DNA of 58,989 nt, from IMG/VR virus record IMGVR_UViG_3300046777_001542, positions 1 to 58,989 of that record, one strand, 5' to 3'. Origin of the DNA: a virus. Taxonomy: Duplodnaviria; Caudoviricetes. The translations under genes were made by a program, and so were the position numbers. The first letter of the stretch is position 1. The number at the start of each line of letters is the position of its first letter. The notes under the pieces were generated by a model that saw only the letters and a program-made list of their open reading frames with translations, ran no database searches and was not told the origin of the DNA. This document shows, piece after piece, positions 1 to 58,989 of the stretch.

Positions 1-556
1 TTATATTAAAGTCATAGTATCTTCCTGAATTAAGTCCAGTAATTACCATATCTTGAACTGCGGTTCCAGTAGTATTTCTTTCAGTTATTGGGGTAGTGTT
101 TTCAACAGCAAATGAAAATGTATTTAATGTGGTTGCTACTACTCTTTTTCTTGTAACATTAAATCTTGTAAATGTATTATTAATTGTAACGTAATCACCA
201 ACAGAATAGTTGTGATATTCTGAAGTAAATGTTAATACGTTATTTGCACATACTATTTTAGTAACTGGGTGCTTATAGAATATAAGCTTTCTTGTTGTAC
301 TTCCTGGCCAAAGATCTTTTAAATCTCCGTCTGGGGTAGTTCCGTCTGGGCCAAACATTTGGTACTGAACTAGATATCCATCTGGGTCTACGCCCATGTC
401 TATTTCTTTTACAGAAATTTGTACATTTATATTTGAGTTCTCAGAAATACCTAGATCTGAATTTGATATCTCATGTATTGAAGACGCATACAGAATATCT
501 AATCCTGGAAATGCTCCTGTTGAACCGCCATCTATATTAGCCGCTGCAAGTCTCAT
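1..556 (-). CDS. Minor tail / host-recognition protein, partial (runs off the window; FN3-like segment)
   Basis: ATG at 556 overlaps the upstream TGA (ATGA). The frame is open to base 1 (MRLAAANIDGG...VITGLNSGRYYDFNI). Not in the ORF track because it has no stop in the window. Confidence 0.7.
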   Translation of the reverse strand, partial: MRLAAANIDGGSTGAFPGLDILYASSIHEISNSDLGISENSNINVQISVKEIDMGVDPDGYLVQYQMFGPDGTTPDGDLKDLWPGSTTRKLIFYKHPVTKIVCANNVLTFTSEYHNYSVGDYVTINNTFTRFNVTRKRVVATTLNTFSFAVENTTPITERNTTGTAVQDMVITGLNSGRYYDFNI

Positions 557-2820
557 ACCCAATCAACCCCTCTTTGTTCCCAACCGCCATCAACAATTGC
601 ATTCATTGGTGTTGATTTATGATCTGCTGGGGTTGTCCCAAGAGCTCCACGTGTTTTAACACGGTACCTTCCAGTAGGCTTGAAGTAGGCTGTTGCCAAA
701 ATATTATTTACATCAATTGACCCTGGTTTAGCAAGAGCAACATATTTATTTATGTCATTTTGTGACGCTATCCAAACAATGTTTTCATCTTCATTAAAAT
801 CAATAAACTGGTACTCAATGGCATCAAACTCTATTACTTCTGAATCAATTAAAAAGTAGCCATTAAAAGCAAAACCACTTTGATATTGGCTATAAGAGTC
901 TCCGCTTGTATTGTTATTAATAACAAGCACTGTATTATCTGCTGGGGTGTCTTTTGAAATGTTTAACTTCAAACCGCCTGCACTTAAAAATGCTGTTGGT
1001 GCTTGAGCCAATTTAGTAGCGTCACCAGTATACTGTGTTGGCACAATTGAATTCCATATAACCTTAACGTTATTTCCAGAAGCAATTTCTTCCTGATTTA
1101 AAGAAATTATATTAGGCAAAACTGATCCTTCTGGCTTTTCATAAAAATTCCATACAGGCGATGTCTGTGAATAAATCTTATCTCTTGTATAAAATTGTAG
1201 TGTATTATTTTGATCAAAAAATGCATTCATCTGTATGTCTCTGCATAAGTCCTGCAGGTGCTCCCAAACTGTTTTTGAATCAGTTGTCCACCAATATCCT
1301 ATTGTTGGAATAGAAGTATCTTTAACTGTTACGACGCCCTTGCTAGATGTTTCAGTAACCATGTTTATATTATAGTTTGTAAATCCAACTGAATCTAGAA
1401 GCCGTCTTATAATCGCAGTTGCAGAATATCCTTCGCATAAAGTATCTGGAGCAACTGACTCCATTAAATACTTTGCTCCATCAAGTGCAATTATTTCTGT
1501 ATCTCCAAAATTATCAATTCTCCAGCTATCCATATAATATGAACCTTGTGGAATCTTATACTCAGTGGCTCCATCATATATTTTAAAATGAGGTCTCATC
1601 TCTGCATTTTTAAATGTATATAAGAAATCAAAATCGGAAGGCCCTCCAATAATAGTTGTCCATGGCTTTTCTCTATTGTATGATCTAATCATAACCTGGT
1701 TTTGATTATAGTTGGATAAAGATATAGTAAGTATATTAGCAGATATCTTTCCTACTGGAAGTATATCAGATGATGAAGAGTTTGAAGATTCTTGAGAAAC
1801 ATTGAATGAAGCAACTGCTGAAGATACATCTTTTACCCAACGTGCAGATATTTCTATTAGACCCATAACACTGTTTCCGCCAGGATTTTTTGCTGTTAAC
1901 GTAATTGATTTAATATACTTTGGAGCTCTATATAAATTATCAGTTGTTGCTCCCCAGTTTGTATCTGTTGCCGTTGGATATAATGATATGTCTCCTCCTG
2001 GGAAGTTTGTATTAAAATTAGGGAATGTAGTAGACTTAGCTGTTCCATCCTTATATGTTATACTGACAGTAATCTCAGTTGGTAGTGCATGATTTTTATC
2101 AAATCTAATTACCACCTTGTTTGCAATAGCTGCTTTTGTTTCAGCAATAGTAGCAGTGCCAGCAGATGTTAGGTAGCCAATTTTTCCTATATTTTTTTCT
2201 ATAATAAACGATGTGCTTGAAGGAACCTCAATTACTGTTCCATTAGTGTTATATGCTGTGTCTGACATACCAGTTATTGTTATTGAATTACCAGTTACAA
2301 ATCCATGTGGTACAGATGTTGTATACTTAACCTTATATCTAGTTCCAGTATTAGAGGCTTCAGCTTTTGTAATTGTAACTGTTGTCTGTACATACTTAAC
2401 TGTTATTGTTGAATCTTTGCCTTCTGGTGATAACCAATACTTATAGAATGTTGAAGGCCCTGGGTAATAAACTCTTGGTGTTGATAAATTATAATAGCTT
2501 GCCTTTGGATCTTTGTATATAAAATTACTTCCGTCTGGCGGTATAACAAAATATTTAACACCAGAAGCCAGTGGTCTAAATGGTTTAATTATTGAATCTA
2601 CTGGGAATAGTTTTTTAAACGGATTAGTTGAGCCCTGCTTAAATCCAGTTATTCCAGCAGTATATTCAGCATCAGTATTAGATGAATAGACAGATATATT
2701 GTCTATCATTGTATTCATGTTATACTCTACTTCACAGCCAGCGCCTATTTGAATTGATGATCTATTTTTTAAAAGGCTTGTAACTGCATCTGTCTCTGCC
2801 TGTGTAGAAAGCGATATCAC
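553..2820 (-). CDS. Minor tail protein (tail hub/baseplate-like)
   Basis: Long ORF two genes downstream of the tape measure gene. Likely start is GTG at 2820, overlapping the upstream TAG. VWEHLQDLCRDIQMNAFFDQNNTLQF is typical of tail hub proteins. Confidence 0.7.
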   Translation of the reverse strand: MISLSTQAETDAVTSLLKNRSSIQIGAGCEVEYNMNTMIDNISVYSSNTDAEYTAGITGFKQGSTNPFKKLFPVDSIIKPFRPLASGVKYFVIPPDGSNFIYKDPKASYYNLSTPRVYYPGPSTFYKYWLSPEGKDSTITVKYVQTTVTITKAEASNTGTRYKVKYTTSVPHGFVTGNSITITGMSDTAYNTNGTVIEVPSSTSFIIEKNIGKIGYLTSAGTATIAETKAAIANKVVIRFDKNHALPTEITVSITYKDGTAKSTTFPNFNTNFPGGDISLYPTATDTNWGATTDNLYRAPKYIKSITLTAKNPGGNSVMGLIEISARWVKDVSSAVASFNVSQESSNSSSSDILPVGKISANILTISLSNYNQNQVMIRSYNREKPWTTIIGGPSDFDFLYTFKNAEMRPHFKIYDGATEYKIPQGSYYMDSWRIDNFGDTEIIALDGAKYLMESVAPDTLCEGYSATAIIRRLLDSVGFTNYNINMVTETSSKGVVTVKDTSIPTIGYWWTTDSKTVWEHLQDLCRDIQMNAFFDQNNTLQFYTRDKIYSQTSPVWNFYEKPEGSVLPNIISLNQEEIASGNNVKVIWNSIVPTQYTGDATKLAQAPTAFLSAGGLKLNISKDTPADNTVLVINNNTSGDSYSQYQSGFAFNGYFLIDSEVIEFDAIEYQFIDFNEDENIVWIASQNDINKYVALAKPGSIDVNNILATAYFKPTGRYRVKTRGALGTTPADHKSTPMNAIVDGGWEQRGVDWV

Positions 2821-3296
2821 TATACTTCCTCCATTGACATTGATATGGTCCAAAAAGAATTAATTCCACGCTTTTGTAGCACTGCGGAAAATTCTGTAAA
2901 TGAAACTGTATAAACTTCTCCTGTTGAAATTGTGTCTTGTGCTGTGCCGTCTTTTGCAAAGTTTAATAATATTCTAAATGTACCTTTGCCTTCATCGCTA
3001 GCGTAAAATCTTCTTAGATCTTCAGCTCCTAGGTTTCCGTCTGCAGTTTGAATTCTTGTGGCTGGAAGCATGTTCCAGGAAACGCTAAATGTCTTTTTAT
3101 CTGCCACAAAGAATTTTCTAAGAGTTCCATTAGCCATTCTTTGAACTTGCTGAATTCTATTTGAGCCTACTGTTATTTCTGATCTATTGTGGTCAGAGAT
3201 TTTAAGCCATGATAATGTGGTGCCTGGGACGGTGGCAAGAACATCTTTTCCCTCTATCTGTAAACCTACACCTTTAGGCAATACTGTATACCCCAT
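2820..3296 (-). CDS. Minor tail protein (distal-tail-like position)
   Basis: 158 aa, directly after the tape measure gene; RMANGTLR motif and beta-rich C-terminus. Confidence 0.65.
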   Translation of the reverse strand: MGYTVLPKGVGLQIEGKDVLATVPGTTLSWLKISDHNRSEITVGSNRIQQVQRMANGTLRKFFVADKKTFSVSWNMLPATRIQTADGNLGAEDLRRFYASDEGKGTFRILLNFAKDGTAQDTISTGEVYTVSFTEFSAVLQKRGINSFWTISMSMEEV

Positions 3297-6200
3297 TAGA
3301 CTCTAACCTCCAATCCACTTCCTAGTGATCTACTTTCTCCCATGGACTTAACAGATATCTTGTTAAGAGTCTTCATAGAGTCAATAGTCTTTCTAGTTAC
3401 TATATCTGACAATTCATTTATGTCGCAGTCTGCGCCATTTATATTGTTAGTAATATTATATACTGCTCCACCCATTGTAGCATTATTAGCATTAGGATTA
3501 AAGGGGTTCATATTTGCAGGAACAACTGCTTCATTCTTATGTAGCATTGCAAGCATATCTGCTGGAACCATATTTATGCCATTTTCAAATTTAGGTAGAC
3601 TCATCTTTCCTACATATCCACCATTTGCAAAACCATCATCTGAATCTTCTTTAATTCTGCCAAGCATTTCTTTAAGCTTCTTAATGGTCATTGGCTTTAT
3701 TTGTGTATCGCCATGCTTATATGCAACAGCTTGTCTTGCCCATTCAGAAATAATCTTTTTTGTTCTATCTTGCTCACCAAGAGTGTAGTGTGCTGGGTAT
3801 GCGTCTGTTCCAATTTTTCCAAAATATCCATGCATCAATATAGAAGCAAGAGCTCCTTCTTTTGATTTTACTCCGCCGTGAGTTAAAAGTGTTAAGAATG
3901 GATTGCTATCTCCGCCTAATTTTTCACCCCATGCTAAAGAGGTGTTTCCATGCTGCCCAAGGTTTTGTATTCCAGTTAAATTTGAAATAGCTTTTATAGT
4001 GTTTGGGCTTAATGTTTCTGCGGCGCCTCTTTGCATTTCTCTAAATGGCTGATCAATTCCAACTTGTACTTGAGCTTTTCTCATAGCAAGCATGTGTAGT
4101 GCTCTCTGCCCAGTATATGCATCTGTGCCGCCCCAAGTCTCTGCCTCAAAATGCATTTTTTCTCCATCAGTTGTTGTAGCAGGAGCATCCGACTTTTTGA
4201 GTGCTGGCATATTACTGCCTTCTAGTTCATACATAGCAAGAATTTCATCAATTTCAGCATTTGTGTACTCTGGCTTGTTGAGATAAAGAACTTCTTTTGT
4301 TTCAGGAATTTCTGTAATTAATTTTACTTTATCTCCTTCTTTATATAAGCCTCTTTCTTTTAATGCCGCTATATAGTCTTTCTTTGTTCTAAAACCACTA
4401 ATAACACTTGCATCTTTTCTAATAACGGTATGCGGTTTTGAAAATGGTGAAGTTCTCCAAGAATCAAAAGAGCTAAGGGATTCAAAGTCACTTGTTTTAA
4501 GTAAATTGCTCAATGGTGTAACTACTGTTGTATCAGATTTAGACCAGCTTGACCCTCCTCGATGGAACATGCCAGCTCTTACTGCATCCCAAATAGCCCA
4601 GTGTTCTGTAACTCTACCAGACCTGTTCTCATCAACATTTTCCATAGCGCCAGATTTAATAGAATCTTTTATTGGGAAACCAGCATTTGGAGAAACAATG
4701 TTTCCAAACTCATCATATTGAAAACCATAATTGTATTCTCTTACCATTGGTATTTGTGAAAGATCTACGTCTGCGTCTATTCCTCTAGCCTGTGCTCCTT
4801 CTGCAAATTTGTCTGCGTAGGCCTTTTGTATTTTAGTAAGGTATGGACCAAATAGTTTTGTTTTTGCATCTACTGTTGCTGCTGCGGTTTTATCACCAAG
4901 CATAGAGGCTATTAGTGTAGTCACTCCCTTAATGTCAGGGGTTGGATTTAAACCAAGATCAGGATCTTTACTGCTACTTACTTTAGGTAGACCAGCTCTT
5001 AAAGATGCTACTCTAAATGCCTGATCTTCAAGACTTTGCTTGAGAGTAAGTAATTCTTCTAAAGTTTCTTTTGGAAGCTGATCTACTCTCTGACCTGCAA
5101 AACTATATCCTAATGGAAGATCTTTAGCTTTCATTAAGTCTAGGTAAGGTTGTGGTAACTCAGAAACAAGCCCTCTCATATCAAAGCTTTTTGGACCAAA
5201 GCTAGTGGCTGCTGCCCATTTTGTTAAATATTGTATTTCCTCTGGACCCATGTTTTCATATCCACCAGCTTCAAAATTAGCTAACATTGCTGCAAGCTTT
5301 TTGTCTTTTGGCCTCTGTGAAACTAAAAACCCTAGTATTCCTTCTGGTGATGTAGGGATAACTTGACCTACTCTTCCCATAGTAACAAGCTCACTAAAGT
5401 CTTCGCCTGGTCCTTGGTATACTGTGCTTGTTCCTTTAAATGGTCCACCAGTATAAACAGGTATCTTTTTGCCGTTATACTCTAGCCAATCTTCTGTTAC
5501 TGCTTTTGCCAACTGATCAGATACATCTGCTGTTACTTTTATCTTTGGCTTTGACAATACTGATGAGAATTTCTTTTGAGCAAATGGAGCACCAAAACCA
5601 AGTAACGCTGCAGTAATAGCATTTGTAGAATTAGTTTTTAATTTTTTAAGTAGTGGAGCAAACTTTGCACCAATTTTTGGCATAGCCCAATCACCTAATG
5701 GGCCAAATGGTGCAGATACAGCTCCAGTTCCTACAGAGTTTAGAAGTGTTTTCTTTAAACTCATATCAGCTAATGCTTTTTCTGGATCAAATCCCTTTTC
5801 AGTTGCTTTAGAGCCGCCCTTTACTCCGTACTGTGAGCCGTCTCTTATTAAACCAATAAGTCCTTCAGTAAGACCAAGAGCTAATCCAACATATCCAGGT
5901 TTGCCAAGTCCTTTAGCATAAGGTGATCCTGCAAGAGTTCCTTGTAAAGCATTCCATGCTACTCTTCCAATTGCTGCGTTCCATTTATCATAACCAGAAG
6001 CATCTTGATCTGCGCCCCACTTTAATGACATTGCTGTTTCTGCATCTTCCATTAGTTGCCATATAAAACCAGATGCGCCAGCTTTTCCGCCGCTTGCAAA
6101 CATCTTCTTAAATGATGCAAGCCCTCCAAAACCAAATTTAGGAATTTCTACTAAGCCACCATTTGCAAACTTCTTACCGCCTCCAGACAAATACTGCTGA

Positions 6201-9200
6201 AGCATATCTCTAAGGAATATGTTGTCTACGGAATTTCCTCCAAGCAATGATCTAGTTACTTGAGATGCTGCATCTATTTGATGCGGAGCAAGTGGATTAA
6301 ATGCATGCTGTGTTCCTGGAATCCATGGATTTAAAGCTCTTTCAAGATGCTCTGTACTAGTATTTGCTTGACCATATGCCCATGCAAATGGATTGCCAGT
6401 ATTATCTATGCTTGATGCTTCTTTTGATGGAACCTTTATTAAGTCTTTTAAATTCTTTTGTGAAACTAGGCTTGCTAATCGTTCTGCATAAACTGATCTG
6501 TCTGATGAAAGAACTAGTCTATTATTTCGTTTCATTGATTCAAGCAATGCAATTCCAAACAAAGCAGATTTATTTGAACCTGGCAAACCAAATACGGAGT
6601 CTATTGTAGTTTCTCCAGCTAATGGGTTGTGGAATAGTGATGCCTCTCCAGCAACAGCACGGGGACCTCTTGGTGCGTAAGGAATATTAAATATCGATGC
6701 ATACTGATCAGATAATACTGGGGAATGATTACCAATAATAAAGTCTGATCCAAAATCATCTAATGTTTTTCTTGTTACAGTTGATGGCATTGTTTTTGGA
6801 ACCACAGCAGATGCTGCTTTTTTGCCAAACAATGAGCTAATCCATTTTGAAAACTTAGAAGATATTCCTGACAATAATCCGCCAAAGCGATATCCTGGAA
6901 TCATTCCGCCAAGATTTAAGTATCCTGAGTTTAGTGGTATTGAAGAATTTACTCCGACTGCTCCACCATTTGCAAATTTTTGCTGGTTTAGCCCATCAAA
7001 AAAATCTTTACCGTATTGGTTTACAGCAGATGCTCTTATTACATACTCTCCATTTGAAAGGTATGCGGGAATAGAATCAGATGTTCCAGTTCCTGGACCA
7101 GTAACTGACCCTCCTGGCTCAAAGTGTTTTACAGAGCCTCCTCTATTGTATGAAACTACTGTTCCATCTGTGTGATTAGCATTTGCCCAAAGACCAATTG
7201 TGTTTCCAGTTTTATCTATTACAGTGCCATTTGGCATAAATCTATTGCCAGTAGATTGATCAACATGCTCTTTATAAATTGGTTGCCCCATGCTGTCATA
7301 AATCATTTTGCCACCACGAGGTTTTGCTAATGGGTGCTTAAATGATTTATATGATGGCCTTGTGTCTTCTGCTGGTTTTGCTATCGACCATGCTTGAGCA
7401 GTAGTATATGTTTTTCCTTCACCATCTGTATATCTGTTAGGGTCGCCTTCTTTTGGAATTAATTTTACTGGTGCACCTGAAGCATTTGCAAACTTTTTAG
7501 CTGACCCAACTTCTGGCAAGCCAAGAAGTTTTTTGACATACATTCCAAATGAATCTACGTGTGTTCCAAAAGAATCAAAATATTTCTTAGCATATTCTAC
7601 TGCTGAGTTGTTTCCTCCTCCTGGATCATTAACAAGCTTCTTTAAATAGCCTAACCAGTCTGCTGAGCCTGGTTGTGATATCCTCACCCCGCCTGGGCCC
7701 TCCATGTATGTTGCAGCTGTTTTTGGAACACCCTTTGTTAACGAAGCTGCTGCTTTTGCTCCATCTGCATTTATTGCTGCAAGTGCTGAAACATCTGAAC
7801 GTAGGCCCTCTGAAAGAGTTTTAAGCACTCCTTCATCGGTTGTCATGCCAGCTTTTGAAATAGTTGCTGCGATGCTCTGTTGGAGGGATTGAATCTGTGC
7901 GTACTCTTTTTGCCTTCTATTTGCCTCTTCTTGTAATTTATTAGCTCTTTCTTGAAGCTTAACAAGCCTTTCTTGCACAGAAGCTTTTTGAGCTTCAAGC
8001 TTTTTAAGATCAGCATCTCTTTTTTCGTTAATAGAATCTATAGCTAAAGTTTTTTGTCTTTCATTTGTAAGGCTTTGAATATTTAATTGAGACTGTGCGG
8101 CCCTTGACATATCTCCAGCCAAAAGTGCTTGCTGATAATTTAGCTGCTCTTTTTGTACTTCAGTTAAATAGTCTTGCTTATCAGATTGAGACTCAATGGC
8201 TTTAATTCTTGCATCTGCTTCTTCATTAATTTTATCTATCTTTTTATCAATAGCTTTTATTTCTGCGTCGGCATTTTTTTGTGCATTCTTAGTTGCTGCG
8301 TCTGAGGCTTCTTTTGCTTTGTCATAAGCAATTTTAGCTGCGGTACCATAATCTGCAATTGCATCAAGAGGGTTGTTCATTAAGTTTGCATTAGTGGTCA
8401 TTTCAGTAGCAGCTTGTGAAATTGCTGTTACTACCTGCAATAGGTCTTGGGCTTCTTGTCCGCTTAAATCAGATAGGTTGGCTGTAACACCGTTTGTGTA
8501 TAGCTGTATCTTTGCCCATGCATCAACCATACTATCATTTGAACTCAATATATCTTTATATAAAGGATTTTCTTTTACCAAAGTATTTAGTATGTCATCC
8601 CCAATTTCTGTTTGGTTAGACTTAAGAGCGTTCATCTTTTCAATGGTTTCATTTAATGCTTCAATTTGGGTCTTTGCTTTTCCGCCATTCTCTTTTAGTC
8701 CAACTAAGCTTTGGTAGTATAGCTGTATTGCATCAAGACCTCCGCTAAATGATGCAGCTATTTCTTTTTTATCTACATCATCTGCCTTCATTGACTTAAC
8801 AAATGTATCTATTGCTACTCTTGCAGCAGTTGCTCCGTCTACAACCTTTAAGAAGTCTGCTGACGATACGGCTTCTGTAGCCTGTGCAGCTTTATTAGAA
8901 ACAGATATAATGCTATAAATCTCTCTTGCTGCATCTTGTGCAGATTTGCCTGCTGCTACTAACTGAACTTTTAGTGCTGTTGCTGCTTTAGTAACATCAT
9001 TTTTATCAAGATTATTAAACATCTGTACGATGTCGCCCTGCGTTTCTTTAGCCTTTTTCTGTAGGGCATTTAGCTCCTTAACAGACATATTGATTCCGCC
9101 ACCAATAGCTGTAGATCCAGCAGCTTTAACCTTTGCTAACTGGCTTTGTGCTTTTGCCGCATCGGTAGCTTTTTTAATTTTATCTGTAAGGCTTGTATAG

Positions 9201-9799
9201 GCTATTCCAAGCTGCTTTGCTTGTGCTTCATTTACATCAAAAGCTTCTTGAGATGCAAGTCTTGCTTTTCTTGCATTTTCCCATGCTCCATAAGACACTG
9301 TCGCTAATGTTGTTAGCGTGAATATTGCAACTTTACCCCAACCAGGAATTGCCTTTCCTGCAACCTTTAGCTTAGCAAGTGTTTGTCCAAACTTGCCAAT
9401 GTTTTTTTCTGCGGCTGCTACTGCTGTTACTCCGTCTACAACATCATCTGCTGCTGTTGCTGCTTTAGCTGCCTTGGCTGCTTTAGCAACTTTTACTCCT
9501 TTGTAAATTGATCCAGCTGTCATAGCAAGGAATATTGCATTTAAAATAGAATTTGATTTTTCGCTAGCTATTCCTAATTTTTCTAAAGCTTTTGGTAATA
9601 GCATGAATAAAGCTAGGGGTATTGCTTGCTGTGCAACAACACTTCCAACTGGGCCTAGTGCTCCATAGTTATATTTACCTCCTCTAATCATTCCGCCTAA
9701 TGCATGATTAGGAACAATGCCACCACTATTCATTGGTACAAATAGTTCTGGTCCTTTTTCTCCAACTATATAAGGAGTGCCTCCAGATACAGGTCCGCC
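3296..9799 (-). CDS. Tape measure protein, C-terminal part (continues 9766..15126 in the -1 frame)
   Basis: The frame is open from 9805 and reads GGPVSGGTPYIVGEKGPELFVP before the called ATG at 9733. It has coiled-coil and hydrophobic segments, GPGTGTSDSIPAYLSNGEYV and LHKNEAVVP tape-measure motifs. Confidence 0.85.
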   Translation of the reverse strand, partial: GGPVSGGTPYIVGEKGPELFVPMNSGGIVPNHALGGMIRGGKYNYGALGPVGSVVAQQAIPLALFMLLPKALEKLGIASEKSNSILNAIFLAMTAGSIYKGVKVAKAAKAAKAATAADDVVDGVTAVAAAEKNIGKFGQTLAKLKVAGKAIPGWGKVAIFTLTTLATVSYGAWENARKARLASQEAFDVNEAQAKQLGIAYTSLTDKIKKATDAAKAQSQLAKVKAAGSTAIGGGINMSVKELNALQKKAKETQGDIVQMFNNLDKNDVTKAATALKVQLVAAGKSAQDAAREIYSIISVSNKAAQATEAVSSADFLKVVDGATAARVAIDTFVKSMKADDVDKKEIAASFSGGLDAIQLYYQSLVGLKENGGKAKTQIEALNETIEKMNALKSNQTEIGDDILNTLVKENPLYKDILSSNDSMVDAWAKIQLYTNGVTANLSDLSGQEAQDLLQVVTAISQAATEMTTNANLMNNPLDAIADYGTAAKIAYDKAKEASDAATKNAQKNADAEIKAIDKKIDKINEEADARIKAIESQSDKQDYLTEVQKEQLNYQQALLAGDMSRAAQSQLNIQSLTNERQKTLAIDSINEKRDADLKKLEAQKASVQERLVKLQERANKLQEEANRRQKEYAQIQSLQQSIAATISKAGMTTDEGVLKTLSEGLRSDVSALAAINADGAKAAASLTKGVPKTAATYMEGPGGVRISQPGSADWLGYLKKLVNDPGGGNNSAVEYAKKYFDSFGTHVDSFGMYVKKLLGLPEVGSAKKFANASGAPVKLIPKEGDPNRYTDGEGKTYTTAQAWSIAKPAEDTRPSYKSFKHPLAKPRGGKMIYDSMGQPIYKEHVDQSTGNRFMPNGTVIDKTGNTIGLWANANHTDGTVVSYNRGGSVKHFEPGGSVTGPGTGTSDSIPAYLSNGEYVIRASAVNQYGKDFFDGLNQQKFANGGAVGVNSSIPLNSGYLNLGGMIPGYRFGGLLSGISSKFSKWISSLFGKKAASAVVPKTMPSTVTRKTLDDFGSDFIIGNHSPVLSDQYASIFNIPYAPRGPRAVAGEASLFHNPLAGETTIDSVFGLPGSNKSALFGIALLESMKRNNRLVLSSDRSVYAERLASLVSQKNLKDLIKVPSKEASSIDNTGNPFAWAYGQANTSTEHLERALNPWIPGTQHAFNPLAPHQIDAASQVTRSLLGGNSVDNIFLRDMLQQYLSGGGKKFANGGLVEIPKFGFGGLASFKKMFASGGKAGASGFIWQLMEDAETAMSLKWGADQDASGYDKWNAAIGRVAWNALQGTLAGSPYAKGLGKPGYVGLALGLTEGLIGLIRDGSQYGVKGGSKATEKGFDPEKALADMSLKKTLLNSVGTGAVSAPFGPLGDWAMPKIGAKFAPLLKKLKTNSTNAITAALLGFGAPFAQKKFSSVLSKPKIKVTADVSDQLAKAVTEDWLEYNGKKIPVYTGGPFKGTSTVYQGPGEDFSELVTMGRVGQVIPTSPEGILGFLVSQRPKDKKLAAMLANFEAGGYENMGPEEIQYLTKWAAATSFGPKSFDMRGLVSELPQPYLDLMKAKDLPLGYSFAGQRVDQLPKETLEELLTLKQSLEDQAFRVASLRAGLPKVSSSKDPDLGLNPTPDIKGVTTLIASMLGDKTAAATVDAKTKLFGPYLTKIQKAYADKFAEGAQARGIDADVDLSQIPMVREYNYGFQYDEFGNIVSPNAGFPIKDSIKSGAMENVDENRSGRVTEHWAIWDAVRAGMFHRGGSSWSKSDTTVVTPLSNLLKTSDFESLSSFDSWRTSPFSKPHTVIRKDASVISGFRTKKDYIAALKERGLYKEGDKVKLITEIPETKEVLYLNKPEYTNAEIDEILAMYELEGSNMPALKKSDAPATTTDGEKMHFEAETWGGTDAYTGQRALHMLAMRKAQVQVGIDQPFREMQRGAAETLSPNTIKAISNLTGIQNLGQHGNTSLAWGEKLGGDSNPFLTLLTHGGVKSKEGALASILMHGYFGKIGTDAYPAHYTLGEQDRTKKIISEWARQAVAYKHGDTQIKPMTIKKLKEMLGRIKEDSDDGFANGGYVGKMSLPKFENGINMVPADMLAMLHKNEAVVPANMNPFNPNANNATMGGAVYNITNNINGADCDINELSDIVTRKTIDSMKTLNKISVKSMGESRSLGSGLEVRV

Positions 9800-12700
9800 T
9801 TTTCTCTACCCTCTAAACCAAATATTAATTCTTTTAGCTCTTTTGTTAGAGGCGCATCTTTCTTAGACTCCCAGTTTGTGTATCTCTTTCTAAGGATATC
9901 TCTATCTATTGCAGAAAGTATTCTTCTCCCCTCTGGTGCAGATAAAGTAGATGACGCTGCTGATCTCAAGACTGAGTCCATAATATCTGGCTCTAGAGCT
10001 TTTATTAAATGTCCCTGTGCATTCTTGGTGTAGCCATATGGCATTTCTTTAGCAAGTGCTTCTGCAAACTTATCATAAAGTATTTTTTGTGTTCTCTTAG
10101 TTAATCCGCTAGAGGCAAAAAGTTTTTCTGCCATTCCTATTTCTAGTGATGTTACTCCCCATCCGCCAGTTGTATTTTTTCCAAAACCTGCGCCGATTCT
10201 ACGCATAGCAAGAGACTTAATAATATTAATTAGCCCTCCGCCATTAAATCCATTAGCATCAGATTTAAATTCTATATCGCTTAAACTTGCAGCATGACCC
10301 TTTTGTCTTCTCTTTAATGCTTCGGCTTCTTCTATTTTAGCAAGAGCTGCTGGTGTCAGGGCCTTTGCAGGAGTTGGTTTAACTGCGGAATGTATGCCGT
10401 GGAACTCTTTCCAGTTTACATGTCTTGCATCTTCAAGTCTTTGAATCATTGCTGCGTAAATAGCAGATTCTTCTTCATTTAAATCAAATTTAGAAATAGT
10501 GTCTTTTAGTCTTGGTAGCACATCATCAATTTCAGCTATCATTCTGCTATGATATTGTGTTGGTGACATTCCCTTTGGAATATCTACTGTTGCTTCTGCA
10601 AAAAATCTTCTAGCCCCGCCCTTAACTCCAAGCAAATTAATTCTTGCTTGCTCTGCCATTGATGGCATAATGTCTGCATAATCTCTGAGTCCAGATGCCA
10701 TCTTAAATACACCAGCTGTGCCTACATCTGCAAGAACTCTTCCAGATAAATTATCTGGTGACAGATCTTTATCTCCTCTAAGTGCTGAAGCAACTAGCTG
10801 CTTAAAGTAATCATCTTCACTAAACTTAGCATCTTTAATTGCAAAAGCATCATCAAACTTAGACTCAAGAACAATAACTTTTCTTCTGCCTTGTGGGTCA
10901 GTAGGGTCTAGCATAACCTTAATCTGTTGCTCTGGGGCTTTTAAACCATGTGCTTCTCTTGCAATTATTGTTGCACGTTGTTCTGCTAAAGCTGCTTTTT
11001 CATCTAAGACTGGTTTAACAAATACCTGTGTTCCATCTGGTTTTTTGTAAACTCCACCAATTCCTGGTACTGGAAAACTTCTTCCTGTGCTAGGGGATAC
11101 CAGCTCGCCAAAGTTTTCTGGCTCTTGTTTTGCAAGGCGGCTATTATTTACTGCCTCTGTGGTTTCTTCCATAACTTTCTTAAGTCTTCTTTGTTCCTGA
11201 ACCTGTTTGATAGATCTTGGCATTCCAAGGAATAATCTTCCATAGTTAGCTTTATTCTTACCAATGATTCCGCCCATTGCGTATTCGTCAAGCATCATGT
11301 GTGCAAATGCGCCCTTTTCACCTTGGACTTTACCTACGCCAAATGTTTCGTAAGATCCCATAAAGTTTGTGCCAAACTCTGCATTTTTTGCCATCAAGAC
11401 ATCAATATCAGTTGTGCTATAAGGGTTTATTGCGGTGGCGGCCTTAAATCCAGACTTACTATCACCTTCTGGCCTAAATGCTCTTCTCTGTCCAGGAACA
11501 TTTAGTGAGTCTAAGTATTTCTTTCTTAATCCAAGAGACTCTGCTATTTCTAAATATACTGGGTGCTGTGCTTTTGAAAATCTTAGCTCACTAATTATAT
11601 CGTCTCCATGAGACAATAGATTTGATGATATTCTATCTCTGGCTTCAGAAACTAAAGCTGCTGCCGCTTGATCATCTATTCCATTAACTTTTAAAAATCT
11701 TGTAAGGGCTGGCAGTGCTTCTGTTGGAGATAGTGACATAATGTCGTCTACAATCTCTTGTGCTTTTGCTGTTCCTCCAGCTAATTTTGTGTTAGTTCTA
11801 TCTCTTACAGCAAGGCCCCAGTTTCCAACAAAGAAGTATCCATCTGGGTTTCCAAGCTTTCTTCTCTTTGGTGCGGCTGCACCTAATGTTTCATCTACAT
11901 ATTGTCCTGCGTCATCAGCTGACACTTTTGTCTTTCTTCCAAGTTTCATTATTGGAGACAAGTTTGCAAGATCATCTGCAGATGCTGTTGCTTTTCTTCT
12001 AAACAAACTCTTTAATAAATCAAATCTTCCATAATTCTTTTTTGATGGAACAATTGGTCCTCCTAAAATTCCACCAGAATTTCTAAACTGAATTCTTTGT
12101 CCACTATTTGCTGCCTCTAGTATAGGCAACATTTCTTGTGTTTGTTCTGGTGTAAATACTGTCTCATAAGGAGTCAGCATTGCATCAATCATTCCACCAC
12201 GATTGTATGGCTTACTCTTTTTTGCGTATTCTACTAACTGTGGATTATTTCTTGTTGCATCTTGATTTAATACAAATCCGCCAACTGGAATTTTTGCCAT
12301 TGTATTGTCATAGTTTACACTCTTATCTCCAGGGACAACTGGACCGTCTGCTAACGTATATACGTATCCGCCATCATTAAATCCTCTAAGTGGACCTCTC
12401 TTTGGAAGTATAATTCTTGGCTTAGTCGTTTCTATACTATAACCACCGCCAGAAGTTCTAACACCTAATCCTTCTGCAACCTTATCGACAAGAGCTGCTG
12501 TCTCTGGTTTATGGAACATTTCTTTCATGTTAGACTTACCAGTTACTGGGTCGACTGTTGGCTGACTAGTAAATGGGACTGTTGTTAGATTTATTCCTCT
12601 TCCCATACCTGCTGCAACCTGTGCAGCTGTCTCTGCCATCATAACTTCAATAGTTGCATTTAATGAAATAATTTTTGCTCTTGCTTGATCTACAGTAATT

Positions 12701-15126
12701 ACGCCTTGTTGTAGCTGTCTTACAATCATAGCTCCTTCATCTGCAGCTAGCTGTGTAAGCTGTTGCATTTGTGGAAGCATTGCTTGATAAACTGAAGACA
12801 GCTCATGTGTGACTGTGCCAGTTGCAGCTACTTCAGTCTTTAATAATGAAAGCTCTGCCTGTGATTGTGTGGCAATTGCTGCTGTCATAGCATGCCATTT
12901 AGCAGCTTCTCCAGCTACGATTCCAGTTGAAACGCCACTGATAGATGTAACTCCAGGAACTCTTGGAAGATCCTGATCCATATACATTTGTGGGTTATTG
13001 CTTACTCTAACATTTACTGGACCTGGGTTTGGAACAACACCAAAGATTGTTCCTGGCTGTTCTATAGCAGAAGGAATTGTGTGTGCAAATTGTCTGCTAT
13101 AAGGAGCTCCTATAAACTTACTGTCTTTGTCTGCAACTCTATCTGCATTTGCTGCAGATCCCGCTGGAGACAATATAGTTGATCCGCCCATTGTGCTTAT
13201 GCTTGAGCTTGTTGCAACCGCTGAATTTAATGCGCTTGCCTTTAATCTATCAAATGATGCTGCAAGATTATTAACAGCAGTCTCTAGTGCTATTGCAGCT
13301 TGAGCATCGCTAAAGAATGAGTTTTCTACAACTTTGCCAGCTTCGGCTGCTGCAAGCATTTCAGGAGTTAATAATTTAAATCCTGATCCACCCTTAAATA
13401 ATTGCTTTAGATGAAATACACCCTTAATAATATATCCAAGGAAGTTACCAAGTACACCAGTAAGCATAATAAGTGGACCAGCAAATGCTGTTAGTCCACC
13501 AAGGAATGTTAACAATGATTTAATTGGGCCTGGCAGGTTGTCAACAAATTTAAGTATGCCGCTTATTGTATTTAATACAAATGTGCTTATCTTGAGGAAT
13601 TGATCTCCTACGCCAGCAAGCTCTGCTTTAATTGTTTCAAGAGCTCTTTTATATTGTCCAGAAGCAGACTCTGTCATCTGCTTTAATTCTCGTGAAGCTA
13701 CATTAGCAAGCTCTTCTGAGCTTGCCTTCATTAAATCTAGTACTTGAAGTGTCTGTGACCCTTGCTTGCCCAAGTTGGCAAACAAAGCATTCATACGTGC
13801 AAACTGGAACTTACCAAATAGCTGCTCAATTGCCTGTGATTTCTTTAATGGGTCAAGCTTATCTAAAGCACCTTGTAATTCTAATATTGTACCTGTTACA
13901 TTTCCAGCATTTCTCTTTACTATTCCCTCAAGATCAATACCAAAGCCTTGAAACATTTCTTTTGCAACTTTAGTTGGATTAATAAGAGATGCAAGAGATG
14001 ACTTAATGGCGTTAGCACCTTCTGATGCATTTACTCCGCCTTCTTTCATTGCTGTTAAATAAAGAGCAAGATCTTGAATGTCTCCGCCAAGAGATTCAAT
14101 TACTGGACCTGCTTTTGGAATTGCTTCAATTAAATCAGCAAGAGATGTTGATGTCTGGTTTTCAACTGCGTTGAGGAAGTTAATTGACTTGGCTAATTCA
14201 TCATTGCTTTGCTTAAATGCATTTTGAATGGCAAGTGTTGCCTTCATTGCATCTTGTCTATCTACTTCACCAAGAATTGCAAGTCTTGTTGTTTCTTTTG
14301 TTGATACTAATAAATCATTTCCTGTTTTACCAGTTGCAGCAATATCTGCAGATAAAGCAATTGTATCTTTGTAAGATGCTCCATATATAGATGCAAGCTC
14401 TTTTGCTGTCTTAGCTACATCTTCTCTTACTTGTTTTAGCTCTGCCGCTGATGTGTCACCTAATCCGCCATAAACCTTTGTTAATCTAACTAGCTGCTGG
14501 TCTGCTTCTAAGAATGCTTTTTGTGCTGCCGCCCCAAATGCCATCATAGGAACGGTTAATCCAACTGTTAACTGACGACCAGCCCACTGTGTATTTTTAC
14601 CCCAGTTAATAAGCTGGTTAGATCCGTCAAGCATAACCTTGTTAAGGATTGCTGCTTCTTGTCTTAGTAATGCTGTTCTATTCTTTAAAACATCTAGTCC
14701 ATTTGCTACATGGACATTGTATTGCATTTGCCCCTGGGCATTTCTTCCCAGGGGTTGCAATACAGCATTTTCCATTAATACTTGCTGCTTAGCAAGATCT
14801 TTAATTAATGTACTGGTTTTTCTTGCGTGTCCTTGCCAGACTCCATAGTACTCGCCAAGTTTCATTCGGCCAGTATCTAGCCTCTTTCCAAACTTCTGTA
14901 CATCAGATTCAAGGGTTACAAAGTGTGTAGAAAACTGTCCAGTTGCTCTCATTGTTTCGGCAAATGAACGATTCATTCTGCCTACTTCATTAGACAGATT
15001 TCTATCTAATCCAATAGTTGTAGCTTGAAGTTTAATTAACTCGGCGGTGACGGCTCTTAACTGCGCTGTTAAACTTGAAAAGTTTGCCGTCGCAGTTATG
15101 TTCGTGTAAATATTTTGTTCAGCCAA
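9766..15126 (-). CDS. Tape measure protein, N-terminal part (TP901-type core plus inserted cargo domains)
   Basis: Follows the tail chaperone genes. Ala-rich helical core (GRQLTVGLTVP...INFLNAVENQTSTSLADL), transmembrane segments and an internal kinase-like domain. Confidence 0.9.
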   Translation of the reverse strand: MAEQNIYTNITATANFSSLTAQLRAVTAELIKLQATTIGLDRNLSNEVGRMNRSFAETMRATGQFSTHFVTLESDVQKFGKRLDTGRMKLGEYYGVWQGHARKTSTLIKDLAKQQVLMENAVLQPLGRNAQGQMQYNVHVANGLDVLKNRTALLRQEAAILNKVMLDGSNQLINWGKNTQWAGRQLTVGLTVPMMAFGAAAQKAFLEADQQLVRLTKVYGGLGDTSAAELKQVREDVAKTAKELASIYGASYKDTIALSADIAATGKTGNDLLVSTKETTRLAILGEVDRQDAMKATLAIQNAFKQSNDELAKSINFLNAVENQTSTSLADLIEAIPKAGPVIESLGGDIQDLALYLTAMKEGGVNASEGANAIKSSLASLINPTKVAKEMFQGFGIDLEGIVKRNAGNVTGTILELQGALDKLDPLKKSQAIEQLFGKFQFARMNALFANLGKQGSQTLQVLDLMKASSEELANVASRELKQMTESASGQYKRALETIKAELAGVGDQFLKISTFVLNTISGILKFVDNLPGPIKSLLTFLGGLTAFAGPLIMLTGVLGNFLGYIIKGVFHLKQLFKGGSGFKLLTPEMLAAAEAGKVVENSFFSDAQAAIALETAVNNLAASFDRLKASALNSAVATSSSISTMGGSTILSPAGSAANADRVADKDSKFIGAPYSRQFAHTIPSAIEQPGTIFGVVPNPGPVNVRVSNNPQMYMDQDLPRVPGVTSISGVSTGIVAGEAAKWHAMTAAIATQSQAELSLLKTEVAATGTVTHELSSVYQAMLPQMQQLTQLAADEGAMIVRQLQQGVITVDQARAKIISLNATIEVMMAETAAQVAAGMGRGINLTTVPFTSQPTVDPVTGKSNMKEMFHKPETAALVDKVAEGLGVRTSGGGYSIETTKPRIILPKRGPLRGFNDGGYVYTLADGPVVPGDKSVNYDNTMAKIPVGGFVLNQDATRNNPQLVEYAKKSKPYNRGGMIDAMLTPYETVFTPEQTQEMLPILEAANSGQRIQFRNSGGILGGPIVPSKKNYGRFDLLKSLFRRKATASADDLANLSPIMKLGRKTKVSADDAGQYVDETLGAAAPKRRKLGNPDGYFFVGNWGLAVRDRTNTKLAGGTAKAQEIVDDIMSLSPTEALPALTRFLKVNGIDDQAAAALVSEARDRISSNLLSHGDDIISELRFSKAQHPVYLEIAESLGLRKKYLDSLNVPGQRRAFRPEGDSKSGFKAATAINPYSTTDIDVLMAKNAEFGTNFMGSYETFGVGKVQGEKGAFAHMMLDEYAMGGIIGKNKANYGRLFLGMPRSIKQVQEQRRLKKVMEETTEAVNNSRLAKQEPENFGELVSPSTGRSFPVPGIGGVYKKPDGTQVFVKPVLDEKAALAEQRATIIAREAHGLKAPEQQIKVMLDPTDPQGRRKVIVLESKFDDAFAIKDAKFSEDDYFKQLVASALRGDKDLSPDNLSGRVLADVGTAGVFKMASGLRDYADIMPSMAEQARINLLGVKGGARRFFAEATVDIPKGMSPTQYHSRMIAEIDDVLPRLKDTISKFDLNEEESAIYAAMIQRLEDARHVNWKEFHGIHSAVKPTPAKALTPAALAKIEEAEALKRRQKGHAASLSDIEFKSDANGFNGGGLINIIKSLAMRRIGAGFGKNTTGGWGVTSLEIGMAEKLFASSGLTKRTQKILYDKFAEALAKEMPYGYTKNAQGHLIKALEPDIMDSVLRSAASSTLSAPEGRRILSAIDRDILRKRYTNWESKKDAPLTKELKELIFGLEGREKADLYLEALLI

Positions 15127-15131
15127 GTAAT

Positions 15132-15503
15132 CTACTCCCTAGAGTATCCTAATCCTGCTCCGACACCAAAGCCAGCTTCTGCTGCAAATGCACCTTGTAA
15201 TGAAACTACATCGTCTCCTGATGCTTCTATACCAAGTGCTCTTCTTTGTATATCTTCAAAGGTAGGACCTTTGTTTTCTTCTTCTTCACCATCTAACTCA
15301 ATGCCTTGAATTGCTGCTAGGAACTTTCTTTTCTCAGCTTCAGTCTTTTGCATTGACTTAAATGTTTGAACAAGTTCTGGCATTGAGAGGCTTTCTTCTA
15401 GTTCTTCGTAATTTTTCCAATTACCTAAAAGAAAAACTTCTCCTAATAAAGCGGCTAAGTCTAGTTCTGCCCAGCCAGAACCGCTGCCGCTAGAAGGTTT
15501 GGG
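15132..15503 (-). CDS. Tail assembly chaperone, -1 frameshift extension (lambda gpGT-like)
   Basis: The -1 frame is open from the slip site: PSSGSGSGWAELDLAALLGEVFLLGNWKNYEELEESLSMPEL..., joining ORF 15132..15383. Confidence 0.8.
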   Translation of the reverse strand, partial: PKPSSGSGSGWAELDLAALLGEVFLLGNWKNYEELEESLSMPELVQTFKSMQKTEAEKRKFLAAIQGIELDGEEEENKGPTFEDIQRRALGIEASGDDVVSLQGAFAAEAGFGVGAGLGYSRE

Positions 15504-15793
15504 TCGTCCATCTTAATTCCACCGCAAACTTCTAGGATACGGTTAATTGTTGGTACGTCCAAAACGTCTTCAAAAGCATCTACATCTTTTACCAAATCTG
15601 GTAACTGCTTTTCTAAAGCTACTGCACATGCCTCAATGAGGATTGTTAATGTTTCATCTTCTGTAGTTACATCTGCTGTCTTCTGAATAACAACCATAAA
15701 CTTTCTAAGCTCTTTAATTGTTAAAGGCTTTAGCTTTACTGTTGTGCCATTTTGTAGAGTAATTTCTTCTACGTTATATACTGTTGTTGCCAA
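15461..15793 (-). CDS. Tail assembly chaperone (gpG-like)
   Basis: 110 aa between major tail and tape measure genes; slippery site near the 3' end; AGGAGG RBS. Confidence 0.85.
   Translation of the reverse strand: MATTVYNVEEITLQNGTTVKLKPLTIKELRKFMVVIQKTADVTTEDETLTILIEACAVALEKQLPDLVKDVDAFEDVLDVPTINRILEVCGGIKMDDPNLLAAAVLAGQN
15497..15503 (-). other. Programmed -1 ribosomal frameshift heptamer C CCA AAC
   Basis: XXXYYYZ heptamer in the correct phase (Asp-Pro-Asn) near the end of the tail chaperone gene. Confidence 0.8.
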
Positions 15794-15852
15794 TTTTAAT
15801 CCTCCTAGGATCTAGTCTTAATTATTGTATCATATAGATTTTATCAGCACAA

Positions 15853-15880
15853 ATAGAAAATCCCCCCATTTCTGGGGGGA
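15853..15880 (-). terminator. Intrinsic terminator after the major tail gene
   Basis: TCCCCCCA/TGGGGGGA hairpin followed by TTTTCT on the minus strand. Confidence 0.75.
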
Positions 15881-15904
15881 CTTACTATTAATTAATATAA
15901 TTAA

Positions 15905-16582
15905 TTATGATGCTGGTGTCCAGGTACGGTCAATAATCAAACCGTATTCCTTGCCAACATAGCTTGAACCACCGTCTGGAAGAAGACGGAAAGTTACTGG
16001 GAATGTTGTAGCTGCGTTACGTGCAAGTGAGAACTGTGACTGCTGTACAGAAAGAACTCTACGAGCATAGTATACACGCTCTGCACGTGTTGAAGATGTT
16101 GTTGGAGCCTGTCCAACTGCAATTAGCTGACGCTCTGTTGGAGCTACACCAAGTGCACCTGCCTCAAGACCAATTTGCTTTGAATCAGTTTCTGAACCAG
16201 CTACTGATGCGCCTCCCTGTCCAAATACAGCAAGAACGTTCTCAAGAGTACCTTCTGCCATTTCTGTTGCAATCATAACTTCCATTGACTCCTTGAACAG
16301 CTTAGCTGTATCAAGAAGCTGATCTACTGTTACTGAACCGTATGATGGGTTGTAAGTAATCTGAAGACCGTTGTTTGTGTAACCAACATTGCGGAACTTT
16401 GAACCGTCTGTTGCGTTAAGTGTATCGATGTAAGAAGCTGTTGCTACTGGAGCAACTCCTGATGTACCCAATACTGGCTGCATGTTTTCTACGTATGCTG
16501 AATTTGTTGAATCTTTTGCTGATAAGAATAGTGGTGAAGCACCAACGAGAATATTCTTAGCATTACCTGTGGCTTGTGCCAT
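15905..16582 (-). CDS. Major tail (tube) protein
   Basis: NILVGASPLF and VGYTNNGLQITYNP...VDQ motifs; position before the chaperone; strong RBS and terminator. Confidence 0.85.
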   Translation of the reverse strand: MAQATGNAKNILVGASPLFLSAKDSTNSAYVENMQPVLGTSGVAPVATASYIDTLNATDGSKFRNVGYTNNGLQITYNPSYGSVTVDQLLDTAKLFKESMEVMIATEMAEGTLENVLAVFGQGGASVAGSETDSKQIGLEAGALGVAPTERQLIAVGQAPTTSSTRAERVYYARRVLSVQQSQFSLARNAATTFPVTFRLLPDGGSSYVGKEYGLIIDRTWTPAS

Positions 16583-16695
16583 GATTTACTACCTCCTGTT
16601 AAATAAATATATATATTGATTTATAAAAATCAAAAGTGCTGGCTAGGCTCTTTTCCTCTAGGATAATTCTAGAGTATAATATGCCCAAATGCAAC

Positions 16696-17202
16696 CTAAA
16701 TAAATCTTCCGCCTGGGCCTGTGACTCTAGAGTATTTTACCTCTATTATGACATCTGCTGAAAAGAAGCCCTGGAGCTCTTCTGAAGGGGCTGTTGGGGA
16801 TGACTCTACAATCATAGTATTATGGAATATAAGGCTATCCTCTGTTTTAGCCCCATTGATGTCCCTAGCGGAATCATCCATTCTTCTAAATACATCGTAC
16901 ATTAGATTCCTGATCTCATTTATATCTGATACATCCGTGGCATATATTGTGAATAGAAGTTTCTCACATGACAGTAGCCATATATCCTCATAAGTCATTC
17001 CAACCTTATCATAGACAATATGCTTCTTCCCGCTTAAAAATTGATTTAATTCTGGCTGTTGCTGGACAGGGATAATTGGGATAATTTCTTGACCAATATT
17101 ATCGCTATAATAATCATCAGGATCAAATACTCCAGACTCTGTTAGTTCCTTCCAGAGATGCTTGCGTATTTCATACATTGAATCTATTTTATATTTTGTC
17201 AT
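16696..17202 (-). CDS. Tail terminator / tail completion protein
   Basis: 168 aa immediately upstream of the major tail gene (synteny). Confidence 0.6.
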   Translation of the reverse strand: MTKYKIDSMYEIRKHLWKELTESGVFDPDDYYSDNIGQEIIPIIPVQQQPELNQFLSGKKHIVYDKVGMTYEDIWLLSCEKLLFTIYATDVSDINEIRNLMYDVFRRMDDSARDINGAKTEDSLIFHNTMIVESSPTAPSEELQGFFSADVIIEVKYSRVTGPGGRFI

Positions 17203-17993
17203 AATACCCCTCCAAATGATTGTGTTAATGCTAGGTCTGCTTGTCGTCTTACTGCGCCTGGAGAAAAAGAATATTGAACTTTTTTAATATTAAGTGGTAC
17301 TGCTAAAGCTTTTGTTATTTTGGATCCAAATATTTGTTGGAAACCAGAATTCTTAATTGATTCATTAACTAACTGCCCGCTGAAAAATATACTATAGGCA
17401 AGTTTGAACTGGTTTGTGGAAGCCCTTCCTCCAGGGCTCTTGACGGTCACAGAGGCCCCTTTGGGCATAAAGACTACTCCACCATCCAACTCAAACACAA
17501 GCCTCTCAGAAGAGCTAGGACGGATTATTACGGGCATTCCTTCTTCCATCACTGCAGCTTTATTTTCAAATATATACTTTTTCTTTTGTCTTGGATTCTT
17601 TGATGGCACTGGTGACTTTGATAATTTAAAATCAAAATCTATTTTAAAAGATAATCCAGTTGTTTCAATTGTTCTTAATTTAAATAATCTTGCCGCTGGC
17701 TTTCCGCCTTTGCCCCATTCATAAACATGGTGAAATGCTTTTGGCTTTGTTCTTGCCAATGCATCTACATAAAATCCAAAATCTTTGTCTATCTGCTTAA
17801 ATAATGTATGTTTAAATAAAGCCTTAAATGCTTCATTTGCTTCAAGCTGTGCCATTACATTTGCTTCGTAATATAGGAATGCAGATATTTGTGCTACATT
17901 ACTATCTTTTACTCTTCCGCTTGTTGGTGTGCCAACCATCAATCTCTCTAGACCGCTAGCTGCCTGTAATAGTGCTACATTATTAGATGCCAA
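17199..17993 (-). CDS. Neck / tail completion protein
   Basis: HHVYEWG motif; position in the head-tail block; overlaps its neighbours. Confidence 0.55.
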   Translation of the reverse strand: MASNNVALLQAASGLERLMVGTPTSGRVKDSNVAQISAFLYYEANVMAQLEANEAFKALFKHTLFKQIDKDFGFYVDALARTKPKAFHHVYEWGKGGKPAARLFKLRTIETTGLSFKIDFDFKLSKSPVPSKNPRQKKKYIFENKAAVMEEGMPVIIRPSSSERLVFELDGGVVFMPKGASVTVKSPGGRASTNQFKLAYSIFFSGQLVNESIKNSGFQQIFGSKITKALAVPLNIKKVQYSFSPGAVRRQADLALTQSFGGVL

Positions 17994-18411
17994 TTTTCTG
18001 ATTCTCCGACCTTGTTAATGTAGTGTTATACCCTACTACATTTCCAAATGGATCAGTAATCGGAGTTGAACCAACAACCTCAAAAACCGTAGGTGTTTCT
18101 GTTGGGAAATCTATTTCTGTCCAAATTGATTTATTTTTTGCATCACGAATATTTGTAACCTTTTCTCTGTAGGTTATTCTCTCTGCAGTTCTAACCTGAA
18201 TCATTTGCTGGTTAGTATATTTATTTCCAAATGTTTGTCTATCATTTGTGCTGCTAGATGACGAGTTGCTAATGATTCCTTTAGCATGACAATCTAATGT
18301 TTTATAATACGCCCAAGATTTTAATATTGCGCCTGTGTTTGGATCTTGTGAGTCAGACTGTCTATATAGATCCAATCTCATTACTAGTATTGAGTCTATT
18401 AGATCTAACAT
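17983..18411 (-). CDS. Head-to-tail stopper
   Basis: 142 aa beta-rich protein after the adaptor gene (synteny). Confidence 0.6.
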   Translation of the reverse strand: MLDLIDSILVMRLDLYRQSDSQDPNTGAILKSWAYYKTLDCHAKGIISNSSSSSTNDRQTFGNKYTNQQMIQVRTAERITYREKVTNIRDAKNKSIWTEIDFPTETPTVFEVVGSTPITDPFGNVVGYNTTLTRSENQKIGI

Positions 18412-19397
18412 TATATAACAACCATGCTGCTTATGACATATGGATAGAGGAGCTGGTCTGCATATGCATTTCCTGTTCCTCTGTAAGCATCTGATGCGTA
18501 TTCAAACTGCCAGTCAAATGTCTTAATGTTCTTTAGGTATTTGTTTGTCCAGACTCTGTCCTTTGAGAAGTAGTCTCCAATTAATTGTATTGCTGCCTGC
18601 TCAACATTGTCTGGAACTTCCGACCAACCAAATTTTCCTTGAACACGGTACTTTACATCCTTTTGAAATGCGCCATGATATGTGTCATTAATTGATGGCG
18701 GAATTAAACCATTAGCACTATATGTGATATTATCAAGAGTATTAGTTCTATCAACTCTTAGTCCAAAACCAGTCTCAGAAATAATAGGATTGAAGATCCA
18801 ATTTGTTTCTTGATTAATGTTATCAACTAGCTTAATGTCATTGCCATATAATTCATGCAATGAATTAATCTTAAATGGCAGTGGGAGTACATCTGAGCCT
18901 GATCCGTATATTGATTCAGTTCCGTCATACAAATAAAATCTTTGCCCAGTATAGCTTTCAATTACCTTGCGGGCAAATTTTTCTGCCATAACAAGTTCAT
19001 GATAGCTTTTATACATTGGGTCAGATGGATCTGTTCCAAGACCAAGGTCTTCAATAACTTCAGCAAGAGAAGCATATGGAGTTACAACATCAACATATGT
19101 TTCGTGCTGAATATCATTTGACTCCATCTCATATTTCCAAACAAGCTTAAGATTCTTATCTCTATTTGTTATTGAGTAAGGAATATTAATTTGATATGAA
19201 CCATAATCAACTTCTGACTTAGATGCTACTAAATCTGTAAGGATTGGCTCTTGTGGATCTATTGATGGGACAACTGCTGGGTCTTGTGTGATGTCATATA
19301 TGTCTACAAGTACATCGCTTTCGGCATCAACAATAGCGCCACCCCAAAATATTTTAGTAGACGCTGGTGCGTTGCTGTTCTTATATACTTCTGCCAT
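18411..19397 (-). CDS. Head-to-tail adaptor/connector
   Basis: ARKVIESYTGQRF and GKFGWSEVPDNVEQAAIQL match the gp6/gp15-like adaptor pattern. Confidence 0.75.
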   Translation of the reverse strand: MAEVYKNSNAPASTKIFWGGAIVDAESDVLVDIYDITQDPAVVPSIDPQEPILTDLVASKSEVDYGSYQINIPYSITNRDKNLKLVWKYEMESNDIQHETYVDVVTPYASLAEVIEDLGLGTDPSDPMYKSYHELVMAEKFARKVIESYTGQRFYLYDGTESIYGSGSDVLPLPFKINSLHELYGNDIKLVDNINQETNWIFNPIISETGFGLRVDRTNTLDNITYSANGLIPPSINDTYHGAFQKDVKYRVQGKFGWSEVPDNVEQAAIQLIGDYFSKDRVWTNKYLKNIKTFDWQFEYASDAYRGTGNAYADQLLYPYVISSMVVI

Positions 19398-19411
19398 ATA
19401 TAATGTTTCGC

Positions 19412-19804
19412 TTAGTTATAGAAGTCTTGAACTTCCTTTGGTGTGGCTAAACGAAAACCCTCCTCTGAGTCAAAGATTTTTTGAGCATCATCTTCAGACA
19501 TAGCTACGAATGGGTGATCATTTGTAAATGTGTATCCATGAATATCGTATCTGAAATTTGCTCTTGTCATGCGTACCAATACTGTATCTTCTGGCTGTGC
19601 CTTTGGATCAAACTTTGGTAAAACTTCAATTTCTTCTGCTGCCTCTTCTAGGTTCTGCAATGTTTTTGCATATACTGAATAGGTGACGCCCTCTTCCGCA
19701 AGTGCTGCTATGATGTCCTTTTTGTTTTTAAGGCCTTCTGTATCTACCGCAAAATCTTCGGCTATTGTTTTTAATTCGGCTACTTTTAATGTGTCAAACG
19801 ACAT
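19412..19804 (-). CDS. Head-associated protein with N-terminal HeH/Rho_N-like motif
   Basis: LKVAELKTIAEDF...KKDIIAAL; directly after the capsid gene. Confidence 0.55.
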   Translation of the reverse strand: MSFDTLKVAELKTIAEDFAVDTEGLKNKKDIIAALAEEGVTYSVYAKTLQNLEEAAEEIEVLPKFDPKAQPEDTVLVRMTRANFRYDIHGYTFTNDHPFVAMSEDDAQKIFDSEEGFRLATPKEVQDFYN

Positions 19805-19858
19805 ATCTATTTCTCCTTCTTGTAGGTCATTTAATTATAGCATTAGTCAATTAAAATG

Positions 19859-19884
19859 AAAAGCCCCCAAAATTAATTGGGGGC
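19859..19884 (-). terminator. Intrinsic terminator after the major capsid gene
   Basis: GCCCCCAA/TTGGGGGC hairpin followed by TTTT on the minus strand. Confidence 0.75.
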
Positions 19885-19911
19885 CTCTCTGTGGTTTAAT
19901 TCTTAAATTAA

Positions 19912-20982
19912 TTAAGAAGCAACCTTAACGTTCTTTACAACAACCCAAGCGTCTGCCTGCTCGATTTGAACGCCAACACGAGTATACATTGTGTACTCGA
20001 TTGAGTCCTTACGTGGCCAGAAGAATCGGTAAACTGTAACGTCACGCTTGATACCAATAACTACGTTATTTGGGAATGTCAAGTGGATATCACCGTGTGA
20101 ACCTGATGCTCCTGAGTAAGAGCCTGTCTGAATTTCTGGAAGAAGTGGAACTTCAACGATTGGAATACCAAATGCGTATGGAGCTACATATCCTGCAGGA
20201 CCAGAAACTGGTGCAACCTCACCACGGATGATGCCTGAAGCAATGTCCTGTGGGTTAACGTTCTGGATATTCTGTGATGTTGAGTATAAGTAATCCTGGA
20301 TCAAGTTTGAACCTGATAGGAAGCGGAGGTCTGTACGACGCTGCTTGTACTTACGTGGAAGAGCCTTAAGAGCTGAGTTAAATACAGCACGGGAGATGTT
20401 TGCTCCTGCTGCATCAACAACGTGACCGTTAGCCTTTGCCTTCTTAACTACACCGTCAAATGACTTATAAAGTGCATCTGATGTCTTTGTGGTATCACCA
20501 TTAAGGAGCAAGTCCTCAATGTCGTTACCTGCCTGTGTTGCCATCATTCTGGCAATGTGATCTTCGAGATCAGCACCTTCAATGTTGTCTTCTAGAGACT
20601 CAGTTGAAAGCTCCCAATCTAAACGAAGTTTCTTTGTTGTTAGAGAGATCTTTGAGAATGTCACTGGTGAGTTCTCACCTGTGTTCTCTGCTTCAGTTGC
20701 AAGACGAACAAGCTTCTCACCGACTGACATGCGGTCAATCTCTGTTGTGTCAGACTTCATTCGGACCGTTCTTGCAACCTTACCAATTACGGTAGCGTCG
20801 AACATATAATCTAAAAATCTTGCTGACTGCTCTGGGTTAAGAACACCACCGTTGCCATTTTCTGATGCAACGTGATCTCCTGTACCACCTGTTGCAGATG
20901 CGAAAGTACCGTTGACGGCCTGTGGGCCACCAGCAATAGTTGTACCTTCAGCTGCTGCTTTTGCTAATAATTCATTACTCAT
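19912..20982 (-). CDS. Major capsid protein (HK97 fold)
   Basis: GGVLNPEQSARF, ELSTESLEDNIEG, DIEDLLLNGD; follows the protease gene; strongly biased codons. Confidence 0.92.
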   Translation of the reverse strand: MSNELLAKAAAEGTTIAGGPQAVNGTFASATGGTGDHVASENGNGGVLNPEQSARFLDYMFDATVIGKVARTVRMKSDTTEIDRMSVGEKLVRLATEAENTGENSPVTFSKISLTTKKLRLDWELSTESLEDNIEGADLEDHIARMMATQAGNDIEDLLLNGDTTKTSDALYKSFDGVVKKAKANGHVVDAAGANISRAVFNSALKALPRKYKQRRTDLRFLSGSNLIQDYLYSTSQNIQNVNPQDIASGIIRGEVAPVSGPAGYVAPYAFGIPIVEVPLLPEIQTGSYSGASGSHGDIHLTFPNNVVIGIKRDVTVYRFFWPRKDSIEYTMYTRVGVQIEQADAWVVVKNVKVAS

Positions 20983-20999
20983 TTATTTCACCTACCTTT

Positions 21000-22313
21000 T
21001 TAGTTAAAGATTTCATTTACGGAACCGAGGAAAGAACCGTTCCATTTTGATTTAGATTTTGTTACTACTTCAGACCCGCCAAGGTCAGAAGACTTCTTAA
21101 TTGCTGTTTCGCCTTCTACGGCATCTACACGCTTCTGGACGCCATCAATGGTGCCCTTTATTTCTGTTACTGCTGCGCTAAGTGCGCTGTGCTTCTCTGC
21201 TAACTCTGAAATTCTAACATCGACATTCTTGCTGAATGCTTCGACAGATTCTTTGATCTGTGAAACTTGTGCAGCATTTGCCTCCGTAGCCTTTGAAAGT
21301 GTGTCCGAGAAAAAGCCCTTTAGGTCGCCCAACATTTTTGCAAAATCAGGTGTATCAACCTCTGCTGTGGCTGCTTCTTCAACGGAGTCGGCAGGAGCGT
21401 CTACTACTGCAGCTTCTGCTACAGGAGCATCTTCTACAACAGTTTCTGCAACAGCTTCAACAGCTGGTGCTTCTTCTAGTACGTCTACAGATTTTTCAAT
21501 TACTGTCTCATTTTGTACGTCTGACACTTCATTACCTCCTTCTACGTTTGCCTGTTTTGCGATTTGAGTTTCAGGCAACGCTAATCTTGTCTTCTTGAAT
21601 GAAGCAAGAATCTTATCTATTTCTTTTGCTTTGTTTATATCTGATGACTCTACCCAGCCAATTAATGTTGCTGGCTTTCCAGATACTGGTGAGTCAAATG
21701 TTTTTTCTGTTGATATAAATACAGAATCACTTTCTTCACAATAAAAAATATTCTCAGCAACTACTTCTGTTGCTAAACCTTTGTAAACCATCTTGCCACC
21801 AACCTTTTCAATAGAAAAGATGTTGCATAGTTCGTTTGCTGGTGAGTCAACAATTGATAGCTCAATAAGATCATAGTCTTTAATAAATCTTACCTGTTCT
21901 CCTGTTGCTTTGTTAATCTCATTATCTGATTCATTAATTCTTCCGCCAATTGAAAAACCAGAAAGAGTGCCATCAAGAACTTTTTCCCAAGTATCCTGTG
22001 CACCCTTTGAAATATATGAAGTTACATAAACTCCATTGTAAAATGTTTGTGACTTTTGATCGTAGTATGTCTCTGGCTTAAAACCAATAACCTTGCCAAC
22101 TGCAATTGATTGATGCATCTCTCTAAGATTTCCACGGAAATTTTCAAATGCTTTCATGCTTGCTTCTGCAGTGACTACATCGCCTGTCTGGTCAATGTTG
22201 TCCAATGTAGCAAAACCAGAAACAGTTCTCTGTTCACGGTTTACTTTTGTAAATGGTACTGAGAGATGGAGTTTTTCTCCATCACTGGACCAATGAGACT
22301 TTTCGATAATCAT
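21000..22313 (-). CDS. Prohead protease with C-terminal scaffold region
   Basis: VSGFAT...D..GD, LREMH, LSGFSIGG, ELSIVDSPAN (HK97-type protease), then an acidic/coiled-coil tail. Likely start is ATG at 22313, 7 nt after TAAAAT. Confidence 0.9.
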   Translation of the reverse strand: MIIEKSHWSSDGEKLHLSVPFTKVNREQRTVSGFATLDNIDQTGDVVTAEASMKAFENFRGNLREMHQSIAVGKVIGFKPETYYDQKSQTFYNGVYVTSYISKGAQDTWEKVLDGTLSGFSIGGRINESDNEINKATGEQVRFIKDYDLIELSIVDSPANELCNIFSIEKVGGKMVYKGLATEVVAENIFYCEESDSVFISTEKTFDSPVSGKPATLIGWVESSDINKAKEIDKILASFKKTRLALPETQIAKQANVEGGNEVSDVQNETVIEKSVDVLEEAPAVEAVAETVVEDAPVAEAAVVDAPADSVEEAATAEVDTPDFAKMLGDLKGFFSDTLSKATEANAAQVSQIKESVEAFSKNVDVRISELAEKHSALSAAVTEIKGTIDGVQKRVDAVEGETAIKKSSDLGGSEVVTKSKSKWNGSFLGSVNEIFN

Positions 22314-22366
22314 ATGCTTAATTTTATATGTATCTATATCAAAAGGCAAATAGCAGTTGAGTAAAG

Positions 22367-23953
22367 TTATTTGACTTTTGGACCATCGCCTTTGGCATTT
22401 CTACCCTCCCCATTTTTATCTGGGGCATTCTTGGCACGTTCTTGGTCTCTAGTTTTATTACCAGTAGATTTAGCTCTCTGGTCTGCCTCTTGCTGTGGCT
22501 TTAATTCTATGACTTCGTCTCCTCCGTCTAGCGGGATCATACCCTTTCTAATTCTAACTTCGTTAGGGGTAAGCACCTGCATGCGTAGGTAAATTTCATC
22601 AATTTGGCTCTGTGAGATTTCGTCAGTAAGACTCAACTCGTTAAATTTAATTACTAGCGCATCTGTCTTTTCTTCAATAATTGCATTAATCTTTTTCTCA
22701 AGTTTCATTTGCGCTGGGCGACAGACCTGCTCTTTAAATGTCTTGTCTGCATCACGAGCAACAGCTAAATTAACTCCTGGAGGGGTACCAATTTTATTAA
22801 TTGGAACACGATGTGCCATTAATATTTCGTCTCTATTTGTTTCACGATATACATTAAATGAAGACTCTTGGGCTCCCGCCTCAATTGGTTCCATCTTAAA
22901 TTCAGTCTTAGAATCTGGTGTATCTGCTGGCAGTGGGATATATAGGGATCTATGATTCTTGCCCTTTAATCCAACCTGGAAGAACTCAAGTAATTTTCTT
23001 TCTGACTCTGGTGATAACTTTGCACCCTTGACTGTAATAATATATCTTGGTACCGCCTTGTTTTCAAAGTAGTCAAGATTGTATCTTCCTGAAAATTCAT
23101 TTCCAGTTAATGCCATCTGTGCAGCAATGATGTCTGGTATGCCATAGTAGTTATTCATTGGGGTGTACTTCTTTAAATGAATAATTTCGTTTGGTCTATC
23201 TTCTGCACCTGCTATTGGGTTTGGAGTTTCTGTATCTCCAAAGTTTCTAAAGAACACCGCCTTGCCATATAGCAATTGCATAAAGCCATCACGCAGTCTA
23301 CGAACACGCATTGTTTTTGACGGGATATGACCAATGTAACCAATATTTCCAGCTGTGGTTCTTCCAATTTCAATATAGCCATTACCAGTTGCCTCTAGGT
23401 CTGTATACACCTTAATTAAAGTCTCTGTAAATGTGTCTTCATCGTTAGTAGAATCAAGCCAGTCTTGTAGATCTTGCTTTAGTTTATTTATCTTTCTTCT
23501 TGCTCTTTCAAGCTGTTTCTCATCTGTAATCTCATCAATGGCGTCATTAGTTTTTCTTGTCTCCATAAAATTGTAGCCAAGACCAACAATGTTTGCAACC
23601 TTAGCATTAACTGCTGCGTAGTTGTATGTTGATATCTCATATACCTGTGATAAGTATTCTAAATTATATTGTGGCTGAATTAAGTCAAACATAGCATATC
23701 CGCTAATTGCTTGAGCCATTAAGTTCTGTTGTGTAGCCGCCCCATCTTGACCAGTAAACGATTTAGAAAAATCTCTATTTATTTTTCTTTTAAAGTTAGT
23801 GCCAAGACCTCTTACCTTTTTTAAGTCATCAATGCCTATTGCAAATGGATCAAAATGCTCTTTTTCTTTTTTAAATGAAAACCAATCAGCAGTATTTGAT
23901 ATATTAATTGTTGAAGAGTTATCGTCGCCATCTTCAATAAATTGTGCTGTCAT
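22367..23953 (-). CDS. Portal protein
   Basis: ATGNGYIEI, EIIHLK...YYGIPD, YFENKAVP, ILMAHRVP, LTPNEVR. Confidence 0.92.
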   Translation of the reverse strand: MTAQFIEDGDDNSSTINISNTADWFSFKKEKEHFDPFAIGIDDLKKVRGLGTNFKRKINRDFSKSFTGQDGAATQQNLMAQAISGYAMFDLIQPQYNLEYLSQVYEISTYNYAAVNAKVANIVGLGYNFMETRKTNDAIDEITDEKQLERARRKINKLKQDLQDWLDSTNDEDTFTETLIKVYTDLEATGNGYIEIGRTTAGNIGYIGHIPSKTMRVRRLRDGFMQLLYGKAVFFRNFGDTETPNPIAGAEDRPNEIIHLKKYTPMNNYYGIPDIIAAQMALTGNEFSGRYNLDYFENKAVPRYIITVKGAKLSPESERKLLEFFQVGLKGKNHRSLYIPLPADTPDSKTEFKMEPIEAGAQESSFNVYRETNRDEILMAHRVPINKIGTPPGVNLAVARDADKTFKEQVCRPAQMKLEKKINAIIEEKTDALVIKFNELSLTDEISQSQIDEIYLRMQVLTPNEVRIRKGMIPLDGGDEVIELKPQQEADQRAKSTGNKTRDQERAKNAPDKNGEGRNAKGDGPKVK

Positions 23954-24288
23954 TGTACTTTACCATTCCTTAAGGCACCATCTTTGTAGTTACCAATGTC
24001 TAGTGGATCTGGAACAAGACCCCACTGAAGTCTTTGTGACTGATGTTCAAATTCTTCATCATCAATTTTTCTGCGTCCTGCTAAAAACTTAGGCTGACCT
24101 ACGTCAATACCATATGAACGGACTTCTCTTGCAAGCTGGTCCATCTTTGATTTGTTGCCTTTCATTGATGTGACTGAAAGGAAGTTTCCATCGTCGTCAC
24201 CAATCCATCGTCCGTCTGGCATTTCCCATACATATATGCCAAGGCGTGTTTCTTCTACAATTGATGATTTTTGATTTAAGATGTCCAT
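23950..24288 (-). CDS. Conserved phage protein upstream of portal
   Basis: GIYVWEMPDGRWIGDDDGNFL; likely start ATG at 24288 after TGGTAAAAT. Confidence 0.6.
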   Translation of the reverse strand: MDILNQKSSIVEETRLGIYVWEMPDGRWIGDDDGNFLSVTSMKGNKSKMDQLAREVRSYGIDVGQPKFLAGRRKIDDEEFEHQSQRLQWGLVPDPLDIGNYKDGALRNGKVQ

Positions 24289-24350
24289 AGTAATTAATTT
24301 TACCATTACTTGATGCCAAAGTCCAGATTTTGTCAAGTCTTTGTACAAAA

Positions 24351-26165
24351 TTATGAACTCTGGAGAACTATCCAGTCATTATCGTAGTACTCGACAGAAC
24401 TTTCGGTCATGCCGATGCCAGAATCATAGACCATGGCGGTATCTCTGCCTATATATAATGAATAATTATATAAGCATTCAGAAACATTAAACTGCTTTTC
24501 GTACAAGGTTATATTTTGATATATAGCGCTAGGTCCAGCACCATTAAATTCTATATCTCCAGATATTGGTGTCTTTAGCACAATAAGTATATGGTACATT
24601 TGGCCAGGCTCAAATATAGTAGATATGTTGGCATCAAATATCTTGTTTACACCATTCACATAGAATCTAAGAATATTGCTTCCTACTGTAAGCTGGCCTG
24701 TCTCATCCCATGAGACACCATCTATTATGGCGCCAGATGCAATCTCATTTGGAGTATAAAATGTTTCCACTGTATTTATCTGGCTAGAAGTATTTATAAA
24801 AAACCCTGATCCAGATTCAACCCTGACTCCGCTTCTTGAGTCTCTGTTTATTAGCGGGTATCGCCTGTTGCTTATTCCAATGTTATAGTCTCCTGGGTAA
24901 AGGTAGTCTTGTGAGTTGCTTGAATACTCTTTATTATCAGCATACATTTTTATTATTAGATACTCTAAGCATGGGATATATTTAGATGTGTCTGTAGATG
25001 TAAATACTATTTTTATGTATAGTTTTTTAGATTCGCTAAAATTAAGTTTTGTATATTGTGGTATTACAGAGTTGTTTTCACACTCTTCAAACACTATTCC
25101 ATCTGTACTTGAAAATACTGTTATTCCGTTATCTCCTGCCCACTCTATCTTTGAAGATGTAGGACTCAGTGAGTATGGCATGTAAATCATATCTACTACT
25201 TCTACAGTAGACTCTGCTGCTGTGTCTGTTTTTGATATTGATAATGTTTTTTTAGTTGTATTATGATCAAGTCCATCAACAGATATGTCCGCCCAGTCTT
25301 TATCTGCTGGGTATCTAAAAACAAAATCCGTCATGTAGTTGCTATCGTTAATTTCAAATGCTCTACCTTTGGCTGGACCATAGACATCTAGTGGTCTGAT
25401 TGAGGTTGCATTTATATAATGAGTTTTTATTTTAAGGTCATTAAGTGCATATCTATATATAGCTAAGCCGTTAACTAAAAAGTAGTTCCCCTCATTTTGT
25501 GTTGGGCCACATAGTAGAGATAGATTTGAATTTATAAACTGAAATCCACTAATACTTATGGAAGAAACCATTTCTCCATCTATATAAAGCATTGCGGAAT
25601 CCTTATTATAAACTGCAGCTACATAGTAAGACTTTCTTTTATATGGTAGAGTATATTCTATTTTGTATGAATTTAACTTAAAAACAATATTTCCATTGTC
25701 GTAAAAAAGACCAACGCTATTAGAAAGATCTCCAATAATAGGGATCATGATTGTTTCTTCTGAATCAATGACTGGGTATATGAATAGCTCAAGCGAGAAT
25801 GTGTTGTCAGAGAATCCAGATTTTCCAAACCCGCCTTTTACAATTTCTCCGTTGTAACCTCTTGCATTATTTATATTTATAGAAGCAACATTGTCTATTT
25901 TTAATGCGTATGGATCTCCGTATATAAGAGGGAATATGTCAGACTTAACCTCTCCTGAATAGAATCCATTATTCTGACACCCAGATATATCTACAACTGC
26001 ATTTCCAGAATCTAAAGAATAGTCTGTAAATGCTGCTTGAAATTCTTGGTATGTCTCGTAGTCATTAAGCAAATCTTGATAAGAAGGTACACTAAATGCT
26101 TCTGTTATTGCCCCGCTATAATATACTATTGGGTTGTCTGCTAAGACAGAGTATTTATATGACAT
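24351..26165 (-). CDS. LamG/concanavalin A-like domain virion protein
   Basis: YKYSVLADNPIVYY, YYVAAVY...LYIDG, LAIYRYAL...IKTHY. Confidence 0.7.
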   Translation of the reverse strand: MSYKYSVLADNPIVYYSGAITEAFSVPSYQDLLNDYETYQEFQAAFTDYSLDSGNAVVDISGCQNNGFYSGEVKSDIFPLIYGDPYALKIDNVASININNARGYNGEIVKGGFGKSGFSDNTFSLELFIYPVIDSEETIMIPIIGDLSNSVGLFYDNGNIVFKLNSYKIEYTLPYKRKSYYVAAVYNKDSAMLYIDGEMVSSISISGFQFINSNLSLLCGPTQNEGNYFLVNGLAIYRYALNDLKIKTHYINATSIRPLDVYGPAKGRAFEINDSNYMTDFVFRYPADKDWADISVDGLDHNTTKKTLSISKTDTAAESTVEVVDMIYMPYSLSPTSSKIEWAGDNGITVFSSTDGIVFEECENNSVIPQYTKLNFSESKKLYIKIVFTSTDTSKYIPCLEYLIIKMYADNKEYSSNSQDYLYPGDYNIGISNRRYPLINRDSRSGVRVESGSGFFINTSSQINTVETFYTPNEIASGAIIDGVSWDETGQLTVGSNILRFYVNGVNKIFDANISTIFEPGQMYHILIVLKTPISGDIEFNGAGPSAIYQNITLYEKQFNVSECLYNYSLYIGRDTAMVYDSGIGMTESSVEYYDNDWIVLQSS

Positions 26166-26167
26166 AA

Positions 26168-27148
26168 TTACCCCTGTTCTAGTTGTGCAACTCTTGTAGA
26201 TAATTCCTGTACGGCTTTTATAAGTGGAGCAATAAACTGCTCATATCTTAATGCTTGGCTTTCATCTTCTTTAAGAATCCATCCGCCAAAGTCTTCTACT
26301 CCAGATCCATCAACTGCTGCTTTAACTTCTTGAGCAATTAAACCATAATGTGTTCTTACACCAGCAACTGGTGTCTCAATCTGGTTTCCTTCTGGGTCAA
26401 ATGTTGTAACCGTGTCGCCAACAATATACTTATACTTTACTGGATTTAATGAGTTAATAAAGTTTAGTCCAAGATCAGATGCCTCTATGTTTGTTTTTAA
26501 ATTTAAATCAGAAGGAGTAATTAGTGATGCTGCATATACTGATCCCTGAAAGAACCCTCTCTTCCAGTTTTTTGCTGAAAATATTCCAGACAAAGAATCT
26601 ACTTCTTGGCCAATATCAAATAAGTTATTTGAAGATGGATACCAGTTTGAGTTAACTCCGTATGCAGAGGAAACTGCAAGATTTAAACTAATTCTATTAT
26701 CTAAAGGATCAATGTTTGCATTTTGTCCTGCTGGACCTTGTGGACCTGTAGCTCCAGTTGCTCCGTCTGCACCTCTTGGAATCGTAAAATTTAATTGTAC
26801 ATCAGAGCTTGTACCAGAGTTTGTTACAGATGCATTTGTTCCAGCTGCGCCAGTTGTTGTTGATTGAACTGTTACTGTTGCAGCAGCGTCACCTTTGTCG
26901 CCTTTTGGACCTGCTGGCCCCTGTATGCCCTGCTCACCTTGTGGGCCAGTTGCTCCAGTCAATCCCTGTGGACCTTCTGGGCCCTGGGCTCCTGTGGCTC
27001 CTGTGGGTCCTGCAGGCCCTACAGGGCCTGGGTGTGCGTCTAAGTACTGGTCAATGTCAAAAGCAAGCTGAGAGATATCCCTAGGTACGTCAGGGGTATC
27101 TGTATAGTCTGGATAACTAAAGCCTTTGTCATTTGGTACTGTTGCCAT
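26168..27148 (-). CDS. Collagen-like fibre protein with C-terminal intramolecular chaperone (peptidase S74-like)
   Basis: Gly-X-Y repeats ([22 protein letters not shown]...); SDLNLKTNI...L.PVKYKY...GLIAQEV...[15 protein letters not shown]. Confidence 0.85.
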
Positions 27149-27169
27149 TTTTTAATTATACCACCTAAA

Positions 27170-27778
27170 TTACCAAAGCCAAAACCCTGGTGCCATGTAT
27201 TTATTTCCAGACTTAAGCTCATTTGATCCATGAAGATATGGCTCTGAAGATGGGAATATTGCTATACTACCAGCTTGTGGCTTTATAACTACATTTTGAT
27301 TACTAAACGAAAGCTCTCCACCTTCATAATTATCGTTAAGATATGCAACTATAGAATATCTAAGCTTAGTATTCCCATCATACTGATCTGCATGTTGACC
27401 AAGTGTCTGGCCAGGGTTATATTTTTTAATTCCAAACTCTTTATCTAAGTTTACATCTCCATCAACATTATTGTATAGCTTATACTGTGTAGCACAAAAA
27501 TGCATACTAGACCTAATGCTGTTTATTATGTATAGCTCTCTTGCACTTGGTAGCGCTCCTGCTTTTTCATAATCAGCAGTTATATATTTTTCTAAACCAT
27601 AAATATCTTCTGGTCTATTGCTGGCCTTCCACAGTCTCCATTTTGATATAAGATTTGTATTTATTGATTCATCATCTTCTGTTTCTTCAATAAATTTTAC
27701 TAGCTTCTCTGGCTCAGATATTGCATTTGTAAAATAAAATATATTAGGAGCTAGTTCTTGAAAATTATACATTGCCAT
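27170..27778 (-). CDS. 2OG-Fe(II) oxygenase, prolyl-4-hydroxylase-like (7th in operon)
   Basis: HAD...YLNDNYEGGEL...IFPS...HGS...GNKY. Confidence 0.9.
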   Translation of the reverse strand: MAMYNFQELAPNIFYFTNAISEPEKLVKFIEETEDDESINTNLISKWRLWKASNRPEDIYGLEKYITADYEKAGALPSARELYIINSIRSSMHFCATQYKLYNNVDGDVNLDKEFGIKKYNPGQTLGQHADQYDGNTKLRYSIVAYLNDNYEGGELSFSNQNVVIKPQAGSIAIFPSSEPYLHGSNELKSGNKYMAPGFWLW

Positions 27779-28472
27779 GATTATCCTTATTCATCCAAAA
27801 CCCAGGTACCATATACTTATGACCACTCTTTACTAGATGGGCTGTGTGATTATAAGGTGAGGATGAAGGGAATATTAATACGCTTCCAGCCTCTGGCTTT
27901 AAATAGAAAGTTACTCTATCTGTGTCTTTGCTTAATTCTAAATCTTGATGTGGTTTATCGATAGAATCCATTATACCGTCTTTAATTGTAAATGATATTT
28001 CTCCGCCTTCATAGTCATCGTTTAAATACATTACTAAAGAATACTTTAGTCTTGTATCTCCTTCTTGTTGATCATAATGACCACCCATTGTGGTTCCAGC
28101 TGAATATCTGTTTATACCTATTGATGTCTGTAATAAAACATCGTCTTCTATTCCTTTTTCTTTTGCATAGTCTTTACATACTGACTGTAATCCATTTAGT
28201 ATTGTTTCTATAATTGTCTTAGCTTTTTCATATTGGTCTGGAGAGGCATTTTTTAATTCTTCTAAAGAGTCCAATGCTAGATTCTTTTTATTTCCATAAA
28301 CATACATTAATCCGCTGCAAGCAGACCACTCATCCCACTTTGGAACAACTTTAACTATTGGGTCGTTATCGTCATAATCCTCAGTAGAATTTATAAGGTC
28401 AATAAATTCTTTTGGATTTTCTATTACATTCTTGTAATAGTATACATTTTCTTCTAGTTTTTCTCTATTCAT
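27765..28472 (-). CDS. 2OG-Fe(II) oxygenase, prolyl-4-hydroxylase-like (6th)
   Basis: HYD...YLNDDYEGGEI...IFPS...HTA...GHKY. Confidence 0.9.
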   Translation of the reverse strand: MNREKLEENVYYYKNVIENPKEFIDLINSTEDYDDNDPIVKVVPKWDEWSACSGLMYVYGNKKNLALDSLEELKNASPDQYEKAKTIIETILNGLQSVCKDYAKEKGIEDDVLLQTSIGINRYSAGTTMGGHYDQQEGDTRLKYSLVMYLNDDYEGGEISFTIKDGIMDSIDKPHQDLELSKDTDRVTFYLKPEAGSVLIFPSSSPYNHTAHLVKSGHKYMVPGFWMNKDNHGNV

Positions 28473-28481
28473 TATCTCTCC

Positions 28482-29078
28482 TTAGTGAACTATAGTTCCA
28501 TTTTGCCAAAAATGAGGTATAAATATTTTTCTCCCAGACTTTAATGCTAATGAACCGTGATAGTATGGTTCTTTTGAAGGGAACAATATTATGCTACCTG
28601 CTTTTGGCTTTATTTTAACGTCTTGCTTTCCAAAATAAATTTCTCCGCCTTCATAGTCATCGTTTAAATAAACTACAAAAGAATATTCTAATGTATTTTG
28701 ATCTTCGTTCCAATCTGTATGCTGGCCCATCTCTTCATTTTCACGATACTTATTTAAAACAAAAATTTTGCCTATGTTGATTTTATCTTCAATGCTATAT
28801 ATTTCAGCATATTTTTCGGCACATGCATACATAGCATCTATAATTTCCATAATAATTTCTTCTGACTCTGGGTCTATTGGATTATTTTTATCTTCTTTTA
28901 CTCCAACAAACTTTCTTTCTCCGTAAACATATTTTTGTTCAGAGTTTGCTTCCCATGGCAGCCATGCTGATATAAATGAATTATCCACGCTGTCTATCTT
29001 AGAAAGCCATTCTTTTGGATTCTGAATAGCATCTTCAAAGTAAACTATTTTGTCGTATACTATTTCATGCTTCATCAT
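28482..29078 (-). CDS. 2OG-Fe(II) oxygenase, prolyl-4-hydroxylase-like (5th)
   Basis: HTD...YLNDDYEGGEI...LFPS...HGS...GRKI. Confidence 0.9.
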   Translation of the reverse strand: MMKHEIVYDKIVYFEDAIQNPKEWLSKIDSVDNSFISAWLPWEANSEQKYVYGERKFVGVKEDKNNPIDPESEEIIMEIIDAMYACAEKYAEIYSIEDKINIGKIFVLNKYRENEEMGQHTDWNEDQNTLEYSFVVYLNDDYEGGEIYFGKQDVKIKPKAGSIILFPSKEPYYHGSLALKSGRKIFIPHFWQNGTIVH

Positions 29079-29823
29079 TCATATATTCTTTTGCTGGTTT
29101 ACTTGAAACTCCTGGACCAGGCAAAAGCCTTTCTCCTCTTTCTCTCATTTTTGCCCACTCTTCTGCATCTTTTGCCTGCTGGACTCTTGCTTCAGAAATT
29201 TCTGTTTCCCATCTTGCTCTAGTTTCATCTGAGTACTCGACTTCTTCAAAATCCCAAAACGAACCAATTGTGTATCTAGTTCCTTTTTCTATAACAAGAA
29301 CTTCGTGTATATTATGGTGTCCTCCTTCAAAGGCTGCTAGCAGGCCTTTTCTAGGTTTAATTCTTATATCATGATCTCTAAAGTTTAATTCTCCACCTTC
29401 AAAATCATCATTTAAATAAAGGAAGGTTGCCATCTTACTTCTTTCAAAAGCATTGTAGTCTGGAGTATCCAGTGGGCTATTGTCTGAGTGGAATCCAGCA
29501 AATGCGCCTTCAATCCACTTTTGTGCATGGTAGCTAACCTTTCTAACTGGCTTGCCTCTGGTATCTGCTGTTGCTTCCTGTATTCCCTTTTCTAACTCTG
29601 CAAAAAAGTTTTCTGGTAGTCCAAATTCAAGCATGTCGCTATCTTCTGGGAGGTTTGATGAAAATGACTCATAAAAAGAAATGGGTCCCCAAGACAGTGT
29701 ACCTTTTTCTGTTGAGTGCTCCCAATACTTTAATATTGCGTCACAATGTTCTGGTGATATAAAATTTTCATATATAACTATATCATTTTTTAAAACTTTT
29801 TTACCATCAAGATTATACATCAT
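29065..29823 (-). CDS. 2OG-Fe(II) oxygenase, prolyl-4-hydroxylase-like (4th)
   Basis: HSD...YLNDDFEGGEL...HEV...GTRY. Confidence 0.9.
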   Translation of the reverse strand: MMYNLDGKKVLKNDIVIYENFISPEHCDAILKYWEHSTEKGTLSWGPISFYESFSSNLPEDSDMLEFGLPENFFAELEKGIQEATADTRGKPVRKVSYHAQKWIEGAFAGFHSDNSPLDTPDYNAFERSKMATFLYLNDDFEGGELNFRDHDIRIKPRKGLLAAFEGGHHNIHEVLVIEKGTRYTIGSFWDFEEVEYSDETRARWETEISEARVQQAKDAEEWAKMRERGERLLPGPGVSSKPAKEYMNDEA

Positions 29824-30658
29824 TTAGTCTTCTCGCTTTCGATACTGTTTCTCTAGTTATCTGTTGATAAACTCCATTTGCTCTGTCCCGCTTCCATCTT
29901 TCTCTTTCCATCTGTGCCCATATTTCTTCTCCATAAAGTTGCTGATTTTTGATCCATTCTTCAGTACCCTCATTAAATCTGAGCATATTATTTCTTATAA
30001 AGTATTTTGGCGAACCAATAATTTTTCTAACTCCGTGATGATATAGCTCATCCCCTTCTGTTAAAAATCCAGGATCTCCCGCTGGGAAAACAATTACGTC
30101 TCCAGCTTTTGGCTTGTAATAAAATAATTTATCGTTTATATAAAAATCAATTCCGCCACCTTCGTAATCATCATTAAGATACATTGTTACAGTTACAGAA
30201 AAATTATATCCTCTAGCATCTTTTTTTTCTACTTGGTAGTCTGTATGGTAATGCATTGCAAGGTCTAATGCTACTTCAGTCTCTGGGTTATACTTACATA
30301 TTGAAGGCCCCATTTTTTGCCATTTATTTTTTGTTTTACCGTCAACTGTATCTACAAATGTATCAAATGAATATTCAACATTATGTTTTTCAAAATAATG
30401 ATCAACTACTGTAAAAAATACTCTTTCTATTTCTTCTAGGGCTTCTTTTTCTTTTATAACTCTTGGAGTATCTTCGGCATCACGAATAAAGTTGTCTGCC
30501 TCTAAACCAAATGTATACCAATCCTCCCAAGGAAAGATCATTGATCCTTCAGGATTTTTTTCTGACTCTACTATTACATTTAGAAAAGAGTCTAGGTCTT
30601 TAAATATATTGCTATATACAAAAACTTTTGGATAAACTTCTCTATATTCTATTTCCAT
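29813..30658 (-). CDS. 2OG-Fe(II) oxygenase, prolyl-4-hydroxylase-like (3rd)
   Basis: HTD...YLNDDYEGGGI...HGV...PKY. Confidence 0.9.
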   Translation of the reverse strand: MEIEYREVYPKVFVYSNIFKDLDSFLNVIVESEKNPEGSMIFPWEDWYTFGLEADNFIRDAEDTPRVIKEKEALEEIERVFFTVVDHYFEKHNVEYSFDTFVDTVDGKTKNKWQKMGPSICKYNPETEVALDLAMHYHTDYQVEKKDARGYNFSVTVTMYLNDDYEGGGIDFYINDKLFYYKPKAGDVIVFPAGDPGFLTEGDELYHHGVRKIIGSPKYFIRNNMLRFNEGTEEWIKNQQLYGEEIWAQMERERWKRDRANGVYQQITRETVSKARRLNDV

Positions 30659-40083: not shown

Positions 40084-40308
40084 CTACCACTTTTTTAGTG
40101 GACATTCCGCATATTTTATTTTTGTTTTAGCTTTCATTACACAGCCACACTCTTTGCATTGTGTTGTAAGACTTATGAATCTTGGACACTCTTTGCATAT
40201 AGACAGTTTTGCAGCCGCTTCTTCATCAGAGACATATTCGGTTCTAGGATTTAATATATCCCATGGCCTTGTGTCTCCAAGCTTTTCTTTGTAGCTTTCC
40301 CATGTCAT
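40084..40308 (-). CDS. Small Cys-rich protein (DUF6171-like, probably metal-binding)
   Basis: CKEC...CKECGC...K......CPLKKW; coupled (TAATG) to the Hint-domain gene. Confidence 0.7.
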   Translation of the reverse strand: MTWESYKEKLGDTRPWDILNPRTEYVSDEEAAAKLSICKECPRFISLTTQCKECGCVMKAKTKIKYAECPLKKW

Positions 40309-43112
40309 TATGTAACATTTGCCTTTACGTTGTGAGTTAACATATTCTCTGTGAATAGTACATCTTGGTCTTCTGTATCAAATAGGTATACTGTTGCTGC
40401 TTCTTCAATTGTATCCTTTTGAATAACATCTACCCATGCTAGATTTTCAACAGAATCTCCAGTTCTCTTAAGCACCTTCCATCCAATTTGAATATCTCCA
40501 GCTACAGCAAATCTCTTTGTAGATCCATCATCAACCAAAATGTGGTGTTCTGATGTGTACTTATCTCCATTTATAACAATTAGTGTAGAAACATTTCTCA
40601 TGGCTCTGGCTGATGTCACAACTGTATTTAGCATTTCAACTGGAGTTAATGTATCTGCGCTCCATGCGTCTAGTGTGTATGCAGTTTCATCTGTAGTTAG
40701 CTCATTAAATCTTATTGAGTGTACTATATCTCCAACTATAATTTCTTCCGCTGGTACTGGACCATTAGGTGTAGATATTAATGTTGAAGCTGCTATACAG
40801 CCTCCGCCACCGCCACTAGCAAAGTATGGCGGGAAGAATGGTGGGAAGTGAGGTGGTGTAAACGCAAAGTATGGGTATCCGCTAAAGTATGGCGGGAAGA
40901 ATGGTGGGAAGTGAGGTGGGAAGAATGGTGGGAAGTGAGGTGGGAAGAATGGCGGGAAGAATGGTGGGAAGTGAGGTGGGAAGAATGGCGGGAAGAATGG
41001 TGGGAAGTGAGGTGGTGTAAACGCAACTGTTGCACATGCAGCATTAGCGGCGGCGGCAAGAGCGCCAGCTTCAGTTTCTCTATAAACTGTATATGTAGAT
41101 GTTCTTGAACCAGTAGAGAATGTATCTGTTGGCATTGTTGATGCAGTAAATGGGCCAGTTACTTGTGGTGAAGTAACATAATATCCATTTTGAACATCGC
41201 ATACAGAATATCCTCTATAATATGTGACTGTTGTTGGTTCAACATATCCACAATCTGCTGAATTCCATGTCCAATAAATTGTTGACTGATAAACTTTATC
41301 GCCATAGGTTGGTGATCCAGTACAATCTCTATAAATACCTTGAGCAATTCCATTTAAATAATATTCTTCTCTGTATCCATAAATTGGTCTTGACCAAGGC
41401 ATTTTTGTTGTTCCAGTACAATCATATCCATAATCAGTTCCGTTGTTATATTGAGTACATGCACCCCAAGTTGCTACTGGGGCTGGTGCTGAAGGATATA
41501 CGGTATTAGATGTTACTGGTCCTGCTGATCCAGCACTATTGCTTGCAGTAACTTTACATCTTAATCCTCTTCCATCTGCCCAAGAAGCAGTTGTTATAGA
41601 TGAATCACTACCAACATTTATCCAAACTGATCCTTGATCGTTATATTCCCAGTTATATGAGTAAGATGTAGGATTATTATTCCATGTTCCAACACTTGAA
41701 ACAGACCAACTTCTTTCAGATCCTGAAATTACAGGGTATCCTCCAGCCCATGTTGGTGCAATAACTGTAGGCGGCTTAACAACTGATTGAGCTGAGTTGC
41801 TGCTTGCTACTGGTGTGGTTAATGTTAAATCAGTTAATAAAAGCTGAACTGTACATGATATTGCTTTATTATCATAAGCGGTTGTATCGTAAAGATTAAT
41901 TGTATCTGATTCATATATGAATATATCGTCTATTGGTGAACCGTCTGCAAACCATTCATATATATATGAATATATTGATGAAGTATTTGTCCATGTTCCT
42001 GTTGTTGCAGAGAATGATCTGCCATCAGATGTTGATACTGATGGAGCTACTGTATTTACTGGCTTTGCCACAGCTGGATATGTAATTGTAAGTCCTGGTG
42101 TTGAGCTCCAAGATGTTTCATCAAATCTAGGTGCTGTTCCATTAACAGTTATAGTAAATGAACCATATGTTGTTCCGCCAATTCCAATTTGGTCAATATC
42201 ATAAGATGTTTGAGTTGGGCTATTTAATGTTGAGCTTGCATATACTTCTGATCCATTATATATTATCCATGATGTAGGCTGTATTAGGTTTAATGACCAA
42301 CTTAATCTTCCTCCCCAAGAGAAAGATTCCATAGTTGTTGTAACACTTGGCTTATTTGGCTTTAGGTCATTAACTGATCCGTTTTTACCATAACCAGTTA
42401 CTGTCATTCCGCTTACATTTGATGTATTTAATGGATTAAGCAATAATCCAATAGTCCCATCAGCATTGCCAGTATCAAATGTATATGTATTGACATCTCC
42501 TAAACGGTTTACTTCAGTAAATTGAACTTCTGGTCCTTGATATTGTAGGTAAAAATCATTTGCTCCAACTGGCTTAACCCAATCCAGTTTGACAACACCG
42601 TTTTCTACAACTGTAACAGTTAAGCTTGTTAATTTTTGTGGGGCTATAAGAGGAGTGGCTAATGTATAAACTGGCTCTTTAGTATCTCCATATTGATTTG
42701 TTGCAGTAACTTTACATCTTACAACATATCCAACATATTTAAGTGTTTTATTTGAATCCCACTCATCTTCATTTAAGAATAATGAATTTTCTGTCTTGCC
42801 AGGAATATCGGACCAGCTTAATGTAGAGAAAGAATGTGGAGCTTTTTGCCATTGATATTTATATGATGTCGGACTATTTTCCCATGTTCCAGTTGAAACA
42901 GATATAGTTTCCTGAGCTCCATACAAATAGTTGTCTGGCTGTAAAGATATAGTTGGAAGAACTGTATTCTTAGGAGTTAAATCATTTACTGGCTTCCAGG
43001 CAGTGCCATCCCAAATAAATACAGCCTTACTATCCTTCCATGTAGTACCGTCATATACCTTGATCTTTTTAAACGGATTCCATGAGGAATTGTTCCAAAT
43101 ATTTAGTGGCAT
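40308..43112 (-). CDS. Ig/FN3-repeat virion appendage protein with PPxF repeats and C-terminal Hint domain
   Basis: Three Ig-like repeats (GTW.N.PTSY.Y.W...C.VTA.N), a Cys-rich linker, about 14 PPxF units, then GGGGG and a Hint domain. Confidence 0.85.
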   Translation of the reverse strand: MPLNIWNNSSWNPFKKIKVYDGTTWKDSKAVFIWDGTAWKPVNDLTPKNTVLPTISLQPDNYLYGAQETISVSTGTWENSPTSYKYQWQKAPHSFSTLSWSDIPGKTENSLFLNEDEWDSNKTLKYVGYVVRCKVTATNQYGDTKEPVYTLATPLIAPQKLTSLTVTVVENGVVKLDWVKPVGANDFYLQYQGPEVQFTEVNRLGDVNTYTFDTGNADGTIGLLLNPLNTSNVSGMTVTGYGKNGSVNDLKPNKPSVTTTMESFSWGGRLSWSLNLIQPTSWIIYNGSEVYASSTLNSPTQTSYDIDQIGIGGTTYGSFTITVNGTAPRFDETSWSSTPGLTITYPAVAKPVNTVAPSVSTSDGRSFSATTGTWTNTSSIYSYIYEWFADGSPIDDIFIYESDTINLYDTTAYDNKAISCTVQLLLTDLTLTTPVASSNSAQSVVKPPTVIAPTWAGGYPVISGSERSWSVSSVGTWNNNPTSYSYNWEYNDQGSVWINVGSDSSITTASWADGRGLRCKVTASNSAGSAGPVTSNTVYPSAPAPVATWGACTQYNNGTDYGYDCTGTTKMPWSRPIYGYREEYYLNGIAQGIYRDCTGSPTYGDKVYQSTIYWTWNSADCGYVEPTTVTYYRGYSVCDVQNGYYVTSPQVTGPFTASTMPTDTFSTGSRTSTYTVYRETEAGALAAAANAACATVAFTPPHFPPFFPPFFPPHFPPFFPPFFPPHFPPFFPPHFPPFFPPYFSGYPYFAFTPPHFPPFFPPYFASGGGGGCIAASTLISTPNGPVPAEEIIVGDIVHSIRFNELTTDETAYTLDAWSADTLTPVEMLNTVVTSARAMRNVSTLIVINGDKYTSEHHILVDDGSTKRFAVAGDIQIGWKVLKRTGDSVENLAWVDVIQKDTIEEAATVYLFDTEDQDVLFTENMLTHNVKANVT
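40329..40799 (-). other. Hint (intein-like/BIL) auto-processing domain
   Basis: Block A CIAASTLISTPNG, block B TSEH, block F VYLFDTE, block G HN followed by Val; no endonuclease. Confidence 0.88.
40820..41025 (-). repeat. Second 12-bp tandem repeat array encoding PP(H/F/Y)F
   Basis: GGTGGGAAGAAT / GGTGGGAAGTGA units; shares the [15 protein letters not shown] cassette with the 33990-34330 array. Confidence 0.95.
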
Positions 43113-43121
43113 CTATATCTC

Positions 43122-45035
43122 CTAATACTGTATGTAAATATCTCCAGCTACGGGGCTCACTATAGAAGGTGTCTCTGATGTTCCGTATGCGATTTGATTT
43201 TGGCCACTTGTATTTGAAGAGTTCAAATATCCTGGTGTGTCAAAGGATGAACCTAATTGCTTATTAGTTCCATTAATTGTTATATAGTCATACTCTAAGT
43301 AAGATATTGGAAGCTTAGAGTTAACAACTCCATTTATTGCTGACAACTGGAATGAGTTATCAGGTACTATTGGTGCTGAATTAAATGTTACAGTGCCTGT
43401 GAATGTTGGTGCCTCTAGTGTGGCATATAAAGTCAGATCAAGAGTCTCCCATGTTGCAGATGTACCGTCTGTTTTTAAATACTTTCCAGAATTATTGACT
43501 TGCAAAGGAAGGGCATCTATTCCAGTTACAGTTGCTGTCGTAAAATCTACAGTACCTGTAAATATGGGATTTGATAGAGGTGCTTTAAGATCAAGTGCAG
43601 AAAGCATAGCTGTTGATACTGGCTTATCCATATCGGCAGTATTATCTACATTTGCAAGACCAACCATTGAGGCTGTTATACCAGAAACTGTTCCAGTAAA
43701 TGTAGGTGATTCAATTGGAGCTTTCAAAGCAACATTTGTTATTGTTTCATATGTTGTTTCTGCTGTGTGAGATGAAAGCTTTGTTCCAATCAATGTTGTT
43801 AAAGCATCAATTGCACTATCATCATTTCCTAATGCGGCAGATAGCTCGGCAATTGTGTTTAATGCCTCTGGAGCATTTCCAACTAGAGCTGCAACTGCAG
43901 CATCTGCATATTGTTTTGTAGCAATTGAGTCTGGTATTACTGACTCTAACAATTTAGTATTTGAGTCTAATCCAGCATATCCATTTTGCTGATTTCGGGT
44001 AGCGTCTAAGACATAATCACCCAAAGAGTTTTCTATAGTAGTAACATCTGTATTTGTGTCAGAGATCATATCCATTAAAAATATTCTTAGGTCATCATCT
44101 GCTGACTGAAGCGCAGCTACTCTATTATTAATTGTTGGAGTTAATGCAGTAATAGCTCTAGCATTAGTGAAGTAAAGATTTGTTCCCTCTGGAAGATTCG
44201 TGGTAGAAGTTATTATGCTTCCTCCGCTTCCAACTGGTATTGCATCTATAGCGGCCTGAATATCTGCAGCTACTGCATCTTTTGCTCTTTGATTTGTAAA
44301 ATATTTATTTGTGCCTTCTGGTATATCAGATGTTGTTAGCGCCATTATCTCTGATTCGATAGCAGTATTTCTATTTATTATCTCTGCGCTTATAGCTGTG
44401 CTTATGGCAGTATTTCTTGCCCCAATTTCAACATTGATTGCAGCTTCAATATCTTCTGCAATATCTGTAAGAGCTGCATTTACTTTGGAAGTTGCATCAT
44501 TTGATGCGGCTGAAATTGCCTGTGATTTAGCAGCAGCAATTTTAGACTCTGCATCAGATATTGCATTTGATTCAGCAATATTGGCTTTTGATGTTGCATC
44601 AATAGAAGCAGTATCTATTGCATTTTCTTCTGCTGCATTTGCTTTGGCTGTTGCGTCAGCTGCAGCTGTTGTAATTGCATTTGCAATTATTGATGCATTT
44701 GCTGTTATAGCTCTTGCATCCGTAAAGTATTTGTTTGTGCCTTCTGCAAGGCTAGTAGTTGTTAGAGCAGCTATTGCAGCAGCAACTTCACCAGAAACTG
44801 ATGTCTGATTTGGAAGCTGTGAGGTAGGAATTTTACCAGATGAGTCTAGTGTTGCTATACCGCTAGGTTCCCCTGGCTTAAATGCATAAGATGTAATTGC
44901 ATTCCATCTAGATCCGTTACCAATCTTAAATTTGTTTGTATCTGACTCTATTCCAATTTCTCCAGAAAGAAGAATTGGATTATTCAATACCCAGTTTGAT
45001 GCGGTATCTCTTCTAAGTAATATTCTGACTGCCAT
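43122..45035 (-). CDS. Tail fibre/appendage protein with Mtd-N-like domain
   Basis: ILLRRDTASNW...LLSGEIGIESDT.KFKIGNG; three EGTN(K/L)YFT repeats; C-terminal GDIYIQY. Confidence 0.75.
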   Translation of the reverse strand: MAVRILLRRDTASNWVLNNPILLSGEIGIESDTNKFKIGNGSRWNAITSYAFKPGEPSGIATLDSSGKIPTSQLPNQTSVSGEVAAAIAALTTTSLAEGTNKYFTDARAITANASIIANAITTAAADATAKANAAEENAIDTASIDATSKANIAESNAISDAESKIAAAKSQAISAASNDATSKVNAALTDIAEDIEAAINVEIGARNTAISTAISAEIINRNTAIESEIMALTTSDIPEGTNKYFTNQRAKDAVAADIQAAIDAIPVGSGGSIITSTTNLPEGTNLYFTNARAITALTPTINNRVAALQSADDDLRIFLMDMISDTNTDVTTIENSLGDYVLDATRNQQNGYAGLDSNTKLLESVIPDSIATKQYADAAVAALVGNAPEALNTIAELSAALGNDDSAIDALTTLIGTKLSSHTAETTYETITNVALKAPIESPTFTGTVSGITASMVGLANVDNTADMDKPVSTAMLSALDLKAPLSNPIFTGTVDFTTATVTGIDALPLQVNNSGKYLKTDGTSATWETLDLTLYATLEAPTFTGTVTFNSAPIVPDNSFQLSAINGVVNSKLPISYLEYDYITINGTNKQLGSSFDTPGYLNSSNTSGQNQIAYGTSETPSIVSPVAGDIYIQY

Positions 45036-45487
45036 TAGTTTGATGCTCCTCCGTCAAGGATATCTCCAACAAAATCTGTTGAATCTCCTCCTATAATTAA
45101 TACGTCTTCAGATTCACCCTCTGGGGAACCGCCATCAAATAATGTCAGAGTTTCCCAGCTTGGGTTTTCGTTAGATAATGAAGGAGTTCCACCTTCTACA
45201 CCAACAACTTCAGGCAATATAACTGCGGGAGATGCAATTTCATTATACTCTAAGAATGTTATTGGATTTTGTATATCAATAGTATGGACTTCACCATCAA
45301 ATGCGTGAGTGTGTCTATAGAATGGGGTAGGGTCTGTGCTTGGCGGGGTCAATTCAATCCAAACAGAACCATTATGTATTCTTAAATTCTTTGTAAGAAT
45401 ATTAAAGTATACATCGCCCTCTTTACCAGACGCTGGATCTACATCCATTGTCAATAAGTTAAGGGCTACCTTCATCTGTCTAGACAT
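45035..45487 (-). CDS. Virion structural protein
   Basis: GDVYFN...LRIHNGSVW knob motif; acidic DGG-rich C-terminus. Confidence 0.6.
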   Translation of the reverse strand: MSRQMKVALNLLTMDVDPASGKEGDVYFNILTKNLRIHNGSVWIELTPPSTDPTPFYRHTHAFDGEVHTIDIQNPITFLEYNEIASPAVILPEVVGVEGGTPSLSNENPSWETLTLFDGGSPEGESEDVLIIGGDSTDFVGDILDGGASN

Positions 45488-45488
45488 G

Positions 45489-46457
45489 CTATCCTACTAC
45501 CACTACCTTGAATTCACCAGCTGTTGGAGCAACTGCAAAATCTACCTTTACGTTATTATCATCGTGTAGCTTTATATCTGCTTCTACAAGTGATCCAGTT
45601 GCTGTATCAAATACTTGAACTGTAACCTCTGATGATCCTAACTTGTGATTAACTGTATACGATGTGGCTGACGTTGCAAGAGTAGTTACAAACTTTCTAG
45701 CAATGGCATGATAGTCTGTACCATTATTTGTCAGTGACCATTTATCTGTTGATTCATTCCATAGAATTTCAACATCTGCTTCATCTCCACGTTCAACAAG
45801 AATGCCAGCATTAGCTGTTGGGGCTCCTGTTGCATTGCTGTTTAATTTTACCTTATTATCTTCAATGTTAATCTGTGTTGTATTTACAGAATTAACAGTT
45901 CCAATAACATTCAGATTTCCGCCAACCTGCAAATTGCCAACAATTTCAACATCGTCTGGCAAGCCAATAGTTACTGCAGCATTTGAACCAGAATTAGGAG
46001 AGACATCAATCTGTCCCTCTGTTCCATTAATTGTTGCTACATAGTCTCCAGTTGTCTGTGTAGCTAAATTAATAACTATATCTGCATCACTTGCATCTGT
46101 AATTCTTCCTTGATTATCTACTGAGAAAGTTACAGTCTTTGATGTCGATCCATATGTACCAGCTGTAACATCTGTGTCGTCTAAATCAATTGTTGTTACG
46201 CCAGTTGAATCAGTATAGGTAGCTGTTAAACCTACTCCGCCTTCTACATACTGCCCAATAGCGTCTTGAATAACTTCTAGGGAACCAGATGTGGATATCC
46301 ACTGTGATCCATTCCAGAAGTACATAATGTTATCTTGTGAGTTGTAGTACAACTGACCAGATACAGGATTTGAAGGGGCTGCCCCTAAGTTTTGAATTCT
46401 AGCATTGAGTAACTCATTTTTGTTAAGATCAATACTAACTAAATATTTTTTTGCCAT
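45489..46457 (-). CDS. Fibre-like virion structural protein
   Basis: GQLYYNS...FWNGSQW, AGTYG...VDNQGRIT, C-terminal NHKLG domain. Confidence 0.65.
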   Translation of the reverse strand: MAKKYLVSIDLNKNELLNARIQNLGAAPSNPVSGQLYYNSQDNIMYFWNGSQWISTSGSLEVIQDAIGQYVEGGVGLTATYTDSTGVTTIDLDDTDVTAGTYGSTSKTVTFSVDNQGRITDASDADIVINLATQTTGDYVATINGTEGQIDVSPNSGSNAAVTIGLPDDVEIVGNLQVGGNLNVIGTVNSVNTTQINIEDNKVKLNSNATGAPTANAGILVERGDEADVEILWNESTDKWSLTNNGTDYHAIARKFVTTLATSATSYTVNHKLGSSEVTVQVFDTATGSLVEADIKLHDDNNVKVDFAVAPTAGEFKVVVVG

Positions 46458-46471
46458 TTGCTATCTCCCTT

Positions 46472-46912
46472 TTAGGACAGGTGCGCTGTCCCTGAAAATG
46501 GCTGTGCCATTGTCAATGTTATTTTATTAAAGCTGTTGTAATCTATTCCAACTTCCAGTATATCTCCTGCACTTGATTTTACAGTAACATTAGGATTATA
46601 TCCTAAATTATGAACTATCTCTACAGAATAAACACCATTAGTTGGTCCTTGGATTTGAGCAAGTTCCCAAGAGGTTGTTAGAGTTGAATTTGTTAGTATG
46701 ATGACTTTTGCATCTGCCCAAGATGAATCATTTGTCTTTGGGCCAATAAATCTATTTAATGTTACATCGTAGTAGAAATCTCCAGTTAACCCAAGATTGT
46801 TGGCAGGGTTTCCTGTTCCATTAAGGATTGTTCTACCTCTTGGTCCTTGAGGACCAGGTGTAGATATTATGAGATTATTTTTTTGTTCTTTAACTATTAC
46901 TTTGTCGACCAT
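46472..46912 (-). CDS. Virion structural protein
   Basis: GPQGPRG...G.TGDFYYD, C-terminal HNLGYNPNVTV domain. Confidence 0.65.
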   Translation of the reverse strand: MVDKVIVKEQKNNLIISTPGPQGPRGRTILNGTGNPANNLGLTGDFYYDVTLNRFIGPKTNDSSWADAKVIILTNSTLTTSWELAQIQGPTNGVYSVEIVHNLGYNPNVTVKSSAGDILEVGIDYNSFNKITLTMAQPFSGTAHLS

Positions 46913-47262
46913 TATATAGTTACCGACCTACTGAGAGTCATAAACCCCTCTAGGAGTTTAATTTTATTCCCATTAGTATCAATAACCATAATGTCATATG
47001 CAGACTTTGGATAAAAGAGTTTGTTGGTTTGTGTAGGCGTCATTTTTACATCTAATGTACCAGTTGGCCCATCAATTGTAATACCACCCGCTGGTGATGT
47101 AAGTGTGAAAGCTAATTTATTTCCACCCTGTGTATCACGAACTTGTAGTTTTGCCGAAGCGCCTGTCAGATCAATAGGTGTTACTTCATCGTCTTCAGTA
47201 TATTGTATCTGAAAGTTGAATGTAGCATTTTGATCTACTTCGAAATTCTTTTTTACTGCCAT
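46912..47262 (-). CDS. Baseplate/appendage adaptor-like Ig-fold protein
   Basis: DQNATF...PIDLTGASAKLQVR...YDI...LLEG pattern. Confidence 0.6.
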   Translation of the reverse strand: MAVKKNFEVDQNATFNFQIQYTEDDEVTPIDLTGASAKLQVRDTQGGNKLAFTLTSPAGGITIDGPTGTLDVKMTPTQTNKLFYPKSAYDIMVIDTNGNKIKLLEGFMTLSRSVTI

Positions 47263-47284
47263 TTGCCATAGTCTCCTAAATAGG

Positions 47285-47318
47285 AATACTCCTGTACCAA
47301 TTTTAGCACAGGAGTATT
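47285..47318. terminator. Inverted repeat after the holin, with an extended -10 (TGCTAAAAT, minus strand) in its loop
   Basis: AATACTCCTGT / ACAGGAGTATT arms. Confidence 0.55.
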
Positions 47319-47331
47319 TCTAATCGACTAA

Positions 47332-47571
47332 TTACTTAGCTGGAGCCTTAAAACCAAATTCTTGGTTGCTTGGGCTTAATGCCTTTAGAATAACTGGAGC
47401 AACTGCTGCAACTCCACCCATCAAAAGGTCTCTTGGATTTGTATTTCCAGTCATGTACAAAGCAATTGCTGCTGAAAGGAATGCTCTTGCATATGTTCCA
47501 AGCGCTGCTAAAATTTGTTCTGTCATTGTTACCTTTCCATCTTTATTTAAATCGGCTTTATCGTGTGCCAT
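47332..47571 (-). CDS. Putative holin
   Basis: 79 aa with two hydrophobic helices; YARAFLSAAIA...PVILKALSP...FG pattern of actinophage holins. Confidence 0.65.
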   Translation of the reverse strand: MAHDKADLNKDGKVTMTEQILAALGTYARAFLSAAIALYMTGNTNPRDLLMGGVAAVAPVILKALSPSNQEFGFKAPAK

Positions 47572-47639
47572 TTAATTATCTCCATTTCGGGGCGGGGTGC
47601 CCAGGAATTTTGGTTTTACCCAATACTATTATTATACTA

Positions 47640-49571
47640 CTAAGCAGATATATCCACAATCTCACAATTACCATCAGATGTGCATGCAAGAGTCTGTGTT
47701 CCGCTAGTTCCGTCTTCTGTCTCATAGAAAGATAAGTCTTCCCATCTAATGCTGGAAGGCATCTTTTCAACTAGAGCATCATATTCTTCTTTTGTGACCT
47801 CTTGATAAGGAGCCTGCTTATATGAATGGTCAGAATGAGGAAGGAATGAAATTCCAGATACTTCATCAAAGTGCTTATATACCCAAGCTCCTACTTCCAT
47901 CCATTCATGCTCTTTAACAGAAACAGTAATTGATGGCTTATGCTCACACCAAGCACGTTGGTAAACTAACCAGGTGTTAAGATGCTCAATAGCCGTAAGG
48001 TCATTTCTTGTGATTGCTCCCTCTGGTGCTTTTACTGGGAATGAGAAGACATATGTATCGTTTGGCTTCATAACATCGTCTTCAACAGGAATTCCAACTT
48101 CCTTTAAAAATGTTGATAGCGGATCTTTCTTGTCTCCACGAACTGTACGGATATAGTATGGTGAGTGCCATGCATGCATTCCAGATGAAACACCAACTAA
48201 TTGAGATACCGTTCCAGATGGCTTAACACAAGTAATAGCAGCAGATTCTTGAATACCAATACGTCCTGCTTCTTCTTTGTTAATCTCTCTTGCGTATTCA
48301 CGAAGTGATGTAAGAGTCTCTTCAAGTTTATTAATGTTTTCTTTTCCAGAGAAGAATTTGTTTCCAAACTGACCAGTTAAAGAAACGCCAAGCAGTCTTT
48401 CTTCTTCTGTGTTATCTTTCCAAATCTTTCTAAGATATTTAAAGTCTGTTAGTGTTGATTGCCATGTTCCAAGAATTGTAGCAAGGCGTACTTTTTCTGC
48501 AACAGTTGTAGGTGTATCCTTTTCACGTAGTACGACTTCTGAAAGATTACAAAACTGATAAGGACGGAGAATAATCTCTGAACATGGGTTCGTTCCATAA
48601 TGGATTTCAGGGTCTCTACGACCATATTTAGCTGCTTGCTTCTGCGCTGCAGCAACATTATAGATTCCACGTTCCCCAGACTTTGAGTCATAAAGAGATT
48701 TCCATTCTGCAATAAATTGCTCCATCTCTGGTTTGCGAGAATATGCAACAGAGTTATTTGACAATGCACGTTGTGAATTATTTTCCCACCAGTTGCCAGA
48801 TTTTGCCTGCGCCATTTCAATGTCATTAATATTTGAAAGAGAAATCATTGCTGACCTGCGGACACCGCCTACAACAACAACTTCACCAATCTTGCACATA
48901 ATATCATGAGCCTCAATAGGCTTTAGTTGACGTCCTGTTGCATTCTTAAACTTTGCAATAGTAAAATCAAAAAGATTTACTAGTGGTTGTGGACCAGATG
49001 ATCTTCCACCCATGGTCTTAAGTCTTGCTCCTGATGGGCGAACCTTTGAAACATCAATTGCTGGAATATGGCCTGTCCAAAGTAGTGCTAATAACTCACG
49101 ATATGCTTTAGCCCATCCTTGCTTTGAATCTTCTACAACAATAACTGTGTCTGACTTTTCTAATGTCTCTGGGACGGAAGGAAGCTTATTAACATACTTA
49201 TATTCAACTGAGAATCCTACTCCAGTACCACACATAAGAATATACATAGTCTCATCAAATGATCTTGGTGAATCAACTGGTACAAATGAACAGTTATATC
49301 CTGCAACATGATCTCTATCTAAAGCTGGTCCAGCTGTCATTACAGATCTCATTGAAGGCATAACATCTCTGTTATATACTGCTTCTCTTAATTGAGTAAC
49401 TGTCTTAGCATCTGGAACATAGTCCATAGTTTTGAGATGAGTCAGCATAAAGTCAAAATATCTATCTACAGTTTCACCCCATGTTTCACGACGATTATCT
49501 TCTTGTAACCATCTTGCATATCTTGACAATGCAATAAAGTTTTCATATGGGTTTTCAATAGTTCTTGACAT
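47640..49571 (-). CDS. nrdJ: Class II (adenosylcobalamin-dependent) ribonucleotide reductase
   Basis: YNCSF, GTGVGF, VVVGGVRRSA, TNPCSEI, FCNLSE, TCVKPSGT, C-terminal Cys pair; no beta-subunit gene nearby. Confidence 0.93.
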   Translation of the reverse strand: MSRTIENPYENFIALSRYARWLQEDNRRETWGETVDRYFDFMLTHLKTMDYVPDAKTVTQLREAVYNRDVMPSMRSVMTAGPALDRDHVAGYNCSFVPVDSPRSFDETMYILMCGTGVGFSVEYKYVNKLPSVPETLEKSDTVIVVEDSKQGWAKAYRELLALLWTGHIPAIDVSKVRPSGARLKTMGGRSSGPQPLVNLFDFTIAKFKNATGRQLKPIEAHDIMCKIGEVVVVGGVRRSAMISLSNINDIEMAQAKSGNWWENNSQRALSNNSVAYSRKPEMEQFIAEWKSLYDSKSGERGIYNVAAAQKQAAKYGRRDPEIHYGTNPCSEIILRPYQFCNLSEVVLREKDTPTTVAEKVRLATILGTWQSTLTDFKYLRKIWKDNTEEERLLGVSLTGQFGNKFFSGKENINKLEETLTSLREYAREINKEEAGRIGIQESAAITCVKPSGTVSQLVGVSSGMHAWHSPYYIRTVRGDKKDPLSTFLKEVGIPVEDDVMKPNDTYVFSFPVKAPEGAITRNDLTAIEHLNTWLVYQRAWCEHKPSITVSVKEHEWMEVGAWVYKHFDEVSGISFLPHSDHSYKQAPYQEVTKEEYDALVEKMPSSIRWEDLSFYETEDGTSGTQTLACTSDGNCEIVDISA

Positions 49572-49651
49572 ATACGACCTTTTCTCCGCCCTGCGGTGTA
49601 ATTTTTGTGTGAATGTCTAGTGTATCAAACTTTTTTTTATAGGTCTAGGGT

Positions 49652-50641
49652 TTAAGAAAACTTTTTAAAAATATGATCAAAAGACTTTTCAGTTAACTGA
49701 ATCCAATTATAGTTTTGATGAATCTTAGTTGACTGAGCATAATAATATCCTGCATACGCTGGAAAGTCAATAGCAACTTCTCTCATAAGCTCAAGTAGAT
49801 GTTGATAGTCTGGTTCAAAAACTTTTCCTTCATGAGGATGTGGCCATGGAGAATCAATTAACTTTGATTTTAATTTTAGTGGGCCAAGAAAATTTTCATA
49901 ATGTGCCCAACCACTTGTACAGATTGTTGGCATACCAGTTGCTAAAGCCTGAAGCGGAATAAAACCAAATCCTTCTCCATAACTAGGATAAACTAAAACA
50001 TCATGATCATGATAAAGTTGAAGTAGTTGACTTTCTGAAAGTTCTTCTGTTATAATATTTATATTATTATATATAGTATTAGGTAAACCTATAATTTGTT
50101 TATCTATATAATTATTATATATTCTAGTAGTATTATCTTTATATGCTTTAATAGTTAAAGAATAAGCAGGGTTGTTTCCGTATAATTGTGTGAATGCGTC
50201 AACTACCATCTGTCCAGCTTTTCTTGGGGCTGGTTCACCAATGTGTAAAAATTTTATAACATTGCTTGATCTTCTTTTTACTGGTTTCCAGATATCAGAA
50301 ATACCATGTGGATAAACTTTAACATTCTTCAGTCCATTATCTTCAAAAACATTTGCACACCAATCAGATGTTGTCCAGATTTCATCACAAGCAAGCATTT
50401 TTAGTTTCCATGAATCTGGTACTTTAGTTGATTCCCAGGGTGTATATGAAATTTGATATTGATCTTTGTGCAGCTTAAAATTAGTTGGTTGCGAAAAGTT
50501 AAGTTGAACTGGGGCTTTAGGGTATGAATAAGGAACAGTGTGACCTAGTGATTTAAGAGATTCAACTATGTTTAATCCAGCATAACCATACCCATTTGAT
50601 GTTGTCAGGTTCATTGTTGGCGTATAAAACGATATTTGCAT
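49652..50641 (-). CDS. Glycosyltransferase, GT-B fold (GT4-like)
   Basis: YTPWES, PHG, RKAG, VYPSYGEGFGFIPLQALATGMP; likely start ATG at 50641. Confidence 0.88.
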   Translation of the reverse strand: MQISFYTPTMNLTTSNGYGYAGLNIVESLKSLGHTVPYSYPKAPVQLNFSQPTNFKLHKDQYQISYTPWESTKVPDSWKLKMLACDEIWTTSDWCANVFEDNGLKNVKVYPHGISDIWKPVKRRSSNVIKFLHIGEPAPRKAGQMVVDAFTQLYGNNPAYSLTIKAYKDNTTRIYNNYIDKQIIGLPNTIYNNINIITEELSESQLLQLYHDHDVLVYPSYGEGFGFIPLQALATGMPTICTSGWAHYENFLGPLKLKSKLIDSPWPHPHEGKVFEPDYQHLLELMREVAIDFPAYAGYYYAQSTKIHQNYNWIQLTEKSFDHIFKKFS

Positions 50642-50664
50642 CTCTTCCTTTCTAGTTGACTGAC

Positions 50665-50694
50665 TTGACAGTAACTTAATTACAATGCTATTAT
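50665..50694 (+). promoter_or_regulatory. Housekeeping-sigma promoter
   Basis: TTGACA-18 nt-TATTAT with TG extension; AGGAGG RBS downstream. Confidence 0.65.
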
Positions 50695-50721
50695 TATAGT
50701 TCGTTATCTCTAAAGGAGGAA

Positions 50722-51291
50722 ATGCCAATGGAGAATATAAAACAAAAGCTTAGTGATTTTGTTCATAGTACGACTGTTATAGTAATGATAACATTATTTC
50801 TATTCAGTAACAATACTGTGATCTCAATACAAAATTCAGAAGCTTTAATAGTAAAACCAAAGACAGAAGTACAACTTAAGAAAGAAACCTTAGAAAAGTA
50901 CAGCAATACTGTTTACAAGCCTTCTCAGGCTATGCCAGATGAAGATTTAAAAGATCTTCTTTGGGCAGTAGGTTTTGAAGGAAAAGCCCTTAAAACGGCT
51001 TGGGCCATTGCTAAGAGGGAGTCCAATGGACGACCAATGGCATATAATGGCAACAGGAATACTGGAGACAGTTCCTATGGAATTTTTCAGATTAATATGT
51101 TGGGCAACCTCGGAATTGATCGAAAAGAAAAGTTCGACCTGAAGTCAAATGTACTATTATTTGACCCAGTAATCAACGCAGAGATAACGTATTATATGAC
51201 CAAGGGCGGAGAAGATTGGTCAGCTTGGAAGGGTTTAACCCCAAGAGCTCAGGAATTTTATTTAAAGTTCCCAACCGACACGAAGAAGTAG
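50722..51291 (+). CDS. Lysozyme-like lytic transglycosylase with N-terminal membrane anchor
   Basis: AIAKRESNG (catalytic Glu), SYGIFQIN, DPVINA, WSAW; hydrophobic N-terminal segment. Confidence 0.8.
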   Translation: MPMENIKQKLSDFVHSTTVIVMITLFLFSNNTVISIQNSEALIVKPKTEVQLKKETLEKYSNTVYKPSQAMPDEDLKDLLWAVGFEGKALKTAWAIAKRESNGRPMAYNGNRNTGDSSYGIFQINMLGNLGIDRKEKFDLKSNVLLFDPVINAEITYYMTKGGEDWSAWKGLTPRAQEFYLKFPTDTKK

Positions 51292-51297
51292 GAGACT

Positions 51298-51516
51298 ATG
51301 CAAAGGATACAGTATGTATCTAAATACATAGCAATGGCTGAAGAAGGCCTTGTTCCGCAATTGGAATGCCCAATGGACCAAGGTCTTCTTTATCCAAATC
51401 AAGATTTAGAAGATAATCTTTATCTATACTGCTTATCTTGCAAATATAAAAAATTTATAGGTTTTGGCTTTTACGATGATATTGTAAAGGCGGTTAAAAA
51501 AGGCGGTTCCAAATGA
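51298..51516 (+). CDS. Small Zn-ribbon-like protein
   Basis: CPMD...YCLSC; GGAG RBS. Confidence 0.6.
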   Translation: MQRIQYVSKYIAMAEEGLVPQLECPMDQGLLYPNQDLEDNLYLYCLSCKYKKFIGFGFYDDIVKAVKKGGSK

Positions 51517-51626
51517 CATGTGGAAGCAATGATTGCAAATGTCAAAATGAATCACAACCAATCCCCTTAACAGATGCTATGGGGCGAGAAATATTTTGGG
51601 AAGATTTAGGAAGACCAAATGAGTGA
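51513..51626 (+). CDS. 37-aa hypothetical protein
   Basis: ATGA-coupled ORF MTCGSNDCKC...GRPNE filling the gap between neighbours. Confidence 0.5.
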   Translation: MTCGSNDCKCQNESQPIPLTDAMGREIFWEDLGRPNE

Positions 51627-51822
51627 AGAACAAAACAGTAATCTAGAAGATAATCTTCCTATGGTGACATACATTATGTTGCATAGGATTTACGACCTGC
51701 TTACACTAATTTCGAATAAAGTTGTAGGCGGAGAAGATACACAAAAGATGATAAATTATCACGAACAGGGCTATTTATTAGGTCCTGCCCCAGCGTATAC
51801 AACAGGAGAAGAAAATGGATAA
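51619..51822 (+). CDS. Hypothetical protein
   Basis: YIMLHRIYDLL...H..G....P.P; overlaps its neighbours. Confidence 0.6.
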   Translation: MSEEQNSNLEDNLPMVTYIMLHRIYDLLTLISNKVVGGEDTQKMINYHEQGYLLGPAPAYTTGEENG

Positions 51823-52009
51823 AGATAGAGACTCAGTTGTCAACTTAATGACAAGAGTTTTCCAGAATGGAAACAAGATGATGTGCATTCAATCAGGCAT
51901 GTCTGAAGAAGAGACTGATCAGAAGATGCAGCAAAGCCTACCATCAATTACTTATCTTATGGGATTAATTTTTGATAAGCTTGATGAAAATAATCTTATT
52001 GTAGAATAA
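51815..52009 (+). CDS. Hypothetical protein
   Basis: AGGAG RBS; last gene of the plus-strand operon. Confidence 0.6.
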   Translation: MDKDRDSVVNLMTRVFQNGNKMMCIQSGMSEEETDQKMQQSLPSITYLMGLIFDKLDENNLIVE

Positions 52010-52012
52010 TCC

Positions 52013-52041
52013 TTGACATAGGAAACAATCTATTTTACAAT
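52013..52041 (+). promoter_or_regulatory. Near-consensus sigma70-type promoter
   Basis: TTGACA-17 nt-TACAAT. Confidence 0.75.
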
Positions 52042-52047
52042 AATATT

Positions 52048-52127
52048 GTGAGTCGAGCTTTCTAGTTCCTTACATGTGCTTATGCACAACAGAACCCAGT
52101 CGGATCCGCCTCTGACTGGGTTTTGTG
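52048..52127 (+). ncRNA. Candidate ~80-nt small RNA
   Basis: Lies between a strong promoter and a terminator hairpin with no RBS-led ORF; internal TGTGC-TTAT-GCACA hairpin. Confidence 0.5.
52092..52126. terminator. Terminator between convergent transcription units
   Basis: AGAACCCAGTCGG / CTGACTGGGTTTT stem. Confidence 0.75.
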
Positions 52128-52691
52128 CTATATGTCTCTTTTTAATGTTCCTTTTTTAAAAACAAAGCCAGTTATAAAGTACCTTGTTCCAGATGTTACA
52201 TGCGTTACTGCATGAGTATAGTCTTTGTATCCAGAGTGAACTAGTAGCCTGCCAGCTTTTGGTTTAAGTTTAATTCCTTTATTTATATAAATAGTTTCTC
52301 CGCCATCAAAATCATCATTAAAGTATAGGATGTATCCTTTAGTAACATTAACGCTTGACCCATCGCCATAGTCGTGATTGTCTGCATGAATTCCAAGTGC
52401 ATAATCTCTTCCGTTGTTAGTAGATACACGAAGTCTATTTACAAAAGCATTTATATTGCATTCTTCTTCATCATTATCTATCAAATCTTGTATACGGCTA
52501 TTTATCGCCAGCCTAAGTTCTCTAGAAGATGTGCATTCTTTAATATTGTTTTCCCAATCTCCTTCTGCACCAAACCATCCGTCTTTTTTAAGGCAGTCAG
52601 TCATCATGATTTCAATTTCGTTTGGGGTTAGAAAGTTATCAATATAATAGATACCATCATCGACCTTAGTTATGACATAATTATTTTCCAT
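52128..52691 (-). CDS. 2OG-Fe(II) oxygenase, prolyl-4-hydroxylase-like
   Basis: HAD...YFNDDFDGGET...HAV...GTRY. Confidence 0.9.
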   Translation of the reverse strand: MENNYVITKVDDGIYYIDNFLTPNEIEIMMTDCLKKDGWFGAEGDWENNIKECTSSRELRLAINSRIQDLIDNDEEECNINAFVNRLRVSTNNGRDYALGIHADNHDYGDGSSVNVTKGYILYFNDDFDGGETIYINKGIKLKPKAGRLLVHSGYKDYTHAVTHVTSGTRYFITGFVFKKGTLKRDI

Positions 52692-52795
52692 ATATCCATT
52701 TTAGCATTTTGTAGAACATAGTGCGAAAAATAGTGCAAAAAAAGTGCTTCGGCGGCAGAAGAACCCTTTTATTAATTTGGGTGTATAATGGTTAT

Positions 52796-52957
52796 ATGAG
52801 TCCAAGACATTTTGCGAAGCGCATGTATGGTCCTTACTTTTTAAGTGATAACCATCCAGACCAACATCATGCAAAGATGGAGGCTAAAATAGAAGAGGGT
52901 GCCAAAAAGTTTTGGCATATACTCTTAAAGCCTTTCTCTAAGTTCTCCAAATCCTAA
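52796..52957 (+). CDS. Small hypothetical protein, probably leaderless
   Basis: ATG 6 nt after TATAAT (52784-52789); MSPRHFAKRM... Confidence 0.5.
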   Translation: MSPRHFAKRMYGPYFLSDNHPDQHHAKMEAKIEEGAKKFWHILLKPFSKFSKS

Positions 52958-53467
52958 AGATACTCCAAAGCGGGGGGAAGAAGCAATAACATTATGCATT
53001 CTCCCATTAGGACAATATAGAACATCTCCTGGTCCAATTACTTTATCAAATTCAATTTCACTATTAGTCTTATCATATATCTGCCATCTAGAATATCCCT
53101 GAAGCTGCCAGAATATAACATTTTCATAATCTATATGTGGTCCACCATATGCTGATGGATCTGTAGTTAAAGACATATATATCTGATGATCACTTCCTAC
53201 TTCTTCAGCCAATGGAGATTCATGGAGTACCTCTAATAAATTCTCTAAGGCTTCTCTAACGGCTTTGATCCTATGTGCCTGTCTTATCTTATACCCGCCC
53301 AATTTAAATCGCTTCTGACCATGTTTTCTGCCGTTTTTCACATCATCATCTAAAAGAATAAATACTTCATCCCATGTGACTTCTGGCATATTTAGGTCAG
53401 TACGATGATCTATATGTCTGTTTTGTATGTTTTGTAGTAGTTTGATATCATTTTTAAAATCATGCAT
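52925..53467 (-). CDS. JmjC/cupin-type 2OG-Fe(II) oxygenase
   Basis: HID..NVIFWQLQG.SRW...GPGDVLYCP.G.MHNV...R.GVS. Confidence 0.85.
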   Translation of the reverse strand: MHDFKNDIKLLQNIQNRHIDHRTDLNMPEVTWDEVFILLDDDVKNGRKHGQKRFKLGGYKIRQAHRIKAVREALENLLEVLHESPLAEEVGSDHQIYMSLTTDPSAYGGPHIDYENVIFWQLQGYSRWQIYDKTNSEIEFDKVIGPGDVLYCPNGRMHNVIASSPRFGVSLGFGELRERL

Positions 53468-53491
53468 AATTTTAGTCAACTGCTTTCATAG

Positions 53492-53566
53492 TAGGAGTAG
53501 TCAGATTTGAACTGACAGTCGATTGTATATAAGACAATTGCTTTCACCAGATTAAGCTATACTCCC
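53492..53566 (-). tRNA. tRNA-Ile (anticodon UAU)
   Basis: Acceptor GGGAGTA/TACTCCT, D stem GCTT/AAGC, anticodon arm ATTGT-CT[TAT]AT-ACAAT, T arm GTCAG-TTCAAAT-CTGAC; CCA not encoded. Confidence 0.9.
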
Positions 53567-53640
53567 GTAAATACCTGCAGCAATAAGCCACATATATGTA
53601 CGAGTATAGTTACAATTCCAACCCACAGTATTAACTTCAT
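53557..53640 (-). CDS. 27-aa single-helix membrane peptide
   Basis: ATGA-coupled ORF MKLILWVGIVTILVHICGLLLQVFTGV; overlaps the tRNA 5' end by 10 nt. Confidence 0.4.
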   Translation of the reverse strand: MKLILWVGIVTILVHICGLLLQVFTGV

Positions 53641-54137
53641 GGAGTAAACTCCAGAGAATCATCTCCATATGCAAATCCAGTGATATAGTATCTACATCCT
53701 GAAGTAACTACTTGAACCTTATGTGGGATATCTCCTCTATGAATGAGCATTGATCCCATCTTTGGTTTAAATGCTAGATTAATATCTGGATACTCAATGT
53801 TCCCGCCTTCAAAATCACTATTTAGATAAAGTACAATACCCCATTTAATTCCTACTTGATTTTCATTTAATCCATATCCATCATCACGATGTAGATCCAT
53901 GCCCATATTGGTATCCCATCTTTGTACTAAGAATAATCCCGCCATTTTTTCTAAATTTTTAAACATAGGATAGATTCTGCTACGCAATTTACGAAACAGT
54001 GGAGCAAAGTCATTGTGCTCAATATTTGTAGTAAGACCATATACAGGATTTTCTTCTACAACACGCATAAATCTATCAATCTCTTCTTGAGATAAAAAAT
54101 TTTCGTATTCGTAGATGCCATCTGCTAGTAGATTCAT
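53637..54137 (-). CDS. 2OG-Fe(II) oxygenase, prolyl-4-hydroxylase-like
   Basis: HRD...YLNSDFEGGNI...HKV...GCRY. Confidence 0.9.
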   Translation of the reverse strand: MNLLADGIYEYENFLSQEEIDRFMRVVEENPVYGLTTNIEHNDFAPLFRKLRSRIYPMFKNLEKMAGLFLVQRWDTNMGMDLHRDDGYGLNENQVGIKWGIVLYLNSDFEGGNIEYPDINLAFKPKMGSMLIHRGDIPHKVQVVTSGCRYYITGFAYGDDSLEFTP

Positions 54138-54706
54138 TTTAGATCTCCAAATCCTAGTGATGCCCCAAATCTTGGAGTTATTGCCTCCACCTTATGAGGT
54201 CTTCCATATGGACAATAAAGAATGTCCCCTGGTTCTAGTATAACATCTACATCAATCAAATCATCTGGGACATTTTCTAGATCAAGGTACTCGCCCTCTT
54301 TATAAATTGTCCATCTGGATTTACCCTTGATATTCCAGAAGATCACATTCTCAGTATCCTGATGTAGCTTCCAGTATGTGCCCTCTTGTGTAGTAATATT
54401 CATGTAGAGATGTGTAGATCTACCCTCAACCTCAAGTTGATAGTTTGATTCTGTGAAAATTTCTAATAATTTTTTTTGTGCATCTGCAATTCCTGGAATA
54501 CGCATTGCATTTAGGATTCTAAATCCACCATTCTCATATCGCTTTTGTCCATATAGGTTTCCTGCCTTTACATCCTCATCTAAGAGTCTGAATGCATCAT
54601 CCCATTTGATATCTGGTAGCCCCGCCACATTTCTTGCAACATGTACCGTAGCATTGTTGAAAGCTGATCTAAAATCAGCATCATAAAAGATATCAAAAGT
54701 TGTCAT
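54134..54706 (-). CDS. JmjC/cupin-type 2OG-Fe(II) oxygenase (paralog of 52925..53467)
   Basis: HQD..NVIFWNIKG.SRW...EPGDILYCP.G.PHKV; likely leaderless start ATG at 54706. Confidence 0.85.
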   Translation of the reverse strand: MTTFDIFYDADFRSAFNNATVHVARNVAGLPDIKWDDAFRLLDEDVKAGNLYGQKRYENGGFRILNAMRIPGIADAQKKLLEIFTESNYQLEVEGRSTHLYMNITTQEGTYWKLHQDTENVIFWNIKGKSRWTIYKEGEYLDLENVPDDLIDVDVILEPGDILYCPYGRPHKVEAITPRFGASLGFGDLK

Positions 54707-54725
54707 GTACCTAGTATAGCATTTG

Positions 54726-54741
54726 TGTTTCACGTGAAACA
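54726..54741. promoter_or_regulatory. parS-consensus palindrome
   Basis: TGTTTCACGTGAAACA, an exact 16-bp match to the chromosomal ParB-binding consensus. Confidence 0.8.
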
Positions 54742-54884
54742 AGTTCTAGTCAACTACTATTTCAGATTTGAGAAAATGTTAATAATTTTTTTTCTTGTAT
54801 GATACACACCTATAAAAAGAAAGCAAAATCTTGATAGTCCGCCCATATTGTCCTCAATGTCCGATTTATACACTAAAAAAGTTG

Positions 54885-54900
54885 TGTGATGTGCCTCACA
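54885..54900. promoter_or_regulatory. CRP/GlxR-type box (perfect copies also at 57753-57768 and 58463-58478; degenerate at 55120, 56013, 56171)
   Basis: TGTGA-N6-TCACA upstream of early promoters. Confidence 0.7.
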
Positions 54901-54987
54901 ATGTCCGAATTGCACCCTTTTTGACTTGCAAAATGTCAGACCCCCATGCAATAATTAAGGTATAACAAAAAGAAAGGAGCAAAATAA

Positions 54988-55146
54988 ATGCTCACTCAAA
55001 AAACACTAGACGCAATCGTCTATGAATATCAACATGGTGGCGTAAAGTCTAACCACCCTGAATTAACTACATATGAGCGTAAAGCGTTGCTAAAGTATCT
55101 CTTTAGCCTACCTGCTCACTGTGTCTCATGTCACACACACGCATAA
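54988..55146 (+). CDS. Small early hypothetical protein (52 aa)
   Basis: GAAAGGAG RBS; MLTQKTLDAIVYEY...HCVSCHTHA. Confidence 0.6.
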   Translation: MLTQKTLDAIVYEYQHGGVKSNHPELTTYERKALLKYLFSLPAHCVSCHTHA

Positions 55147-55219
55147 GCGTGTCGTGTTGATATTGTCAGACCCATATGCTACCTTTATCTTATTGAACTA
55201 CTAAAGAAAGAAGAAATAA

Positions 55220-55414
55220 ATGTCATACTCATTCGATAATCGTTCCGCCTCTAAGTGGGACACAATTCAAGAAGATGTTGCCGATATGTATATCGAAGAT
55301 GTCGAAGAAGAAACAGAAGATGAAGATTTCTTCGGTTTCGGTAAGTCAATCGAAATTGACCACTTAACAGATGAAGAAGTCGATACCGTTCTAGCAATGT
55401 TTGGAGATAACTAA
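55220..55414 (+). CDS. Small, very acidic early protein
   Basis: Asp/Glu-rich (EDVEEETEDEDF); follows a promoter. Confidence 0.65.
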   Translation: MSYSFDNRSASKWDTIQEDVADMYIEDVEEETEDEDFFGFGKSIEIDHLTDEEVDTVLAMFGDN

Positions 55415-55584
55415 TGACAATCACTTACTCAATCTGGCAAGGCTCTCGCTTATTGTCTATCGACAATGTAGCGCATGAGGTTAAGGCTATTGACCACCTA
55501 ATCAATTCGCTTAACGATAGCGACCTAGGCAAGAAAACAAAATTCACCGCTAACATTCAAAACATAAAGGTAGGGGCTAACTAA
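55414..55584 (+). CDS. Small early hypothetical protein
   Basis: TAATG-coupled; MTITYSIWQG... Confidence 0.6.
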   Translation: MTITYSIWQGSRLLSIDNVAHEVKAIDHLINSLNDSDLGKKTKFTANIQNIKVGAN

Positions 55585-55724
55585 TGACAATTGAACTAGA
55601 TAACTATGGTTTGATGATCGACCTAGGAGACTTTCTCTATGTATCTCTAGGATGGGCGTTTATCATCTTGTCGGTGGTAGGTGCTACACTTTATAAAGTA
55701 ATCAAGAGAAAGAAGAATAAGTAA
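55584..55724 (+). CDS. Small membrane protein
   Basis: TAATG-coupled; hydrophobic helix then KRKKNK. Confidence 0.6.
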   Translation: MTIELDNYGLMIDLGDFLYVSLGWAFIILSVVGATLYKVIKRKKNK

Positions 55725-55844
55725 ATGAATAGACTACTAACTAGCCTCGTGCAATTGGCTATTGCTATTCCCGCCCTATACATGGGGCGCATGATGTGGC
55801 ATGAGATGAAAGAAGATTTTAGAGAACTAAGAAAGGGTAACTAA
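55725..55844 (+). CDS. Small membrane protein
   Basis: MNRLLTSLVQLAIAIPALYMG...; abuts both neighbours. Confidence 0.55.
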   Translation: MNRLLTSLVQLAIAIPALYMGRMMWHEMKEDFRELRKGN

Positions 55845-56032
55845 TGACTAAGAAAGACTATATGCGATTCGCTTATCTGCTTAACTCTATGCATAACGGC
55901 TTTCCCGCCGATATGTTTAGCATCGACGCTAAAAAGTTTCTAGTAAATAATATGTGCGAGATATTCGAAACGGATAACCCTCGTTTTGATCGTGCTAAGT
56001 TTAAAGAGGCGGTGTATGCTACATCACAGTAG
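55844..56032 (+). CDS. Small early protein (T.KDY...DNPRFD family), paralog of 57152..57337
   Basis: Shared MT(K/R)KDY and F..DNPRFD...F.EA motifs. Confidence 0.7.
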   Translation: MTKKDYMRFAYLLNSMHNGFPADMFSIDAKKFLVNNMCEIFETDNPRFDRAKFKEAVYATSQ

Positions 56033-56075
56033 CTACACGGCGTGTCGACTTGACACGCCCACGCTTTTGTGGGGG

Positions 56076-56129
56076 TTATCCACAGGTTTATGAACAGGTG
56101 TGGAAAACCCCTGGAATTTCTGTGGATAA
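56076..56129. promoter_or_regulatory. DnaA-box cluster 1
   Basis: TTATCCACA at 56076, TGTGGATAA at 56121; degenerate TTATGAACA at 56088 and TGTGGAAAA at 56099. Confidence 0.75.
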
Positions 56130-56288
56130 CTTACGGCGTGTCGATTTGACAGACAAAACGGACATTTTTATGTGATGTAAAACACACCCCTTGAGCGTCT
56201 CAAAGTATGGAATTACTGGCTAGTAAGTAGAGAAATGTCAGACCCCTTTGGTACAATACTACTATAACAACAACGAAAGAAGGTCACT

Positions 56289-56408
56289 ATGAACCTAGAT
56301 GAATTCAAGGCGTATGTAATCGCCACCCGTGAGGCAAGCAAGGCGGAAGCCTTGTCAGTGCTATCTGCTACAATGTCCGTATCAACAACAACGAAAGGTG
56401 ACAACTAA
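56289..56408 (+). CDS. 39-aa early hypothetical protein
   Basis: GAAGG RBS; MNLDEFKAYVIATREASK...; contains an internal promoter. Confidence 0.55.
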   Translation: MNLDEFKAYVIATREASKAEALSVLSATMSVSTTTKGDN

Positions 56409-56608
56409 TGTCAGCAAATGTCTATAATGTCGAAAGCCTCTTAGTAGGTAAAATGTATTACTCTAATTCAGTAAAGGGCGAGATTATCTCAGCCGAAAAA
56501 AATAATGATGTATGGTATTCCGATTGCGATACTTACAAGGTGCAGGTGCGCCCAACTAATTCGATTAAAGATACATACCGCTATGTAGCGGTGAAGGTAG
56601 GTGACTAA
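56408..56608 (+). CDS. Small early protein (SH3-like beta pattern)
   Basis: GAAAGG RBS; TAATG coupling. Confidence 0.65.
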   Translation: MSANVYNVESLLVGKMYYSNSVKGEIISAEKNNDVWYSDCDTYKVQVRPTNSIKDTYRYVAVKVGD

Positions 56609-56772
56609 TGATGAACATAATTGATAAGACCGATTTCTATGAGGTCTCAGATGAAATGATTTTCTGCTGTGATGAAAGTCAGTTTAAGTATTACTGCATT
56701 GAGCACCTAGAGTTTATGGGTTGCTACTTCTGTGAGTTTGATTATTCTAAAGATTGCGAGGAACAACACTAA
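56608..56772 (+). CDS. Small Cys-rich acidic protein
   Basis: FCCDE...CIEH...CYFC...C; TAATG coupling. Confidence 0.55.
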   Translation: MMNIIDKTDFYEVSDEMIFCCDESQFKYYCIEHLEFMGCYFCEFDYSKDCEEQH

Positions 56773-56894
56773 TGGGATACATTGAGATTTTTCGCCTTGA
56801 TGATGAAGGCGCAGGGTGGGTAGATTTGGATCAAGCCACCCCAGAGGAATTGCTAACTCTTGAGATAGGCTTATTTCAAGAGGGTGCCCTCTAA
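56772..56894 (+). CDS. 40-aa acidic hypothetical protein
   Basis: TAATG coupling; MGYIEIFRLDDEGAGW... Confidence 0.55.
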   Translation: MGYIEIFRLDDEGAGWVDLDQATPEELLTLEIGLFQEGAL

Positions 56895-56945
56895 TTTGTC
56901 AGACCCCTACGCTATAATTTAACCAACAACAACGAAAGGAAAACT

Positions 56946-57155
56946 ATGTATAAAATAACCCTAGCCTATGACGGCAACGCTCCACATTGGCAACAAGATT
57001 ACTCTAACGAGTTTGACGCTTGGAAAGATTTCTTTGCATTTGTCGATTGGGGATTTGCTAACGAATACTCAACTGTAAATCTTTATAATTCAGAAATGAA
57101 ATGTTTTACACGCCATTTTTATCGTGAGGAAAGAAAGGTCGTAACTGTAAAATGA
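56946..57155 (+). CDS. Small early hypothetical protein
   Basis: Promoter plus GAAAGGA RBS. Confidence 0.65.
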   Translation: MYKITLAYDGNAPHWQQDYSNEFDAWKDFFAFVDWGFANEYSTVNLYNSEMKCFTRHFYREERKVVTVK

Positions 57156-57337
57156 TGACTAGAAAAGACTATGTAGCAACTGCAGAAATTCTAAAGTATG
57201 CAAGCGATAAAGCACACCCAGCGTTATTTTCTAAAATGGTAAATGATTTTGCTGAGATGTTTGCAAAAGATAATCCTCGCTTTGATGTTGTGCGATTTCA
57301 CGAAGCAAGCAATTACAAAGTAAAGGTGGGTAAGTAA
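57152..57337 (+). CDS. Small early protein (T.KDY...DNPRFD family)
   Basis: Paralog of 55844..56032; ATGA coupling. Confidence 0.7.
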   Translation: MMTRKDYVATAEILKYASDKAHPALFSKMVNDFAEMFAKDNPRFDVVRFHEASNYKVKVGK

Positions 57338-57456
57338 TGATTAACTCTGTAATGAATTTTAAATGTGATGAGTGTAATGGTTATGGATATTTATTTTTTG
57401 GTCAAGGAGAAGAATATCATGTTGAAAAATGCGACTGTGATTTTGAACAAGGTTAG
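57337..57456 (+). CDS. 39-aa Zn-finger-like protein
   Basis: CDECNGYG...CDC; TAATG coupling. Confidence 0.55.
   Translation: MINSVMNFKCDECNGYGYLFFGQGEEYHVEKCDCDFEQG

Positions 57457-58989: not shown

Follow-up and report, generated by a model that had tools for sequence, protein, structure and literature searches.

The DNA analysed here (58,989 nucleotides, IMG/VR record IMGVR_UViG_3300046777_001542, Duplodnaviria; Caudoviricetes; hereafter the window) encodes a fibre-like protein of 934 residues whose last 163 residues comprise a Hint domain related to the type-A bacterial intein-like (BIL) domains and a short tail. The domain has the Hint fold, its catalytic motifs are intact, it lies at the extreme C-terminus of the protein, and near-identical phages carry orthologues that lack it. 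Our current working hypothesis, to which we give a probability of about 0.6, is that this BIL-A-like module is predicted to shed itself at the Gly771–Cys772 bond, so that a phage fibre or appendage would bear, at its C-terminus, a dispensable cap that removes itself.

Table 1. Features of the fibre-like gene and of related genes in the window
Feature	Position in window	Strand	Basis
Appendage (fibre-like) ORF, 934 aa, with array and Hint	40308..43112	minus	ORF and translation
Conserved N-terminal ~45 aa (MPLNIW...)	42978..43112	minus	Signature MP[LF][NK]I[WF] and model
PPxF array, aa 700-764: 11 units, SGYPYFAFT break, 3 units	40821..41015	minus	Frame
First PPxF block (11 units)	40884-41015	minus	Frame
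Second PPxF block (3 units)	40821-40856	minus	Frame
GGGGG linker, aa 767-771; G771 is -1 of the predicted scissile bond	40800..40814	minus	Translation
Hint / type-A-BIL-like domain, C772-N928, 157 aa	40329..40799	minus	phmmer, profile, AF2, Foldseek, conservation
Cys772, predicted N-terminal nucleophile (block A)	40797..40799	minus	Column C 88, S 30, Y 1 of 119
Block B, T853-S-E-H856 (TxxH)	40545..40556	minus	S/T 119/119; His 99, Gln 18, Glu 2 of 119
Block G, H927-N928	40329..40334	minus	His 106/119; Asn 96, Asp 22, Ser 1 of 119
VKANVT tail, 6 residues ('C-extein'); +1 is Val, no +1 nucleophile	40311..40328	minus	Translation
Cys-rich DUF6171-like protein, 74 aa	40084..40308	minus	Pfam, PHROG; start overlaps fibre gene stop codon
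FN3 protein, 316 aa, longer PPxF array and APPRFGFRY* end	33974..34924	minus	Pfam fn3, E 2.9e-12
Nine tandem ORFs: seven prolyl-hydroxylase-like 2OG-Fe(II) oxygenases, one DUF6065, one without assignment	27170..33470	minus	Pfam

The C-terminal part of the translation reads ...AFT(PPxF)11 SGYPYFAFT(PPxF)3 AS GGGGG, continues with the Hint domain, CIAASTLISTPNG...TSEHH...VYLFDTEDQDVLFTENMLTHN, and closes with VKANVT and the stop codon. This confirms the layout described in an earlier note on the same DNA, namely a PPxF array, a penta-Gly linker and a Hint domain beginning at Cys with only VKANVT after it. The genes on both sides are also fibre-like, with PHROG matches to tail fibres. Searches of the N-terminal 700 residues against Pfam, PHROGs and NCBIfam returned nothing; residues 50–540 are β-rich in the full-length AlphaFold2 model (pLDDT 80–94), and the ESM Atlas matches to fn3/Ig clusters (score ≤0.85) are sub-threshold and serve as leads only. 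The N-terminal segment of about 45 residues, whose signature is common to 35 of 65 homologues with differing C-termini, is modelled with modest confidence (pLDDT 50–74) as six short β strands with a period of 7, from E4–6 to E39–41, and is probably the virion-attachment end. The small protein encoded downstream scores under the Pfam cut-off for DUF6171 (E 2.3e-5, 25.1 bits, cut-off 27) and matches phrog_13558 (E 2.5e-16); it is 47% identical to its homologue in locus L010, which does exceed the DUF6171 cut-off. This gene follows the fibre gene in all ten complete related loci, whether the Hint domain is present or absent.

At the DNA level the PPxF array is a true tandem repeat (12-nt unit, 10.2 copies, 36-nt superperiod, TRF score 199), and it is 91% identical between the proteins P0001 and P0003. 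Residues 694–769 have pLDDT values below 50 and no secondary structure in an AlphaFold2 model built with 34 homologues, which is a weak indication that the array may be disordered; a structured array was set aside on these values, which come from a single-chain model that does not represent oligomeric PPII assemblies.

Previously known carriers of Hint and BIL domains are inteins, Hedgehog proteins, polymorphic toxins and surface proteins of bacteria. A phmmer search with residues 768–934 against 1.84 billion representative sequences gave 238 matches at E ≤1e-3, 26 of them at E ≤1e-10, and a profile of 58 family members matched PDB entry 2LWY ('bacterial intein-like domain') with an E value of 1.9e-13 as well as many inteins, the best of these at about 1e-8. 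The AlphaFold2 model of the domain (mean pLDDT 94.0, pTM 0.89) has the Hint fold; a predicted structure of some other fold had been named in the earlier note as a refutation. Comparison with the PDB by Foldseek gave 52 matches at E ≤1e-3, and among the matches listed all are BIL, intein or Hedgehog structures with a probability of 1.00. The best, by a small margin, is again 2LWY (E 3.3e-7, TM 0.66/0.79, 24% identity), and other relatives include Tetrahymena BIL2 (6Y75), DnaB mini-inteins and Hedgehog (1AT0). The query alone exceeds the cut-off of no Pfam model, Hint_2 (PF13403) reaching E 0.001 and 19.9 bits, where 28.4 would be needed, and covering residues 5–31 of the domain only; some members of the family are automatically labelled 'Hint domain containing protein' in databases. 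The expected N-terminal nucleophile (C772) and block-B motif (T853-x-x-H856) are both present, the latter aligning with TFDH of 2LWY in the profile alignment and H927-N928 aligning with its terminal HN. The assignment as a Hint domain is thus far beyond chance, and fold, profile and conservation together bear out the intact set of motifs (C1, TxxH, block F, terminal HN) read earlier from the sequence. Since 2LWY tops both the profile and the structure searches, the domain is nearer to a characterized BIL-A than to inteins or Hedgehog.

Conservation and junctions were counted in 119 homologues, mostly 25–55% identical, after 17 of 136 aligned rows that were fragments without the N-terminal column had been dropped. 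Position 1 is Cys or Ser in 118 of these; Cys1 occurs with a terminal Asn in 87 of 88 cases and Ser1 with a terminal Asp in 22 of 30, co-variation as expected of a working active site. At +1, Cys is never found (0/119) and Ser or Thr is found in 22/119, just three times after a terminal Asn. In 134 of the 139 full-length matches, a set that includes the query and an identical database copy, no more than 44 residues separate the end of the domain from the C-terminus; the tail that follows has a median length of 6 residues, with 20 or fewer in 109/119 and no conservation beyond +2. Between P0001 and P0003 the Hint domains are 83% identical and two upstream regions 74% and 67%, which indicates that the domain is under purifying selection; the VKANVT tail shares only two of six residues with P0003. 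On the other side of the junction Gly is the commonest −1 residue (46/119), and a poly-Gly run of at least four adjoins the junction in 19 of 114 family proteins. The earlier note had proposed a survey of how often PPxF arrays precede Hint domains; aromatic-proline arrays lie ahead of the domain in 47/114 proteins against 17/2754 control windows. Strict PPxF occurs in 11/114, a count biased by the query itself and by P0003, P0040, P0043 and in part P0041, the last four having come in through an array-containing whole-protein query; the cases from the Hint-only search are P0041, P0089, P0090, P0094, P0113, P0140 and P0145.

Five syntenic phage contigs (L003, L004, L005, L006 and L009), about 80% identical, carry an orthologue without the Hint domain among the same neighbours. 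These orthologues end ...PPRFGFRY*, that is, in a PPxF array and a 9-residue tail. DNA identity of about 90% in the flanks breaks off at window position 40818 and picks up again at 40302–40304, 515 nt here replacing 47 nt. One fibre family includes at least two Hint subtypes and several non-Hint endings, and close Hint relatives (48–59% identity) belong to fibre proteins that are for the most part unrelated elsewhere. The domain probably passes from one fibre gene to another as a cassette. Recent foreign acquisition is unsupported by composition, the GC content of the Hint region (0.364) being close to that of the whole window (0.378). The domain is an optional addition that occurs on the fibre proteins of many uncultured phages. 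The Hint-less orthologues show that the fibre can do without it, so it need not act as a chaperone or cap, a point against that reading. A search for a second Hint copy in the same record, which is about 55% complete according to CheckV, returned the query locus only.

Several known classes resemble the domain in part. Hedgehog and Hog proteins (1AT0, 6TYY) likewise have a C-terminal Hint at a Gly–Cys junction, which in their case is cleaved so that the N-terminal cargo is left as the functional product; the structural match has an E value of about 1e-5. The Hedgehog Hint is not known to have the intein-type terminal His-Asn, which is present here, and the six residues after our domain leave no sterol- or adduct-recognition region, so Hedgehog-type sterol transfer and membership of the Hog class were rejected; sterol chemistry is in any case not expected in a bacterial host. 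Class 1 mini-inteins (DnaB, gp41-1, NrdJ-1) have the same fold and four motif blocks, but the domain described here has Val rather than Cys, Ser or Thr at +1 and lies outside any conserved essential-enzyme site, and its 'C-extein' is dispensable and unconserved, Hint-less orthologues stopping at this point; a canonical intein was accordingly rejected. Pretoxin HINT (PT-HINT, PF07591), which 8/58 family members match and the query does not, was rejected for want of a downstream toxin domain. Closest is BIL-A of Clostridium thermocellum (2LWY), with the same fold, Cys1, TxxH, terminal His-Asn and length (~140–160 aa) and neither a +1 nucleophile nor an endonuclease; the intein-like C-terminal His-Asn belongs to the definition of the class (PMC4031507). 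The domain differs from this BIL-A in lying at the extreme C-terminus of phage fibres, before a 6-residue tail and typically after aromatic-proline or Gly-rich low-complexity arrays. The claim that the +1 Val makes canonical splicing impossible stands as to the residue and the canonical route but is too strong, as BIL-A domains can ligate their flanks without a +1 nucleophile (PMC4031507). Tetrahymena BUBL BIL2 (6Y75, 6TMM), second or third in the sequence and structure matches, lies between ubiquitin-like domains, whereas our domain has neither a C-terminal domain nor a ubiquitin-like cargo; BIL2 is reported not to splice canonically and to pass its N-terminal thioester on to Lys as an isopeptide (PMC8616854).

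We hypothesize that, once the domain has folded, Cys772 would attack the carbonyl of Gly771 in an N-to-S acyl shift helped by T853 and H856, and that the resulting thioester would be resolved mostly through hydrolysis or thiolysis. The products would be a mature 771-residue protein, its distal disordered PPxF array ending ...YFASGGGGG, and a free 17-kDa Hint domain, while Asn928 may also cyclize, with loss of the six residues after it. While the protein is made and assembled, the domain would in this way temporarily cap an aromatic-proline tail that is very hydrophobic. Self-cleaving C-terminal intramolecular chaperones of the Peptidase S74 type are known from phage tail spikes and fibres, and the proposed role would be functionally analogous to theirs. 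The likeness is one of analogy only, in the shared logic of a self-removing C-terminal fibre module; fold and chemistry are unrelated, and neither Pfam nor PHROG gave a match to a Peptidase S74-type family. The ends of the Hint-less orthologues fit the idea, raised in the earlier note, that processing may leave the protein with PPxF at its C-terminus, as in the FN3 protein. Type-A BIL domains are reported to auto-cleave and, less efficiently, to splice, their products coming mainly from cleavage (PMC4031507), which counts in favour of shedding. Against it, the conserved terminal His-Asn has no obvious use if N-terminal cleavage alone matters, the Lys or Arg at +1 or +2 in 79/119 homologues (+2 Lys in 49) is not accounted for by plain hydrolysis, and the link with aromatic-proline arrays hints at a role more specific than simple shedding. 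If the domain does cleave itself, it would be a second, unrelated solution to the C-terminal maturation of phage fibres and would matter for the annotation and expression of receptor-binding proteins from metagenomes.

Some of these features lend some appeal to self-ligation, an unlikely alternative overall, in which a defined nucleophile would capture the Gly771 thioester, so that the end of the fibre would become covalently anchored or modified. The acceptor could be the α-amine of VKANVT, freed by cyclization of Asn928, giving ...GGGGG-VKANVT as in BIL-A-style splicing; a Lys ε-amine, whether on a second virion protein or within the same chain, as in the BUBL/BIL2 isopeptide; or, in the manner of Hedgehog, an amine of a lipid or the envelope. 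Retention of His-Asn where there is nothing to release, the basic residues at +1 and +2, with Lys163 invariant in a close subfamily of eight sequences, and the flexible Gly runs before Cys1, which would make an accessible acyl donor, all argue for it. There is precedent too, both in the ligation by BIL-A noted above and in BIL2, among the top structural matches, which is reported to form Lys-to-C-terminus isopeptides on different substrates (PMC8616854). However, any acceptor here is hypothetical, the tails are unconserved beyond +2 and shrink to a single residue in 13/119, so that a spliced-on peptide would carry little information, a simple PPRFGFRY ending suffices for the Hint-less orthologues, and BIL-A itself is reported to yield mostly cleavage products. 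A ligating domain would be a natural protein-ligation device on the virion and, at about 160 residues, a compact candidate tool.

The earlier note had likewise allowed that the fibre may become covalently joined to another protein, a lipid or a glycan, which is possible by analogy with Hedgehog and Tetrahymena BIL2. We give little credence to a more elaborate version, that the domain arms the fibre tip with a reactive thioester on a floppy, sticky and perhaps prolyl-hydroxylated PPxF tail, from which the acyl group would move to an amine or hydroxyl of a virion protein or of the host envelope. Were it true, a virus particle would be using covalent ligation of the Hedgehog or BUBL kind to assemble or to attach irreversibly, and the pairing of array and Hint would mark a widespread, unrecognized 'covalent tail' system in aquatic phages.

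Another alternative is that the domain is a selfish or neutral passenger, a degenerate intein-like element lodged at the one harmless place, the extreme C-terminus of a variable fibre gene, that keeps its catalysis for self-removal alone and brings the phage no benefit. Its presence or absence among contigs with flanks about 90% identical, the mixture of Hint subtypes and non-Hint ends within one fibre family and the occurrence of close relatives on largely unrelated fibres would all be in keeping with this. Yet the element has neither a homing endonuclease nor an obvious mobility mechanism, the GC content of the 515-nt cassette is host-like, and the family is a large one, with 238 clusters at E ≤1e-3, and is consistently placed after aromatic-proline, poly-Gly or Pro-rich segments (74/114); that the preceding arrays are of unrelated sequence types points to functional coupling and not to hitch-hiking. 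We therefore consider a mere passenger improbable. Least likely, and very doubtful, is a non-cleaving Hint that is kept on the mature fibre as a knob at its tip, with a structural or receptor-binding function and chemistry, if any, confined to host contact: receptor-binding modules usually occupy the distal and most variable part of such a protein, where this domain lies, and homologues in Erwinia and Dickeya jumbo phages bear the annotation 'virion structural protein' or 'putative tail protein', but a near-universal nucleophile and block B would be unexpected in a purely structural domain, and a Hint surface more conserved than the rest (83% against 67–74%) is the opposite of a fast-evolving receptor-binding tip.

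Searches of the literature on Hint and BIL domains in phages or phage structural proteins turned up no account of a phage fibre with a Hint at its C-terminus, and papers that pair 'Hint domain' with 'tail fiber' concern terminase or RNR inteins. The main texts of papers on cultured phages that carry the domain do not mention it, and that on Dickeya AD1 mentions neither Hint nor mass spectrometry. A large Hint family that forms the last domain of phage fibre proteins and is coupled to aromatic-proline arrays is not described in the reachable literature; its cultured relatives include the Erwinia/Dickeya Alexandravirus homologues gp112/AD1_108. The near-identical phages with and without the domain offer a ready-made comparison.

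The FN3 protein with a PPxF C-terminus cited in the earlier note is present in the window (Table 1), and its array is likewise encoded by a tandem repeat (12 nt, 18.8 copies). Seven tandem prolyl-hydroxylase-like genes adjoin the PPxF proteins; all seven are over the cut-off of Pfam 2OG-FeII_Oxy_3 (E 4e-13 to 7e-7), and the DUF6065 ORF in the same run has an E value of 1.5e-32. The run of seven such genes suggests that the PPxF tails may be post-translationally modified, which, if true, would be unusual for phage structural proteins.

The C-terminal 235 residues of P0001, a fibre-like protein, run from a PPxF array to the stop codon, and the array, penta-Gly linker, Hint motifs and VKANVT tail that the earlier note had listed were all found in place in the ORF translation. 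The DNA of the array is truly repeated in tandem: 10.2 copies of a 12-nt unit, with a superperiod of 36 nt.

Features of the fibre gene and its surroundings
Feature	Coordinates	Strand	Remarks
P0001 ORF	40308..43112	minus	934 aa
First PPxF block	40884-41015	minus	eleven units, aa 700-743
SGYPYFAFT interruption			between first and second PPxF blocks
Second PPxF block	40821-40856	minus	three units, aa 753-764
AS, then GGGGG linker	40800-40814	minus	GGGGG, aa 767-771
Hint domain	40329-40799	minus	C772-N928; reads CIAASTLISTPNG...TSEHH...VYLFDTEDQDVLFTENMLTHN
VKANVT tail, stop codon			directly after N928
DUF6171-like protein	40084-40308	minus	74 aa
Nine tandem ORFs	27170-33470	minus	about 200-280 aa; directly downstream of FN3-PPxF gene

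Scanned alone against Pfam, P0001 gave a weak match to Hint_2 (19.9 bits; cut-off, 28.4), confined to the first 27 domain residues. A phmmer search with aa 768-934 against 1.84 billion cluster representatives retrieved 238 proteins at E<=1e-3, 26 at E<=1e-10 and 8 at E<=1e-30, and a profile built from 58 family members (A1) matched the solved structures 2LWY ('bacterial intein-like domain', BIL; E 1.9e-13) and Tetrahymena BIL2 (6Y75, 6TMM; 2.4e-9), plus many inteins, with block B of the family aligned to TFDH of 2LWY and its end to the terminal VHN. The AlphaFold2 model of the domain made with A1 (mean pLDDT 94.0, pTM 0.89) had 2LWY as its best Foldseek match in the PDB (E 3.3e-7, TM 0.66/0.79), followed by BIL2, DnaB mini-inteins and Hedgehog 1AT0/6TYY; the best structural matches in BFVD were uncultured Caudovirales proteins with the automatic names 'Hint domain containing protein', 'PASTA_pknB domain containing protein' and 'Fibronectin type III'. 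Pfam scans of each of the 58 members gave Intein_splicing (27), PT-HINT (8), Hint_2 (7), Hom_end_hint (5) and Hint (4). Beyond the single-query Pfam result, the homologue search, profile, predicted fold and member scans are decisive in assigning the C-terminal domain to Hint. The full-length model (34-sequence alignment, mean pLDDT 74) has confident beta-rich domains at aa 50-540, values of about 80-89 over the Hint, and no structure across the array region (aa 694-769, pLDDT <50).

Active-site conservation was counted over those 119 rows of a 136-row alignment (the query plus 135 homologues) in which the Cys772 column is filled; the remaining 17 rows are fragments truncated at the N-terminus. 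The nucleophile is Cys in 88, Ser in 30 and Tyr in 1; block B opens with Ser (66) or Thr (53) and its His column holds His (99), Gln (18) or Glu (2); the penultimate residue is His in 106, and the last is Asn (96), Asp (22) or Ser (1). Terminal Asn accompanies Cys1 in 87/88 rows and terminal Asp accompanies Ser1 in 22/30. Gly is the most frequent residue at -1 (46/119), and +1 varies (K 25, S 17, V 15, L 13, I 11, others), with Cys in none of the 119. These residue patterns look like those of a working N-terminal acyl-shift site. Of 139 full-length matches, a set that counts the query and an identical database copy of it, 134 have no more than 44 residues between the end of the domain and the C-terminus, and the tail past the last Asn/Asp has a median of 6 aa (<=20 aa in 109/119 rows). 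Between P0001 and P0003, its closest Hint-bearing relative, identity is 83% in the Hint (130/157), 74% over aa 1-540 and 67% over aa 541-693, and the 6-residue tail shares 2/6 positions; purifying selection therefore acts on the Hint but not on the 'C-extein'.

Orthologues were drawn from a whole-protein search with P0001 and an IMG/VR scan. Five syntenic contigs (L003, L004, L005, L006 and L009) carry a complete, Hint-less fibre gene (77-82% identity), with a 647-aa fibre gene upstream and a small Cys-rich gene over the stop codon, as in the window; L007 and L008 are cut off by contig ends. The Hint-less proteins end PPRFGFRY, except that the ending of L006 differs. DNA identity to L005 and L003 is about 90% down to position 40818 and returns at 40302-40304; between these points, 47 nt of the relatives correspond to a 515-nt cassette made up of SGGGGG, Hint and stop (GC 0.364, matching the window's 0.378). 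PPRFGFRY also ends the window's own 316-aa FN3 protein (33974..34924), whose PPxF array is longer. The FN3 protein (33974-34924) and P0001 (array at 40821-41015) have near-identical arrays, which share the SGYPYFAFT interruption and have a GC of 0.528, far over that of the window; having this repeat in common at the DNA level, the two genes might recombine with each other.

The N-terminal signature MP[LF][NK]I[WF] is common to 35 of 65 proteins from the whole-protein search. Thirteen of the 35 were flagged Hint-bearing (two of the query type, ten of a second subtype and one, P0035, with the related ending ...PWFITKDLLVIA), six end RFGFRY, and the rest have Cys-rich or other endings; because endings differ so among proteins sharing the signature, the fibre-family C-terminus is a swap site at which Hint is one frequent option. 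P0027 and P0034 also have second-subtype or P0035-like endings and fell under the length filter, outside the thirteen. In the second subtype, which ends ...WFIV[ND]S..(A/V)IA, Gln occupies the position of the block-B His. Its Hint-like members are P0014, P0016-P0020, P0022, P0024-P0027, P0034 and P0035; the subtype starts FKGK/CLAPNALIL... (slash, start of the Hint) and ends ...WFIVNSTIAIA, without His-Asn. It is more like type-B BILs.

Judged by its sequence, the P0001 Hint is type-A BIL-like and would work like such a domain. Three other classes were considered and ruled out: class 1 intein (+1 nucleophile and functional C-extein absent), Hedgehog Hog domain (recognition region absent) and PT-HINT (downstream toxin absent).

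The data show the fold, the intact motifs, the location at the C-terminus, purifying selection on the domain, and that relatives do without it. Our working hypothesis, to which we give a probability of roughly 60%, is that the domain sheds itself: Cys772 would attack the Gly771 carbonyl, and the resulting thioester would be resolved mostly through hydrolysis or thiolysis, yielding a shed 17-kDa Hint and a 771-residue fibre whose distal end is a floppy PPxF tail. Asn928 may in addition cyclise, releasing VKANVT. That the Gly771 thioester instead serves to join the fibre covalently to a putative acceptor seems unlikely; it would account for the otherwise puzzling His-Asn conservation, it fits Lys or Arg at +1 or +2 in 79/119 rows, and BIL-A and BIL2 are precedents (PMC4031507; PMC8616854). 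We consider it improbable that the Hint is a selfish passenger, and more so that it is retained as a knob. S74-type intramolecular chaperone domains are self-removing C-terminal fibre modules; if the P0001 Hint sheds itself it would be analogous to them, although the folds are unrelated.

The 40 residues ahead of the nucleophile average 0.20 Pro and 0.17 Phe+Tyr+Trp, against 0.07 and 0.10 in the remainder of the Hint-bearing proteins. An aromatic-plus-proline array (P+FYW>=0.4 with FYW>=0.15) precedes the Hint in 47/114 proteins, against 17/2754 control windows elsewhere in them. Strict PPxF-type arrays occur in 11/114, a count inflated by rows from the array-containing whole-protein query, poly-Gly runs of at least 4 in 19/114, and any of aromatic, poly-Gly or Pro-rich segments in 74/114. 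Since the array types (PPxF, FTPFG, FSPFG, PPGFFA, PPQYYAA) are mutually unrelated, the pairing looks convergent rather than inherited. In the main texts of the literature on Hint and BIL domains in phages we found no paper describing this Hint family or its aromatic-proline pairing.

Hint relatives at 48-59% identity occur in five further viral contigs (L010-L014), each following a PT-rich or poly-Pro linker and GGGG/C or GG/C, in proteins largely unrelated beyond the Hint (sole other BLASTP match E 0.009, a Cys-rich stretch). Each of the five encodes, as its next gene, a homologue of the 74-aa protein of the window (47% identity to that of L010, E 2e-24), and the L010 copy is over the Pfam DUF6171 cut-off. 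A DUF6171-like gene follows the fibre gene in all 10 complete loci (L003-L006, L009-L014), Hint or no Hint; because it is present at Hint-less loci as well, its association is with the fibre gene rather than the Hint. The gene for this Cys-rich product (66-103 aa) comes immediately 3' of the fibre gene, whose stop codon it often overlaps; the product may be a fibre assembly factor. P0100, P0116 and P0193 (~1000 aa) have several tandem Hint copies with joints ...VHNKGGGGG/C..., a poly-Hint architecture.

Seven of the nine tandem ORFs give above-cut-off matches to the prolyl-hydroxylase-like Pfam family 2OG-FeII_Oxy_3 (E 4e-13 to 7e-7); of the other two, one is assigned to DUF6065 and one to no Pfam family. 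Since the run of ORFs begins right after the FN3-PPxF gene, its oxygenases could plausibly act on the proline-rich arrays. In L010 (4756-5367) and L012 (974-3185) the gene order is Hint-bearing fibre, DUF6171, 2OG-FeII_Oxy_3; L012 additionally has DUF6065 and a 'GlcNAc' glycosyltransferase, PF11397 (E 5.9e-24). Together, this gene content suggests that the proline-rich tails may be hydroxylated and perhaps glycosylated, and hints that hydroxyprolines in the linkers of phage fibres may carry glycans.

In cultured phages the Hint domain is confined to jumbo myophages of Erwinia, Dickeya and Yersinia (49 records, 25-31% identity). Erwinia phage Alexandra gp112 (L001:5014-6456) is a collagen-like protein ending ...TSG/CIVFG...VHNTDIVAKAEKK, and the Dickeya phage protein AD1_108 (L015:2020-3459), annotated 'putative tail protein', also carries the domain. 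In these 'hairy' phages the Hint lies at the C-terminus of a collagen-like protein within the tail-fibre cluster; the AD1 paper gives the tail-hair-forming proteins as unknown (PMC6143709). The window itself, a 59-kb viral record about 55% complete with tape-measure, capsid, protease and portal genes, has a head module (portal, protease, major-capsid; 19912-23953) at ~65% nucleotide identity to Streptomyces siphophages despite the window's low GC, which suggests an actinobacterial host. Records of ~130-kb phages matching this module number 127 for Streptomyces and 6 for Rhodococcus.
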